A DNA stretch of 63,770 nucleotides, the filler included, from Pelomyxa schiedti (taxonomy: Eukaryota > Protista > Evosea): assembly GCA_020536535.1 (NCBI GenBank). It is 11 parts of 11 records of this genome, joined end to end, with 100 filler letters (N's around TTAATTAATTAA, not from the genome) between each part and the next. Parts side by side here need not be neighbours in the genome. Positions count along the whole stretch, not along the records: positions 17,245 to 38,268 come from JAHLWZ010001079.1; 10 more parts are not named here. One strand, 5' to 3'. The notes beneath the pieces were generated by a model. It did not search any database. It saw only the letters and a program-made list of their open reading frames with translations, and was not told where the DNA came from. Made by a program: the position numbers and the translations under genes. Shown here piece after piece: positions 1 through 63,770 of the stretch; position 1 is the stretch's first letter; every line of letters begins with the position of its first letter.

Positions 1-745
1 CTACTGTTAGCATCACCAGCTCGTGACTTGGTTGATCCAGCATGACAACCAGAAAATCAGTGCCATCGAAAACAAGTGAGTGCAGTGTGTTGGTCCATGG
101 CAGAGGCATTTGTTGCACTTTCTTCACATCACCACCACCAGAATCCTCCACCAGAAGTTCAAAGTTCCACAATGACATCACCTTGCCGGGTGTGTCAACA
201 ATAACACCCCACTTCCAGTTGTTCTTCCAAACCTCAGGCCATGACCTTCCTGTCTTTATGATTGTTTCCACATCATTCCCTGGTGCGTCAATGTCAATCA
301 CCCTAAAGTTGTATGGCACCCAGCTGCCACTTTCAAAGTCATTCACAAAAGCAAATTGCCTCCTGCGCCCATAATGATCATGAGTGGGACCAAGTAACTC
401 ACTCTGCAACCCAAGGTCTACCAAAGAAGGGTGATTGACGAGGCCCAGGGTCGGCGACACACTGAACATGACGTATTGTGTCTGAGGAGACATCTTCCTC
501 CCATTATTAACAGAAGCCAGTACCACGACGGGACGAAGGCGAGGGAACACGACCCACTCGCGACCGATGAGCGTCAACATCGACGGCGTGAGAATCGAGA
601 GCGCCGACCAGTTGCCACCACACCGTCCCACAATTGCACCCGCGGCCAAGGCAACAAACTGCGCCCTCGCGTCGGTTTGGTCATAAACACGGACTTCACC
701 ACGACAACGCCCTGAAGTCGGCGATTCTCCGTTCTTACCGTCCAT
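1..745 (-). CDS. Lineage-expanded 'DARxQF/RCG-module' family protein, 3'-truncated by the window start
   Basis: Minus-strand frame from ATG at 745 reads ...VYDQTDARAQFVALAAGAIVGRCGGNWSALSILTPSMLTLIGREWVVFP...SVSPTLGLV...WKNNWKWGVIV, a close tandem paralogue of 814..2046. It runs off the window, so the ORF track missed it. Confidence 0.8.
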   Translation of the reverse strand, partial: MDGKNGESPTSGRCRGEVRVYDQTDARAQFVALAAGAIVGRCGGNWSALSILTPSMLTLIGREWVVFPRLRPVVVLASVNNGRKMSPQTQYVMFSVSPTLGLVNHPSLVDLGLQSELLGPTHDHYGRRRQFAFVNDFESGSWVPYNFRVIDIDAPGNDVETIIKTGRSWPEVWKNNWKWGVIVDTPGKVMSLWNFELLVEDSGGGDVKKVQQMPLPWTNTLHSLVFDGTDFLVVMLDQPSHELVMLTV

Positions 746-813
746 CACCTTCTCAAAAGTAGATTTCCACTGGATTGAAAGGGAAATACTTTTTGATGTG
801 CCGTTTTGGCTCC

Positions 814-2046
814 TCACAGCACATTGGAAACATGGAACCCAGCCTCAGTCCTCATCTTAAAGACGGAAAACCCAGAAACAGCATCAACAACTTCAATGTA
901 TCTGTTCTTCTTGGCGCAAACTGGTTCCCTCACACCAAGCTCATGAGCAAAATGGATTGATCCGTGGCGCTCAACGGCGTGCCTGTGGCACAGCTTTGTT
1001 GGTTCCTCAACGCTGTACACCATCGTGGGGCTTCCACGCGGATACAACCTGGTTGTGAAGTAGGGCCCACCAATTGGTTTCATCACCTCGTTTCCCTTGT
1101 GGGATGTTGTGACTTGACCAGTGGTTATGCAGCACAGTGCACAATCACAGGTAGTTGTGTACACATTTCCACGCCAGCACCACGTGGCTTCAATGGACTT
1201 CCCGTTGAAAGCCGTTTGGGTGTGACTGATGACGACTCTTTGCTGCTCCCAAGTGGCTGTCAGGTCTACCGTGATCACCATCTGCTGGGTTGGCTGAGCA
1301 GCCAGCATGACAACCAGTAAGTCAGTGCCATCGAAAACAAGTGAAGTGACTCTGTGGGTCCATGGCAGAGGCATCTCCTGCACTTTCTTCACATCACCAC
1401 CAGGTTCTTCCACTGGAACCTCAAAGTTCCACAATGACATCTCCATTTTTTCAACCAGCACACCCCACTTCCAGTTGTGCTTCCAAATTTCAGGCCAGGT
1501 TTTTCTGTTCTTCATGATCATGATGGTTGCCACATCCTCATTCCCTGATACGTCCATGTAAATCACCTTCAAGCTGAATGACAATCCATTGAGGTTGTAA
1601 CTGGAATTCACAAAAGCAAATCGGCCATGAAGCCACCCATAATGATCATGAGGGCGATGAACAAGAGAAGAAGTGGGACCCACCCACCCGCGGAACTCAC
1701 TCTGCAACCCAAGGTCGAGCACACAAGGGTAATCAACGAGGCCCAGGGTCGGCGACACACTGAACATGACGTATTGTGTCTGGGGAGGCACCTTCCTCCC
1801 ATTATTGCGAGTAGTCAGGAGCACGACGGGACGAAGGCGAGGGAACACGACCCACTCGCGTCCGAGGAGCGTCAACATCGGCGGCGTGAGAATCGAGAGC
1901 GCCGACCAGTTGCCACCACACCGTCCCACAATGGCACCCGCGGCCAAGGAAACAAACTGCGCCCTCGCGTCGGTTTGATCATAAACACGGACATCACCAC
2001 CACGGCAACGAAGAAACGATGTCGATGGTGTAGTGTGGGATGCCAT
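814..2046 (-). CDS. 'DARxQF/RCG-module' family protein (410 aa, intronless, beta-strand-rich C-terminal region)
   Basis: Uninterrupted 410-aa ORF with N-terminal DARAQFVSLAAGAIVGRCG..SALSILTPPMLTLLGREWVV, then SVSPTLGLV, HNWKWGVLV and C-terminal IEVVDAVSGFSVFKM, motifs shared with paralogues elsewhere in the window. Confidence 0.85.
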   Translation of the reverse strand: MASHTTPSTSFLRCRGGDVRVYDQTDARAQFVSLAAGAIVGRCGGNWSALSILTPPMLTLLGREWVVFPRLRPVVLLTTRNNGRKVPPQTQYVMFSVSPTLGLVDYPCVLDLGLQSEFRGWVGPTSSLVHRPHDHYGWLHGRFAFVNSSYNLNGLSFSLKVIYMDVSGNEDVATIMIMKNRKTWPEIWKHNWKWGVLVEKMEMSLWNFEVPVEEPGGDVKKVQEMPLPWTHRVTSLVFDGTDLLVVMLAAQPTQQMVITVDLTATWEQQRVVISHTQTAFNGKSIEATWCWRGNVYTTTCDCALCCITTGQVTTSHKGNEVMKPIGGPYFTTRLYPRGSPTMVYSVEEPTKLCHRHAVERHGSIHFAHELGVREPVCAKKNRYIEVVDAVSGFSVFKMRTEAGFHVSNVL

Positions 2047-2282
2047 CCCCGGTCAATTTTTTCCTTTGCTTCACTACGGGGCAACAGTGAGAACACTTCG
2101 TGAGCGGTTGTTGAGGCTGATTTTCATGAAATTGCCCATCAATTTGGCAGACAACCAAAGGAGTTGACTGCAGCAAGGAATTCCTGCTGTATTTTGGTGT
2201 AGTGGATTGGTTGCCCCAGGTTTAAGACTCAGTTCGAGGTGCTGAGATTTACTGGTGATGAAGGGACTTTCGCAGAAAATAG

Positions 2283-5200
2283 ATGCAAGAAGAACAAGCC
2301 GTGCCGCACACAACGCCGAAAACAACATCAACAACCCCAAAAACCAGCGACGATGATGGCGCCCCGGGCATCACCACCACCAGCGGCGACAACAACAACA
2401 CAGGAACAACAACCGTGAATTGCTTCGTCGTCACCGAAGATGGTTCGTCCCCCACAACGGTCGGCGCGCTGTTCGCCGCCCTCATCGACAACCACATGGT
2501 GGCCGAACCGCCAAAAGAATTTATGGGACCTGGATCTTCGGTTCCCACCTCGAACTCGAAATCGGCCGCGGTTGCAGGCAGGCAGCAACAAGGCCCAAAA
2601 GAAGCACCCACGCTCACGGTCAGCGACCCACAATTCCTTCCCACCGGTTCTCCTCCTCATCCTCCCCCTCACGTTGTGTTTCACAGGAACGGAAGCTCGG
2701 CGATGAAGGCCGGGTGTGCGAGTTCAGAGGGTTCCGTGGTTGTGGTGGTCATGCCGGACAAGAATGTGCTTACCTGGGACAAAGTGGAAAACGTGCACCA
2801 CGAGGTTGTGCGGCTTGACCCAAGGGCTGTGATTCTGTTTAACTTTGGGGAGAATGAGCCTGTTTTTGCCTTGGCAGATCATAAATTTGATTCCTCACCG
2901 CTTTGTGTGGCATTTTTTGTATGCTTCTTTTCTTTTTTGTTTTTTTTCCCTTTTTTTGAAAGATTAAATGCCAAGAAAAAAGATGGGAGCAAACAAGATA
3001 CTCATGCAGAATGGCCTGTCAGAAAGCTCTTTGAAAGCACTGATAACTTCAGTTGTTGAAGAAGCCTGCACAAAAACGCCCAAGTGTTGCCAAGGTACAA
3101 CAACAAATGTAAAACAATTTTGATTCTTATTTCTCTCAAGGTATCATCAGTATTCCCACACTCCTTCCGGTGTCCTGTTCAAGTATTCCCCATTTTCCAC
3201 AGGATGGGTCAATAGACATCATGTTAATGGACCGTCTGACTGCCCGATCAATGCTGTGGCACCTTCTTTCAGCTAGACCGTCTGCTCCAACCATTCAACA
3301 ATGGGCATTGCGTGCATGGGTGAGAGCCAGGAATTGGCCTGCCTTGAAGGAGCTGCTCTGCTTTCCCAGTGATATCTTGTTCAACTCCACCATTGACCTT
3401 GGGAATCTGTCATTGGACTGTGTCCCACCCCAGCTTGAAGGCATTTCATGCAGCACACTGAACATCTCTGGCAATCAAATCGACGAAATACCAGAGTGGC
3501 TCCTCCATGCAAGAGTGTTCACAGTGAACTTGGACGGGAACCCTCTGAGAGGTCTTCCAGAACATGTGAGGAACAAAGAATGGTGGGTGATCAAGGTCTT
3601 CCTGTTGTTTGGCGATATGCCTGTCCTGCACAACATCCGCAGGCTTGTTGTTGTTGGAGGACCGCAACACCTCAAGTCTGGACTCTTGAAGTGCCTGATG
3701 GAGAACAAACTCAAGACGAAGGTGAAACTCCCCAAACCCCAGACCAAAAAGACAACGACAGCCTCAGAAGCAGAAGCAGAAGCAGAAGAAGGCAGCCCAA
3801 TCATCAAAGTTCACAAACCGTTCAAGTTGCTGAACAAGAAGAATTGGACAGCATGGGAATTAGGTTTTTTTTATTATTACTATCTATACAACTCAAAACA
3901 TTCATTTTTTTAATTGTCCAACAAAACAAAACACTCAGGAGGAAGCAACGAAGACTGGAACACGTTTTATCCTTGCTTCTTCTTTGCTGACTCCACTTTC
4001 ATGCTCATTGTTGATGCATCGTTGAGCACCAACGTGAAGCTCCACAAAATGAACTTCTGGCTCCAACAAATTTATTCAATCCACAAAATGAAGTCTGCAA
4101 CAAGATGTGGAAGGATACATCGTCCACAGAGCACAGTTCCCATGGTGATTATTGTTGAAATTTCCTCCAGTGGTCTGGGAGCTCCTCAGTCATTCAAGAA
4201 CTTTTTTGTCACCCTTGTTGTCCAATGGAGAAGCAAAATTGGATTCTGTGGCTGCTTTTCAGTGAGCCTGGCAGATGGACATGGATATAACACCACATCC
4301 AGCCCTTACAGCTCCAACATCTTGGAGGATATCACTGATACACTCCGTGGGTTTGATGTCCCAGAATGCGTTCCACGGAGCTGGCTGAAGCTGCGAAACC
4401 ACCTCCTGCTGAGAAGTAGAAGTGGAGGAGTGAAGACCACCACTGCTGCACCGTTGAAATGGTCCCAACTGATTGGAATGGCAAGCAGATGTGGAGTTGG
4501 GAGAACTGCACGCAGAATAAGCCACAACAGAGAACAGGAGGAAATGAGGATGTGCTTTGACTGGTTGTCCGACGTGGGATCCATTTTCCACTTCAGGAAT
4601 AGCCACATCAGCAGCAACATCCTCTTCAGTGAGCTTCAGAAGAGATTCACAGACATAAAGAACGAGATTCTCGTTTTGGAGCCAGCTTGGTTCACTGAGA
4701 TCACATCCAAAATCAGGAAGGATGTCAGCACGGACTTTGAAGGTTGCTACACTTCCTTCAACCTCGATCCCATGAGGCTCAGGGCAACAACCACCATGTT
4801 GCCACATTTGGAACAAACAGGGATGACAATGTTCATCCATGGAAAACCACATGCGTCCTTCTTTCTTCTCCCTGACACACCCACTGTCCCTCCCTTTGTG
4901 GTGCATTCCTTCTGGAATCTCGCCGGCAGAAAACAGAAGGTCAATGAAGGGGTCACACACGGCTGCATGATAGACTTTGGGTTCCTCCCTGTTGAAGCAT
5001 TCACCACGGTGATGTGTTCATTGTGCAACATTCCAGGTGTCACTCCACATTGGTTCTGGAGGGATGGCATTGTCATCTCAATGAAGTGTCCCAGGAGTGA
5101 CGTTGGTGATGGAGCACAACAACAAAGGTTTTACTTGCTGATGAACCGTGTTGCAGGCAAAGCCACACAAGAAACGAAAGTTGAGGTTGCCATGAGAACG

Positions 5201-5627
5201 ACCGTGGACCCAAAGGGAACACAAATCATCTGGAAGAACAACCCAATGACCACCGCTCTTGCTTTGCTCACAACAGCGGCTCGATTGATGACCAACCAAC
5301 CCCCATTGGAGCTCTTTTTCGTTTGTCCAGAGTGCATGGAGCAGAGCACACCGTCTGAACCGGACTGGGGAACCCACTTTGGGACTCCCAGGGAGCCTGG
5401 CCACGGTTACATCTCACACAAAACAATCATGGAAGCGGTGGTAAAACGCCAAGAGAATATCACTTGCTTGAGGGATCACAATGTGCCGATTGCTGGAATT
5501 GCACCAGATGACTTCTTCAAACCTGTAATCATCGATGGCACCAACAACAAGAGTGATGATGGAAGTGAAGAACCAGCCACCGTGCCCCATTTGACAGTGT
5601 TGTATTCCGATTGCAACGAGCCAAAGG
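2283..5627 (+). CDS. Roco-family protein (LRR - degenerate Roc GTPase - COR), multi-exon, 3'-truncated at contig end
   Basis: LRRs (LGNLSLDCVP, LNISGNQIDEIP, LDGNPLRGLP); Roc-like RLVVVGGPQHLKSGLLKCL; spliced WELG|GSNEDWNTFYPCFF..STFMLIVD (GT-AG intron ~3862-3939); COR-like VPRSWLKLRNHL, CFDWLSDVGSIFHF, ILVLEPAWF. Confidence 0.75.
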
Positions 5628-5727
5628 NNNNNNNNNNNNNNNNNNNNNNNNNNNNNNNNNNNNNNNNNNNNTTAATTAATTAANNNNNNNNNNNNNNNNN
5701 NNNNNNNNNNNNNNNNNNNNNNNNNNN
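5628..5727. other. Artificial contig linker (44 N + TTAATTAATTAA + 44 N), first of ten
   Basis: Identical 100-nt structure also at 17145-17244, 38269-38368, 39971-40070, 46268-46367, 50744-50843, 52879-52978, 54940-55039, 60467-60566 and 61757-61856. The 12-mer puts stop codons in all six frames. Confidence 0.97.
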
Positions 5728-6106
5728 AAGGAATGGCCTACATCGAGTTTGCAGACAAGGAATCCGTAGCCACTGCTATCGCTCTTACTGATTCCGAACT
5801 TAAGGGAAGACAAGTAAAGGTTGAAGCTTCACTAAACAAAAAAAATATTCACGGTACTGAAAATCCACAGGTAGTCCAGAAGCGGACCAATATCCCATAT
5901 CATGGGGGTAGAGGAAGATACCGGCGATACATGCCATCAATGCCATATCCCTATATGAGTCCCTGTGTGTATCTTCCTTCTTCTAAACCAAACCAAAAAG
6001 CTAATACCGCAACCAAGATGGCATGCCGTGGTACCCAATGGGACCGCCACCAAGCAGGCCTCGTATGCACTACCGCAGAGCATCATTCTATCACCCCTAC
6101 ATGTGA
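5728..6106 (+). CDS. PABPN1: Nuclear poly(A)-binding protein 2 (RRM), 5'-truncated, 2 introns
   Basis: RNP1 (AYIEFADKESVATAIALTDSELKGRQVK|VVQKRTNIP), Arg/Gly/Tyr-rich tail and terminal ...RRASFYHPYM*, as in PABPN1/PABP2. Confidence 0.8.
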
Positions 6107-6200
6107 TACTCCAACCCAAAACCATTCAACATTCAAGTCTCCAAAAGAAATCATGTTAACCATTGTCAATCACTAGTTTCCGCGATCAATCAGTGAGGCG

Positions 6201-7259
6201 ATGGGCTGCAGCTGCTGTTGCTGTAGGCGCGAGCAGGAACCAAAGGTGCCACCAGTGCACCCAGCCGACGAAGAGGGCGATGAGAAAACCCCAATCCTAA
6301 CAAGCAAACACGGTGCAGGGGCGGGGGCGGGGGCGGGGGCAGGGGCAGGGACAGGGGCGGGGGCAGGTACAGCGGGGGGGCGGAGAGGGGGAGGGGGAGG
6401 GGGAGGGGCAGCGGGTGGTGGTGGGTCAGTTGCCGCCATCGTCGACGTGGCAATACTGGGTGGTGCGTGCGTGTGCTGCGTGTGTGCTGTTGTGTGTCCA
6501 ACAACTCTTATTGCTTACGTGTTACTGTGATGATGCCAGATTCTGGGTCGGGAAAGACAAGCTTTCTTTGTCGCATGTTGGTATATATTACTACTTTGGC
6601 CTATGCACAAAGTGAAAAAAACACAAAAAAAAAAACATAGGATATACCTGTTACTCAAAACCCAGAGGTTGAACTTTCGTTAAGTCGTTTAAAATGCTCA
6701 AGAAACTAACACACAAGAATACATCGGCGAACAACGCGGAACTTGGTTGCTCTATCAGCTACAAAGAGTACACCATTCGCCCACACGAAATGAGCAGTTT
6801 TTATCACTTCCTTCTCATTTTGTTTTGATTAAACTGCCTAGCAATTGAAATGACGCGTATTCCTATCTTCCTCCTTGTATATGACTTGGAATGTAAAATT
6901 GACAGTATTGAAGAGTGGATTAGTGGCATATCGAGGTCTCCTGATAGATGTGCTGATAGACTTTTTCCCATCATTTTTTTTAGAGTCTGCCAACACACTT
7001 CAGAAGGCATTCTCGTCGGAATGAAGTGTGATGCAGTAAACGAGGACAAGTTGACACAGTTGAGTGAAAGATTAAGTGAAAACTTTCCAGATTTGAAGAA
7101 CTTGTGTGTCATTCTCTTCTTTTACAAAAGCCCTAACTTTGTTATAACCCAAGCTTTGTGAGTGCACTCGACAACCAGGGTTTTGCCGCACTAAAAACAG
7201 CCTTATACACACAAGTCCAGTCTCTGTTGGCCAAAACAACATTCGATCAGCAGGACTGA
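6201..7259 (+). CDS. Atypical Ras-superfamily small GTPase with N-terminal MGCSCCCC lipidation signal, about 6 introns
   Basis: Splicing 6463-6539 gives the P-loop VDVAILG|DSGSGKTSFLCRML. Later exons give PIFLLVYDL, ILVGMKCD (G4) and FVSALDNQGF (G5); stop TGA at 7257-7259. The middle exons are my reconstruction. Confidence 0.7.
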
Positions 7260-7284
7260 GCTGGAAACAAAAAAAAAAAAGTAG

Positions 7285-7356
7285 TGGCCCCGCTCAGAAT
7301 CGAACTGAGATCAAGAGAGCCAAAATCTCCCATACTAACCATTATACTACGGAGCC
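7285..7356 (-). tRNA. trnQ-TTG: tRNA-Gln(TTG)
   Basis: Reverse complement GGCTCCG TA GTAT..AGTAT G GGAGA TTTTGGC TCTCT TGAT CTCAG TTCGATT CTGAG CGGGGCC A folds to a 72-nt cloverleaf with anticodon TTG. Confidence 0.93.
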
Positions 7357-7457
7357 TTATCAACAAGGAAAATCCTTGAAGACCAATGTTATTCCAGAAG
7401 GGGGAGCACTTCTCCTCTCCGAGTGCCATAACTTTTTTCGTGGTGGGCTTGTAACTT

Positions 7458-7547
7458 GCTCTGGTAGCTCAGTTGGTTAGAGCGCGGTACTTATAAGAAC
7501 AGTATTGAGTCATGCTGAGGTCGTGGGTTCGATCCCCACCCGGAGCA
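7458..7547 (+). tRNA. trnI-TAT: tRNA-Ile(TAT) with 16-nt canonical intron (7496-7511)
   Basis: GCTCTGG/CCGGAGC acceptor stem, GCTC/GAGC D stem, CGGTA CT TAT A [intron] A TGCTG, GTGGG TTCGATC CCCAC T arm; followed by a T-run terminator. Confidence 0.93.
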
Positions 7548-7836
7548 CTCTTTTTCCTCAGCAAGATAAGTACAACGTTCTGTTTCCTGTTTTTGCCACT
7601 CCATGTGCAATGTAGTTGAGTATATGGTTAAAGTGGGTTGAAGAAACAACCCTAAAATGTTTTCCACAAAAAGCTGGTTTCGCTGGGTGTCCTCAAGTGT
7701 GTAAAACTTACGTGCTGCCAGTTGCACTACGTAACCCTTCTGTTGTAACTACCTTAGGTCCTTGTGACAAATGACGGAATTATCCTTCCATATTTTAGAA
7801 AATTACGAGAACTTCCTGTTGCTCCTGTCATAGGAA

Positions 7837-7918
7837 GCGTCGGTGGCGGAGTTGGTCTAACGCGGTGCACTCAAGATGCATTTCCTTTGGAGCCTGGGTT
7901 CGAATCCCAGCCGGCGCA
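7837..7918 (+). tRNA. trnL-CAA: tRNA-Leu(CAA)
   Basis: GCGTCGG/CCGGCGC acceptor stem, GTGCA CT CAA GA TGCAT anticodon arm, long variable arm, CTGGG TTCGAAT CCCAG T arm; poly-T terminator. Confidence 0.93.
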
Positions 7919-7959
7919 TCTTTTTTTTTTTTTTTTTATTATTTGTGGCTTCCCGCGCG

Positions 7960-9464
7960 TCACAACAAATTCCATACCAAAACGAGCTGGTTGGTTGTTA
8001 TTGGCCTTCGGCAAATGGGGCACTCGGCCTGGTAATTGTGAGCACTTGAATATGACGTTTTGGTTGATGAGTGGTTGGCGTGTATTTGCTTACCTTGTTT
8101 GTTGTCATATTGTTCACAATGCAATCCCAGCAGAAAACATGCCCACAGGGTGTGCACGTGGGGTGCTGTCGAGGAGAAAGGCAGAGAACGCATACAGGAG
8201 CGGTTGGATTCAACGAATTAGTATCGGTATCATGGAGCGGTTCGTTTTGTTCCTTTCCGGAGGGCCTATCTGAAAGTGTAAACAAGGGTTGAAAATGTAC
8301 GCAGTTACAGTGTTGAGATACGCCGTGCGTTTCTGATTTCTCGTAGAATATTTACAGCAGAAACAACTGACTGAAGCATTAGCATTCCACCAAGAAATTC
8401 ATAGCCCCCTTGCTGGGAATGTATGCTTGGTGCCGGAGCAGAGGAAAACTAAGAGCTATGATAAATAAAACGCTGTGAGGCACAGACCGCACATAACGCA
8501 GTCGGAAGAGACGTTTAGTGAAATCGACATATTTACCTTTGTTTTGTTGGGAAAAACTTAGAAAATCTTTTACCTCGGAGATAAAAGATGGCAAGATGCA
8601 TCTGTCGTAAAATTGGCAAAAGAGAGTGGAGATGCTTGATGGAATCTATTACTTGTCTCTGGTTTTGTTCTCTTCCTGCACCAAGTGAGTAGAGTATTTC
8701 GGTTTTTATTGTTTGCCATGGATGCCATACCTGGACCGAAAAGTTTGATCAAGATATTGTCAGCAGTGGAAGGACTGCACGAAGCAGCCTTATTGATGAT
8801 GTACGGCAACACAACACTGAATAGAACCAAAGCTACATTCTCCTACCAGGAGTTAGCACATTAAACGCTGAAATTTAACCCATTCACTCCCAACAACAGC
8901 AACAACAACAACACTCACGCGAACTGAAGGTGTCACATATTTTCCAGCACCAACAGGCCTCATTGCAACAATATCTGCATACTCCTCTCCAAGCGTGCGC
9001 ATACCAACCCCTCGTCCCATAATGGAATCGCCGCCGCTCCTCCCGCCCATAATTGCTCCGGAGCCATAGTAGAACAGGTCCGCCAACAGCTCGCACTCCT
9101 GCTGGAACCCGATGACCCTCTGCTGCCCTGAATTTTGGATTTTACATTGTTACATTTAATGCGGCGGGGAGCGAGCGCACCGAGGACGTGGCACAGAGTG
9201 TCGTAACACGACGAGCGCAGTGCGCCACCGCACACGGCGTCCTTTCTCGTGCCCCGTATCACCTGCACCCGTAGCCACCACTGATGACGATGACATTCTC
9301 AGAGTTGTTTGATTGAGGGTACTTGCTGCTCAGCCTACTTTTCGTGTGCTCATTCATGAATGAAAAGACGAGAGAACATATCCTTGGGCCCCAAGTGGGA
9401 TCGAGTACTTCGGACTCAAACTTGGTTGTCTGATTGGGAGCTCAGAATAGCCACCATTTAGCAT
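7960..9464 (-). CDS. PEX10: Peroxin-10, peroxisomal RING E3 ligase, multi-exon
   Basis: N-terminal LGAQGY|VIRGTRKD (RAxQKD-like), [12 protein letters not shown]...[11 protein letters not shown] (Pex2/10/12 N-domain signature), C-terminal [29 protein letters not shown]...ECPICR. Start codon is inferred. Confidence 0.88.
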
Positions 9465-9557
9465 GAACAGATCTTCCACTTTACCGTAAAAACCCGAACG
9501 ACAAAAACCACTCTCAGAGGAGAAAAACAAAAAAAAAAAACCGTAACACAGCAGGAC

Positions 9558-10946
9558 ATGGCAGACAACAGCAACAGCAACGCAGCAGGGGACACCGCTC
9601 CTACAGAGATCCCACCGCCGCCGCCACCTCCGCCACCACCACCGCCGGCGCCGGGGGGGGGCTGTTGAGGGGCCCACGGTGTCGCCGCACGACGGGGGGC
9701 GGGGGCACAACAGCAAGATGACGGTGGTGACTCGTGTGGGCGGCAACTTCGAGTCGCCGTTGGTTGCGGCGGCGAGGCGTGCGTGCGAGGTGGCGTTCCT
9801 CGCGGCACAGCATCACAGATGCGGCGCTAATAGGTCCGTGTCTGTTGTGTGTGTGGGGGGGGTTTATGGGATACTCCCCAGCAAACCAAGGGACTAACTT
9901 TTTTTTTTTATTTCTATTTATGGTGTAGTAATGTAAGGACTATTGGACAGGATGGAATGAGGATGATTCTGGAGTGGCTTAGACCAACCACTATAAATTC
10001 TGCGTTTAGGAGAGGTTGGTTCTTTGTGTTTATGGAGGGTGGCACTCTCAATTTTTCTAGTACAAAAGGGAATCAGTGATTTTCTGCTTTGTGAAGTCAC
10101 CCGGGATGAACAACTTATTCTTCACGGGGAAGGAACCGGTTCCTGGGAGGAATTCACTGCGCAATTGCCTGANNNNNNNNNNNNNNNNNNNNNNNNNNNN
10201 NNNNNNNNNNNNNNNNNNNNNNNNNNNNNNNNNNNNNNNNNNNNNNNNNNNNNNNNNNNNNNNNNNNNNNNNTTTTTCTAGTACAAAAGGGAATCAGTGA
10301 TTTTCTGCTTTGTGAAGTCACCCGGGATGAACAACTTATTCTTCACGGGGAAGGAACCGGTTCCTGGGAGGAATTCACTGCGCAATTGCCTGAAAATAAG
10401 TCTCTATTAGCCGTTCTGAAATTCAAAATCCCACAAGGACCCACTGCTTCAGAAACAACCACTTCCGGCACTACACCTTCTACATCCACTCCTCCACCAC
10501 CTCCCCCACCACCGCCACCACCTCCTCCACCGCCACCAACTTCAACACCTCAGTCGAATTTTGAGTCCCATGGGTTATCTTACAAGACGAAGTACCCTCA
10601 GGTACACTCCATTTCTGCCGTAAGAGTCTAATTTTGGACAGTTTGATGAAAATAACCCGCTTGTGCTCTTGTTGTGGTCACCAGATGGCTCACCACTGAG
10701 AGAGCGGATGATTATGTGCAGCTGCCAAGAAAGCTTCATAGTAAAAATACTTGGGCATGCTCCTACAGCACCGCTTCTGAAGGTTCATCCTGTAACCTGT
10801 TTAATACTTGCTTACCAGAATCCTTGCATCAGATACAAGCACACTCCCGCAGCGACTTGATCTTGGAGGAAGTGACAAGTTATTTAATGAACAAGATTTA
10901 TATTATAAAAGAGCCCGAGTGGTCTGTATATGCTGAGCATAGTTAG
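9558..10946 (+). CDS. ADF-H (cofilin/twinfilin-like) protein with N-terminal RCG module and poly-proline tracts; 3' end uncertain
   Basis: Spliced: AARRACEVAFLAAQHHRCGAN|SNVRTIGQDGMRMILEWLRP..INSAFRR|VQKGISDFLLCEV..EGTGSWEEFTAQLPENKSLLAVLKF [T/P-rich insert] ..LVLLLWSPDGSPLRERMIMCSCQESF..IQAHSRSDL. The start at 9558 needs one G fewer in the G9 run at ~9653-9661. Confidence 0.65.
10052..10393. repeat. ~121-bp sequence duplicated on both sides of a 100-N scaffold gap (unmerged overlap)
   Basis: 10052-10172 is identical to 10273-10393. Confidence 0.9.
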
Positions 10947-11654
10947 TGTATGTTCATTTCCTCTTTCTTGGCTCCCTCACTGACAGCATTGCAGAAATAA
11001 AGGAAAAAAACTACAAGAACATGGACAAATTCTTTTTTCAGATTTTTTTTCTATTCCATAAGCGGCCTGGAAGTGTTTTCAGGAGAATCCCATTCCGCGG
11101 CCCAAATCAGGTTTGAAGATTGTGGCTTTTTGATCAGCCTGTGACTTTGCCTCCACGCCCTTAATATTGCCCTGCTCAAGGATTGCATTGATGACCTCAT
11201 CGGTTTCTGTGGTACCAAACTTGTTCCTGTGTGTACATAAGAAAAGTAATTTATTAAGAATACATACATCAACTCAGAACTAGTTGGTGACTGTGGTTGT
11301 GCCTTAGAGCCCCTAGTCACATACACCTTGTATACATCATTACTTCATTTCTCACAGCACCACTTCCTAATAACACACAAACTTACATTGTGCACTTGGA
11401 CTACATCAGTGAGAGGAACGGACTTGTTTTTTCTCCACCTTTGAGGCATCCCTGGCACACAAACAACCCAAAACTTTGTTTTTGCTGGGTAATCAGACAA
11501 GACTACTCTCTGCATTTGTTTTTTCTCAAAGGATTTTTTGTGGTGCCGGAGGAGGTGCTTGTTGTTGGGTTTCTTTTTTATCTTATTATTATGTTTTGTC
11601 CGGTGACTAAAAAAAGAAGTGATGCGCGGGGAAAAAAAGCGCCTTTTTGATTTG

Positions 11655-13290
11655 TCAATGGTTGCGCTTTGTGCAAACAGGGCACTTACAAGTGCCTGTG
11701 CAAATTGGGCACCCTTCTCTGAAGTTGACCCCCTGGTGGTACCTTCTGATGCACAAGGAACAATGCCTGATGAGGGAGGGAATGTTAGTCCCGCCGGTGC
11801 CATCCATGTTTGTGTAATGAAAGTACAGGGGTGGTGGGTACTCACCTGTGGCTTTTGTTCAGTGGGCAGGTGTAGCACTTGGGCTTTTTCATCTTGCACC
11901 TGTGGCAGCTCACCTGTTGGACTGTTTCCAGCTTGTCCAGGCCCATGGACTTCTTTTCNNNNNNNNNNNNNNNNNNNNNNNNNNNNNNNNNNNNNNNNNN
12001 NNNNNNNNNNNNNNNNNNNNNNNNNNNNNNNNNNNNNNNNNNNNNNNNNNNNNNNNNNGGCGGCGCTTTTTTGTCCTTGGATGTAAGTGTGGAGGGAATT
12101 GCCATGACTTGCGATTTCTCGGCATTCATAGCAACGAATTCCTCCTCAGTTATTACCACGAACGTAATGTTTGGTGGTAGGTCACTCAGTCTGGCATCTA
12201 ATACTTTGGTAGCATCTGCTGTGAATGGTTGTATAAGCGATGCCGGAGATGCAGAGATATAAGAAACGTGTGGAAGGAGTGCAGTATCACAAGAGGATTT
12301 GGGGCGGCCCCTGGTCCTGACAGATGGTGTGTGATTCTTTGCTTCCTTTGCTACTAAGCATTCCTGAACCGCAGTGACAACGTCTCTCACTCGGAGTGAC
12401 TGTGTAGCTAAAGAAGTGCAAATCAATCAACAATTCACATCAATTCCAGCAGAGAGAGGGAGGAAAATACCGGAATTTCCATTCAATTCTACCTGGGGCC
12501 CTGTGCCCTCTACACTGTATTGTTCAGTACTTGCGGTGCCCTCCGGGTTCGCCGCTCCATCCTTGACGCCAGTCGCCGGTGATGAATTCACCGTTACAGG
12601 GGAGCTCAAGCCATCCTTCCCTTCAAACAGGGAGGATGATATCACGTGGTCGCGGGCACCCAGCGCCTCCGAGAATTCCACGGTGAATTGCATTCCCCCG
12701 ACTTGCCCGATAGACCTTCTCGAGGCAGAATTGGCGGCGATGTTCCCGCCGCAAGCCGCCGCCTTCGCAGAAGCTTCTTTCGCGGCCGATGAGGAGGGTG
12801 TGGCACCCACAAGTAGATTCCCGCCGGCATTGTTGTTATTATTATCAGTAGCAATCTGCAGCAGGGGCCCGCCGGTGGGACACACCGGCTCGTGCTCGCT
12901 GTGGGAGGTGGCATCGGCGCCCCCGCCGCCGAGGGCGGCTCCTCCTCCCTGCCCGTTCCCGTTCCCGTTCCCGTGAATGGCGGGGCACGTCGCGGTGGTA
13001 GTGGTGGTGGTTGGTGACGGGGACTGAGAGTGCGTGGGGGACAGAGAAGGCGAGGACGACGACCACGAAGACGACGAGGATGAGGACGAGGACGAAGAGG
13101 AAGGACGCCGCACGGAGGCGGGTGCCCCACCAATCGAGGACGACGGCGAGTAGGGAGACACAGCGACGACCACGGCGGGGGGCATCGGCGGGGTGCGATG
13201 CGGGGACCCGCCGCCGCCGCCACCAACCCCCCTCGGGCTGCCGTTGGTAGCGGGGGCGCCCCCGCCATTTGCGTCGGTAGGTGTCGACAT
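11655..13290 (-). CDS. Low-complexity protein with C-terminal zf-4CXXC_R1 (CDCA7/JmjC-associated)-like zinc finger
   Basis: Spliced C-terminus SCHRCKMKKPKCYTCPLNKSHR|HCSLCIRRYHQGVNFREGCPICTGTCKCPVCTKRNH* has four CxxC pairs in zf-4CXXC_R1 order. Introns at ~12409-12437 and ~11769-11845; a scaffold gap lies inside the gene. Confidence 0.6.
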
Positions 13291-13410
13291 GATCACCAAA
13301 CACGAGACGTGCTTCTTACGCACAAAAAAAACGAACGGGTTAAACTTCTTGTGTGGTGAACCTTCTCCGCGGGCCCCTGCACTGAGCACAGAGGAAAGCA
13401 ACCAAGTTAC

Positions 13411-14640
13411 TTATACCAAGTCAGACTGTTTTGGGGACGATCCGTAGATCGTAATGTGATTGTCGTCGGTGCCGTGGATCGAGAAGATGGTGACGCCCGT
13501 GGCAATGTGTGACACATCGACCTGGCGGAGTGACACAGCGGACACCATGATCCCCTGCCTCACGACGGCGTCGCTGTACACGCACACGCTGCCCACGCTC
13601 TCCTCCATGCACCGCGGGCCGAGCGTGAGGTCATAAACAGGCGATGGGCAGCCGTAGGTCACAACCGCGAACCGGCTCTGCTCCAGGGGCAGAATCTCGT
13701 CGCAGTGAGAACCATGTGATGGGACTATGGGGATCATCTGGCCGGTGGTCACGTTCTCGATGCACCTTGCGCGATCGGAACCTGTGCCGCACACGTACAG
13801 ATGGCCCCTCCCGGAGAGCCACATTGAACTGGGGAGAGGAATTTTCACCCCGGTCTGCAGGACTGAGCAGCAGGATCCTGATGAATATGACTTATGCAGG
13901 TCAACAACGGTTACACGGTAGCAAGGCATTGGGCTCAACATGGACCACATATCTCCGGTGCCCTCCAGTACAGCCAGTTTGTTGTCATCAACAAAGCACA
14001 GAGTGACCACTCTCTGCATTTTGATCCTCACGGGTAAGAGGTTCTGTTGGTTGCTCCCAACAAGCAACCTCTCCAGGTTCCGCAGTGTCAACACACCAGA
14101 CCGTTCATCGAACCCCACAATCCATTTGCTGTTGCATTTGACTCTTTCAAAAAGCCTCAATGGGATAGCCTCTCCCTCTTCAGTGTTCCAGTCATCCCTG
14201 TTCCAGTCTCTAATCACCAAGGTCCCATCATTCCTCTCGGCCACAACAGCAAACCGGGGGCCTTCACCCCGACGCCGGTTCGTTTCCGAACCGTCGCGCC
14301 CTACCCAGGCCAGAACTTCACCCCTGAGGAGCAGATCTGGCGCAGACACCAGTCCCAGAGTTGGTGAGATGGTGAAAAAAGCGTTGCGGGGTAGGTGCCG
14401 GTCGTAGTGCGCGAACCAGTCGTAGTACTGCTGCGATATGGTGAGGTTGATGCCGCCTCCCGATTGTGGGACGACCACCCACTCGCGTCCAATGTGTGTC
14501 AGATCCGGAGGCGTCAGGGCCCGGACGTGCGAGCGTGATCCGCACCGTCCCACAATTACTCCGACACCCAGGGCAACAAACTGGCTCCGTGCATCAATGT
14601 GCACCTCGACAGTTGGCGGCGACGAAGGAACGTACATCAT
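13411..14640 (-). CDS. 'DARxQF/RCG-module' family protein (409 aa, intronless)
   Basis: IDARSQFVALGVGVIVGRCGSRSHVRALTPPDLTHIGREWVV, FTISPTLGLV, KCNSKWIV, VSHIATGVTIFSI. Confidence 0.85.
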   Translation of the reverse strand: MMYVPSSPPTVEVHIDARSQFVALGVGVIVGRCGSRSHVRALTPPDLTHIGREWVVVPQSGGGINLTISQQYYDWFAHYDRHLPRNAFFTISPTLGLVSAPDLLLRGEVLAWVGRDGSETNRRRGEGPRFAVVAERNDGTLVIRDWNRDDWNTEEGEAIPLRLFERVKCNSKWIVGFDERSGVLTLRNLERLLVGSNQQNLLPVRIKMQRVVTLCFVDDNKLAVLEGTGDMWSMLSPMPCYRVTVVDLHKSYSSGSCCSVLQTGVKIPLPSSMWLSGRGHLYVCGTGSDRARCIENVTTGQMIPIVPSHGSHCDEILPLEQSRFAVVTYGCPSPVYDLTLGPRCMEESVGSVCVYSDAVVRQGIMVSAVSLRQVDVSHIATGVTIFSIHGTDDNHITIYGSSPKQSDLV

Positions 14641-14641
14641 T

Positions 14642-15907
14642 CTAGAATTTGTTTACCGGAAAAATGCTGGGAGTCTGATGATGGGAGCTACATAAGGAGG
14701 TCAGACTGGTTCGGGGATGTGTCCCAGCAACCTGGAATTCGTACGTGTCGTGGACTGTGAAGATAGTGGCACCGGTGGCAATGTGTGACACCTCAACCCG
14801 GTGAGGCGAGTCAGAATAGGCCATCATTCCCTTCCTCAAAACAGCTTTGCTGTGCACGCAGACGGTGCCCACGCTCTTCTGGTGGGTGGTGCACTGTGTG
14901 CCAAGAGGGAGGTCATACACAGGCGATGGGCGGCCGTAGGTCACAGCTGCAAAGCGGTGTTGTTCCAGGGGCAGAATCTCATCGCAGCATGGTGGAACCA
15001 CGGGGATCCTCTGCCCGGTGGTCACGTTCTCAAGGCATTTATTTTCGTCCAGACATTTCCCGGCCACGTACAGCTGGCCCCTTGAGAACCACAGAGAGTC
15101 AGGCAGCGGTATGGTCACCTCGAACTGTGAAACGGAGCAACAAGAGGCTGATGAATAAGACTCTGACAGGTCAATAACCCTCACTCGGTAAGTCTGGCCC
15201 TGACGCCAAACCGACCACAAATCTCCAGAGCACTCCAGAATTGCAAGTTTGTTTTCATCAACAAAGCACTGAGTGACGACTGTCTGCGTTTGAATTCTCA
15301 CAGGTGACTCAGCCTGTTGCCTCTCAACGATTCTCTCCAAGCTCCACAGTGACCAAGAACTAGCTCCATTCCGAATCACCGCCGCCCACTTTCCGTTGCA
15401 CTTGACTCTCTCAAAGAGATACAATCCGATATCAGCCAGAACAATCCCTTTGGTGCACCACACCTCCCTCTCCCTGTCCCAGTCCCAGTCCATGACCCTC
15501 AGTGTACTATGATGTCTCTCCAAGCGCGCCAACGCAAATCGCCTGTCACTGCCGCAACGGTTCGTGCCCGAACCGTCGCCCCCGATCCAGGTCAGAACTT
15601 GAACAAAGGGAGTCAGATCTGGGACAACCACAAGTCCCAGTGTCGGTGAGATGGTGAAAAACGCGTTGAGTTGCTCGGACAGTTTGGTTCCGAACGAATC
15701 GTCGTGCTGCTGCGACACGGCGAGGGTGACTGCACCTCGCGATTGTGGGACGACCACCCACTCACGTCCAATGTACGTAAGAAGAGGCACAGGGAGATCC
15801 CGGACGTGCGAGAGCGAGCCGCACCGTCCCACAATTACTCCGACGCCCAGGGCAACAAACTGGCCCCGCGCATCAATGTGAACCTCGACCGATGGCCAGC
15901 GGTTCAT
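14642..15907 (-). CDS. 'DARxQF/RCG-module' family protein (421 aa, intronless)
   Basis: IDARGQFVALGVGVIVGRCGSLSHVRDLPVPLLTYIGREWVV, FTISPTLGLV, KCNGKWAAV; close paralogue of 13411..14640. Confidence 0.85.
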   Translation of the reverse strand: MNRWPSVEVHIDARGQFVALGVGVIVGRCGSLSHVRDLPVPLLTYIGREWVVVPQSRGAVTLAVSQQHDDSFGTKLSEQLNAFFTISPTLGLVVVPDLTPFVQVLTWIGGDGSGTNRCGSDRRFALARLERHHSTLRVMDWDWDREREVWCTKGIVLADIGLYLFERVKCNGKWAAVIRNGASSWSLWSLERIVERQQAESPVRIQTQTVVTQCFVDENKLAILECSGDLWSVWRQGQTYRVRVIDLSESYSSASCCSVSQFEVTIPLPDSLWFSRGQLYVAGKCLDENKCLENVTTGQRIPVVPPCCDEILPLEQHRFAAVTYGRPSPVYDLPLGTQCTTHQKSVGTVCVHSKAVLRKGMMAYSDSPHRVEVSHIATGATIFTVHDTYEFQVAGTHPRTSLTSLCSSHHQTPSIFPVNKF

Positions 15908-15962
15908 TTTGGAAGTTGTAGAAGAAATTGAAAGAAAAGTTTTGGTCTAGTGAAAGGGATCC

Positions 15963-17144
15963 TTATGAACCAAATTTGTCCCACATGTGATCCTCAGATG
16001 TTAGTGTGTTTATTGTGAGGATTTCGGTGCCCCTTATTGCATCGCAGACCTTGTACTGATTCATCTCCAGCACTGAAGTGTGTTGGATCATCACCTCGTT
16101 TGTGATTCTTATCCTGGTGCCGGGTGTTCCAAAGAACGTGCACAGGGCATGGCGTGGATCCCGCAGGTCATAGTACGTAGTCTCAGTGCTACTGTCTGTG
16201 ACAGTCTTGATGTAGAAGTAGCAATACCCAACGTAGTCAATCTCGCAGTTCACGTGTGATACCGTGATAATCTTCTCTCCGGTGGTTCCGCATATCATAC
16301 TCGGATCTGCGGAGTCACCTAGGGATCCAAAGAGATAGACCTTATTGTCAAAACACCACATCTTTGAAGGTTTCTGCATGTTGACATTTCGGTCAAAGAT
16401 ACAAGCCGGGGATGCCGTAGCACAGGATGCTATCAAGTCCAAAATATACAGGGTTCCATTGGAGATGTAAGCGAGTGTGTTGTCATCGATAAATTCCAGC
16501 TTATCGGCTCGGGGGATTGTGAGTAGAATATCAGGCCTGGTATTGGACCCCAAAGTATCTACATTCCAAAGTGCTATACCCTGGGAGACTGTAATTACAA
16601 TCCACATTCGATTGCACAGCACCTTGTCATAGCTCGCGATTCTGGTCAGCTCTGTTTCCTTTAAACCTAAAAAGCACCGGGTTGAAAACGCACACCCAAA
16701 CACAAAAAATGTGAAAAAAAAAAAAAAAATTCCAGGAACTGATTATTGTAACTACACGACGCCAAAAGGTGTACAAACAACAAAGACAAAACAAGAGGGG
16801 ACACGCATACCACTATCACCAGTCAAATCACGCACCACCAGTGTGGTCACCCACAGCCCAATGTGACTCTTGTAAACACACACCCTGTGTCCCTCCCCTG
16901 CCCATCCAACAAATTCCCCCCGGAACGCCAATTTTGGCCCGGCCACAACTCCGAGCGTCGGCGATTTGCTTAAAACGACGATTCGGTGAATCAGCGTGCG
17001 GGCCGGCGTGGTGTCCTGGTCGAGGTCGACGGTGACTTGGTGCGATGGGCGCACGACCCAGCGGCGTCCGATTTGTGCCAAACACTCGGGAGGGAGGTGC
17101 CTCGCCGGCGAGGAGGCCCCGCACCGTCCCACAATCGCCCCCGC
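15963..17144 (-). CDS. 'RCG-module' family protein, 5'-truncated, one intron (~16670-16810)
   Basis: Exon 1 (V)GRCGASSPARHLPPECLAQIGRRWVVRP...SKSPTLGVV; GTATGC donor at ~16810; exon 2 LCNRMWIV...YKVCDAIRGTEILTI. Confidence 0.75.
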
Positions 17145-17336
17145 NNNNNNNNNNNNNNNNNNNNNNNNNNNNNNNNNNNNNNNNNNNNTTAATTAATTAA
17201 NNNNNNNNNNNNNNNNNNNNNNNNNNNNNNNNNNNNNNNNNNNNCAGCGGCACAAAGCGTGAGCACTTGCAACCACCCCCATTTATGTAGGAAAACAGAA
17301 CTGTTGTGGCTGTAGCTGAGTAAAAGAACAGTGTGT

Positions 17337-17378
17337 ATCGGCACGTGACTATCGGCACGTGACTATCGGCACGTGACT
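17337..17378. repeat. 3 x 14-bp tandem repeat ATCGGCACGTGACT carrying an E-box (CACGTG/GTCACGTG)
   Basis: Three perfect units at 17337, 17351 and 17365, followed by the palindrome AAAAAAACGTTTTTTT. Confidence 0.9.
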
Positions 17379-17760
17379 ACCGTAAAAAAACGTTTTTTTG
17401 TTGTTAGTTTTTTTTTGTTGTGCGTTCCCAGGTTTTTCAGTTTTTTTAATGCCAAGTTGGTTCCGGCGTAGGGCCGAGTGGTAAGACACACAATCACAGA
17501 AAAACTCCTAAGACTCCGTGGAGAGAGGCATTTGAGATTTTCTTTTTTATGTTTCACTTTCGGACCGTTTTGACGTAGTTTGGTGCGACTTTTTACGTAT
17601 ACTCAATGACACTTATTTTGTCGTAACCATTCCACCGAGTGGCACACTATGAGCTGTGACCAAATGGACTCAGTTGAGTGATCTGTTGTGACTTCCTACC
17701 TTGGCACAACAAATCTGTGAGGAAAAAAACAAACAAATTGGTGACCAATTGTTTCTTGAC

Positions 17761-20699
17761 TCAGGTTTCATGGTTGTGAGTGCTTTTATTCTTCTTCTTG
17801 AGGTGAGTGAGAATCTTGTTCACCTTGGGTGTTATGAGAGGGGCTGGAAGAGCTTGTTCCTCCTGAGTGCAGAAAACAAACTCGTCAATGCGAGTTTGCC
17901 TCATCTGTTGATGAACTGCAAGCTTGAGTTCCACAGGCTTGATCACTTTCTCTATCACGTCATCGGCCCAGCCGATTCTGTCTCGGGCAAACTCCCGCAA
18001 CGCTTTGAAGTTGGGTGTGCCCCATGTGAATCCCTCGTGGGAGTGATCAACAACAGGGTTCAGGTATGCATCGTAAACGGCTTTGCTTGGGAATCCCGGT
18101 GAAAGCTGTAGTTTACCCCGCAATGATTTAAGAGCCTTTGGAGGAGCCGTGGTTGTCACTGCAGCGTTAGACGATGATGCGGTTACCCAATCCCTGAATG
18201 CTTCCAAGTTTGGGAATTCGCTGATGATTGAAAGTGCTTTGACAATCCCGATTCCAGAAACGCCTTCCGTGTAGTCGGAGCCAACCAACAGCGCGAGTTC
18301 TATCATGGAATCACGGTCCAGTCCAAGAGTCTCCTCAATTTTCTTCGAGTTGTACAGCTCCGGGTAATTTGCCGAATCGAAGAGTCGTCGGTACACATTC
18401 TTGACACCAAACAGGAGTGTGTCACTGTCATCAGATATTACTCCATCAACGAGTCCCATGCTGTCCAAAAAAGCGCATTGTGCTTCCGCTTCCATCGGAG
18501 CAAGGAGAAACGGGATGCCAAACAGGTGTAAAAGTTCTTGGCACTCGGCGGTGATTTCAGCATTAAGTGTGGTTTCAGCTGATTTTGGGACAATGTTTGT
18601 TGAGAGCATCCCCGCATTATGACCATCCAATGATAACAAGTGGCTTGAAGAGGTTGAGGTTTTTTTCGGTGGTGCTTCGAGATGTTGTGGAGATGGAAGA
18701 ATTTCGGCTCCGGATTCCAAGAAGTCGGCAGTGAGAATATTCGTACATGCGGCATGTCCTCTTTTCTCGGTGAGATGAGACTCCAGGTCACAAGGAAATT
18801 GCGAACTTGCTGAGAAAGCGGTGATTGTGGTGTCTCTAAACTTGGGAGAGTGTGTGAGTCCCAATCCAAATTCGGTCCTGGCAAGTTTATCTTCCTCCAG
18901 AAGTTCTGGAGGAAGACCAAGAGCATCTGGTTCCGCAACACGGGAAGGATCGTTTGTTGTCGAGGTGGTGGCGGTACATTCAGAGAGGGACAATTGAAGG
19001 GCCAACTGCAGATCGTGGTCATACTCTTCCCCTAACGGAGCGGTCGAGGAGACATCTGTAGGGATTGCTGGTGGTGGAACTGATACGGGAGCCTCCTCCG
19101 TTTCCCACTCGATTTCATCATCTGCAAGGGTCAGGAGAGGGCACCTGGCTTTTACATCACTAGTGGATGTTGAAGTCGGTTTTTGTGCACTGTGGGAAAG
19201 GTTTGTAGCAGCTTCGCACAAGGTGGTAAGTGGATTCTGGAGGGACTCTAACTCGTGGAAAAGTGGATGGCTTTTGGCTTGGGCGGGGTTTATGGAGATA
19301 ATGATGTCACCATAATCAGATACATCATAATTTGTTGTACGAGAGCGCTTTGGAGCACCAGGGTCGGCAATAGAGTGTGCAGGTGGGCGTATGCGTGGCG
19401 TAATTTCGCTCTCTGTTTTGACTTCTCCTTGTATATATCCAGTGTCACACGGACCGTTATTGCCAGTGCTTACATTAGAGATTGCTTTCTTTCCAAGATT
19501 TTGACTTGTGCTTGCTGTTGAAGATGTTTGCGGCCCTAATAAATCCTCTTCCAATGGTGTGTGTTGGAGTAAATATTCGGTCGTGGAATCGGAGTTAATC
19601 CTCTGAAATCCTTCCTCTGTGTGACTCTGAAGGGCTTTTATTCGTGTTGTCAGTGCTGCATCTTGCAGCAAAGAGGCCACTTGCTGTTCACTGAACGATG
19701 ACGAAGAGTCTGGAGAGATGCCCGATTGTTTGTGGGTGTAAAATGCCGCCCTTTGGTGGGCTTGTTGCTTTCTACCCTGCTGAAATTTCAACAGTAGTTC
19801 CAACTGAATTTCTTCAGGAAGCTCTTTTAAGACGTTCTCATCAAACCCCGTAGCAGCAAAGAAGAGTGATTCATCACTGCTCCCTTCTACGGGTTCTTCC
19901 CCATAAGCACTCACATCGAAGTCATCAACGCATATGGGGTCAGAGGCATGTGTCCCAGTCTTGCATGTACCTTTTTCAATGAATATATACATATTCAGGA
20001 AACAGCAGAATACGAACCCCCCTCTGAGCCAGTTGAAGTAGGTGAGGTTGAGCTAGTACAACAACTACCACGTGCAATTGGTGAACCAGATAGCGCAAGT
20101 GGCGATGATGAACTGCATGCTCCACATGCAGATGAGGAAGAACTAGTGGTAGTACAATTTATCGAATCGGTCGCCGCAGTACAAGACGCCGCGGTAGAAT
20201 TAGAGATAGAGCTAGAATTCGAAGTTGACGTAGTAGAATTCGACACAGTGGCATTGTCGACATCGGCAGCAGCGGAAGCAGAAGTAGCGTTATCGACATC
20301 AACAGGGAGGTCCGAGAACGAGCCCCTCGATTTGTGAAGCTTGGCCAACCTCCGGGCTACTTTCTTGATCTCGGCGTCAGGCCTCGAGTCCCGCCTCCTC
20401 CTCCTCGCCTCCAGGGTCTTCATCTTCAGCGCGGGCGTGGCGCCGTCGAACACGATTACGGGACGCACGCCGAACGCGAGCAGCTTGCAGCACCGGCGCA
20501 TGAGCCCCGCGAGGTGCGCCACCCGCGCCGACGACGACCCCGACGCGGTGGAGATGTCGTCGCGGAACGAGGCCGAGCCTTGGAGGAACCCGACAAGCCA
20601 GATGCTGACGTCGACCGCGAGGCGTTGGTTGAAGAGGCTGTCGAGCGAGACGCGCCGGCCGCTGGCCGCCAGCAACTCCCATAATTTGGGTACTCCCAT
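17761..20699 (-). CDS. ERCC5: XPG/RAD2 structure-specific endonuclease (nucleotide excision repair)
   Basis: XPG-N MGVPKLWELL..RLAVDVSIWL..PVIVFDGATPALK; long spacer with UBM/UIM-like motifs (LKELPEEIQLEL, DLQLALQLSLSE); XPG-I PFLLAPMEAEAQCA..SDDSDTLLFG..LLVGSDYTEGVSGIGIVKA. One short intron near 19970-20010. Confidence 0.92.
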
Positions 20700-21023
20700 T
20701 CAACCACTGGTATTATGCCTTGCGCGCCGCCGGGGTCGTGTCGCGCCCCCTTCGTATCGTATCGAAATAAATTTGTGTTTGTTCCGGATCTCGAAGGGAG
20801 AATAATGGAATGAAGGTAAAAGACTAAAGAGACAAGCCGGGGTTTTATTGTGCGTTTGCGTTTGCGTCGGTGTTTGGATTTTTTACATATCAGACATGTT
20901 GTGGGTTTTCGTGCTCGTTTCGTTTCGTTCTCGGCACCAATAGCCGCCAAGTGTGGGCTTTGTGTGACGAGAAATATAAGTAGAGTCGGGAGGCCCTCGT
21001 GCGTTCCTGAATAGTGGGATTCC

Positions 21024-23092
21024 TCAGCTGGAGTGGAGGGATGCTTCAGAGGATGTGGAGCGGCTTCTGGATGGTTGTTGCTGGTGTGGCTGTGCTGTGG
21101 TTGTGTTGTTGGTGTTGGTGTTGTTGTTCTGCGGGGATTCGCCGTTTTGTTGGTACAGCTGGTACTGTGCAAGTGGGTGTTCTGAATTGGGTTGGTGGTG
21201 GTTGCTAGCGGGCTGGTGGTGCGGAGATTGCTTGACACCCGCGGTCACATCCCCGCCGGGATCCCCGTTTGTTGCTGCTTGGGTGGGCCGCACCGCCGCG
21301 GCCCCCATTGGCCCTCCGGTGCTCCCTCCAAAAGCGGCTCCATTGGTAGCTGGTGCAGTGGTACTAGTGGGTAAGCCGCCGGAAGCCCCCACTGTGGGGC
21401 CTCCTCCAACTCCGACGCCATTGGAGTTTCCGCCGGTAGATGTGCCTAGACCTGGGGAAGAGCACAAGGTGCCGGAGTTGTAGGGCTGAAATGGGTCGAA
21501 GTCCGACATGGATTGGAACGGTATTTGTTCCAGCCATTGCAATACAGTAGCATGTTTCCCGTCGTGTGTTACACATTCATGCAAAAATGGGGTGCATCCA
21601 TCTCTTACCTCCATAGGTCGCGTACTATAGCCAATTAATTCGCATTGTATAAATGTCCCGCGCCCACGGTCACATATCAATACGGCATTGTCTTTGCCAG
21701 TAGTCAACTTGCTGCCAATGAGTATTGGCATGCCATTTGTGCGTACTGCAACACCAGGTAATACATTTTCATAAATACTGCAAGAGTTGAAGAGACCGCA
21801 TCCCCGGTTGTGAACATAGACACCGTTGCTATCTCCCTTGAAAATTGAGCAGGAGTTGACAACGGGATTGCCCCCGGCTCGCACTTCAATGCCAGGCATC
21901 TGATTTTGCCTAACCATACAGCCGCTCACAACTCCTCTTCCACTGTCGTAGATAAGAACTCCAGCATTTCTGCCATCTCGTACTATGCAGCCACTGACTA
22001 TGGGATCACCTCCTGTGCATGTAGCCACGCCCGGAAGAGCATTGCCCCAGATATCACACACTGCAAAAATTCCCATGCCTTCATCCCGTACAAATACACC
22101 ATTACTCTCTCCAGCACCTATGCTACAATGATCTAGAACAGGATTTGCTCGTGTTGTTACAAGTACTCCCGGTTTGTTATTGTGCTCGAAAGTACAGTTT
22201 GTTAAATAGCCCTTCGCACTTTCGCGGGCATGTAGACCTGTACCACAGTGTGTTATACTGCAATTGAAAAAAACTGGTTCAGATTCACTTTCAATGACAA
22301 TTCCCTGATGAAGTTCAGTGAGAAAGGAGCGAGAGGGGGCGAACCGTTGAAGAACCAGAAATCATGCAGTGGTGCAACTGACCCTGCGCATGGTCACTGA
22401 AGACAACACCGGCCCTATCTGTGGATATGATTGAACACGTGTGCAGTATGGGAAATCCATTTCTGCCTTGCACTGAAAGTCCGTCCTTTCCACCTTAGAG
22501 ATAATTGTTACTGCGTTATTTAGTGGATGAATATGTGTACCTGATATTGTGCATGAAACTAGCATAACTTGTCCAGCAGTTACTTGTACAGCTGAGGTGC
22601 TACGACTACAAGTCAAGTTTAACTTTTCGATAACAACTCTTGGACATCGTTAAGGAAGGGGCTACGTTGAAATTGCACTACCTTTCCGTTTTCTCGACGT
22701 CGAGTGCCAGATTGATTATTATGTTCCCGTTCACAGAGGCTCCCTCTGTTCCAGTAAGGTGCAACGGTTTGTCAATAAGAACTTCGCGTTTTTCGTCGTA
22801 AGTTCCCGGCCTGATAGTTATCTTGGTTCCAGCAGGGCTCATGTCCACCGCTACATATTTTATTAAGGAAATAGAGAAAAGCCGTGTGCGTCACAGTAGC
22901 AACACACCATCTGCGACATTGCGAAAATCGCCACCACTTGGAGCAACAACGACGTTGGAAGATCTCCGCCTACTTTTTTGATAAGTTATTTGGTCATTCC
23001 TTGTTGACTATCGGCCGTGTTGTTCAGTTTTTTTTTCACGCGTGTAATGAGAGTGTTACGTACGATCTTGACTGCGACGAACACGAACCCAT
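21024..23092 (-). CDS. Right-handed parallel beta-helix (PbH1/CASH, FBXO11-like repeats) protein with MGSCSS N-terminus, no F-box
   Basis: Spliced start MGSCSSQSRS|RRSSNVVVAPSGGDFRNVAD|AVDMSPAGTKITIRPGTYDE; repeats such as DIWGNALPGV, MVRQNQMPGIEVRAGGNP, SIYENVLPGVAV. Confidence 0.75.
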
Positions 23093-23318
23093 TTTATTAT
23101 TTTGTTATTTTTTTTGGTAAACGTGGGTTTTTGATTTCGCCTTTTTTCGTTTAAGCAAAAGGCATGAACGTTCATGAGAATAGAAATAAACGTTGTGGCT
23201 CATAACGCTTCAACACAGGTGGAATCTCCCACTTCCCATAAGGTCGTGGCGCCCTCCCCACATTCAGATCTTTAACTTCCCTTTCGGAGCCATACAATAA
23301 GAAAAACCATCACTCGAA

Positions 23319-24593
23319 ATGCTTTCTGTAGTTCTTCTCGTTGGCTGTGAGGATTCCCCTCGTGCAGTTGTTTGTTTATCGATGTGCACAGACGCGACGA
23401 CACCGCGTTGTGCCGCCGCCTCACTCACTTATGGGACCAAGGTTTTATTGCTTCATTCGTGGCGTTGACGCGATACCGTCGAATTTCGAGTGGAACTTTT
23501 GGAATTTCCAGGTCAAGCAGAGTTTTGCTTGTAATTGCTCACCCTGATGATGAGGCAATGTATGTTGTTTCTTTTTGGGAATTGTTCTTTGTGCGTATTG
23601 TTGTGGTTCTTCGTCAACTACCAGCTTTGTTGCTTGAATGGGCCTTAAAACTGACACAACAGTCAGGTTTTTTGTTCCTATTGTGGATGCTCTGAAGAAC
23701 GAGGGCTGCCAACTGTTTCTTCTGTGCTTCACTGCGGGTATTTACTTCCTCCCTTTTTGGAATTGAAGCATATGCATTCATACATGACACAGACCCCTGC
23801 AGGAGGAGAGAGCTGCTCGGCAGCTGTGACATTCTGGGTATCCCACAACACAATATCACCATTCTGTCAGATGCTTCATTCCCAGTGAGTTCCCTCCTCT
23901 CATGCCGGTTGGTTTTTCCTCGCAGCTCACAAATGTGCACAGGATGAAATTCACACAAAATGGGTGACATCGCAAGTTTCTGATGTTATCTCCAGAAAAA
24001 TTCAAGAAGCCTCACCCATCCATTTTGTTGTCACATTTGATGAACTGGGAGTTTCCAGGCACCCAAACCATTGTTCCGTTCACGCGGGAGCAAGGTAGTA
24101 CCCCACCCACATCCTTTTTGTCTGATCATTGACACAAGATATTTCCTGCAAGAAATTGGCAAGGGGATTCTGACAGCAGGAACCAACAAACCAACACTGT
24201 TGTTGCTGAGGACAGTGTCATCACCTCTCCTGAAATACACTGGTGTCTTTGGTGCCCTGCTCCTGCTGCTGTTATCCCAACTGAGCAGCCACTTCGTGGC
24301 TTCTGCGAAACCCGCAAGCAGCAATGGTGAGACTGCGACAGTGTTTTGCCTCTTTGGTGCAATCAAGTGTTGGTTGTGCATGACAAAACACGCGAGCCAA
24401 TTTGTTTGGTACAGAAAGTTGTCTGTTGTTTTTTCAGTGTATTCCTTCATCAATGCACTTTCACCATGTTCTTAGGAAAACAAGAACACTCTTTTTTTTT
24501 CCACCTGCACACACTTTGGATTTTATTTTTTTTACTGTGTGTGACAATGACATTTACACCCACAGACTGGGTGTCTTCGCATCCTGGTTCTAA
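23319..24593 (+). CDS. PIGL: N-acetylglucosaminyl-phosphatidylinositol de-N-acetylase (GPI biosynthesis), multi-exon
   Basis: RVLLVIAHPDDEAM (HPDD metal motif), TFDELGVSRHPNH (HxNH), SQFVWYRKL. Exact termini inferred. Confidence 0.88.
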
Positions 24594-24903
24594 GTAATTT
24601 CTGGGAGATTCAGGTGACACCTAGAACTGATTCACACTCTTTTTCTAATTGGATATTGACCACCGCACTGTGGCGTGCTGGGGTGTTGGTTGTTGTTTTC
24701 CTTGAGCACAAAGGGAGAAGCCCGAATACAAACAGTTGGTGTAGTTTTCCCAGAAATCCATCAGTAGTTACACCTCGCCACAGTGCATTTGATGTGGTTC
24801 TGGCAGATGAGGCCAGTTTTGGCACACAACATCCCGGGATCCAATGTTGTACAGTAACCCATGGAAGAACCAGGGCTTGTAAGAGGAACCCTGGCGCCGA
24901 TTT

Positions 24904-26418
24904 TTGTTTTTTGTGACTCAAGAGATGCTGGAAACACGCCGGGAACACGCTCCACGCATTTTCAGAGACGTGTTATCCGCTAAGGAACAAATGGTTGCGA
25001 TGCTTTGGCCCTTGGAAAAACAAAAACAACAACAACAACAACAACAACAACAAGGAATTAGACCAAGCACTACAAGGAGAAAACCGTCGTCGTCATCGCC
25101 GTCATCCTCCTGCGCCGCCTGCTGCGTTGACCTGGTGCCATTGTGGGTGTTGCGGGAGCACATTGGGAAGATGTGGGTGATGAGGCCAGAGAGGAGTGTC
25201 GTTGTGACATTGACAGGAGAGAGGCGCACGAGCCAATACAGTTCGCCAAGTGATTTCCAGGAGTCCACTTTCTTCAGTGTGAGCTGGACACTTGGCGTTG
25301 TGTGTGGGCCTGTGGACGTTGTCCTGGAGGAAATGTGCCTTGGGTGGCTGGGGAAGGAAGACTACCTTGTCTACAGTTCCTGTGAGTGCGAACTGTGGCA
25401 GAAGGGAAAGCGCGAGAGGTACAAAAGCTCTGTGAACCGCTGGGCGCTGCGCGTTTATAGAGGGTGCTGCAACAGGAGGTGGGTTGCTGTTGTTGCAACA
25501 AGCACATATAACAACGAGTATGGCCTGTTCGCAGCAAGCGTGGAAGATGAAAAGCCAGATGAGAGAGGATTTTACAAGGTTTTGGACTGTCCAGCACCCA
25601 TGGACATTCTGTCACTTTCCTTCTTTGGTTTCACTGAGTATGCCTTCGAGTCAGATGTTTTGGAGGCAATCTTCCTTGAACAGAGATCTGGGGTCAAGTA
25701 TCTCCGTGTGACTCACATCAGACTGTTCCCCAAGATCATCACAGGAAATGAAACCAAGTTTTATTGCACCTCTGACCTCGTCTGTGAGTGCCCTCTGCCT
25801 GAGAACGACATCACCGCATTGTCCAAGCCACTTGTGAACAGGGCTGATGGGACTTATTACTTGTTCATGGCAAACGGGTCGATGCTGGTTTTGAACTCAA
25901 ATGAACTGATCAAGAGTGACGTGCCCAAAAATATGGTGGTGGAGATTGTTGACGATACACATCTGTGCACAATTCGCAGCGAGTATTCAGCCCAAACTGT
26001 GTCTGTCTATTCCCTCCCTGAGTGGCACTTCTTTGGGAAGTCAACATCAACATGGTCATTCAACTTTGAGGGCGAAAACCACGTGGTCCCACTTCGCATT
26101 CACAGTTTTCCACATGGCACCACTCTTTCTGTTGGTTGTGGCCTCATAATATCCAGTGCACCGCTCTACGTTCGTGACCCACAACCAATGAGACCCAGGC
26201 TCATCTCTGGCAATATTTGCTCTGCATCAGAGGCGGTGGTGTTCAGGCATTCACCAGGAGGCATGATGCATCAATTCGTGGACGCAACCGCTGGCACTGT
26301 GCTGTTTTCCATGGAACACACAGATTGGGCGCCTTCCCAAATTGAAATACTATCAGTTCCGTTCCTGTATCCCTTGCTCCGTCCCTGGCAAATTGCCGAT
26401 ACCAAAAAAAGAACTTAG
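24904..26418 (+). CDS. Divergent 'RCG-module' family protein (~500 aa, intronless)
   Basis: LVPLWVLREHIGKMWVMRP, FSVSWTLGVV, CCNRRWVAV and C-terminal FVDATAGTVLFSM match family motifs. Likely start is the ATG at ~24924. Confidence 0.75.
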   Translation: MFFVTQEMLETRREHAPRIFRDVLSAKEQMVAMLWPLEKQKQQQQQQQQQGIRPSTTRRKPSSSSPSSSCAACCVDLVPLWVLREHIGKMWVMRPERSVVVTLTGERRTSQYSSPSDFQESTFFSVSWTLGVVCGPVDVVLEEMCLGWLGKEDYLVYSSCECELWQKGKRERYKSSVNRWALRVYRGCCNRRWVAVVATSTYNNEYGLFAASVEDEKPDERGFYKVLDCPAPMDILSLSFFGFTEYAFESDVLEAIFLEQRSGVKYLRVTHIRLFPKIITGNETKFYCTSDLVCECPLPENDITALSKPLVNRADGTYYLFMANGSMLVLNSNELIKSDVPKNMVVEIVDDTHLCTIRSEYSAQTVSVYSLPEWHFFGKSTSTWSFNFEGENHVVPLRIHSFPHGTTLSVGCGLIISSAPLYVRDPQPMRPRLISGNICSASEAVVFRHSPGGMMHQFVDATAGTVLFSMEHTDWAPSQIEILSVPFLYPLLRPWQIADTKKRT

Positions 26419-26619
26419 CTTTTTCTTGTGTACATTGCTAACAATGCCGCCAAGTTTTCAGACTTTACCTCTGAAGGCCTCTTTAGATGAGCCACCGCAG
26501 TGTGATACAACACCAAACAGCACTGCTCCTGAACCACAGTCAAAACGACCGATGTGGCCATCGTATTAGTATCTTCCCTTTTCGTCTTTGTGTACCTTCC
26601 TGGATACAAGCATCAAAAA

Positions 26620-28115
26620 ATGTCGTTTCGTTTGGTGCTCGTGGATGCCAATGTGCGCTCGTTTTTTCGCATCAGCATTGTGGCGCAGGGGAAACATCAC
26701 ACCTCGCCACAAGCATTGTATTAAAACTTCTACAGGCCGAATTGTGTGAGGCTCTGAGGCGATCCTTTGCCACCTTCTCGGAGGTGGCTGTCATCCAAAG
26801 TGAGTCGGCGTGGCGGGTTTCGTCGTACTTGTGGGACTGATCACTCGCTCATTGTCTTCTGACACTTTTTGGGTGTAACTGGACCATCAACACACGCACA
26901 CAGGTTTGTTTGAAAACGTGTCAGAAGAATGGACGTGCATTGTGAGTCCAGGGAATAGCTTTGGTCTGATGGATGGCGGAATGGACCTGTGTTTGACTTC
27001 TTATTTTGGGGAGGGATTGCAAACGGCAGTTCAGAGTCACATTGTTGAGGTTTCCTTCCATCCACACTCACTTGTTTTTTTTTCCTCTTTGGATAATTAT
27101 AATAAAAAAAAAACACCTCTGTAGAACTTTGATGGAGAACAACCCGTGTGTGCAATTCTTACTTCAGTCAGTGCAAGTAAAACTAAAATACATCTTATTC
27201 TTCCTGCCGTTACAGGTTGGAACCGCTTTTGTATGCCGAAAACACAACCACTCAAAATACAATTTTAACGGAACCCCGTATTTTTCAGGTTGTTGAGACA
27301 GGAAATTCGAAGCACCCTTACCTTGTTCATGCTCCAACAATGAGGGTTCCGGAATCTATTCAGGTTGGCAATGTATTTAAAATAAAGACACCACACAGTC
27401 AAGAGACTCAAAATCAAATCAAAGCATGTTTGAGCATAAAACTGTTTAAACAAAAGGGAACAGATAATGTATACCTCGCAATGAAAGCTGTTCTTCATGC
27501 AGTCAAGAAGTACAATGCCGCTTATACCGCCACTGCACCGCCAAGTTCAGTTGCATGTACCGCTTCTTCGGTGAGGCCGGAAATTAGAACTCTTCTGTGC
27601 CCTGGATTGGGTACGTGTTATGGCAAGATGGACTTTAATGCTGCAGCAACACAAATGGCTCTTGCATATAATAACTTCATCCACGCCCCGTCTCTCGGAA
27701 CACCTCTCACGTGGTCCTATGCCACAAGACGGAACAACGCCGTATCTACTCCCGAAATCTAAATAGCATCTAACAACCAAAATAAAAACAAAGGTTAAAC
27801 TTTCACTCCAAGGCAAGCTCAACCTTCACGATTATACAACAGCAACAGCCGACAATGACATAGTCGAGAAATACCTGGTATTTCCAATTCCATAAATAAA
27901 CATCTCTCCTTGAATTTCTTACCACACCAAACTCTTTTACTACCAAATGGCACGCGCAGCTATCCGTGACACCCAAGAATCCAGATGATATCATCAAAGC
28001 CAAAGCATTGTATGAACAAGGTGCTCAGCTGGAAAGTGAAGGAAAATTGGATCAAGCCATTTCACTTTATAAAGCTGCATTTCGTCTGGACCCAAGGCTG
28101 GAATTCTCGTGCTAA
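26620..28115 (+). CDS. Bacterial-type macrodomain (ADP-ribose binding/hydrolase) protein with C-terminal TPR-like helical hairpin, about 8 introns
   Basis: MSFRLVLVDAN..IVSPGNSFGLMDGGMD..YLVHAPTMRVPESI..NVYLAMKAVL..LLCPGLGTCYG..AATQMALAY. In-frame GT-AG introns (27741-27794 and ~27876-27959) extend the protein to KAKALYEQGAQLESEGKLDQAISLYKAAFRLDPRLEFSC*. Confidence 0.75.
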
Positions 28116-28424
28116 TATGAATTAATATGAATTCATGAATTCGGCAACAAAAATGACTTGGAGTTTTATTCTTTTGTGCACACATGTGTACATCATGTAC
28201 CTTTTTTCTGTGATGCTCTTTTTTGAAACGAGGGAAAAAAAAAGGCAAGATCTGCCATCAACGAATACGAAGCGAAAGAACAAAATCAATCATCGGACAA
28301 ACAAAAAATAATAAAAAAAAAAATCGAAGAAACGAGAAGCGGGGCCAGGGGAGTGACAACACAGAGAAGGACGAAACCGTGAAGCCAGGGCAGTGAAAAC
28401 ACGCAAGATAGATCTATCCTACCC

Positions 28425-31400
28425 ATGACTGACGGCAGTGAGGCCATCAACATCTACGTCGACTTTGCGAACAACAGAAAGAGCAACGAGTTCAATCCCA
28501 ACGTCATACTGGTGCAGGAGCTCGAACAGTTTGTCTCGTCACTCAGCACGATCGACGTTGGCGACGAGATCTTCGCCGACGATCGCGGTGGCGGCAGCAG
28601 CGGCGGCAGCGGCGGTGTTGTGGAAAAAGGCGGCGGAAGCGGCGCAATTCGGAACAGCGGCGCCCCCGATCCACCTGTCAAAACACAGGCAGCAACTACG
28701 GTGGCAAGTGGAAGCGGCGGAGTTCGTGGCGATGCCAAAGCGAATCCTGTGCCCACTGTTGTCAATCAACCTTCGGCGCATATATCACGGTCGCTGCCGC
28801 CTCGGCCGTCGACCATTATGGTGCCGCCTGGTGCATTATTGACGGTGTTGCCAACTGCCACGGCAACAAACGCACCCACCACAAGTGTCACACTAAACAA
28901 CACCTCCGCAACACAAGCAACAACTACACAGACACCAACACCTACACCGAAATATGTAGGGAACACGGCTGAGCCTCCTCAAAATCCCACTTCGCCCAGG
29001 CACTCGGTTCCACCAACCATAGAACCAAGAAGTAACTCACCCACTCCACCCCCTTCCTCCACTCGGGTTAGTACAAGTATTATTGGTTCTCGTCCCACAC
29101 ACGAACCACCATCACCAACAGCTCCACGAAAACCCCCCCGGCCATTACCACGTCAACCTTCTACAGGAGGCACACTTAGAGCAGCAACATCAAAGATTGG
29201 AACAATACGAAGTAATGCAACAGCGTACTCGACAGTTAACAGAGATGCCACTCCAGAAGCACTGGTATCCTGTAATGTACCTGTAGAAACGCTACCCACA
29301 ACAGTACCATCATCATTTACACCTCCACCAGCATCGACTTTTGCCCAAACACCACTGCCAGTAGCGATTCCAGACACCATTTTAGCTATCACTTCTACAC
29401 CCACTATACCCACTACACCTGCCCCAGCACTACCTGTTCCCACTGCACCTGCCCCTACTCCGCCAGTTCCAACAGTTCCCCCTTTACCTGCACCCACCCC
29501 ACCTCCTCCCACTTCCATAGGTTTCAATCCATTCAGCACAGTACGTTATATCAAAACATTTTTGAAGCTTACAAGTTTGTAATCAGATTGTGAATGAAGA
29601 GGCTGTACAAAGAAATGAAACTGCAATAATAAGTACTATTTTTCTTTCCTAAAATTCTTTCAAGTCATCAATTAAAATCAGTTTCATGATATAACATTTC
29701 TTTTTTTTTTTTTAATTATTATTCAGCAAATCCTGCACAACTTATACTCAACATACTTGAGTGTACTCAATCGATGGGGGTGGATTCTGCAAGTGTCAAA
29801 CTCACATTTAGTCTTCACTCGGTTGGGGATTTGCGGTGCATCACAGAGATGTTTGTGACCAATTGCAATGAGCACTCAGCAAGAAGAGCTGTATTCAAGG
29901 TTCATTTGTTCCAGACATGCACCCCCATCTCAATTTATTTCATTAGAACTTGCAATTTATGGACATTGGTCCCTCTGTAGTACTAGTGTGTAATATCATC
30001 AAAGAAGAGAGGACCCCAGAACGGGTCCATAGAAGGTTTTGAGTTTTTTTTTTTGAACAAAAATCAAAATTTACCTTGGGAAGGTGGTGTGGTGTAAGTA
30101 CCACATCTACTCTCTGCAAAGGTGACCAGTTTTTGAGTTTTTCGCCTTGTCCTCTTCGAGAAAGTACGCCTTGCCCTACTTCTTCTTGTAGTTACTTACT
30201 AAAGGAAATACCCTTTTATAGGGCAAAATACTCCACCTTTACCAGGAATTATGGTTTCAGTCAAAATCAGACTCAATATTTTCGAGGGAACATACTCTGA
30301 CCTATGCCAAAATAATTTATCAAGCAAGGAGGTAGTCAACAAGAAAAAACTTTCTGTTTCCTTGACAGCAACAGATACCATCATTTAACATTACACGGGA
30401 AACAACTCCTGACTTCACAAGAAACGATCTTTATTTCATTCTGAGGGCTCCAGAATTGAAGTCGAATCCATTTGGGAAAAAATGGGAAATATTTTGCACA
30501 GCCACCCTTCGGGATGAAAATGGGCAACAACTACAAGTGCTTATACTTCCTTTCCCTTTTTTTTTTTAATCTGTTTTTCTTTCAGAATTGCCACTTTACA
30601 CATGAGCATTCAAGACAGGTGTATTCGACTCCCTTATGGTGAGGAGGTGTGGAGTTGGAAAGATCCACATTAATTTTTTTTTTTTTCTTTGTTTCATTCA
30701 GGACCCTTGGGAAGCAGGCCCCCTTTGATGAGCAGGTCAGAATTAATATCCCTCTTAATCACTTGTCCCCTGTATACTTGTACTTGACACTGTCGAAGTC
30801 AAGTAAGTTCAACTTCCCTTTCTTTCCGACTCCATGTTCACCAAAATTTTTTACAGAGCCTGGGTCCTCACCACTGTGCTATGGAGCTATTTCCTTACTC
30901 AGTAGTGGTCGGCTATTGTCAGTAAAAGAGGGTCTCCATAAGATATTTCTATGGCGCACCCCTCCCCTTGGATCTGTTATACCTTTGCCCCCGTTTAATG
31001 GTTCTCCACTGTAGTTCCGTGAAGACTTACTTTAATGTATTTACCTCAGAAAAGAAAGACACGACAATTGGCTCTATGGGTGTTCAATTTCAAACATTCT
31101 TGCCTGTTCCCACTGATGGTCTTTTCCTCCTATCATCTTTGCTTTCTCCCCTCCCCTTTAACGATTTTTCCCCGTACACAGAAACGGTTTCAATTGTGTG
31201 TTCATGGAGCAAGCGAGGCTGTCTTGCTGATCTCACCAGCAAGATAGAGCTTGTGTCCTATAATGCTGCCCAAGTCGAGATACTGAAATTTCTTCCACCC
31301 ATACTCACCCAATTATTTTATGTGCTGGATGAGGTTGAGTGGAACCACAACCGAGAACCAGCCTTACAGAGGTATTTATTTAATACTTTAACATTGCTTG

Positions 31401-34400
31401 GGGGTTATATTTCTTTTTTCCCAATGCGAATCCCCAAGTAACCCTTGCTTGTATCAAGTTATTATGCCCTGACAGTCATCCTTGATTTGTTCAATAAGAG
31501 AAATAAAAAGTTCTTGATCTACAGGTGTTACCTTGATCGCTTCATCGAACATTATTTTAAGTGTGAGTGTCAAACTGGCCTTTTGCTTTTTTTTTCCAAC
31601 ATTTTGTGCTAGTTGGAAATGCTCATAGAAACCTCTTCAAGTGCCTTATTTATGTTTTAGAGAATACATCTGAAAAATCCCGCCTTGTGCAAACTTTGAA
31701 GGTATCCCTCCAACACCTGCATACATGAACTATTTCTTCTGTTGAACCCATTTCTCAGGTTCTACCAGCTATTATTCAGTTTATCCTTGTATCAAGGAAG
31801 AGTTATGATGAAATCAATGACACTCATGGAGATGGCGAGTTTCTTCATCAAATTGAAGAATGCTTGAAGCTATTAAACTCCAAAATCAAGGAAAACGACA
31901 ATATTGCCAGTGCAGTTGCCCAGGTGACATCTAAAAAATGGCCAGTTTCACACCAAAACTCTCCTCAGGAGTATGATGTACTACTGCAAGTTTTGCACGA
32001 CATATTTAATCATGAGAAGCTCTGTACCATATTCCTAGATTTTCTTGGCACAGTGCCCTTCAATAAAGGGAAACAAATTCTCAACAAACACGTTATAGAT
32101 TTGGTGATGCGAGTACTTGGAGATACTGTGAAACTTGATGAAGGTCTACATTAAAAACTTTTTTGCTTCATTTAAGAATGCATCATATCAGAACTGCCGC
32201 GCCTCATTCCTGAGATATTCAAGCTCATAACGCCTCAAATTCTAGAGTGTGCTCAACTACTCAAGGAGGTTATCTCTGTTGTTTACTGCCACTGTGTCCT
32301 AAATGGCATCACAGTATGTTCAATGCGTTTCTCGTGTTTTCTACTAATATACTGGCACCCTTTTGCATGGTAAAAAAACCTTAAACAGTGTTCCCCAGTC
32401 GTGTCAACCAGCTTGAGCGACTTTTTCCCTCATTTTGTGAATGAGATAGAACCTTTATTTGCTGTTAAAGCCAATAAAAGTCCGAAGTCTAATAATGACT
32501 TGCCTAATTTTGCACTGTGTCTTCTGTCTGTTGTCAAAATTAACCAACACTTGATCAACAATCCTACATGGAATACAAGTACCTTCCAAGTAAATATCCC
32601 CCATCTTTTAAAATTGACATACATGTATGACTGATAGTGGAAAAACCTAGAAACTTTTTAATGTAATGTGCGTGATACTTCAATGTTCTTGGCTCAAACC
32701 GAATTTGCGTGATTTCGCAAAAGGCGTGATTTCGACTACAGTCTGTAGCCTGCAGGTATCATAAATCCTCCCTTCCCATCCCTCACTCCCATTTTAAGGC
32801 ACAGCTTCTAGCCAAAGCTGCGTTGTTTACTGGATCAGACCAGGTAACAAGAGTAAATGTGAAAAGCACGACTCACTGCCCAATAGAGTGAAATTCTTCT
32901 GTGGTTGAATTTTTTCCGCCTTTGTTTAACCTTATTTGCGGAAACACATGAAATGTCAGTAGGACACCTTGTAACCTCTTTCATTGACTTTGCACAAAAA
33001 AGGGGTATCCGTAATCTCATAAATCAAATTTGGGAAATTCTCCCCAGCAAGCATTCGTTTGCCCCTTTGATACAGAACCTCTTGTCCCTCCTCCCTGTAT
33101 GCTTTTCCATTCTTTTCACAACTTACACAAGTGACAAATACAAACACACTCACAAAAAAGATTCTCATTGGGGATGGAGTCATCAACCTTATATTTTCCG
33201 ATTTATGCATAGCGGAATACAAACTGACGTAAAGCCTACCTCACTAAAACCGCCCCGCTAAGTATCTTCTAGTGGTGCATTCTGTCAGTGTGAAGCGGAA
33301 ACAACAGCTGTCATTGAGTCAGCTTTGCGGAAACGGATATGCACAATTAACGAGCTCAGATGCTTTGTTCAAATGTGATTTGTCACTGCGGTTTTTTCTT
33401 TTACCGATATGTTCAGGTTACGGGAACGTCTTTCAGCACAACATTTGGATAGTCTCTTCAGTGATAACATAGAAGTGTTGGTCAAAAACATAACAAGTGT
33501 GATTGAGCACCGCAACCCAGGTTTTTTTTTTATTGATTTGGAGAATTCTCACAGCCACTAAATAGAAATGCTGAAAGAGACATGTTTAAAGAACTTCTTC
33601 CAAAATGAAGAAGCCTACATAGCCAAACTTCAAGTTTTTTGTGTATGGGTTTGTAGCAATTTGAAGTATATTGATGTTTTTCAAAGTTGACTCATACAGT
33701 AAGTGGAGACGAAAGTGTCAACAAAGTCACCCGATTGTTAAATTTTCATTTGTCTTTCAAAAATCACTTTGTGACATCAGTGGGTCTTGATTGGCCTGAA
33801 TTTATGAAAATCGTGTGCACATCTGACTGGGAACATCACTTACTCACTCCAATATCTGTATTACAGGTGCCTGAATATGCTGAGTTCTTCTCTGGCCACA
33901 TGATTAGTGATCATACGGACACCTTTCATGTTGTCTTTATGAAGCTTTATGAGGTTACTTTCTGTTCGTCCTCATTATTATTTTGACTGCTTTGTAGCTG
34001 CAAGACTTTCTTTCCCAGGTTTTGCTGCAGACCTCAATTCGTTCCTTAATTTCCTGAATAAAGCTTCTTATGTGCACAGAACCTTCCAATCCAGACTTAC
34101 CCTTTATCCAAAATGCACACACCCAGTTGCTTACAACCACAAAAGGTTGTTGGCTACTTCTATTGCTCTTTGTCTAATGTTTTGTTCCACATCCAGATTT
34201 ACTCCGACAAAGATTTGCAGAGTTGATATCGAAAACTGACGGTTTACCAAGAAAGGTTTTACTTTTCTTTTAGTTTCTTCGTTGCTCACCACAGGTTAGT
34301 TCCTGACTGCAAAGCGGACTTTACAGCTGGACGTTAAAGTCCAATCCTACAACCAAGTCTCTGGTGCTCTCACACCCATGCATTTGCTTGTAAATTGATC

Positions 34401-36664
34401 ACCCCCAGGGTGCCTTCCTCTTCCTTACTCTTACCAAAGGTATTCTCTGATGTTGCCGTTATCACTGAGGCAGCTGGGAAAAGATTTTACCTTAAAGCTT
34501 TCATTCCTTTTGAGGAAATTCATACTGTAGAACTTCCGCGAACCCTAAGTATGTAGATGTGAAAAAGATTTTCCATCATGGGTAAATCATCATTCAGCTT
34601 TACAATGCGCATTTGAGATTAAGAAAATATGCCGTGAGGAACAAGAGCGAATGGATTTTGTATTTTGTACACCCAGTGACCAAACCAAATCTCTGGTGCT
34701 GAGGCTGATTACTGAGGGTGGCAAGGTCTATCATACCAGGCAGTACCTCAAATGTCTCATCTAATGTGCAACACAGACCTGTGAACAAGATATATATAAG
34801 GAATATGATACAAGAAAATCCATACTTTCCCGTGTGGTCCCAACAAAAAAACCCAGAGCACAACAGCTAATATCTCTTGAAGATTGGTTTGAGAAAACAT
34901 CAAGCGCATACATTTCGTTCCTTAAGGAACTTGTACTGCCTATACACACATTCACGGAGCAAATAACTTGCAGTCTTACTTGTGGCAAAATTGTGTCTAA
35001 ACAATTCCTTTCTGAGACAACCTATGATAGTGTTCACGTTATCCCTCTTGAAATAGGTACCTTTTTTTTTTTTACTTCAAATGCCTATTGACTACGAAAA
35101 AGGGTTGATTATTCAAGTGAAATCTAAAGTGGTTGAGTTCATTCCACTCACAGCACAATCAAAACTAAGGTTCTTTGTTCGTAAAGGAAAACCAACCTAA
35201 CACGGGAAAAAAGTGAACAAGAATCGGATGTAGTAATAAGCATTCCCGAAAATGGCCGAACATTCTGGTTTCAGAATATTCTTCCTTGTTCGCCAGCTCG
35301 TTTCATCAATGAACTACATGACGTTGCGATAAGGTGCTCTTCCAATTTTAGTGCACTCATTTCAGTGTCTACGACACTCTTCAACTCCCGATGTATCTTG
35401 GGGACTGTGCAGCTTCAGAAACCGGTTTCTTTTTCACATGATACCTATGCTAAATTCGTTTAATCTTGGCCAGGTTGGGAAAGGGGGTTTTGCTGAAGGT
35501 CTGATCTTTATCATATTAACTCCTTCAATGTTCTTACCAGTTTGTAGTGTGGCAAGGTGCCACTGCAGATGGCACCCCAGTAGCTGCAAAAAAGTTTTTT
35601 TCACTGTCAATTTGTTCGACTTACCCCCAAATAGGTTGTATGACTATCGATTTTTAGAAAGTGATGCTAGAAAGGAGGTACATTCATTCGCTCTCGGTCT
35701 CAGTATCACCAAATCTTCAAGTTTCTTAGAGAGGCTCTTCTTCTTCATGATCTTTCAGGTGAACCCGGAATTTTGAAATTTATGGGGGTTTGCCTTAATC
35801 CTCCCCGTGAAAAGGGCATATGTACGTCTTCATACTCCCGACCAGAGAAAGTGATAATAGTGGCTTTGCAGGGATGGTTACTGAATGGTGCTCTTGTGGA
35901 TCTCTAGACAAAATTATTTTTTCTGAACCATACCGACAAGCACTGGACTTGAAAAAGTCTTTGAATATTCTGAAGAATGTAGTTCAGAACAAGTATTCAA
36001 CCTCCATTAACCTGTCAAAAGGTTTGCTCCGCACTTGTCACTCTCCATAAGCGTATGATCATTCATCGGGACCTTAAGCCTGAAAGTAAGTTTCTTCCTA
36101 CAATACTTCCTCCAACCACTGCCTAGACATTCTTCTGCGTAACCTTGACACATGGGATGTGAGAATATGTGACCTAGGCTTATCTCGCTTTGCCCAAAGA
36201 AATAAAACATTGTCACAAGACAACACACCAAAACTGACCGGTCACATCTGTGGCACATTCGGGTGTGTTTCAAACTCCAAAATTCAACTTCCACTGATCA
36301 CCCACAGGTATGCGGCACCTGAACTTTTCGAACAGCATCACGACCACAAAGTTGACGTGTTTGCCTGGGCCCTCATAATGCGGGAGGTACTAAGCGGAAC
36401 GAGAACAACGGACATCTTGACTGTGCCGAAACAGGAGTGGAGTGCCAGGCCGAGGTATACCTCCTGTTTTACAATCCCTCACTCTTTGTGCTTATACTTC
36501 ATTCATAAAGAGAAGTCATGGCAACTCTTATGCCTGTTGAATGGCCGCTTGTACTCCGGAGACTGATTCTTCAGTGCTGCTCGTACTATCCGGCACTAAG
36601 ACCTTCCTTTCAGGAATGTTACCGCACCATTGTGGCGCTGCAACAAACACTAGGCTTTTGTTGA
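28425..36664 (+). CDS. Large multi-exon signalling gene: Pro/Thr-rich N-terminus, DOCK-type C2 + ARM region, DH-PH (RhoGEF-like), C-terminal TKL kinase; single-gene status not proven
   Basis: C2-DOCK-like APFDEQVRINIPLNHLSPVYLYLTL (~30715); DOCK ARM-like EILKFLPPILTQLFYVL (~31280); DH-like KNFFQNEEAYIAKLQ (~33590); PH-like VFSDVAVITEAAGKRFYLKAFIPF (~34440); kinase motifs from ~35473. Confidence 0.55.
35473..36664 (+). CDS. TKL-group protein kinase domain (C-terminal part of the locus above)
   Basis: Spliced VGKGGFAE|VWQGATADGTPVAAKK, FLREALLL, KFMGVCLNPP, MVTEWCSCGSL, HRDLKPE|N, DLGLSRF, GTFG|YAAPE, KVDVFAWA, RPSFQEC. Confidence 0.9.
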
Positions 36665-36716
36665 GTTTTAAAAAGAATTTTTGTAACGTGGTGAAGGAAG
36701 GTGTTATGGTTGCTGG

Positions 36717-38102
36717 TCAATACTTAATGATAAAGTTTAACACCAAGGACGGTGGGATCAACGCAAGGGGGTTGTTTTCGCCGTTAGAGGTGATGTCGAA
36801 AGTGTGGGCGTGATCTCCACTCTCCCTCATAAAATCAGTTCGCTCACCGTAGGCGTTCCCCTCCCGTGTCCAGGCTGGGTATAAACAAGACGGCATCGTA
36901 GACCCAGAGATCCTTGAACCGCAAGATTTGTGGGAATGCATGCCAGTGGTGGAGGTGGTCACACGCCCACCGTGATTGTGGGCTGGCATCTCAGCCACAG
37001 TGAGGGTGTGTGTTGCACTTCCAATTGCCTCGCCAATTTTAGTGTTCGTGGTCCCCATGCCCACAACAGAGCGATCGCGCAGGTCAGGCAACTTTCCCTG
37101 TTGGCCAAATCGCGCACCAAGAAGATAGGCGAGTGGTCGTTGCTCCGGAGACCCGGTATCTAGTACGCGTCCATCACACAATGCCCACCCTGGCGGAGCC
37201 ACATCGCCGGCAAAGGGCATTATAGCACCGGTTGGTAGGGTCAACTCTGCTTTGAGGTTCTGCAACATTCGGGCGTGTTGTTCTTCATAGCGTTGTTGAA
37301 ATTGCTGGAGCATATTGATTGCAGGATATAATTGTTTGAACAGGCAGGATTCCAGGTGAGCGGAAATTGCAGAGCGTTTGCCTAGATAGTTGGTGAGATA
37401 TAAAAGAACAGTATTATGATGAGCGGGAACCCACCAACCCATGAACAACCAATAACATTTTCTATACAGTGGATTTCTTTCATAGGACAATCCTTATCTT
37501 CATGACATTGCTGGTTTATTGGTGCAACTTGAGCACTACAGCCAAGAGTGCACGCTAGTTATAGTTGAGGTAACCAATATGATGCTACGGAAATGGGAAT
37601 TTGCAGACCTGTTGGACATATTTGCATATGTGCTTCAAGGTCTTTCCTCATAAACTGCTTCTTGCACTCATGTGTGCACGTTAATTGGAAATTCGGGCAG
37701 TTTTCATTGTTGTGCTGCTCTTGATTGCTAGCAGGTAATACGGCACCACATCCGTTACTGCATGCTGCGTTATTACCTCAGAAAAAGAAATATATGTAGC
37801 AATCCTTACCGCGAGGGCATATCCAAATATGCTCCTTGGAGTTGATAGACTTTCTTTTCAGGGATACCTTGCAAAAGGTGCAAGGAATGACAAAATCAGG
37901 GCACACTTTCGAGTGTTGATCAATTGTTGTTGGGTCATACTTGTCACCACATCCAAATTTGCACACTATCCCTTATATTGAGAAAAATAGCCACAAAAGA
38001 CAAGGAAAACAAACCCACAGGGCAGTGTTCAATGTGCACCACTAGGGTGTCCCTGTTCATTTCATCCTTGCAATTAGGACACCTCACCATAAAAGCAGCA
38101 AG
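36717..38102 (-). CDS. TRAF-type zinc-finger repeat + coiled-coil protein fused to a phage tail-collar domain; 5'-truncated, 4 introns
   Basis: Exons give CPNCKDEMNRDTLVVHIEHCP, CKFGCGDK..QHSKVCPDFVIPCTFC..EHIWICP, CSNGCG..QHNNENCPNFQLTCTHEC..EAHMQICP, CTLGC..CHEDKDCPMKEIHCIENVIGC..SAHLESC; then a helical Q-rich linker; then LPTGAIMPFAGDVAPPGWALCDG...LPDLRDR..VG...GSATHTLTVAEMPAHNH...IPPSLVLNFIIKY*. Confidence 0.85.
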
Positions 38103-38167
38103 CTACACACCAACAAACACCATTAGTCCAACACCCATTTCCCCATTTAAAAAAATTGAAGCACCCC

Positions 38168-38268
<101 letters not shown>

Positions 38269-39028
38269 NNNNNNNNNNNNNNNNNNNNNNNNNNNNNNNN
38301 NNNNNNNNNNNNTTAATTAATTAANNNNNNNNNNNNNNNNNNNNNNNNNNNNNNNNNNNNNNNNNNNNTGTCTTGGGGGTTTTTCTTGCTGTTTGTGCGT
38401 GTCGACTGCTGTCCATAAAACTATCACCAATACACCAGCGAACAAAACACTAACTGTAAGATCCCCACCGGCACGTGCCGCTCGCCCTTAGTAGTGCTAC
38501 TTGTTTTTGAATAATGATCTGGATCTCACCAGAGGCAATTTGCCCGGCTCTGCAACTGCGCCCCTTCGGAGAACTGGATCGATCAGATCAGAAAGCCTCA
38601 GTGTTCCTGTGGGGCTGTCCCTCAGTTGGTGACAATTCTCCTCGACGCACACCGTCCTTCAACGCTTTCCTAAGTCTTCCCAACTGTCCGATGAAGGAAT
38701 GAAGGAAGGAAACCTCTCGTTTGGGCTTCCAAGCCAACCCATAAGACTAGTGGTGGTGCATTTGTACTTCACGGTTTCTGGGAAGAAACCGCCATTGCTT
38801 CTTGCTGATAATACCGGATGATTGAGATGTCGCTGGAGGAGGGGACTTCGAAGCCAGCAGCCCAACAGGAGCCCGCCTTCACCGAGATTCCCCAGCCTTC
38901 GAAGCCACCGTTGGCTTCGAATTTCGCAGCCTCTTTGATCCAGTGAAGGATTTCCGTTCCCACGCGAACTTAAAAAAACTAAAAAAAAAAAAAACCGCAC
39001 CGAGCCGCCTCCGGTTTCTTGTAGGTCC

Positions 39029-39970
39029 ATGGGCCCCTCAGCGGTGTTGTTATTATGGGTTGCAGCGGTTGCGACGGTTGGATGTTTCGTCGTCGAGCCC
39101 GGGGACGGTGTAGTGACAGTGTTTTATAGTAGCACCAGTTGGTCACAAGTGTATATTCATTATGACTGTGGGCTTACGGGGGTGTGGACTACTTCCCCTG
39201 GTGTGGCTATGTCAGTCAGCACCAATACCTCTTACTTATAGTATGTTCCCGGTTTTGATTTTTTTTTCAGTACTCTGATACTAATACTTTGGGTTGGGGG
39301 TGCATTCGTATTTTTCCAATCCTTCCTTTTTAGTCCTCCTTGGTGGGTGGCATACTTACCATGCAATGGCCTGGAATTTGTATTTAATAATGGGGCTGGA
39401 ACTTGGGACAACAACGGCGGTAGTAACTACAAAGCCACGCTTCCTGGAATGTACTTACTGCATGTGCAATATAAATGACGGGGCTCACTTTTTTTTTCCA
39501 CTAGTTACACTGTTGCAAGTGGGACCTTGACAACAATTCAAACCTTCTCCAAAGGTTGTGTTGATGACTGCAACTCACATGGCACGTGCACCTCCTCTTT
39601 TGATTGCGTTTGTGACTCTGGCTGGTACGGCTCCTACTGTAGCTGCGGAGGTGATGCTCCTTGCAACAAGCACGGCTCTTGTGATGCCGGTAGTTCCCTC
39701 TCACAATTTATCTCTTTCTAATTAACGTTTGTAACAAAGCTGGGAATTGCGTTTGTGACGAAGGATATTCTACCTGCAACGACGGGGAAGAATGCCTCTA
39801 TGATGTTAGTGAAGATCCCTATAACTGTGGTATACCATCACATTTCTCTGATTACTTTTTCATAAGTGCCTCAGGTTCGTGTGGATCAGAGTGCCTTGTC
39901 ACAGGCGGCGTTGCTTCGGCTGTGTGTTCTAATGGGCAGTGTACACGCACTTGCCTTGAGAACTGTAAAA
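39029..39970 (+). CDS. Secreted CBM25/26-like starch-binding module + EGF-like repeats, 3'-truncated
   Basis: Signal peptide MGPSAVLLLWVAAVATVG; VTVFYSSTSWSQVYIHY..WTTSPGVAM..|WWVAYLPCNGLEFVFNNGAGTWDNNGGSNY; then CVDDCNSHGTCTSSFDCVCDSGWYGSYC, PCNKHGSCD..CVCDEGY, DPYNCGSCGSEC. Confidence 0.75.
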
Positions 39971-40153
39971 NNNNNNNNNNNNNNNNNNNNNNNNNNNNNN
40001 NNNNNNNNNNNNNNTTAATTAATTAANNNNNNNNNNNNNNNNNNNNNNNNNNNNNNNNNNNNNNNNNNNNAAACGAAAACGAAAGACAAAGAAATCAAAA
40101 AAACAACAAGCAACAGGAGCAACATCCCCTCAGCAACCAAACAATAATCACAA

Positions 40154-41033
40154 ATGGCCGCAGCACTGACACCAGAACAGACCCAACAACTCCAGGATGC
40201 CTTCAACCTCTTCGATGTCAACCGTGCGTAACCTTTTTTTTTTTCCCCTTGTTCTCTGTTTTTTTGTCTTTGTCCCACTATTTGTTTTGTTGGTTTTTTC
40301 CTTGTAACCGTTTGGCAATAGACGATGGTAAAATTGACGCATCCGAGCTTACACGAGTCATGATCAACCTCGGCCAGAAACCAACCGAGCAGGAAGTTCG
40401 CGACATGATTCACGATGTATGTTCCACACTTTAATTAAATTAATTTAAGAAAAACTTGAATATGTATTGATTCTTTAGTGCTGGTTCCTGGCATTAACAT
40501 TAACGCCAACCATCAATAACCAATTACACAAATTCCCTTTGTGAAGGGAGCGATTATTGTAGTTATATTTGTGGGCAACGAACTCATTATTTAAATAGGT
40601 TGACACCGATGGAAACGGCACCGTCGACTTCGAGGAATTCGTCCAAATGATGTCCAAGACCATGACAACACAGTCAAAGGAGGCCCAACTTAAAAACGCC
40701 TTTGACATCTTCGATGCTGACCACGACGGCTGTATGCCTCCTTACATTCCATCAAATTAGTTATTCACCATCTATCTACAGTCATCACCGCCGAAGAACT
40801 CAAGAGGGGAATGGCAGCAATGGGCGAGACTCTCACCGCCGCCGATATCAAGAGCATGATTCTCGATGCTGGTACGAATACTCCCACACAAATATCGGAT
40901 TCTATTATAACCTTTCAAACCCACCGGCAAACCTTAATAATCACATAAATTATATATTCACTAATACTCCCTAGATATGAACGACGACGGCAAGATTGAC
41001 TTTGCCGAGTTCTGCCGCATGATGAAGGACTAG
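40154..41033 (+). CDS. Calmodulin-like protein, 4 EF-hands, 4 introns
   Basis: MAAALTPEQTQQLQDAFNLFDVN|.DGKIDASEL..LGQKPTEQEVRDMIHD|VDTDGNGTVDFEEF..AFDIFDADHDG|.ITAEEL..|DMNDDGKIDFAEFCRMMKD*. Divergent from canonical calmodulin. Confidence 0.88.
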
Positions 41034-41162
41034 AAAAACTCCTACAAACAATTACATAAAACTAGTGAACAAAACAAAAAAAAAAAACCTCTATATCACT
41101 AGCTCCATTTTCCCTCTTCTTCTAAGAACAAAATTTGGGAAAGAACAGAACTTCTTTTTTGC

Positions 41163-44139
41163 TTAGAACATAAGGGATATTTTGCAGAATGGGCTGGCTT
41201 TGCCACTTCCTTCAGGGGTCATAACAAGCACAGCTGGTGTCTCTGTGCCTTGTGCTCCCTTTGGAATGCACGGCTGATCGCACACGTAATATCCTCTTCT
41301 CTCCAGCTGCATTTGAGTACCGCGAGGTACAAGCCGTAGGTTGCTGTCACCAACGGCCACGGTGCGCTGTACGCTGACGGGGTTGATGAACTGAGTGAAG
41401 TCTTGGCCTTCCTCTAGTTTCTTCACGGTGATGAGGTGGTCATATTCCGTGAGTGTAACTTGCAGTGGGGAGTTCTCGTTCAGGGCTGCTGCAACCCAGG
41501 TAAGCTTCTTGGTCTTCTTGAATGAACCGCCGGGGTTGAGGTGCGCAGTGGCGCGAATTGCGGGTGTTGCTAGTGTTGGCGCTGGGGTTGGTGTGGGACC
41601 GGGTGTGGTGGGTGGAAGTGTGGCCGGGAGGCTGTCAATGATCACGTTGCCCCAGTCCATTAGAGTAACTTCCTCTCCAACCTTGAGCTCTGCAAGGTCC
41701 TATAAAGGTTGTTCGTGAGTTTAGTTTATTGGAACGCGGAGCGAACCTGTGGTTCTATGTATACTTCCCGATAGTAAGTTACCATCTTGGTTCCCAGGGA
41801 AGCATTCTTCTTGTGTTTTGGTTGTGATTTTGCCCATGGAGCCTCTGGGGCATCAGTAATGGTGAGAATGCATGGCTGAGGTTCAATACTAACAGCAGTA
41901 TAGCGAGGCACAATTGGATCGATAACTTTTTTGTTTGTGGTCTGTATACAGTTAGAAGGCCCACAACAACTCCTGCATACCCAAAGTTTTTCCATAGACA
42001 TGAGATTCAAACTCTTTGAGCCTCCTTGAGAAAGAGCAAATGCCCGCATTGCCTGTATGGACAGACCACGTCGGATAAGACCTTGCACAGTAGGAAACCG
42101 GGGATCGTCCCACCCATCCACGATACCTTCTCAAGTCAGAAAAAATTTGACAGCTAGAATCAGCACCATTGTCAACAAACCACTGAAGCTTGCGCTTGGA
42201 TAGAAGGACGTACGCGAAATTAAGTCTGCTGAAGTCCTCAATGATTGGTGACCTGATGCCCAGTACTTTAGGTACCCAGTAGTATAACGCATTCCTGTCA
42301 TGGTACTCGCTTGATCTGAAGATTGGGGGTGAGAGGGGTCACTCTAGGAAATCCCTTACCGCAACGCGTGAGTCACACCCTCAACGCAGTCTACAATAGG
42401 AATAGCAAAGTCGTACAGTGGGTAACTGGCATACTTAGTTCCAGTACGGTGGTGAGGAGTACTGTTGCACCGCCACAACGAGGGGTCTCTCAAAACCTAT
42501 TTTAACTTCAGTGGAACAGAGCAAAAAGTAATACAAAAGTTACCTTATTGGGATTTTGCATGTCGATTTTCGCGCGAAGCACGCATTTCTGACCCTCAGG
42601 TGTGCCAGAAAGCATCTCACTCCAAAGGGCCATGTTTTGTTCAACTGTTTGGTTTCTGCGAAGGAATAAGATCATAGAAAGGTCCTGGGGGGAATTAAGT
42701 TACCTGCAGGGTGACTCTATACCATCCTTCCTGCCAGCTTTCATTGCCTCTCTAGAGATGTTATCGACGTAGGCCTTTCCTTCTGCAATGAGCTTTTCTG
42801 CCTGAAACCCAAATGTTAAGAAACGCATTTGTTTGTTTGTTTAAAACCTTTTCACGAAGCATATCAAAATGATCAGAAGTGTAGGAGATAGCATCTGCCA
42901 CAATTCCAACCGTCTTGAGATCAGCTATAATACTTTCTATGTACTCTACTTTTTCTTTGGCTACGCCAATGTAAATGAGAGTATAAGGGGCGACCTACGT
43001 ACAAGGATTGGTATCATCGAATCTGAGAAGGAGTTTTCCCTGGTAGTGCCGTGCGTAGTAGTCATTCAACAAAGCTGCTTTGATGTGTCCAATGTGAAGA
43101 TATCCACTAGGTTCGGGAGGGAAGCGAGTTACTACAACTCCTGATCCCAGGGAGTCCCCGCCAGTCAATGCTGCAATTTCTTCTGTTTCAGTTTCTGTTT
43201 CGCCTTTCACCCCAACAAGGCGCCTTTGTCCTTGAGACCCCATCAGCGACTTTTGTGGTGCAGCCGCAGTTGGTGCAGTACTAGCAGTACTCGAAGTAGT
43301 TGCAGTAGTGGCCGTGTTGTTTGGTTGAGTAGTGGCTTTGGGTTTTGGGGCTGGAGCAACATGGAGACCAGGAAGACGCTTGATGGATGCGAACCAAGCT
43401 GAAGTGCGAGGATTCTTGTTGTTTGGCGCAAATGCACTGTTCGAGGCCAAAACGCTGTAAAGGCGCGCATCCCACACAGTAGGTGCAATCCCACAACACC
43501 AAGGGCCACCTGCTGCAAGGTGACTATTGAAAGCAACAACATGTGGGAGAATTTCATCTGCTGTTTCTGATTTTTGTTAGGGAAAAATAAAACAAGCTCC
43601 ACGACAAACTAGCGTCACTGAATCCATGGCAAAGAGTTTCCAAAGTGGTAATGGTGCTGTCGTAAGCAGGCAGTCCAAGTGCCGCGGAAATAGCAACTGC
43701 AACAGTGAGGTCGTCGTCCCCTGCACATTCTGTCGCTGTCCCGTCGGCACATTTGATAACCTTGGCGTGGAAAGCCTGTGGAGGGGCGGGTGTCCCGGAA
43801 ACCACAAACTTGGTCTCGGACTGCGGGCAAACGGCGCAAATCACCTGACACAGAAGAAGCTTCCCCGGTTGCGGTTTTGGATGCGTAAGAGTAATCTGAT
43901 ACCTAACGTCGTCTTTCAACAAAAAAAAAAAGTTGGGAGAAAACCAGCGCATCTGTTACAGCAATAGGGGGAGGAAGAAAGCAGCAACAACAAAAAAAAA
44001 GAGATCTCACGTACGCGACGACCTTGGGTGCCTCTTCTTTCTCCTTCTTTGGTTGCTTTGCTGGTCCCTTGGCCTTCGGCGCTGTAGTCGTTGGTGCCGC
44101 TGCGGCTGTCGTAGATTCGGGTGCGTTCTTCGTCGCCAT
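41163..44139 (-). CDS. GUS1: Cytosolic glutamyl-tRNA synthetase with N-terminal GST-like extension, multi-exon, not fused to ProRS
   Basis: [24 protein letters not shown] (HIGH), [17 protein letters not shown] (KMSKS equivalent), [28 protein letters not shown]. Starts MATKNAPE; the exact 3' end may be spliced. Confidence 0.92.
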
Positions 44140-44399
44140 TTGTTTTTGAATAGCCTTTTTGATTGTAACAAAAAAAAANNNNNNNNNNNNNNNNNNNNNN
44201 NNNNNNNNNNNNNNNNNNNNNNNNNNNNNNNNNNNNNNNNNNNNNNNNNNNNNNNNNNNNNNNNNNNNNNNNNNNNNNTTGCTGGTCCCTTGGCCTTCGG
44301 CGCTGTAGTCGTTGGTGCCGCTGCGGCTGTCGTAGATTCGGGTGCGTTCTTCGTCGCCATTTGTTTTTGAATAGCCTTTTTGATTGTAACAAAAAAAAA
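44058..44399. repeat. ~121-bp sequence duplicated on both sides of a 100-N scaffold gap (unmerged overlap; duplicates the GluRS start codon)
   Basis: 44058-44178 is identical to 44279-44399. Confidence 0.9.
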
Positions 44400-44574
44400 T
44401 AACAACTGTAACAAGAATTGAACCTGGCACTGGATTTCCTTCTTTTAATCGAGTTGCTTTCAATCTGAGAACGGTTCCCCCCAAGAATGACTCACCCACA
44501 ATCTTGAGTTCTCCCTCTTCGTGTTCGTGGCACCTGATAATCAAACTTCTCGTAAGCTTCGTTTTTCGGCGATC

Positions 44575-45747
44575 ATGGTGTCGCTTCCCCTTGATGGTGG
44601 TAGGGAGCTGGTTGGGGGTTACCATTATGGGATGGGCCTCAACTATGCCCTCCTCGCACGTGATCAGTTCCTCGCCCTCGCACTCGCCTGCGCCTTCCCT
44701 CGCCGTCGAGGTAGCCCGACCCATAATCGCGGCACCGCGGCCGCGGCCGCCCACGCTGGCGTCCTCCTGCCCCTCGGCGTGCTAATTGAGTCCGTTGGCC
44801 GACCGTGGGTCATGTCCGTATCCCGTCGTTTTGTTGTGGCCTTCAAACTGCCTCGGACTTTGTGTCCTTCTTCATATTCATCACCATCATCACCATCATC
44901 ACCATCATCACCAACAACCAACAGCACAACAGGGGATGCTGACCACATGCTAAACTTGGTGGTTGGTGTGTCTCATGTACTTGGTGTTGTCAGTGTAACG
45001 TGCATTGACCTTGGCCCATCGACCAGGGCTCTTGGCTTCATTGATGGAACCACGTTTGTCTCCAGGGACTACAACGGCCGAAACCTATGTGATTGCTCTC
45101 TTTATGTAATGAGAGCTGCCACGACGGCACCACGAGAAATGGAACCAGAAACACAAACAACAGCCAGGCCAATTTTTGAAGTGGTTCACATGTTGCCCTC
45201 CGAGTGTTCATCGTGGAATGTGGCGTGCAACACCAAGTGGGTGGTGGCATATAACCACAGCCTGTTGAGGATACTGTGCCTAGATAAGCTGGGACTTGTT
45301 GCCAACGGAAAGGAAACAACATCCACCACGTGCCAAGTAGCAACGCCAAATTTCATGCAGTTCATGGGACTATCGGGAGAATTCGTGAGCTTCAGTCATG
45401 GATGCAGCCGTTTCTCGCGTGACTACCGCTGTGACCACATAGCAATTCCGGGCAAGATATGGCGCCAGTATGGAATACTGATTGTGGACCTGGCCCAGTC
45501 TCTCACTAGTGGAAAATGCACATTTACCACAACCATTCCATTTGAGTACAACGCGCCTCTTCACAGTGGAATATGGGTACCACCAAAGCAACAGCAACAA
45601 CAGGAAGGACACGATGACTATACTCTTCTTATAGCAAAAATGACAAAGAAAGCCCTTGTCTGGTTCCCAACACAGTCTGAACACCGACGCTCTGAATTCA
45701 CCATGATGAAGCTGGATAAACATCAGGAAATGGGTTCATGTCTGTAA
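44575..45747 (+). CDS. Divergent 'RCG-module' family protein
   Basis: LARDQFLALALACAF...LGVLIESVGRPWVMSV, VGVSHVLGVV, VACNTKWVVAY, ILIVDLAQSLTSG. The 3' end may continue by splicing. Confidence 0.7.
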   Translation: MVSLPLDGGRELVGGYHYGMGLNYALLARDQFLALALACAFPRRRGSPTHNRGTAAAAAHAGVLLPLGVLIESVGRPWVMSVSRRFVVAFKLPRTLCPSSYSSPSSPSSPSSPTTNSTTGDADHMLNLVVGVSHVLGVVSVTCIDLGPSTRALGFIDGTTFVSRDYNGRNLCDCSLYVMRAATTAPREMEPETQTTARPIFEVVHMLPSECSSWNVACNTKWVVAYNHSLLRILCLDKLGLVANGKETTSTTCQVATPNFMQFMGLSGEFVSFSHGCSRFSRDYRCDHIAIPGKIWRQYGILIVDLAQSLTSGKCTFTTTIPFEYNAPLHSGIWVPPKQQQQQEGHDDYTLLIAKMTKKALVWFPTQSEHRRSEFTMMKLDKHQEMGSCL

Positions 45748-46367
45748 CCACCGAGGTTCCTCTTCACCACATCATCATGGATTCATCAGGGGTACAGATC
45801 ATGAGGCTCACCAATGTATCATCAATCCAGCTGTATCCAATCCCTCCTCAGGATACTGACATCTGAATCCTCTTTTTGCATGGAGTTGCAAAGAAGCCTG
45901 ATCAAATGAGAAAAAATAAACAAAATAAACACGTGCTGATTATTTTATTCCCAAATACCGGGAGAATCGTCTACTCCCAGGATTCGAAGTGGATGATTGT
46001 ACTACTAATTGTGTTATTATTATTCTAAAGAATGTCATCAGAAGGGGAGAAGGCATGTTGAAGAAAGCAAGCATAGTCCAGTTCACTGTAGTCTGTGGCT
46101 TCTCCTTGTGTGCCAATCCCAATAAGGCTTTGTTTCACAATTGCGGTGCTGACAAGATGTAAATGTGCTAAATTGCTCAATTGTGGTGAAACAACAAACC
46201 TTGAAGTGACCAACATTTTTGCCCTCACCTTGCTCTTTTCAGGTGACCACAAGATGAATGCAATCTCNNNNNNNNNNNNNNNNNNNNNNNNNNNNNNNNN
46301 NNNNNNNNNNNTTAATTAATTAANNNNNNNNNNNNNNNNNNNNNNNNNNNNNNNNNNNNNNNNNNNN

Positions 46368-46398
<31 letters not shown>

Positions 46399-46790
46399 CG
46401 TGTGGGCCCGAGGAGCTGTGGGCTGATCAGGGGTGTGGTGTTGTTGGTCTTTTAAAAGAGAGAAGTAAAACTGACATTCTGCGTAGTAACATCCGGGAGA
46501 TGTTCCTGGAAATGGCAAAAGATCAAATCGGGCGAATTACTTTAGGAGTCTCAGAGGGCCTCTACGGCTGGCACACCATCGTAATCAGGAGCTCGGTTGG
46601 TGCGCTTCCATACAGGTTCATTTCGTTCCTCAGAGAACCCAGAGATCTGCAACTGAGGGGTTCAAATCAGGTACATTTGATGGAAGAACGTCGTACTTCG
46701 GCGAGAATATAAAAATACAACAGAACCCCAACAAAAACCTAAACACCCGTTACCACCAAGGGTCCACCACCCGGAAAAGCGACACCAACC

Positions 46791-49700
46791 ATGTGGAACA
46801 CACGAGACGACAGGGACGAGCTAATAGCCACGCTGGAGGCCGAACGCGATAAACTGCGAAGCGAGCTCGACACCAAGGAGACCGAGGAAAAAAAGAGCGC
46901 CGCTCGCGTGGAGTCCGCCGCGCTTCGTGCGGCGATGAGGCGCCTGTGGCTCGGCGGCGGCCGCACCGCCGAGGAGTTCGCCGACGAGTTCATGGACAAG
47001 GTGGCGTCGGGCGCCATCCCAGAGAGGGCCAGGCGGGCCAAGTTCAGGGAGTGGCTCGAGGGCGACAAGCAGCACAAGGGAGCGTGGGACAACGAGATAG
47101 AGAAGGTCGTGGCAGAGTGGCTGGCGGCGAGGGGCGAGGACGCCTCGGCTGGCGCTGGGGAGGAGGAGGAGGATGACGCGGCGGCTGTGGACGGGGAAAG
47201 GCGACCCTCGGCTGTAATGAAGGCGGAGCAGCAGCGAGAAAAGCAGCAGTCGTACGCGGAGGAGCAGGCTCGCGCTGAGGCGGCCGCCGTCAGCGAGGGG
47301 TTCGAGAACCAAGATATTTATGAGGACGCAGAGGCCTGGGGCCAGGTCATCAAGCCCAGCACCCCTGCTTGCGACGAAAACAAGGAGCAGAAGCACTTGA
47401 CCAAGCGCCAGCAGAGGAAGAGTATCTGGCTCCGCCGTGAATTCGAGGCCAGGTGGCTGGTTGAAAAGAGCCTCGAGGATTTCGCTGCCGAGTTCATGGG
47501 GGATATTAGTGGGCTTCCCGCCCGCTCCAGAGCTCCGAGATTGAGAGAGTGGTTGCTAGGAGAAGGAATGGGAACCTGCAAGCAGGGTCCTGTATGTGCG
47601 TGGGTACCTGAAATTGAGCGAGCGGTACTCTCGTGGTTAATGGAGAAGGGTGGAGTGGTGGAAGAGCCTGACTGGGATGAGAAGCTACCAGCAGAAAGCC
47701 CAAGTACTAAACCAATTGTGACTGGTGTTTGGGCATCCGTTTGGCCCGAGGCTAAGGATATTGAAGAAACCAAACCCCAGAGAGAGATGGCTGAAGCTCT
47801 GCGTAACACAACAGCTACCCTTATTCTACGTAACAAGGAGATTGCACAACTGCAAAGTGAGCTCTCGGAAGCCCTTTGCAACGTTAATGAAAAGCAGACT
47901 GTTGAGGAGAACGAAAAAGCCAAACAAGCTTCGGGTTCCTTACGTGCATTTGTTGCAGCTTGGCCAGGTGGTGTTGATGAGGTAGCCGATATTGTTATGA
48001 GTGAAGTTGCAGGCGGTTCCTTCCCGGAACGCAGTAGACGAACCAGGTTCCGCAACTGGGTGCAGTCTGGATCATGTTGTGGCTGGGAGGGCCAGATTGA
48101 GGCCGCTGTCAGACACTGGGCAGAGCAAAACGGTGTCAACACAGAGACACTCACCAACCAACTGTGTGAATCGACAGGGACACCTTCACAACCATTTGTA
48201 TGTAGGAGAGGGGCTGTGGGTACCAAACTCATGCAATAACAATAGGTTATCAATGTTATACAACAGGAATCCTCTGTTGCAGCTCTGGAAGCAGAAAATG
48301 CTGCCCTTGAAGCCGAAAATGCTGCCCTAAAACAAAGATTGGCTGCACTTGAACATTCTCGTTCGCCAATTATCGTTTCCGACTCGGACGTAGCTGACGA
48401 TCTGGAAAAAACCCGTGCTGAACTTGCAGAGCTTATCGCTCAAAGAGAGAAGCACGTTGCTTCCGTCCAATCCAAGCAAGTTAAAGCTGCTTTCGAACAG
48501 CACTGGCTTGCACAGCACACTGTTGAAGAGTTCGTCATCTCTCAGATGGGAGACAACTGTGGAGAGCTTGCTGATTTGCCTGCCAGAAGTCGAGTTGCTC
48601 GTTTCAGGCAATGGTTGGAAGGATCTCCATGCGGAGGATGGGGGGAACGAATAGAGAGGCGTGTAGCACAGTGGCTGAGCCAGGAAGGCTTCTGCACTGA
48701 TGACACAGAAGTCGTGCCCACACCGCAGGTGCAATTCGTTGTACCAGTAGCTGCACAGACAAATAACGTATGCATTTTTATTTTGTTTCTCCTCTCACCG
48801 GTTAACAGGACGATAAACTCGTTGTTGAATCACTGATGAGGCAAGTACAAGACTTAAAGAAGCAACTCGGCGATGCTACAAACCTTCTCCATGTAGCCCA
48901 GGAAGAAAACCAAGAGTTGTCCAAACAGTTGGAGCAGAAAATGATGGAGGAGGAGCAGAAAGAGGCAAAAGAGCAGAAGGTTGCACACGACCAGCACTCC
49001 AGTGCTTTAAGGGCTATTGTCAGTGACAAATGGCTTTCTCAGCGCAGTCTAGAAGAATTTGTTACTGAGCACATGCAGGATGCTGCTATTCCCCAAAGAA
49101 GTAAAGTAGCCAGATTCAGACAGTGGTTAGAGGGGAAGCACGTCAATGGATGTGAAGCTGTGATCGAATCTTGCGTAGAGCAATGGGTCAAGAATGAAGA
49201 TATGGAAATCCGGGGAGATGAACCCGAAAGGGAAGTTCCCACCAAAGTGGTATGTTGGTCTTTCTTTCTTTCTTTTTTTTTTTTTGTAACACAATCCAAG
49301 GTCTACGTTCCCATTGAAAAAGTGGTTTACACTCAACCTGTTTCTCCTCTGGCAGCACTTGAAGCAACAGAAATTGCCGAAATGAAGCAAGAACTTCTGA
49401 CTTTACGCTCAGTTGTTTCTGAAGTAGAAGACAAGAAAGATAAGAAACACAAGGCGACTCGCTCTGCAAAATTGCGTTGCCTGGTCCGAGATATTTGGCT
49501 CCCCAAATTCACCCAAGAAGAATTTGCTGACGAAATTATGAGTTGTGTCCCTGCAATCCCAGAGAGGAGCCGCAGGGCCCGCCTCAGGTTGCCCTTTTCG
49601 CTTTGTGAACTTGCATTAACTGAACTGTTAGGGAATGGCTTGAGGGAAAACCTTCGATGTGGGAAAATGAAATAGAAGCGACCGTGCAAAAGTTCTTTGA

Positions 49701-50221
49701 AGTCAAGGGCTTATACAAACCAGAAGAAGAAGGAGAGAAGGTTTCTTCTCAGGTGTCACTCGAAATCCATTTACATTTTCTGCAGGTGGAGATTGTGGAG
49801 CAACAACCCTCACTTGTTCCGGAGTTTGTGTATCGACCACCTGACAAATATGAAGAAGAAGACTGGCGGGAGAAATGCGAGTTGTTATCTAATGCTAACA
49901 AAGAACTTGTCTCCCACTTGGCGTACATTGTACGGGCCGCATTACTTCCTTTCATTGTCTGACCACCCTTAAGGAAGGAGATCAACAAACCCTCCAAAAG
50001 GACATGGAGGACCTTAAATTCCGTTACTTCCAGGCCCTTGGTAGAACATTCAAGCTCCAGGGAATGTATGGAAACCAAGCTCACACTACCAAATTCACCA
50101 CCAATTCACATAAAACAGGCACTTGTCTTGTGTTCTGGATGACCTTTATGAAACTGCCAAGAATGCAGGCCACGACTATGACGACTATGAGGCATTCCTC
50201 GGCTCCCTTCTCAGTTCTTGA
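46791..50221 (+). CDS. Protein with six copies of an unnamed ~70-aa helical repeat separated by coiled coils, multi-exon
   Basis: Repeats at ~46920, 47420, 47935, 48480, 49005 and 49465, consensus LR.h....WL...s.EEFa.e.M....hP.RSR.ARhR.WLeG.....W...IE..V..Wh...G. Spliced C-terminus FRYFQALGRTFKLQG|MHLSCVLDDLYETAK..LLSS*. There may be extra 5' exons (~46490-46670). Confidence 0.75.
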
Positions 50222-50333
50222 TTTCAAACCTACCCGTTTCCTTGTGTGCCTGTGGAATTTTTTGCAAGTAAAAAACAATCACTTTTCCAAGTTTTTTTTT
50301 TTGGTACAACTGGCAAATAAAGGGGACAAGCAC

Positions 50334-50570
50334 TCAGTGTTGTGGTTGTGGCAAGGATTGGGGAATAATGTACAGGTACACACCTCCACCTTGGACGATA
50401 CTGACAGGAATCCATTGCGGAATCACAAAGGAATTGGTGACTATCCTGGTGCCTGGGGCCAATTCACGGGCAAGCTTAGGTGCAAGAGCTGAATTGAGGG
50501 AGGTTGTGAGGTACAGAGTAACCACAGTAGCACGGGATATGTCGGCCTCAAACATGTTCTGGTGAACAAC
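50334..50570 (-). CDS. Class I SAM-dependent methyltransferase, C-terminal fragment
   Basis: NMFEADISRATVVTLYLTTSLNSALAPKLARELAPGTRIVTNSF matches the post-motif-II region of FAM173-like/bacterial small methyltransferases. The 5' part is replaced by an inverted duplication. Confidence 0.7.
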   Translation of the reverse strand, partial: VVHQNMFEADISRATVVTLYLTTSLNSALAPKLARELAPGTRIVTNSFVIPQWIPVSIVQGGGVYLYIIPQSLPQPQH

Positions 50571-50583
50571 CAATGCACGCGGC

Positions 50584-50743
50584 TGTGGGCACGACTTCTG
50601 TGTCATCAGTGCAGAAGCCTTCCTGGCTCAGCCACTGTGCTACACGCCTCTCTATTCGTTCCCCCCCATCCTCCGCATGGAGATCCTTCCAACCATTGCC
50701 TGAAACGAGCAACTCGACTTCTGGCAGGCAAATCAGCAAGCTC
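50584..50743 (-). repeat. Inverted copy of 48564-48722 at contig end (probable amplification chimera)
   Basis: Reverse complement reads GAGCTTGCTGATTTGCC...GTCGTGCCCACA, matching 48564-48722 except for one extra G in a G-run. Confidence 0.9.
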
Positions 50744-50843
50744 NNNNNNNNNNNNNNNNNNNNNNNNNNNNNNNNNNNNNNNNNNNNTTAATTAATTAAN
50801 NNNNNNNNNNNNNNNNNNNNNNNNNNNNNNNNNNNNNNNNNNN

Positions 50844-52878
50844 GTGGTTCTTCGGCGCAGCTCGTTGGAGAGGCATCCGGAAATTGCGACGATCACGCGT
50901 TCGTTCGATGGACAGCCACAGCGGGAACAAAATACTTCATCTTGTTGTCTTCCACAAATGACGTCGATGGGACATTCAAGTTCCGCATTTATGAGTCCTC
51001 AATTGGTACGCGTCTCTTTGTTTTCCTGGTCGATCTCATCCCTCTTCTTTTGTGTTCTCTCCCCAAAAGTTGGTTACAGCAGCAATATAATGGACAAGAC
51101 CTTGAACTTGTTAGAGGGATTCCCTATCGAACCGGCTTGGAAACCACTATGTAATGTTCCGTACCCAATCAAGGACATACAGTCCAGTGGCTCGAAGTTT
51201 CCTGGAGACGTGGCACACGGGTCCAAGTGGTCAAACGTCATGTATAAAATCGCAGAGAAGACAGGCGAAGTGACCACGCTGGGACTGACCGACTGCACGT
51301 TCAAGATCATCGGCAATCTTGATATCTTTGGAGTCGAGGTTGTTGGTGCGGCATGGGCAGCGCAACGACAATTGATGTACATTACAGCAAAAAGTTCCCT
51401 TTCCACGACAATCAACCTTTACACCATCGACTTGGACACTGGCCGTGCCTCGTTCGTGATGCCCCTCGGAAACGCAGAGGAACAGTCCAGCGCACTTGCT
51501 TATGATGAGGACTTTGATGCACTTTACATGTTTAACACGTACTGGATGAAATTGATGAAGATAGACGTGGGGTTGGGAACAATCAATACTGCCTGTGGTA
51601 TTGACTACAGCGGGGCAATTGATTTCGATCCGTGCACTGGAATCCTTTATGAGTCTGCAAGTGGACTGTATGCCCTCAACAAGCACACAGGTGAAAAGGT
51701 TCAACTGTACAGCTCGATGGACAGTTACGTTCCTATTGCTGTTTTGGACTACCCATGTTCTCCACACATTCACTGCAGTGACGCAATCGACTGGGATCTT
51801 TCCAGTGTGATGGCCTTCACGACTTATTATGGTTATACTAACATCAGTTGCTTTGACATTAACAAAAGAGGTTCTCCTTTTACTCTCTGGCACTTCCGTA
51901 TTTTCAACACCTACACAGGAGCGATTTTCAAGTACAACGCGACCAACAATGGAAAGCTCACAGTCACCACGTGCAGCGCAAGCACCACGTTCGACACAAT
52001 GATCTACGTGTTCACAGACTGCAATCACAACACATCAGCCACATGCCTCGGGACGAACGATGACGCGCCGTGCTCACACGGTGGCACAGCTTCCACATAT
52101 AAAATGGAGGTGGAGTACAACAAGGTTTATTACTTCTTTGTCGCTGGATCCGGCACACTGACCGGAACTTTGGAATTCTCTGGACACTGTATTTTTTTTC
52201 CTCTCCGCCTTCCTTTCTTCCAACACTGACATGTCTTTCTTCATTCCCTTTTTCTTTTCTTTTCTTTTTTTTTTTTTTGCAAGTGCAAACCATGAACTGC
52301 AGTGCAGTCACGAATGTTCTGACAGGATCGTCAACGACAGCATCAACAGTGGGAGCACCACTTTCATCCATTTCGTGTTTCCCGAACGCCACCGACAAAC
52401 AAGGTTTGCGATTCACACCGACAGTGCAACAGGATACTGACCTCCCCCTTTCTCTTTTCCCACTCTCTCCCACCACAAACAGGAGCGCTGTTCGTCTTTG
52501 ACGGAACCGAGTCGGCATCCATCGAGGCGAGCACGTGCACCTCCGCGGACTTTGACACCGAGATATACCTCTTCACTGGCTGTGACCACGGGACCATCGG
52601 GTCTTGCCTCGCCTCGAACCAGGACAGCGGTTATTGCTACGACAGGTCCACGGTGGTGTGGAACTCGGCACCCGGGGTGAGTTACTTCATCTTCGTCACC
52701 GGGAGAGGTTCACAGACCGGCTCCTTCACCCTCACGGTCGATTCCACGCACTCGTATTCGGCTTCGTCGCACTCGTATTCCTCGTCCACCTCGTCATCCT
52801 CCATGTCGCTCTCATCGTCCGTGTCCAGTTCCCAATCGACTTCTTCCTCCAGCACCAGCAGCACATCCGAATCCGCGT
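50844..52878 (+). CDS. Probable extracellular protein: beta-propeller-like region + two PPC-like beta-sandwich modules + Ser-rich stalk; 3'-truncated
   Basis: Propeller-like blades LYTIDLDTGRA, ALAYDEDFDALY, AIDFDPCTGILY. Repeats TTCSASTTFDTMIYVFTDC..CLGTNDDAPC..VYYFFVAG..TGTLEF and STCTSADFDTEIYLFTGC..CLASNQDSGYC..SYFIFVTG..TGSFTLTV. Confidence 0.65.
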
Positions 52879-53336
52879 NNNNNNNNNNNNNNNNNNNNNN
52901 NNNNNNNNNNNNNNNNNNNNNNTTAATTAATTAANNNNNNNNNNNNNNNNNNNNNNNNNNNNNNNNNNNNNNNNNNNNTCGACTTCAGGCAAAAGAAAAA
53001 AAAAAGTTTCTTTCTGAAAGTACATGGGGATGAGGGAGCTGGAACAGGGTCCACATGGGGACCACTGTGTGTCCACAATGGGAATTCCCAAATCGAGCCC
53101 GTTGTGTTTTTTACCTCCACTTTCTCCACTTGGGTAGTGTTTTTTCACATTTTGAGACCACCATTTGGGAACAGCTTGGAACCCACTGGGTGGGATCTGG
53201 AATCGCAGTGTATATGATTAAGGAGAACGAAATAATTCTGTTATTAAAATTTGGGAAAATATTTTTTGGAAATTTTACATAGATATCCCTTGCACTCAAT
53301 TCAAAGTCAAGGGTAACAGGAAGGCCATGGTGGTTA

Positions 53337-54477
53337 TTAACAATTGAAGGGGGAATCGGAGGGAGAGTCCAAGTGGCTTCTGCTTCCCGCATGCTGTATG
53401 GCCAGTGCCCGGAAGAGTTTGCTTAGTGTCTGCCCATATTCACTGTGGTACTTTGCCAACTCCTTAGAAATATGAAGCAGATCAACAGACTTATCTCGGA
53501 GTTGAACACAAAATTGCTCCATGACCTGCAATATTTTTCCATTCTGTGGTGACCCATGGCCTACAACAGCGTCAAGTGCACTGAAGAGAGCAGTCATCCA
53601 CAGGTTCCCAGGTTGGAAGTCTCCACCACCAAGAACAGATTTCAGATCCTTTGCACAGAACGCACTATAGCATCCCAAGCAGGGCCGTTTTGAGCCAGCA
53701 ACCAATGCATCCACGGTCCTGACAGCTTGCAATATAGGAATAAATTTTTGCTCTGCATGGTACTGGCCTGAGCACTCAGAAGACTGCTTGTAAGCCCCAC
53801 TGCAGACAATGTGGAGTCGTGTTGGCTCCAGATGCAAAAGCTTTTCTCTCAGATTACTGCTGCAATTTTGAAAAATATCACACCGTGGCTTTAACAAGAT
53901 GCTGTATCTGGACTTCACGGGGTTAAACACCTTGAGCAGTGCGCGTACCTTGGCAACATCAGACGCACAGCTCTGGTACCTCCCCTCCTCTTTACTTTCT
54001 GTGGCCAGTAAAAGGCCTTGATAAAGTTTGGAGACCATGCGGTCAATATCCTCCTGTTTCCTCCAACTCTTTTTCCCAGTCTTAGAATTCCACGTAAGAC
54101 TGAATTGACCAGCAGCCAGCTTTGTGTCAAGCCCACTTTTTTCGTGATTGAAGGCAATAAATACATGGTAAGAGTCCCTTCAGGTTCACAACCATCAACT
54201 GGACTTCATCCTCTTGAGTATGCCAGCTGTCTTTTGAGTGGTAGAGGATGAAGGTGCAGAGGTGGCGAATCAATTGGTATGCCCTAGCGTTAGCATAGCT
54301 GCGGGGTGACTCGGGAATGGGATCCTTGGAATAACCAGCTCGGTCGTTGCCACTTGCACCCCTTCTCTTCTTGTAATATCGCCACGTCGCCCTTATGAGC
54401 TTTTTCTCAATTTCCCTTTGTTGTTGTTTTAGTGCCTCGCGGTCCCTCTCGCTCTTACTCATCGTACGAATCGACAT
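53337..54477 (-). CDS. Putative zinc-dependent (cytidine-deaminase fold) deaminase; frame discontinuity near 54175
   Basis: YHAEQKFIPIL (HxE at 53751-53759) followed by VAGSKRPCLGCYSAF (PCxxC at ~53670-53684). The upstream frame MSIRTMSK...EDEVQLMVVNL joins the catalytic frame only via a 1-nt shift or a 64-nt intron. Confidence 0.6.
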
Positions 54478-54797
54478 AACAACGTAATTATCTATTTTTT
54501 TTTGTCTCCTTCGCTTGTTGTTTTTTTTTTTTTTTCTTGTTTGTTCCTTCCTTCCTGCTTTTTCCTCACGCTGAACGCGGTTACTGTAATGCGAACTTCC
54601 CAACTTGGTTCAGCCTTGTCTGCATTGTGGCACCTGTTCATCTATTCGTAATCCAAAGCGTGCAGTTCCATGGAACACACCCAAAACCACACAAAGGCCA
54701 AGGTTGAGAGTTGAGTTACGTTCGTTTTTTTCGGATCCGACCCGACAAGAAGAAAATTCAGCAGGGCCACATTTCTTGGAATCCATCAACAGTGGCG

Positions 54798-54939
54798 ATG
54801 GCAGCCTCGACCACGGAGATCCGACTGAGCCACGCACAGGGTCACGACAGAGTGCCGTCGCTGTGCAGTTTGGCGTCACGCGTCGCGGTGTGCAGCGTCG
54901 ACCGAGTCATCACCGCCATGGTCCACGAGCACCGCCTGC
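54798..54939 (+). CDS. 5' fragment of a protein with a BC-box-like motif
   Basis: MAASTTEIRLSHAQGHDRVPSLCSLASRVAV; VPSLxxLAxR resembles elongin-C-binding BC-box motifs. Truncated by the contig end. Confidence 0.3.
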
Positions 54940-55486
54940 NNNNNNNNNNNNNNNNNNNNNNNNNNNNNNNNNNNNNNNNNNNNTTAATTAATTAANNNNN
55001 NNNNNNNNNNNNNNNNNNNNNNNNNNNNNNNNNNNNNNNATAAAGAGTGTTCTCTTGTTTGTTTGGTCGTTGTTGTAAGGGGGTAAAAAGGGAGTGTGTA
55101 AAATCTCGCAGAGCGGTTGTGCGATTGGGTTAAAAGGCTGCGATGTTCAAATGGATTCTCAGACAAGTGTGCATGTGATCAAAACCGCCTGCCACGTTCT
55201 TGTTGCTGTATTTGTGCGCCCAGCTGCGCTGTGCGCTGATCATTACCTTCGCAGTCTCATTCTGGTAATGGTCCAGATTCGGCTCAGTCCTCAGTCTCTC
55301 CAATCCCGCTAAAGTGTGCCAGACTTCAGAGCCTCGCGAGCAAGGCCAAGTTTGTGTACTTTGTGGAAGTACACATAAATCAAAACAAACAACAAAACAG
55401 AACAAATAATAGAATCCTTTCTTGATCTCGTTCTTGTTCTCTGCTTTGCCGTCACACAACGAACTACATCCCACAGAAGCACACAA

Positions 55487-55652
55487 TAGGTACCCCAGAC
55501 TGACACCGCTCAGGAGAATGGTGTGAGCTCCGCGTTTCGTCATCAGGGTTTCGCCTTCATTGTCAACCCCCTGTATTGCCTCACTTCCAACCCCAGATTG
55601 TTCTTTCTTTTTCCCACATTCAACCTGTGTGTTGAACAGGTCTTCTGTTTCC
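55487..55652. repeat. ~166-bp direct repeat, copy 1 (copy 2 at 59315-59481)
   Basis: TAGGTACCCCAGACTGAC...GTCTTCTGTTTCC shared, with a few substitutions and one indel. Confidence 0.9.
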
Positions 55653-55826
55653 TTTCTCTGTCGGTCAAAATAACATCTTCCTTTTCTTTTCAGGATGGAA
55701 GTTCGAGCTGTGCATCTGGGCAAGAAGCAATCAGGACTTCACACAGAAAGATGAACACAACCGAGAAGGCTTCTCAGCTTGTGAATATTTACTCAACCAT
55801 GTAAAAGTTTTCATTTTTTTGCTGTT

Positions 55827-58168
55827 TCACAGGCTACTACAAATGTAAATTTTATCCTTGATGAGGGAGCGACAATGAGGGCACTTCTTCATGATTGCTG
55901 CACACTGTGTGTGTGTGTGTTGTTTGTTGTGTGGTTATTATTGTTGTTGGTTGGGGAAAAAAGGCAGACAGACCTGGGAGCAGAGGACAACGTGGCCACA
56001 AGGCTGCAACTGCACGTCTGGCGGCCTCTCATCACATTCCATGCAAACGTTGCTCTCATTGTTGTTGCGATTTGGCACTGATGATGACGATGATGGTGAT
56101 GTGGCAGTGCATCCTGGGAGAGTTGTTCCTGCTCTACCGCCAAAAGAGGCAGATGATGATAACGTTGCCTTGGAAACCATGAGATCCACGATTGCTTGTT
56201 GAGCCTGAGGGAGCAACTCAGAGAGCATTGACCACACACCAGGAATCCCAATGAACCTCTCATCACCCTCCAAACCTCGCTGAAGCTTCCACTTGCCATT
56301 GCTTTCCCTCTGAAGCTCTGAACATTCTCTCTGTGCTTCCTCGATCGCCTTGTGGAGTGTGCCTCCAATTGAAACCTGCTCTGACAGCTCCTTTGACAGC
56401 ACCGTGTGTTTGTCAGCGAGCTTTGTGCACTCCTCAAACTGGCACCTCTGGAGCTGTGCCAGTGTGTCTGAGAGGGTGCGCAGCAACTGGAACGGTGGTG
56501 TGAATGTGTGATCACTTTGATGAACCTGCAGTTCATTCACAGTCAGAGGTTTCATCAGAATGGCATCCACAGTGTTGTAATCACCACCCTCTGTGTTTTG
56601 TTTTTGTTTGTTTGTTTGTTGTCAAATCGATGTGTTTTTACCTTCTTTGAATGAAACAGTGTCCATTTCTGAGGTTGATGACATTGTGGAGGACCTGATT
56701 CCCCACACCACCTTTTTTGTGAGTGTTGAGATGTTCCTGGCGCACTCCTTGATCTCAGACTCACTGTTCTGCACCGTCAGTGTCTGCCCAAGGAGCTTCT
56801 TGCATGCATCATCTGATTCGTTGAGTTTTCTCACCAGTGCACATTTCAGTTCAGTGAGTTTCTTCAGCTGTGATGCCAGTGTTTCGTGGCTTTCTGTTGC
56901 TCTCTGGAGACTGCCATTCAGTTTGGTCAGTGATTCCTGGAGGAGGATGATCTCTGGTGCGAGAGTCAGCAACTGAGACTGGAGCAACCGTGCTGATTCG
57001 AAAGCATCCCTCAATTCAGGATGGGTTGTTCTCACAAGATTTGACTTCCTTTCATCATCATCTTCTTCCTGTTTTTTTTGAAGTTGGTCTCGCGGCAACA
57101 CATCAAAAAAAAAAAAAAGAAAGCTGAGAATGCACACAGAGCACACCTCAATCAGCTGACAGTGTTCAAACTGTGGAAGTGACGATCCCATTTGATGTTG
57201 CACTCCTGGAGGACTCACACCTTCGAACAGGTTGTTGTTGAGGGTGCCCTTCAACAGATTGGATGATGATGACGACGATGACGACAGTGTTGCAACACCC
57301 TCACCACAACAGCACCCATTTTGTGTGAACGTGCCTTCAAACTTGTCACCGTTTGGCCACCTCCTCATCCCCTTCGTTGGCACACCACCCTCCCACAACC
57401 CAGTGAATGATGATCCATCCCCGCTCCACGTCTTGGTTCCTTCACCATGCTCCTTCCCACCCACCCACTGGCCATCATACCTGTCACCGTTTGCCCACAG
57501 CCTCACACCCCGACCATGGAACTCGTCGTCCTTCCACTCACCAATATAGCTCCCTCCACCTCGTTCTTGGTTGCTGCTGCCTCCACCATCACCACCACCA
57601 CCAAACAGGATCCTCCCTGTTCCACATTTCACACCGTGATCAAACTGGCCATGGTAGATGTCACCCGAGCCATCAGGTGACCACCACGTTCCCACACCGT
57701 GCCACTTGAGCCTGTCCCACTCACCCTCATACACCGTCACCATTGCCGCTGTTGTGGCACGCCCCGTGGTTGTTGTCTTCCTCCACCTTTGCACACCCCA
57801 CCCCTGCATGTCATGACCATTTGCCGTTGCGTTCCACACCCACTCGCCATCCTTCACATCCACACCGCTGTGGTACGCTCCCCTTCTCCAGTGGCTGTCC
57901 CTCCACAGCCCCTCGTACCAGCTGCTACGTTGTTGAGCCACTCTCCCTCTCTGGTGCCGCCACTGGGCCACTTGTACACCCCTCTGCCGGTCCTGGATCC
58001 GTTGAGCCACACACCGTCGTACGTGTCGCCCTTTGCCCATTTGCCGGTGCCCCTGCCGTCGCGTTCGCCATCGACCACCCGACCAGTGTATGTGAGCTCA
58101 GGCACCGACGTGTCGTCAACAACCAGGGTCGCAACACCCACTCGTTTGTTGGTTGCAGCACCAGCCAT
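55827..58168 (-). CDS. MORN-repeat + coiled-coil + C-terminal RING (C3HC4_3/IAP-type) putative E3 ligase; apparent frameshift at ~57930
   Basis: MORN repeats TYTGRVVDGERDGRG, YDGVWLNGSRTGRG, YEGEWDRLKWHGVG, YIGEWKDDEFHGRG, YDGQWVGGKEHGEG; coiled-coil exons; spliced CMECDERPPDVQLQPCGHVVLCSQ|CAAIMKKCPHCR. Confidence 0.75.
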
Positions 58169-59314
58169 GATGATTACGATGATGTGTGTGCCTTCTGAAG
58201 ATGATGAAAGAAACAACAACAACGAAACTGGGCTTGGGCGTTGCAACCAACATTGCGACGACGTTGACCCTTCACAGCACTTTCCTCCAGGGGTTGCCTT
58301 GGTGCTTGGGCCCACCCACGATGGCGACCACCAAGGGAGAGCGTACCACCTGTCATTCATTGAAACTCATCCTCGGTCATGGATGCGTGCCTGGCCATGA
58401 TGACGTAATGCGGACCACAGCAGCAGCAGCAGCATCAACAACAACAACGACGAGCAGTCAACAACAAAGGGAAGTGTATCTCCAGCCACGTGAACCCGAG
58501 CGGTTGATCCTTGGCAGTGGCACTCCCAAAAACATCAGTTGTTGTGTCACAACGCAACCACCACAACCAGCACCACCGCGCCAGCAGCACTTGGGCACAT
58601 GGTGTGGCATTGCCTGGTGCTGATGGATCCAAGGCTGCTGGAGCCCCCCGTGTGGCCACTCGAGGTGTCTGTGTGTGGCGGGACAAGTTCGGGCGTTGCT
58701 GCGGAGCGTCACCCACTGCCAATCCATCGATGGGTGGTTGGTTTCCTGCAATCTTTAGTTTCCCTGAAGCCTCCTCCTTGTGTTTGATCGCTGCTTCATC
58801 GTCCACTGGTTTGGGTTTTCCTTTTCTGATTTCTTTTTGCCCTCCAACGTCTGTATCACAGGGATTCTGCCTTGCCCTTCATTCATTTCTTTAAGCCAAC
58901 CATTATACAACAAGTTGTAACGCACACTCTCCCAGAAACACCGAGGGCCCCTCCGTGATGTGTACGTTACAATCTTTCCATTCCCACCCACGTTTTCGTT
59001 TTCGGTTAGCTTTAGTCTTGTTTTTGCGGCTCCCATTCCACCGGTATTCCTCTTCTTTGAGTCCCCCCTCAATATACTCACCTCCAATCTCTAGAAGTCC
59101 TTTCCCGCATTTCAAGCTACATGCAGTGGGAGTGCCGGAATTGGGGCCCTCTGACTTTCAGCAGCTCAGCCCCTAGTATATTTCTTATCTCTTCTTTTTC
59201 TCGTTTGTTTCACGTTGTACAGTAGTAGGTGGTGGACTTGCATTGACAGCCTGCCACCATGGTAAATCCCCCGTCTCCCCTTTTCATTGTCACCCCACTC
59301 AAACATAATAATAG

Positions 59315-59481
59315 TAGGTACCCCAGACTGACACCGCTCAGGAGAATGGTGTGAGCTCCGCGTTTCGTCATCAGGTTTTCGCCTTCATTGTCAACCCCCT
59401 GTATTGCCTCACTTCCAACCCCAGATTGTTCTTTCTTTTTCCCGCATTCAACCTGCGTGTTGAAACGGGTCTTCTGTTTCC
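59315..59481. repeat. ~166-bp direct repeat, copy 2 (copy 1 at 55487-55652)
   Basis: Near-identical to copy 1; the similarity ends abruptly on both sides. Confidence 0.9.
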
Positions 59482-59705
59482 GGAAACACCTTGTGACACT
59501 GTGGTATGTGACTCCTCCTTTTTTTCTTTTTCCAGTCTCACACCTAATATTATTTAAGTGGAAACTTGACGGTTTTGGAGCTCAGACATATCATCACACC
59601 AAGGTACATTCCCTCAAAAGTTCCACGCGTGCAACCTCAAACAAGGTAGTACTCACCCCAACATTACATTTATACACATCCTAACGTGGTACTCAACACA
59701 AAGAA

Positions 59706-60466
59706 ATGAGCAGCACGACGCCGACTTCGCCTACGATACGACCCACTACGTCCATCTTCGCCACGCTGGACCTGCACCACGCCACGCTCGCCGATGTCCT
59801 CACGTTCCGTGCGGCCCTCACGCCCAACGCGGTGGCTTACTCGTTCATACCTTCCCCCATCACTAGCCGCCCCACCTTCTTCTTCATCATCATCACCATC
59901 ATCATCACCGGCGTCGGGGGAGGTTGTCAAGGAGGCTGGCGCCGTTGATGATGGTAATAAGGAGGGGGCGGGAGCCGCAGCGTCGGGCGTCGCGGCGGGG
60001 CTGGGGGCCGTCTCGTTGACGTACAATAGCTGCTTGGCTCCAACAATAGTATGTTTGTTTGTTACTTTGTTTGTTTGCTTGTTCGCTTCGCTTCGTTTCG
60101 TTTCGTTTCGTTTCGTTCCGTTCCGTTCCGTTCCGTTCGGTTTTTTTTGTTTCGTTTCGCTTACTTTTTGGTGGTTTTCATGAATAAATACCTGAAGGCC
60201 CAAGTCAAAAACAAATTTTTTTTTTTTTTAGTTTGTTAGCTTTGTTTTGGTTGTTGTAGTGCTATTGTACTGACATATTTCTATTGTTTTTCCCCTGATT
60301 TTTGTAGCTTCAAGAGTGGCTAGTAATGGAGTTGGTATGGTTCTGCTATTGTATCCGTTCCATGGAGTGGAGTTCGTTGTTGGCTTCTGGGGTTGCATTT
60401 TAGCTGGTTACGTTCCCGTTCCTGTATCTCCTCTAGATCCATCCAGGTACCTATTGCAAAGTAACT
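59706..60466 (+). CDS. Fatty acyl-AMP ligase (FAAL)-like adenylating enzyme, N-terminal fragment
   Basis: TLADVLTFRAALTPNAVAYSF ... SLTY ... MVLLLYPFHGVEFVVGFWGCILAGYVPVPVSPLDPSR. Needs a 1-nt correction in a C-run at ~59852-59856 and at least one intron. Confidence 0.7.
60083..60138. repeat. Pentanucleotide microsatellite (TTCGC/TTCGT/TTCCG)n in an intron
   Basis: About 11 imperfect 5-nt units. Confidence 0.85.
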
Positions 60467-60566
60467 NNNNNNNNNNNNNNNNNNNNNNNNNNNNNNNNNN
60501 NNNNNNNNNNTTAATTAATTAANNNNNNNNNNNNNNNNNNNNNNNNNNNNNNNNNNNNNNNNNNNN

Positions 60567-61756
60567 TTGGCAAACACATTGAACACGAATCCAGACTCTG
60601 CCATGAACCCCCTCACGTGTTTGCCCCTGTGTTTTGTCTTGTTGCGTTTGAGTTCCTGAAGAACATCCAGAGGCACAGTGGGCTGATCACGGTGATAGAA
60701 TCTGAACCACTCCTGCTGTTTGTTGGTTCGGAATGACACACAGAACAGTGAGTCTGAAACCCTGAACACATCAACGACACAGTGCTGAATCAGTGTGAAA
60801 ACTCCACTTGATTCCACCATGTGATAAACTTCTGAATGATTGGACTCGGAATCCACACACTGGACAATAAATGTGCGTGACCCATAATAACCGGGGGAAT
60901 GGTGCTCCCAGTTCCTCAGCACAATAAGAGACTTAAACGAGTTGTTGGGAGGCAAATCGCACGTTGTTGTGCTCAACAGCGCAAGGGTGCCACTCTCAAA
61001 GGTCCGCTCCACGTCAACAACATAAACCACTGTGCCCAGCTTCGTGGAGTGAACGACAGCCACCTCACGTTCAACAGACCGGTCCATGAACAATTTTACA
61101 GTCCGTGGGCACGTCAAATAAGCACACTCCAACGGCATTTCCACATCGACGCAGCTCACTGTGCCTCCCCCCTCATACCCGCCGCCACCACCAACACAAC
61201 AACAAGGCACCATCTTGGCCACGGTCATAAAAGCAGGCAGGCCGCGGGGCGGCTGCCCCTCTCGGCGGTACGACACCACCGCCGCCCATTTGGTGTTGAT
61301 GTCGAACTCGTACACGTAGTCCTTGCCGGGCGCGCCGCCTCGCGCGCACGGGACCCACGGGGTTCTGGGGTCCACAGGGTCCCAGGTGCCGAGCACGAAG
61401 CCGTCGCAGGGCGGGCGTAAGAACTTTCCTTGGGCGAGATCGGCGATTCGGCGGCCGTCGACCCGCTTGCCGCCGTGGGGGCGCATGAGCGTGGGGCCGG
61501 GGCCGCCGCCGCCGCCGCCGCTCCCTGCGACACTGAGAAGGAGCGGGGAGAGGGCGAACGAGACGGCGTGGTAGGAGTTGCTGAGTACCCCTGTGGTGCC
61601 GTCGTGGACGCAGATGAAGTTGAGGACGAACAGCTTGATTGTGGGACGGACCCAGTCGAACCACAGCGTGCGGACCAGCGAGGTGGCGAGGCCGCGTCCC
61701 ATAACCCGCTGCATCGCGCTGTCGGCCCCGCACCGCGCGACGGTCGCGCCTGCGGC
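60567..61756 (-). CDS. Divergent 'RCG-module' family protein, both ends truncated
   Basis: AAGATVARCGADSAMQRVMGRGLATSLVRTLWFDWVRP, SFALSPLLLSV, DINTKWAAVV, VYVVDVERTFESG. Confidence 0.7.
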
Positions 61757-61856
61757 NNNNNNNNNNNNNNNNNNNNNNNNNNNNNNNNNNNNNNNNNNNN
61801 TTAATTAATTAANNNNNNNNNNNNNNNNNNNNNNNNNNNNNNNNNNNNNNNNNNNN

Positions 61857-63770
61857 CAGTCCTTCTTGATGCATGTAAGCAACTTCTTTCATTTTGTGTG
61901 ATCACACATTGGCTGTGTGGTGCTCAGAGTGCACTACATGCTATATTATTGTCAACTCCCTTGTTGGACCCTGGGTTGATACTGGGTTTTAGAAACAGTT
62001 CTGCACCATGTACATAGTGTGTACTGGGCATTGTCCAGTTAGTGTGGCTCCGAAGCTAACCACACTAACCACACCAAAATTAATTATCCTTTGAACAGGT
62101 GCAACCCAAGCACAGGAACAAGCAAGAGCACCTTTACACTCTTACTCTTTTTCCTCTGTGGGTGTTATTCTCTTCCCACAGAAGCTAACAATAGAAGGGA
62201 CCTTCTGAGTTGAGTGTTCCAAAAACACATTGTGGACCTTTGGTGTGTCAGTGCTGACTCTTGGTGTGTGGGCTTTCTAAAGCACTTGAATAGAGCCAAT
62301 CAGATTTATTATGTTGGAACCAGAAATTTTGCATTTTTCCTTCTCAAGTAGGGAGAAATTGTGTGGTGAAGGTCCTCTCGTCGTCCCTGAGGTGTTTCCC
62401 TTTGTAGGGAACCACAAGGAAGGGAATCCCCTGGTACCTATGAGGATGTCAGAAAAAGGAAAAATTCCAGAACCACCCTTTAGCAGCCAAGCCCACCTCA
62501 TTTGGGTCCAAAGTGGGTGCACACTACATCGTTGAAACACCCAGGATCAACAAGGAAAAAAACCAAGTGTTTTTGCATTGATTGAAAAAAAAAGACACAC
62601 CAGTTCTGTCAGTTGCTTTTTGATTTTTTTTTTCCCTTCGATCATTTGGTCCAACCAAAATAACCAAAAACCTCTGACTGTTACCACTGCAAGCCACTGT
62701 ACAACCACCACTGCAGAACACCATCACTTTCCCCAAGCCCATTGTTGTGGTGGATAACACCATTATAAAGACATGGGAACTATGTCTGTGTCCATGTTCT
62801 ACAGCCCCACACAGCTCGCAGAGCCCCATGAAAGCTGTGAAACTCTTTCAACTGAAAATACTTGTGGGGAACTGAGAGTTATTGGGAGCAAATGTTAGGA
62901 AACAGAACTGGACTGAAACCACAGTATTGTAGGTCTAGCCCACAGTTAGGGAAGATTAATGACTTCTAGTTCACAACCAGGATTCGAAGTCGAAGGAATC
63001 CCAAGTCGCCAAAAATGTTCTCTGGTGATTGGTTTTGTGAGAAGATTTCGCTCTCAATTTGACAATTGTGGGTTTGGTCTTGTTCTCTGAGCTCTTCTAG
63101 TTTGTCGATCATCATACACCTACAACATCAAAGCAACATTTATGCCTTACATGAGAAAAAATATGCCCAAGTACCAGACGGAACGCAAATCACAAGAATA
63201 AATATTAATTTTAACACAAAAAAATTACAGCCTTCAGCCGACCTCCCAACAATACGTATTTGTTGTTTTCACAAAAACAAAAGGCTGAGGGAGGAGACCA
63301 TTTGGTCCAGGTAAGTACTTACTCCCTTTGCGTCTGAGTGAGAGGCAGGTACTTGTCGTGAGCACCAATCACTCTGTGTCACCACACCCGTTCACATGCA
63401 CCCAGGCCTGGGTGGATGGGCACACCAATGACCCAACAAGCGTTACTTGCGTACATTCATGTAATGAGTCACCACACCGCAACGCTGTGGCCACAACAAC
63501 CAACACCAAGGCCCGCTGTTGCTCATGATCTATCTCAAAGACTCAAAGAGTACGCCGTGTATTCAAGCCATACCATTGGAATGTGGGACTGCAATAATAC
63601 ATCACAACCTGCAGCTATTGTGGAACTGGGCCAAAGTCAATACAATGCTTTTTGCTCAGGCTGGTTTCCTGTACCATGTGTGTAATGACGCCATTGTGGT
63701 TGTTGACTACCAGTCAGGGGAGCCAATTCTGAAGTTCAAATGCCAGGAACCACACGACATCGACCTGGAG
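61857..63770 (+). CDS. Fragments of probable 'RCG-module' family gene(s); exon structure unresolved
   Basis: The contig start reads LDACKQLLSFCVITHWLCGAQSALH (module-like). The contig end reads AIVVVDYQSGEPILKF, like the family C-terminal EVVDAVSGFSVFKM. Confidence 0.4.

Follow-up and report, generated by a model that had tools for sequence, protein, structure and literature searches.

A TRAF-type zinc-finger protein of Pelomyxa schiedti that ends in a phage-type fibre tip of probable horizontal origin

A minus-strand gene was found at positions 36717-38102 of the window, by which we mean the whole stretch of Pelomyxa schiedti DNA that was analysed (63,770 nt). Reading of the reverse complement and assembly of the open segments gave five exons and four short introns of 45-54 nt, all of them GT-AG and in phase 1, in agreement with the earlier note on this DNA, which had described the upstream exons as split by GT-AG introns. 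Exons 1-4 encode about one TRAF-type finger unit each, with the pattern C-x2-4-C ... H-x3-C, and introns 1-3 are located at the CPx/xC joints between finger units (the stroke marks the intron). Exon 5 (37381-36717) is a single uninterrupted frame, in which the remainder of the last finger is followed by a Q-rich helical stretch and then by the 174 residues of the C-terminal domain. The collar domain and the last zinc finger do share an exon, as had been claimed, with the added detail that intron 4 splits that finger. The features of the locus are the following.

38150..38268, no strand: (CA)n microsatellite at the edge of the piece; assemblies break here; probably in an intron upstream of exon 1
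38015..38102, minus strand: exon 1, finger 1 (C-x2-C ... H-x3-C); ATG at 38090, frame open from 38102; probably not the true first exon
37966..38014, minus strand: intron 1, 49 nt, GT-AG, phase 1, at a CPx/xC joint; position matches introns of the paralog P0174
37810..37965, minus strand: exon 2, TRAF-type finger unit; zf-TRAF and zf-TRAF_2 below threshold for the exon alone, above cut-off in the whole protein
37765..37809, minus strand: intron 2, 45 nt with the NCBI acceptor (33 nt with the alternative one); chosen on paralog CPxxC spacing
37609..37764, minus strand: exon 3, TRAF-type finger unit; zf-TRAF 29.4 bits for the exon alone
37555..37608, minus strand: intron 3, 54 nt, GT-AG, phase 1 (exon model)
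37435..37554, minus strand: exon 4, first half of the last finger, with the end C-S-W-V-G; covered by a spliced cDNA-like contig
37382..37434, minus strand: intron 4, 53 nt, phase 1, in the Gly codon after C-x-W-x; removed in the cDNA-like contig; same position and phase in the paralog P0102
37344..37381, minus strand: start of exon 5, with the rest of the last TRAF finger (H-x3-C) (exon model, paralog alignment)
37239..37343, minus strand: helical Q-rich linker, about 35 residues, imperfect heptads (AF2 model, heptad count)
37068..37229, minus strand: collar domain, Pfam PF07484 (Pfam, AF2, structural match to T4 gp12)
36720..37067, minus strand: head of the fibre tip, with three His-x-His motifs; its C-terminal strand ends ...LNFIIKY (alignments, 9qgo, PHROGs)
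36717..36719, minus strand: stop codon; the convergent kinase gene has its own stop 52 nt away

A word-index search returned a database entry with 100% identity, the NCBI "hypothetical protein Pelo_16082" of P. schiedti (380 aa), and this name is used here for the gene product. The NCBI model differs from our exon model at two points: it starts at an internal Met, by which the first Cys pair of finger 1 is lost, and it uses an intron 2 acceptor that gives 45 nt instead of 33 nt. The 33-nt version of intron 2, with exon 3 starting from 37776, was dropped in favour of the NCBI acceptor because the CPxxC spacing is constant at every finger joint in the paralog alignment; none of the public RNA contigs placed on the locus covers intron 2. 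The neighbours of the gene are intron-bearing eukaryotic genes, encoding a kinase and an XPG nuclease. The kinase gene, located downstream, is convergent, with 52 nt from stop to stop.

The gene is probably truncated at its 5' end by the contig edge. All the public assemblies compared break at the (CA)n repeat at 38150 and beyond, none of them crossing it, and a candidate AG acceptor is found at 38103-38104, directly before the opening of the frame at 38102. When aligned with the paralogs, the first Cys pair (RCPNC), like the residues that immediately precede it, corresponds to their conserved L..L.V.C segment; the paralogs extend about 90 residues further upstream and contain a RING-like motif there. 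The N-terminus of P0102 scores 20.1 bits against zf-C3HC4 (Pfam cut-off, 21), the RING-like N-termini of the paralogs being just below the cut-offs, and a related metagenomic locus encodes a partial RING. No RING was found within the piece; with the 5' part of the gene probably missing, an upstream RING would be invisible here. No signal peptide is apparent in the visible sequence, since the frame of exon 1 opens straight into finger 1.

The P. schiedti genome was sequenced from single cells of a polyxenic culture after whole-genome amplification (PMC8887013), and a chimera had therefore to be excluded. Two sequencing runs of one sample gave contigs that cover positions 34200-38085/38140 with 0 differences. 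Moreover, a contig from a different study joins 37503-37434 to 37380-37279; the 53 nt left out between them, CT..AC on the plus strand, are exactly those of intron 4. The contigs of that study derive from cDNA, since they are without introns, and in the same run the kinase gene appears with four introns of 41-46 nt spliced. With intron 4 removed, the last finger exon is continuous with the collar exon, and a contig from a single-cell RNA-seq library (36735-37302), which overlaps the spliced contig by 24 nt, crosses the boundary between linker and collar. The second half of the finger and the tip lie in one open frame. Two Glu-to-Asp differences were noted in the low-depth cDNA contig, and no RNA contig was found for exons 1-3 in the runs examined. 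The fusion of fingers and collar is real, and the gene is transcribed.

Pelo_16082 contains four TRAF-type zinc fingers. The database protein scores 37.6 bits with zf-TRAF and 35.1 bits with zf-TRAF_2, both above the Pfam cut-off of 27, and the Collar family (PF07484) is likewise matched above its cut-off, so that the three elements reported earlier, namely TRAF-type fingers, a Q-rich helical linker and a phage collar, are all present on the minus strand (Pfam, AF2). The TRAF-C/MATH domain is the defining feature of the TRAF family. Pfam gave no match to MATH at E up to 0.01 in Pelo_16082, where the fibre tip occupies the corresponding position, and hence the protein is a zf-TRAF scaffold protein and not a TRAF in the strict sense.

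The nearest relatives of the fingers indicate the family to which this scaffold belongs. KAH3763932.1 (P0102; 94.7 bits) and KAH3743744.1 (P0174), both from P. schiedti and annotated as pentapeptide-repeat proteins, combine a RING-like N-terminus and zf-TRAF with pentapeptide repeats, followed in the case of KAH3763932.1 by a SPRY domain, and a third relative is a metagenomic eukaryote protein with RING, zf-TRAF, a helix and pentapeptide repeats. The intron positions at the finger joints (CPx/xC) are common to Pelo_16082 and KAH3743744.1, the intron in the Gly codon of the last finger (intron 4) is common in position and phase to Pelo_16082 and KAH3763932.1, and in both paralogs the C-terminal module begins, as in Pelo_16082, in the exon that holds the end of the finger. 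Given the homologous finger array and the shared introns, the tip therefore occupies the site at which the paralogs carry other modules of repeat or recognition type. The earlier note had the MATH domain "replaced" by the collar; no MATH-bearing relative surfaced among those found, and for that reason the replacement is to be taken as an architectural analogy and not as a reconstructed event. A local P. schiedti family consisting of a RING-like/zf-TRAF scaffold with interchangeable C-terminal modules is a better description than a MATH swap. Word-index searches with the finger array alone or with the paralog alignment rendered almost nothing beyond the query, and the language-model neighbours of the finger half were eukaryotic clusters only.

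Between fingers and collar, residues 2-47 of exon 5 form one helix in the AF2 model, with block pLDDT values of 88-96 up to residue 40 and of 76 for residues 41-50. The heptad pattern is moderate, with about four imperfect heptads and hydrophobic residues at 7 of the 11 a/d positions in the best register.

The collar domain that follows matches PF07484 with 48.9-50.4 bits (cut-off, 24; E 2e-13 to 6.5e-13), and a weak Pfam match to Gp10_C, of 21.3 bits, remains below its cut-off of 27. The last exon hits tail and tail-fibre families of PHROGs at E 5e-23. In a 32-row alignment all the invariant residues of the family, including LCDG, LPDLR, His-x-His and the C-terminal Pro and strand, are kept in the Pelomyxa tip, and the family profile aligns end to end with residues 340-524 of T4 gp12 (E about 1e-12). 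In this profile alignment the invariant His-x-His falls on gp12 His445/His447 and the ...NYIIK strand on the C-terminus of gp12. The Pelomyxa tip has three His-x-His motifs, of which the first (36972-36980) is the one aligned with His445/His447, the residues that hold the metal ion on the trimer axis of gp12. The best match to a solved structure in a single-sequence search was 9QGO (Pvc13; E 1.2e-8), along the entire tip; Pvc13 forms an intertwined trimer, and its C-terminal region is similar to the host-binding domains of phages (bioRxiv 10.1101/2025.04.20.649488).

The AlphaFold monomer model has a mean pLDDT of 73. Its helix and collar blocks (10 residues each) range from 76 to 96, the collar itself from 88 to 92, and the head has block values of 46-70 over most of residues 101-210, as expected of a knitted trimer that is folded alone. 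T4 gp37 and gp12 took the top ranks in Foldseek, with the gp12 entry 5lye at rank 8 (rmsd 2.9 A, 63 columns). To our knowledge, the solved relatives of the tip are all homotrimers. Judged from the alignments, the C-terminal module of the Pelomyxa protein is a complete receptor-binding tip of the gp12 type, made up of collar and His-x-His head, and by homology tip and helix would trimerise around metal-binding histidines.

Two other identities for the C-terminal module were considered and rejected. The MdpB type of "microcystin-dependent protein" is short and stands alone, with the collar at its start and ...FIIAxxGxFPxR at its end; the Pelomyxa tip ends ...NFIIKY, without the MdpB tail, and in the collar-tip tree it falls outside the MdpB-type clade (SH-aLRT 100). 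A working tail fibre of a phage or injection system does not fit with a gene flanked by intron-bearing eukaryotic genes and an N-terminus made of a zinc-finger array.

An exhaustive phmmer search with the whole protein against 1.84 billion representatives rendered 16,936 matches at E up to 0.001, nearly all of them collar-type. Among the best 150 of the 16,936, which reach down to about 86 bits, four are finger-only and the others tip-only, many with tandem collars, and no second protein combining zf-TRAF and Collar is found besides the query, in keeping with the novelty that had been proposed for this architecture. A whole-protein search of the ESM Atlas gave no usable match. The union of zf-TRAF and fibre tip, with no second example in the searches run, has already been deposited and has not yet been described; the P. 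schiedti genome paper does not mention TRAF.

The closest tips among the matches listed, with 41-44% identity, belong to metagenomic proteins with bacterial signal peptides, and tips from a Verrucomicrobiota MAG and a giant-virus MAG, both found with a 12-row alignment, show 38% and 35% identity, respectively. Tips made of coiled coil and collar are encoded on AT-rich environmental contigs (L001, L002). Collar proteins are also present in giant viruses of protists (CroV, Orpheovirus, Fadolivirus, Terrestrivirus and GVMAG contigs), and Plasmodiophora brassicae has a secreted collar protein of 191 aa (PMC9530463). The language-model neighbours of the tip half are viral and bacterial only, which, together with the relatives found by searching, bears out the non-eukaryotic affinity of the C-terminal module, as opposed to the eukaryotic fingers. 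In a collar-tip tree of 93 rows, built with a quick method, the Pelomyxa sequence has a long branch (0.99) and forms a polytomy with tips of phages, bacteria and giant viruses. The phylogeny thus puts the tip among those the earlier note had pointed to but does not single out a donor, and none is named here because of this polytomy.

Neither base composition nor exon length could be used as a mark of foreign origin. The GC and GC3 of the tip are 0.55, versus 0.44 in the finger exons, with GC3 within the range of 0.39-0.63 found in the piece, and uninterrupted frames longer than the intron-free last exon of 665 nt exist in the piece. Horizontal acquisition of the tip, possibly via a giant virus, is the most economical reading and a very probable one.

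Taking these data together, the explanation that we favour, with somewhat better than even confidence, is that Pelo_16082 is a real, transcribed member of the scaffold family with a horizontally acquired tip that acts as a trimeric microbe- or virus-binding module. The tip would have come from a bacterium, a phage or a giant virus and would have been fused in-frame behind the last finger. Helical linker and tip would then form a homotrimer whose C-terminal face would bind a ligand on the surface of a cytoplasmic microbe or virus (a glycan, a lipopolysaccharide or a protein), and bound trimers would cluster the zinc-finger array and the probable upstream RING, leading to ubiquitin or adaptor signalling. 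Canonical TRAFs use the trimeric MATH domain for clustering. The steps differ in strength: the case for a horizontal origin is strong, trimer and metal site are predicted by homology, and what we suggest about the location, ligand and signalling output of Pelo_16082 is weak, the cytosolic location being a guess, with the true N-terminus missing. Provided that the gene is functional, it is possible, at somewhat less than even chances, that the distal face of the trimer binds a bacterial, archaeal or viral surface ligand and that clustering activates the finger/RING part. Candidate ligands exist, since Ca. Syntrophus and Ca. Methanoregula live free in the P. schiedti cytoplasm (PMC10579272). The most specific version, in which Pelo_16082 would be a cytosolic pattern-recognition ubiquitin ligase or adaptor that uses a domesticated phage or giant-virus tip as its sensor to police or tolerate the obligate endosymbionts, is doubtful. 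The earlier interpretation as a whole is partly supported: the ubiquitin-signalling scaffold that it named is putative, as the piece contains no RING, and its idea of a sensor of bacterial or symbiont surfaces is a plausible and reasonable hypothesis.

The main rival to a binding role accepts the fusion as real but takes the tip to be only a compact and very stable trimerisation plug, which replaces the oligomerisation provided by MATH or a coiled coil and has no foreign ligand. The conserved His-x-His, LCDG, LPDLR and C-terminal strand are precisely those elements that build the trimer core in gp12-type tips, and divergence is greatest, and model confidence lowest, in the surface loops that separate the His-x-His motifs. 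However, the entire tip was kept, with its variable distal loops and not just the collar, and the pentapeptide and SPRY modules of the paralogs at the same site suggest that this is a position for binding modules; we consider the plug unlikely. A different origin would be that the tip is an old eukaryotic or giant-virus-associated domain of several protists, shuffled onto the Pelomyxa finger scaffold. The secreted protein of P. brassicae (PMC9530463), the coiled coil and collar tips of L001 and L002, the giant viruses of protists that carry the domain and a tree that resolves no donor could all be accommodated in this way. Yet among the matches listed the relatives of known source are all bacterial or viral, the searches run brought up no ortholog in another amoebozoan, and separate transfers would leave just such a scatter of eukaryotic cases, for which reasons shuffling of an old domain seems improbable.

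It could also be the case that the fusion is a recent acquisition without function, transcribed and drifting with no selected role, as its presence in one species and one copy, the lack of an ortholog for a measure of selection and the two Glu-to-Asp differences of the low-depth cDNA contig would allow. We regard such drift as slightly less probable still, given that the 390-aa frame is intact, that the gene is spliced and expressed, and that all the invariant residues and finger ligands are kept in spite of an identity to any relative of 44% or less. Most improbable is an artefact, either a chimera of whole-genome amplification or a gene model merging an amoeba gene with contaminant bacterial or phage DNA. 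Amplified single cells from a polyxenic culture are indeed a setting prone to chimeras and contamination (PMC8887013), but the contigs of two runs are identical across the locus, exons 4 and 5 are joined in a spliced cDNA-like contig from another study, an RNA-library contig runs across the boundary of linker and collar, finger half and tip share one open frame, the intron that opens exon 5 is shared with a paralog, and a kinase gene with introns follows 52 nt further downstream.

If the tip still binds microbial surfaces, as the favoured reading of a microbe- or virus-binding module would have it, Pelo_16082 would be a clear case of a viral host-recognition module built into a eukaryotic TRAF-type signalling scaffold, in a host that is an anaerobic amoeba living in an obligate consortium with cytoplasmic bacteria and archaea. 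Were the sensor hypothesis true, it would represent a new class of eukaryotic innate sensor, derived from the pathogens' own device for recognising hosts, and one TRAF-finger scaffold family would be seen to swap its sensor modules (fibre tip, pentapeptide, SPRY). Together with the pentapeptide and SPRY paralogs, the protein hints that Archamoebae have a modular sensor family, through which the recognition of intracellular prokaryotes by protists could be put to the test.

Several known systems share parts of this architecture. The receptor-binding domain of T4 gp12 (1OCY, 1H6W/5LYE, 5IV5) is homologous to the Pelomyxa tip end to end in collar and head and has the ...LNYIIK strand. However, gp12 is a fibre of the virion that is bound to the baseplate and has a long N-terminal shaft, its gene being part of a tail gene cluster, whereas the Pelomyxa tip follows an array of eukaryotic zinc fingers, is encoded by an amoeba gene with introns and has two extra His-x-His motifs. 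Pvc13, from the PVC extracellular contractile injection system of Photorhabdus luminescens (9QGO), is matched along the whole tip, its C-terminal region being the target-binding part of the intertwined trimer; in contrast to Pelo_16082 it has CIS-type N-terminal helices and adenovirus-like repeats and no zinc fingers, and it works outside the cell against eukaryotic targets.

On the eukaryotic side, canonical TRAFs (RING, zf-TRAF, coiled coil, MATH/TRAF-C) show the same succession of TRAF fingers, helix and a C-terminal module expected to be trimeric, and their RING has a counterpart in the RING-like N-termini of the Pelo_16082 paralogs; Pelo_16082 differs in being without MATH/TRAF-C, in having no RING seen and in its linker of about 35 residues. 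KAH3763932.1 and KAH3743744.1 share the homologous finger array and the introns at the finger joints but bear pentapeptide repeats, with SPRY also in KAH3763932.1, and no fibre tip. The collar proteins of CroV, Orpheovirus, GVMAG contigs and P. brassicae (CEO97090.1) have in common with Pelo_16082 the occurrence of the domain in eukaryote-associated genomes, which makes giant viruses and other protists possible donors or cases of parallel acquisition, although none of these proteins is fused to TRAF fingers, their identity is about 35% or less, and no supported sister is found among them.

All the public assemblies compared are interrupted at the 5' side of the collar gene, inside a (CA)n microsatellite that probably lies within an intron 5' of exon 1 and conceals the 5' exons of the gene. 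The features located on the same piece (JAHLWZ010001079.1) are the following:

Window 38150-38268: (CA)n microsatellite, terminal element of the piece.
Window about 34990-36664, + strand: gene for a protein kinase, in convergent orientation to the collar gene.
Window 21027-22076, - strand: right-handed beta-helix protein.
Window 17764-20699, - strand: two long frames with the XPG_N and XPG_I domains of an XPG/Rad2-type nuclease.

In the NCBI model of the collar gene, Pelo_16082, translation begins at an internal Met, and RCPNC, which holds the first Cys pair in finger 1, is left out (window 38060-38090, - strand, compared with P0001). Even against the sequence of its own contig, the deposited protein lacks part of its N-terminus.

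The stop codons of the kinase and collar genes are separated by 52 nt, and the kinase gene carries four tiny GT-AG introns (41-46 nt) whose splicing is confirmed by the cDNA-like contigs. The nuclease and beta-helix genes are ordinary eukaryotic neighbours and support a host origin of the contig. Within the tip, the cDNA-like contig of the second study has G at window 36822 and 36843, where the window has C, at a depth of about 3; both differences change Glu to Asp in the variable head region, and may be errors or strain differences.

Two short, AT-rich environmental contigs, L001 and L002 (JGI sample 3300030743; GC 0.32-0.39), carry a coiled coil ahead of a collar tip with the NYIIKY end and may be protist or giant-virus transcripts. 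L002 has, immediately upstream and in a different frame, a long coiled-coil frame, as well as an in-frame TAG. An ENA metagenome contig (L003:1030-1130) combines RING, zf-TRAF, helix and pentapeptide repeats in one gene, whose identity with the finger array of Pelomyxa is 37%; an in-frame TAG between its last finger and the continuing open frame could reflect either stop-codon reassignment, as in a ciliate-like code, or an unrecognised intron.

Two P. schiedti paralogs, P0102 (KAH3763932.1; L165) and P0174 (KAH3743744.1; L164), have a RING-like N-terminus, the same TRAF-finger array as the collar gene and pentapeptide repeats, with SPRY also present in P0102. These architectures point to a modular family worth cataloguing. 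Pentapeptide repeats, like the collar tip, are a module commoner in bacteria.
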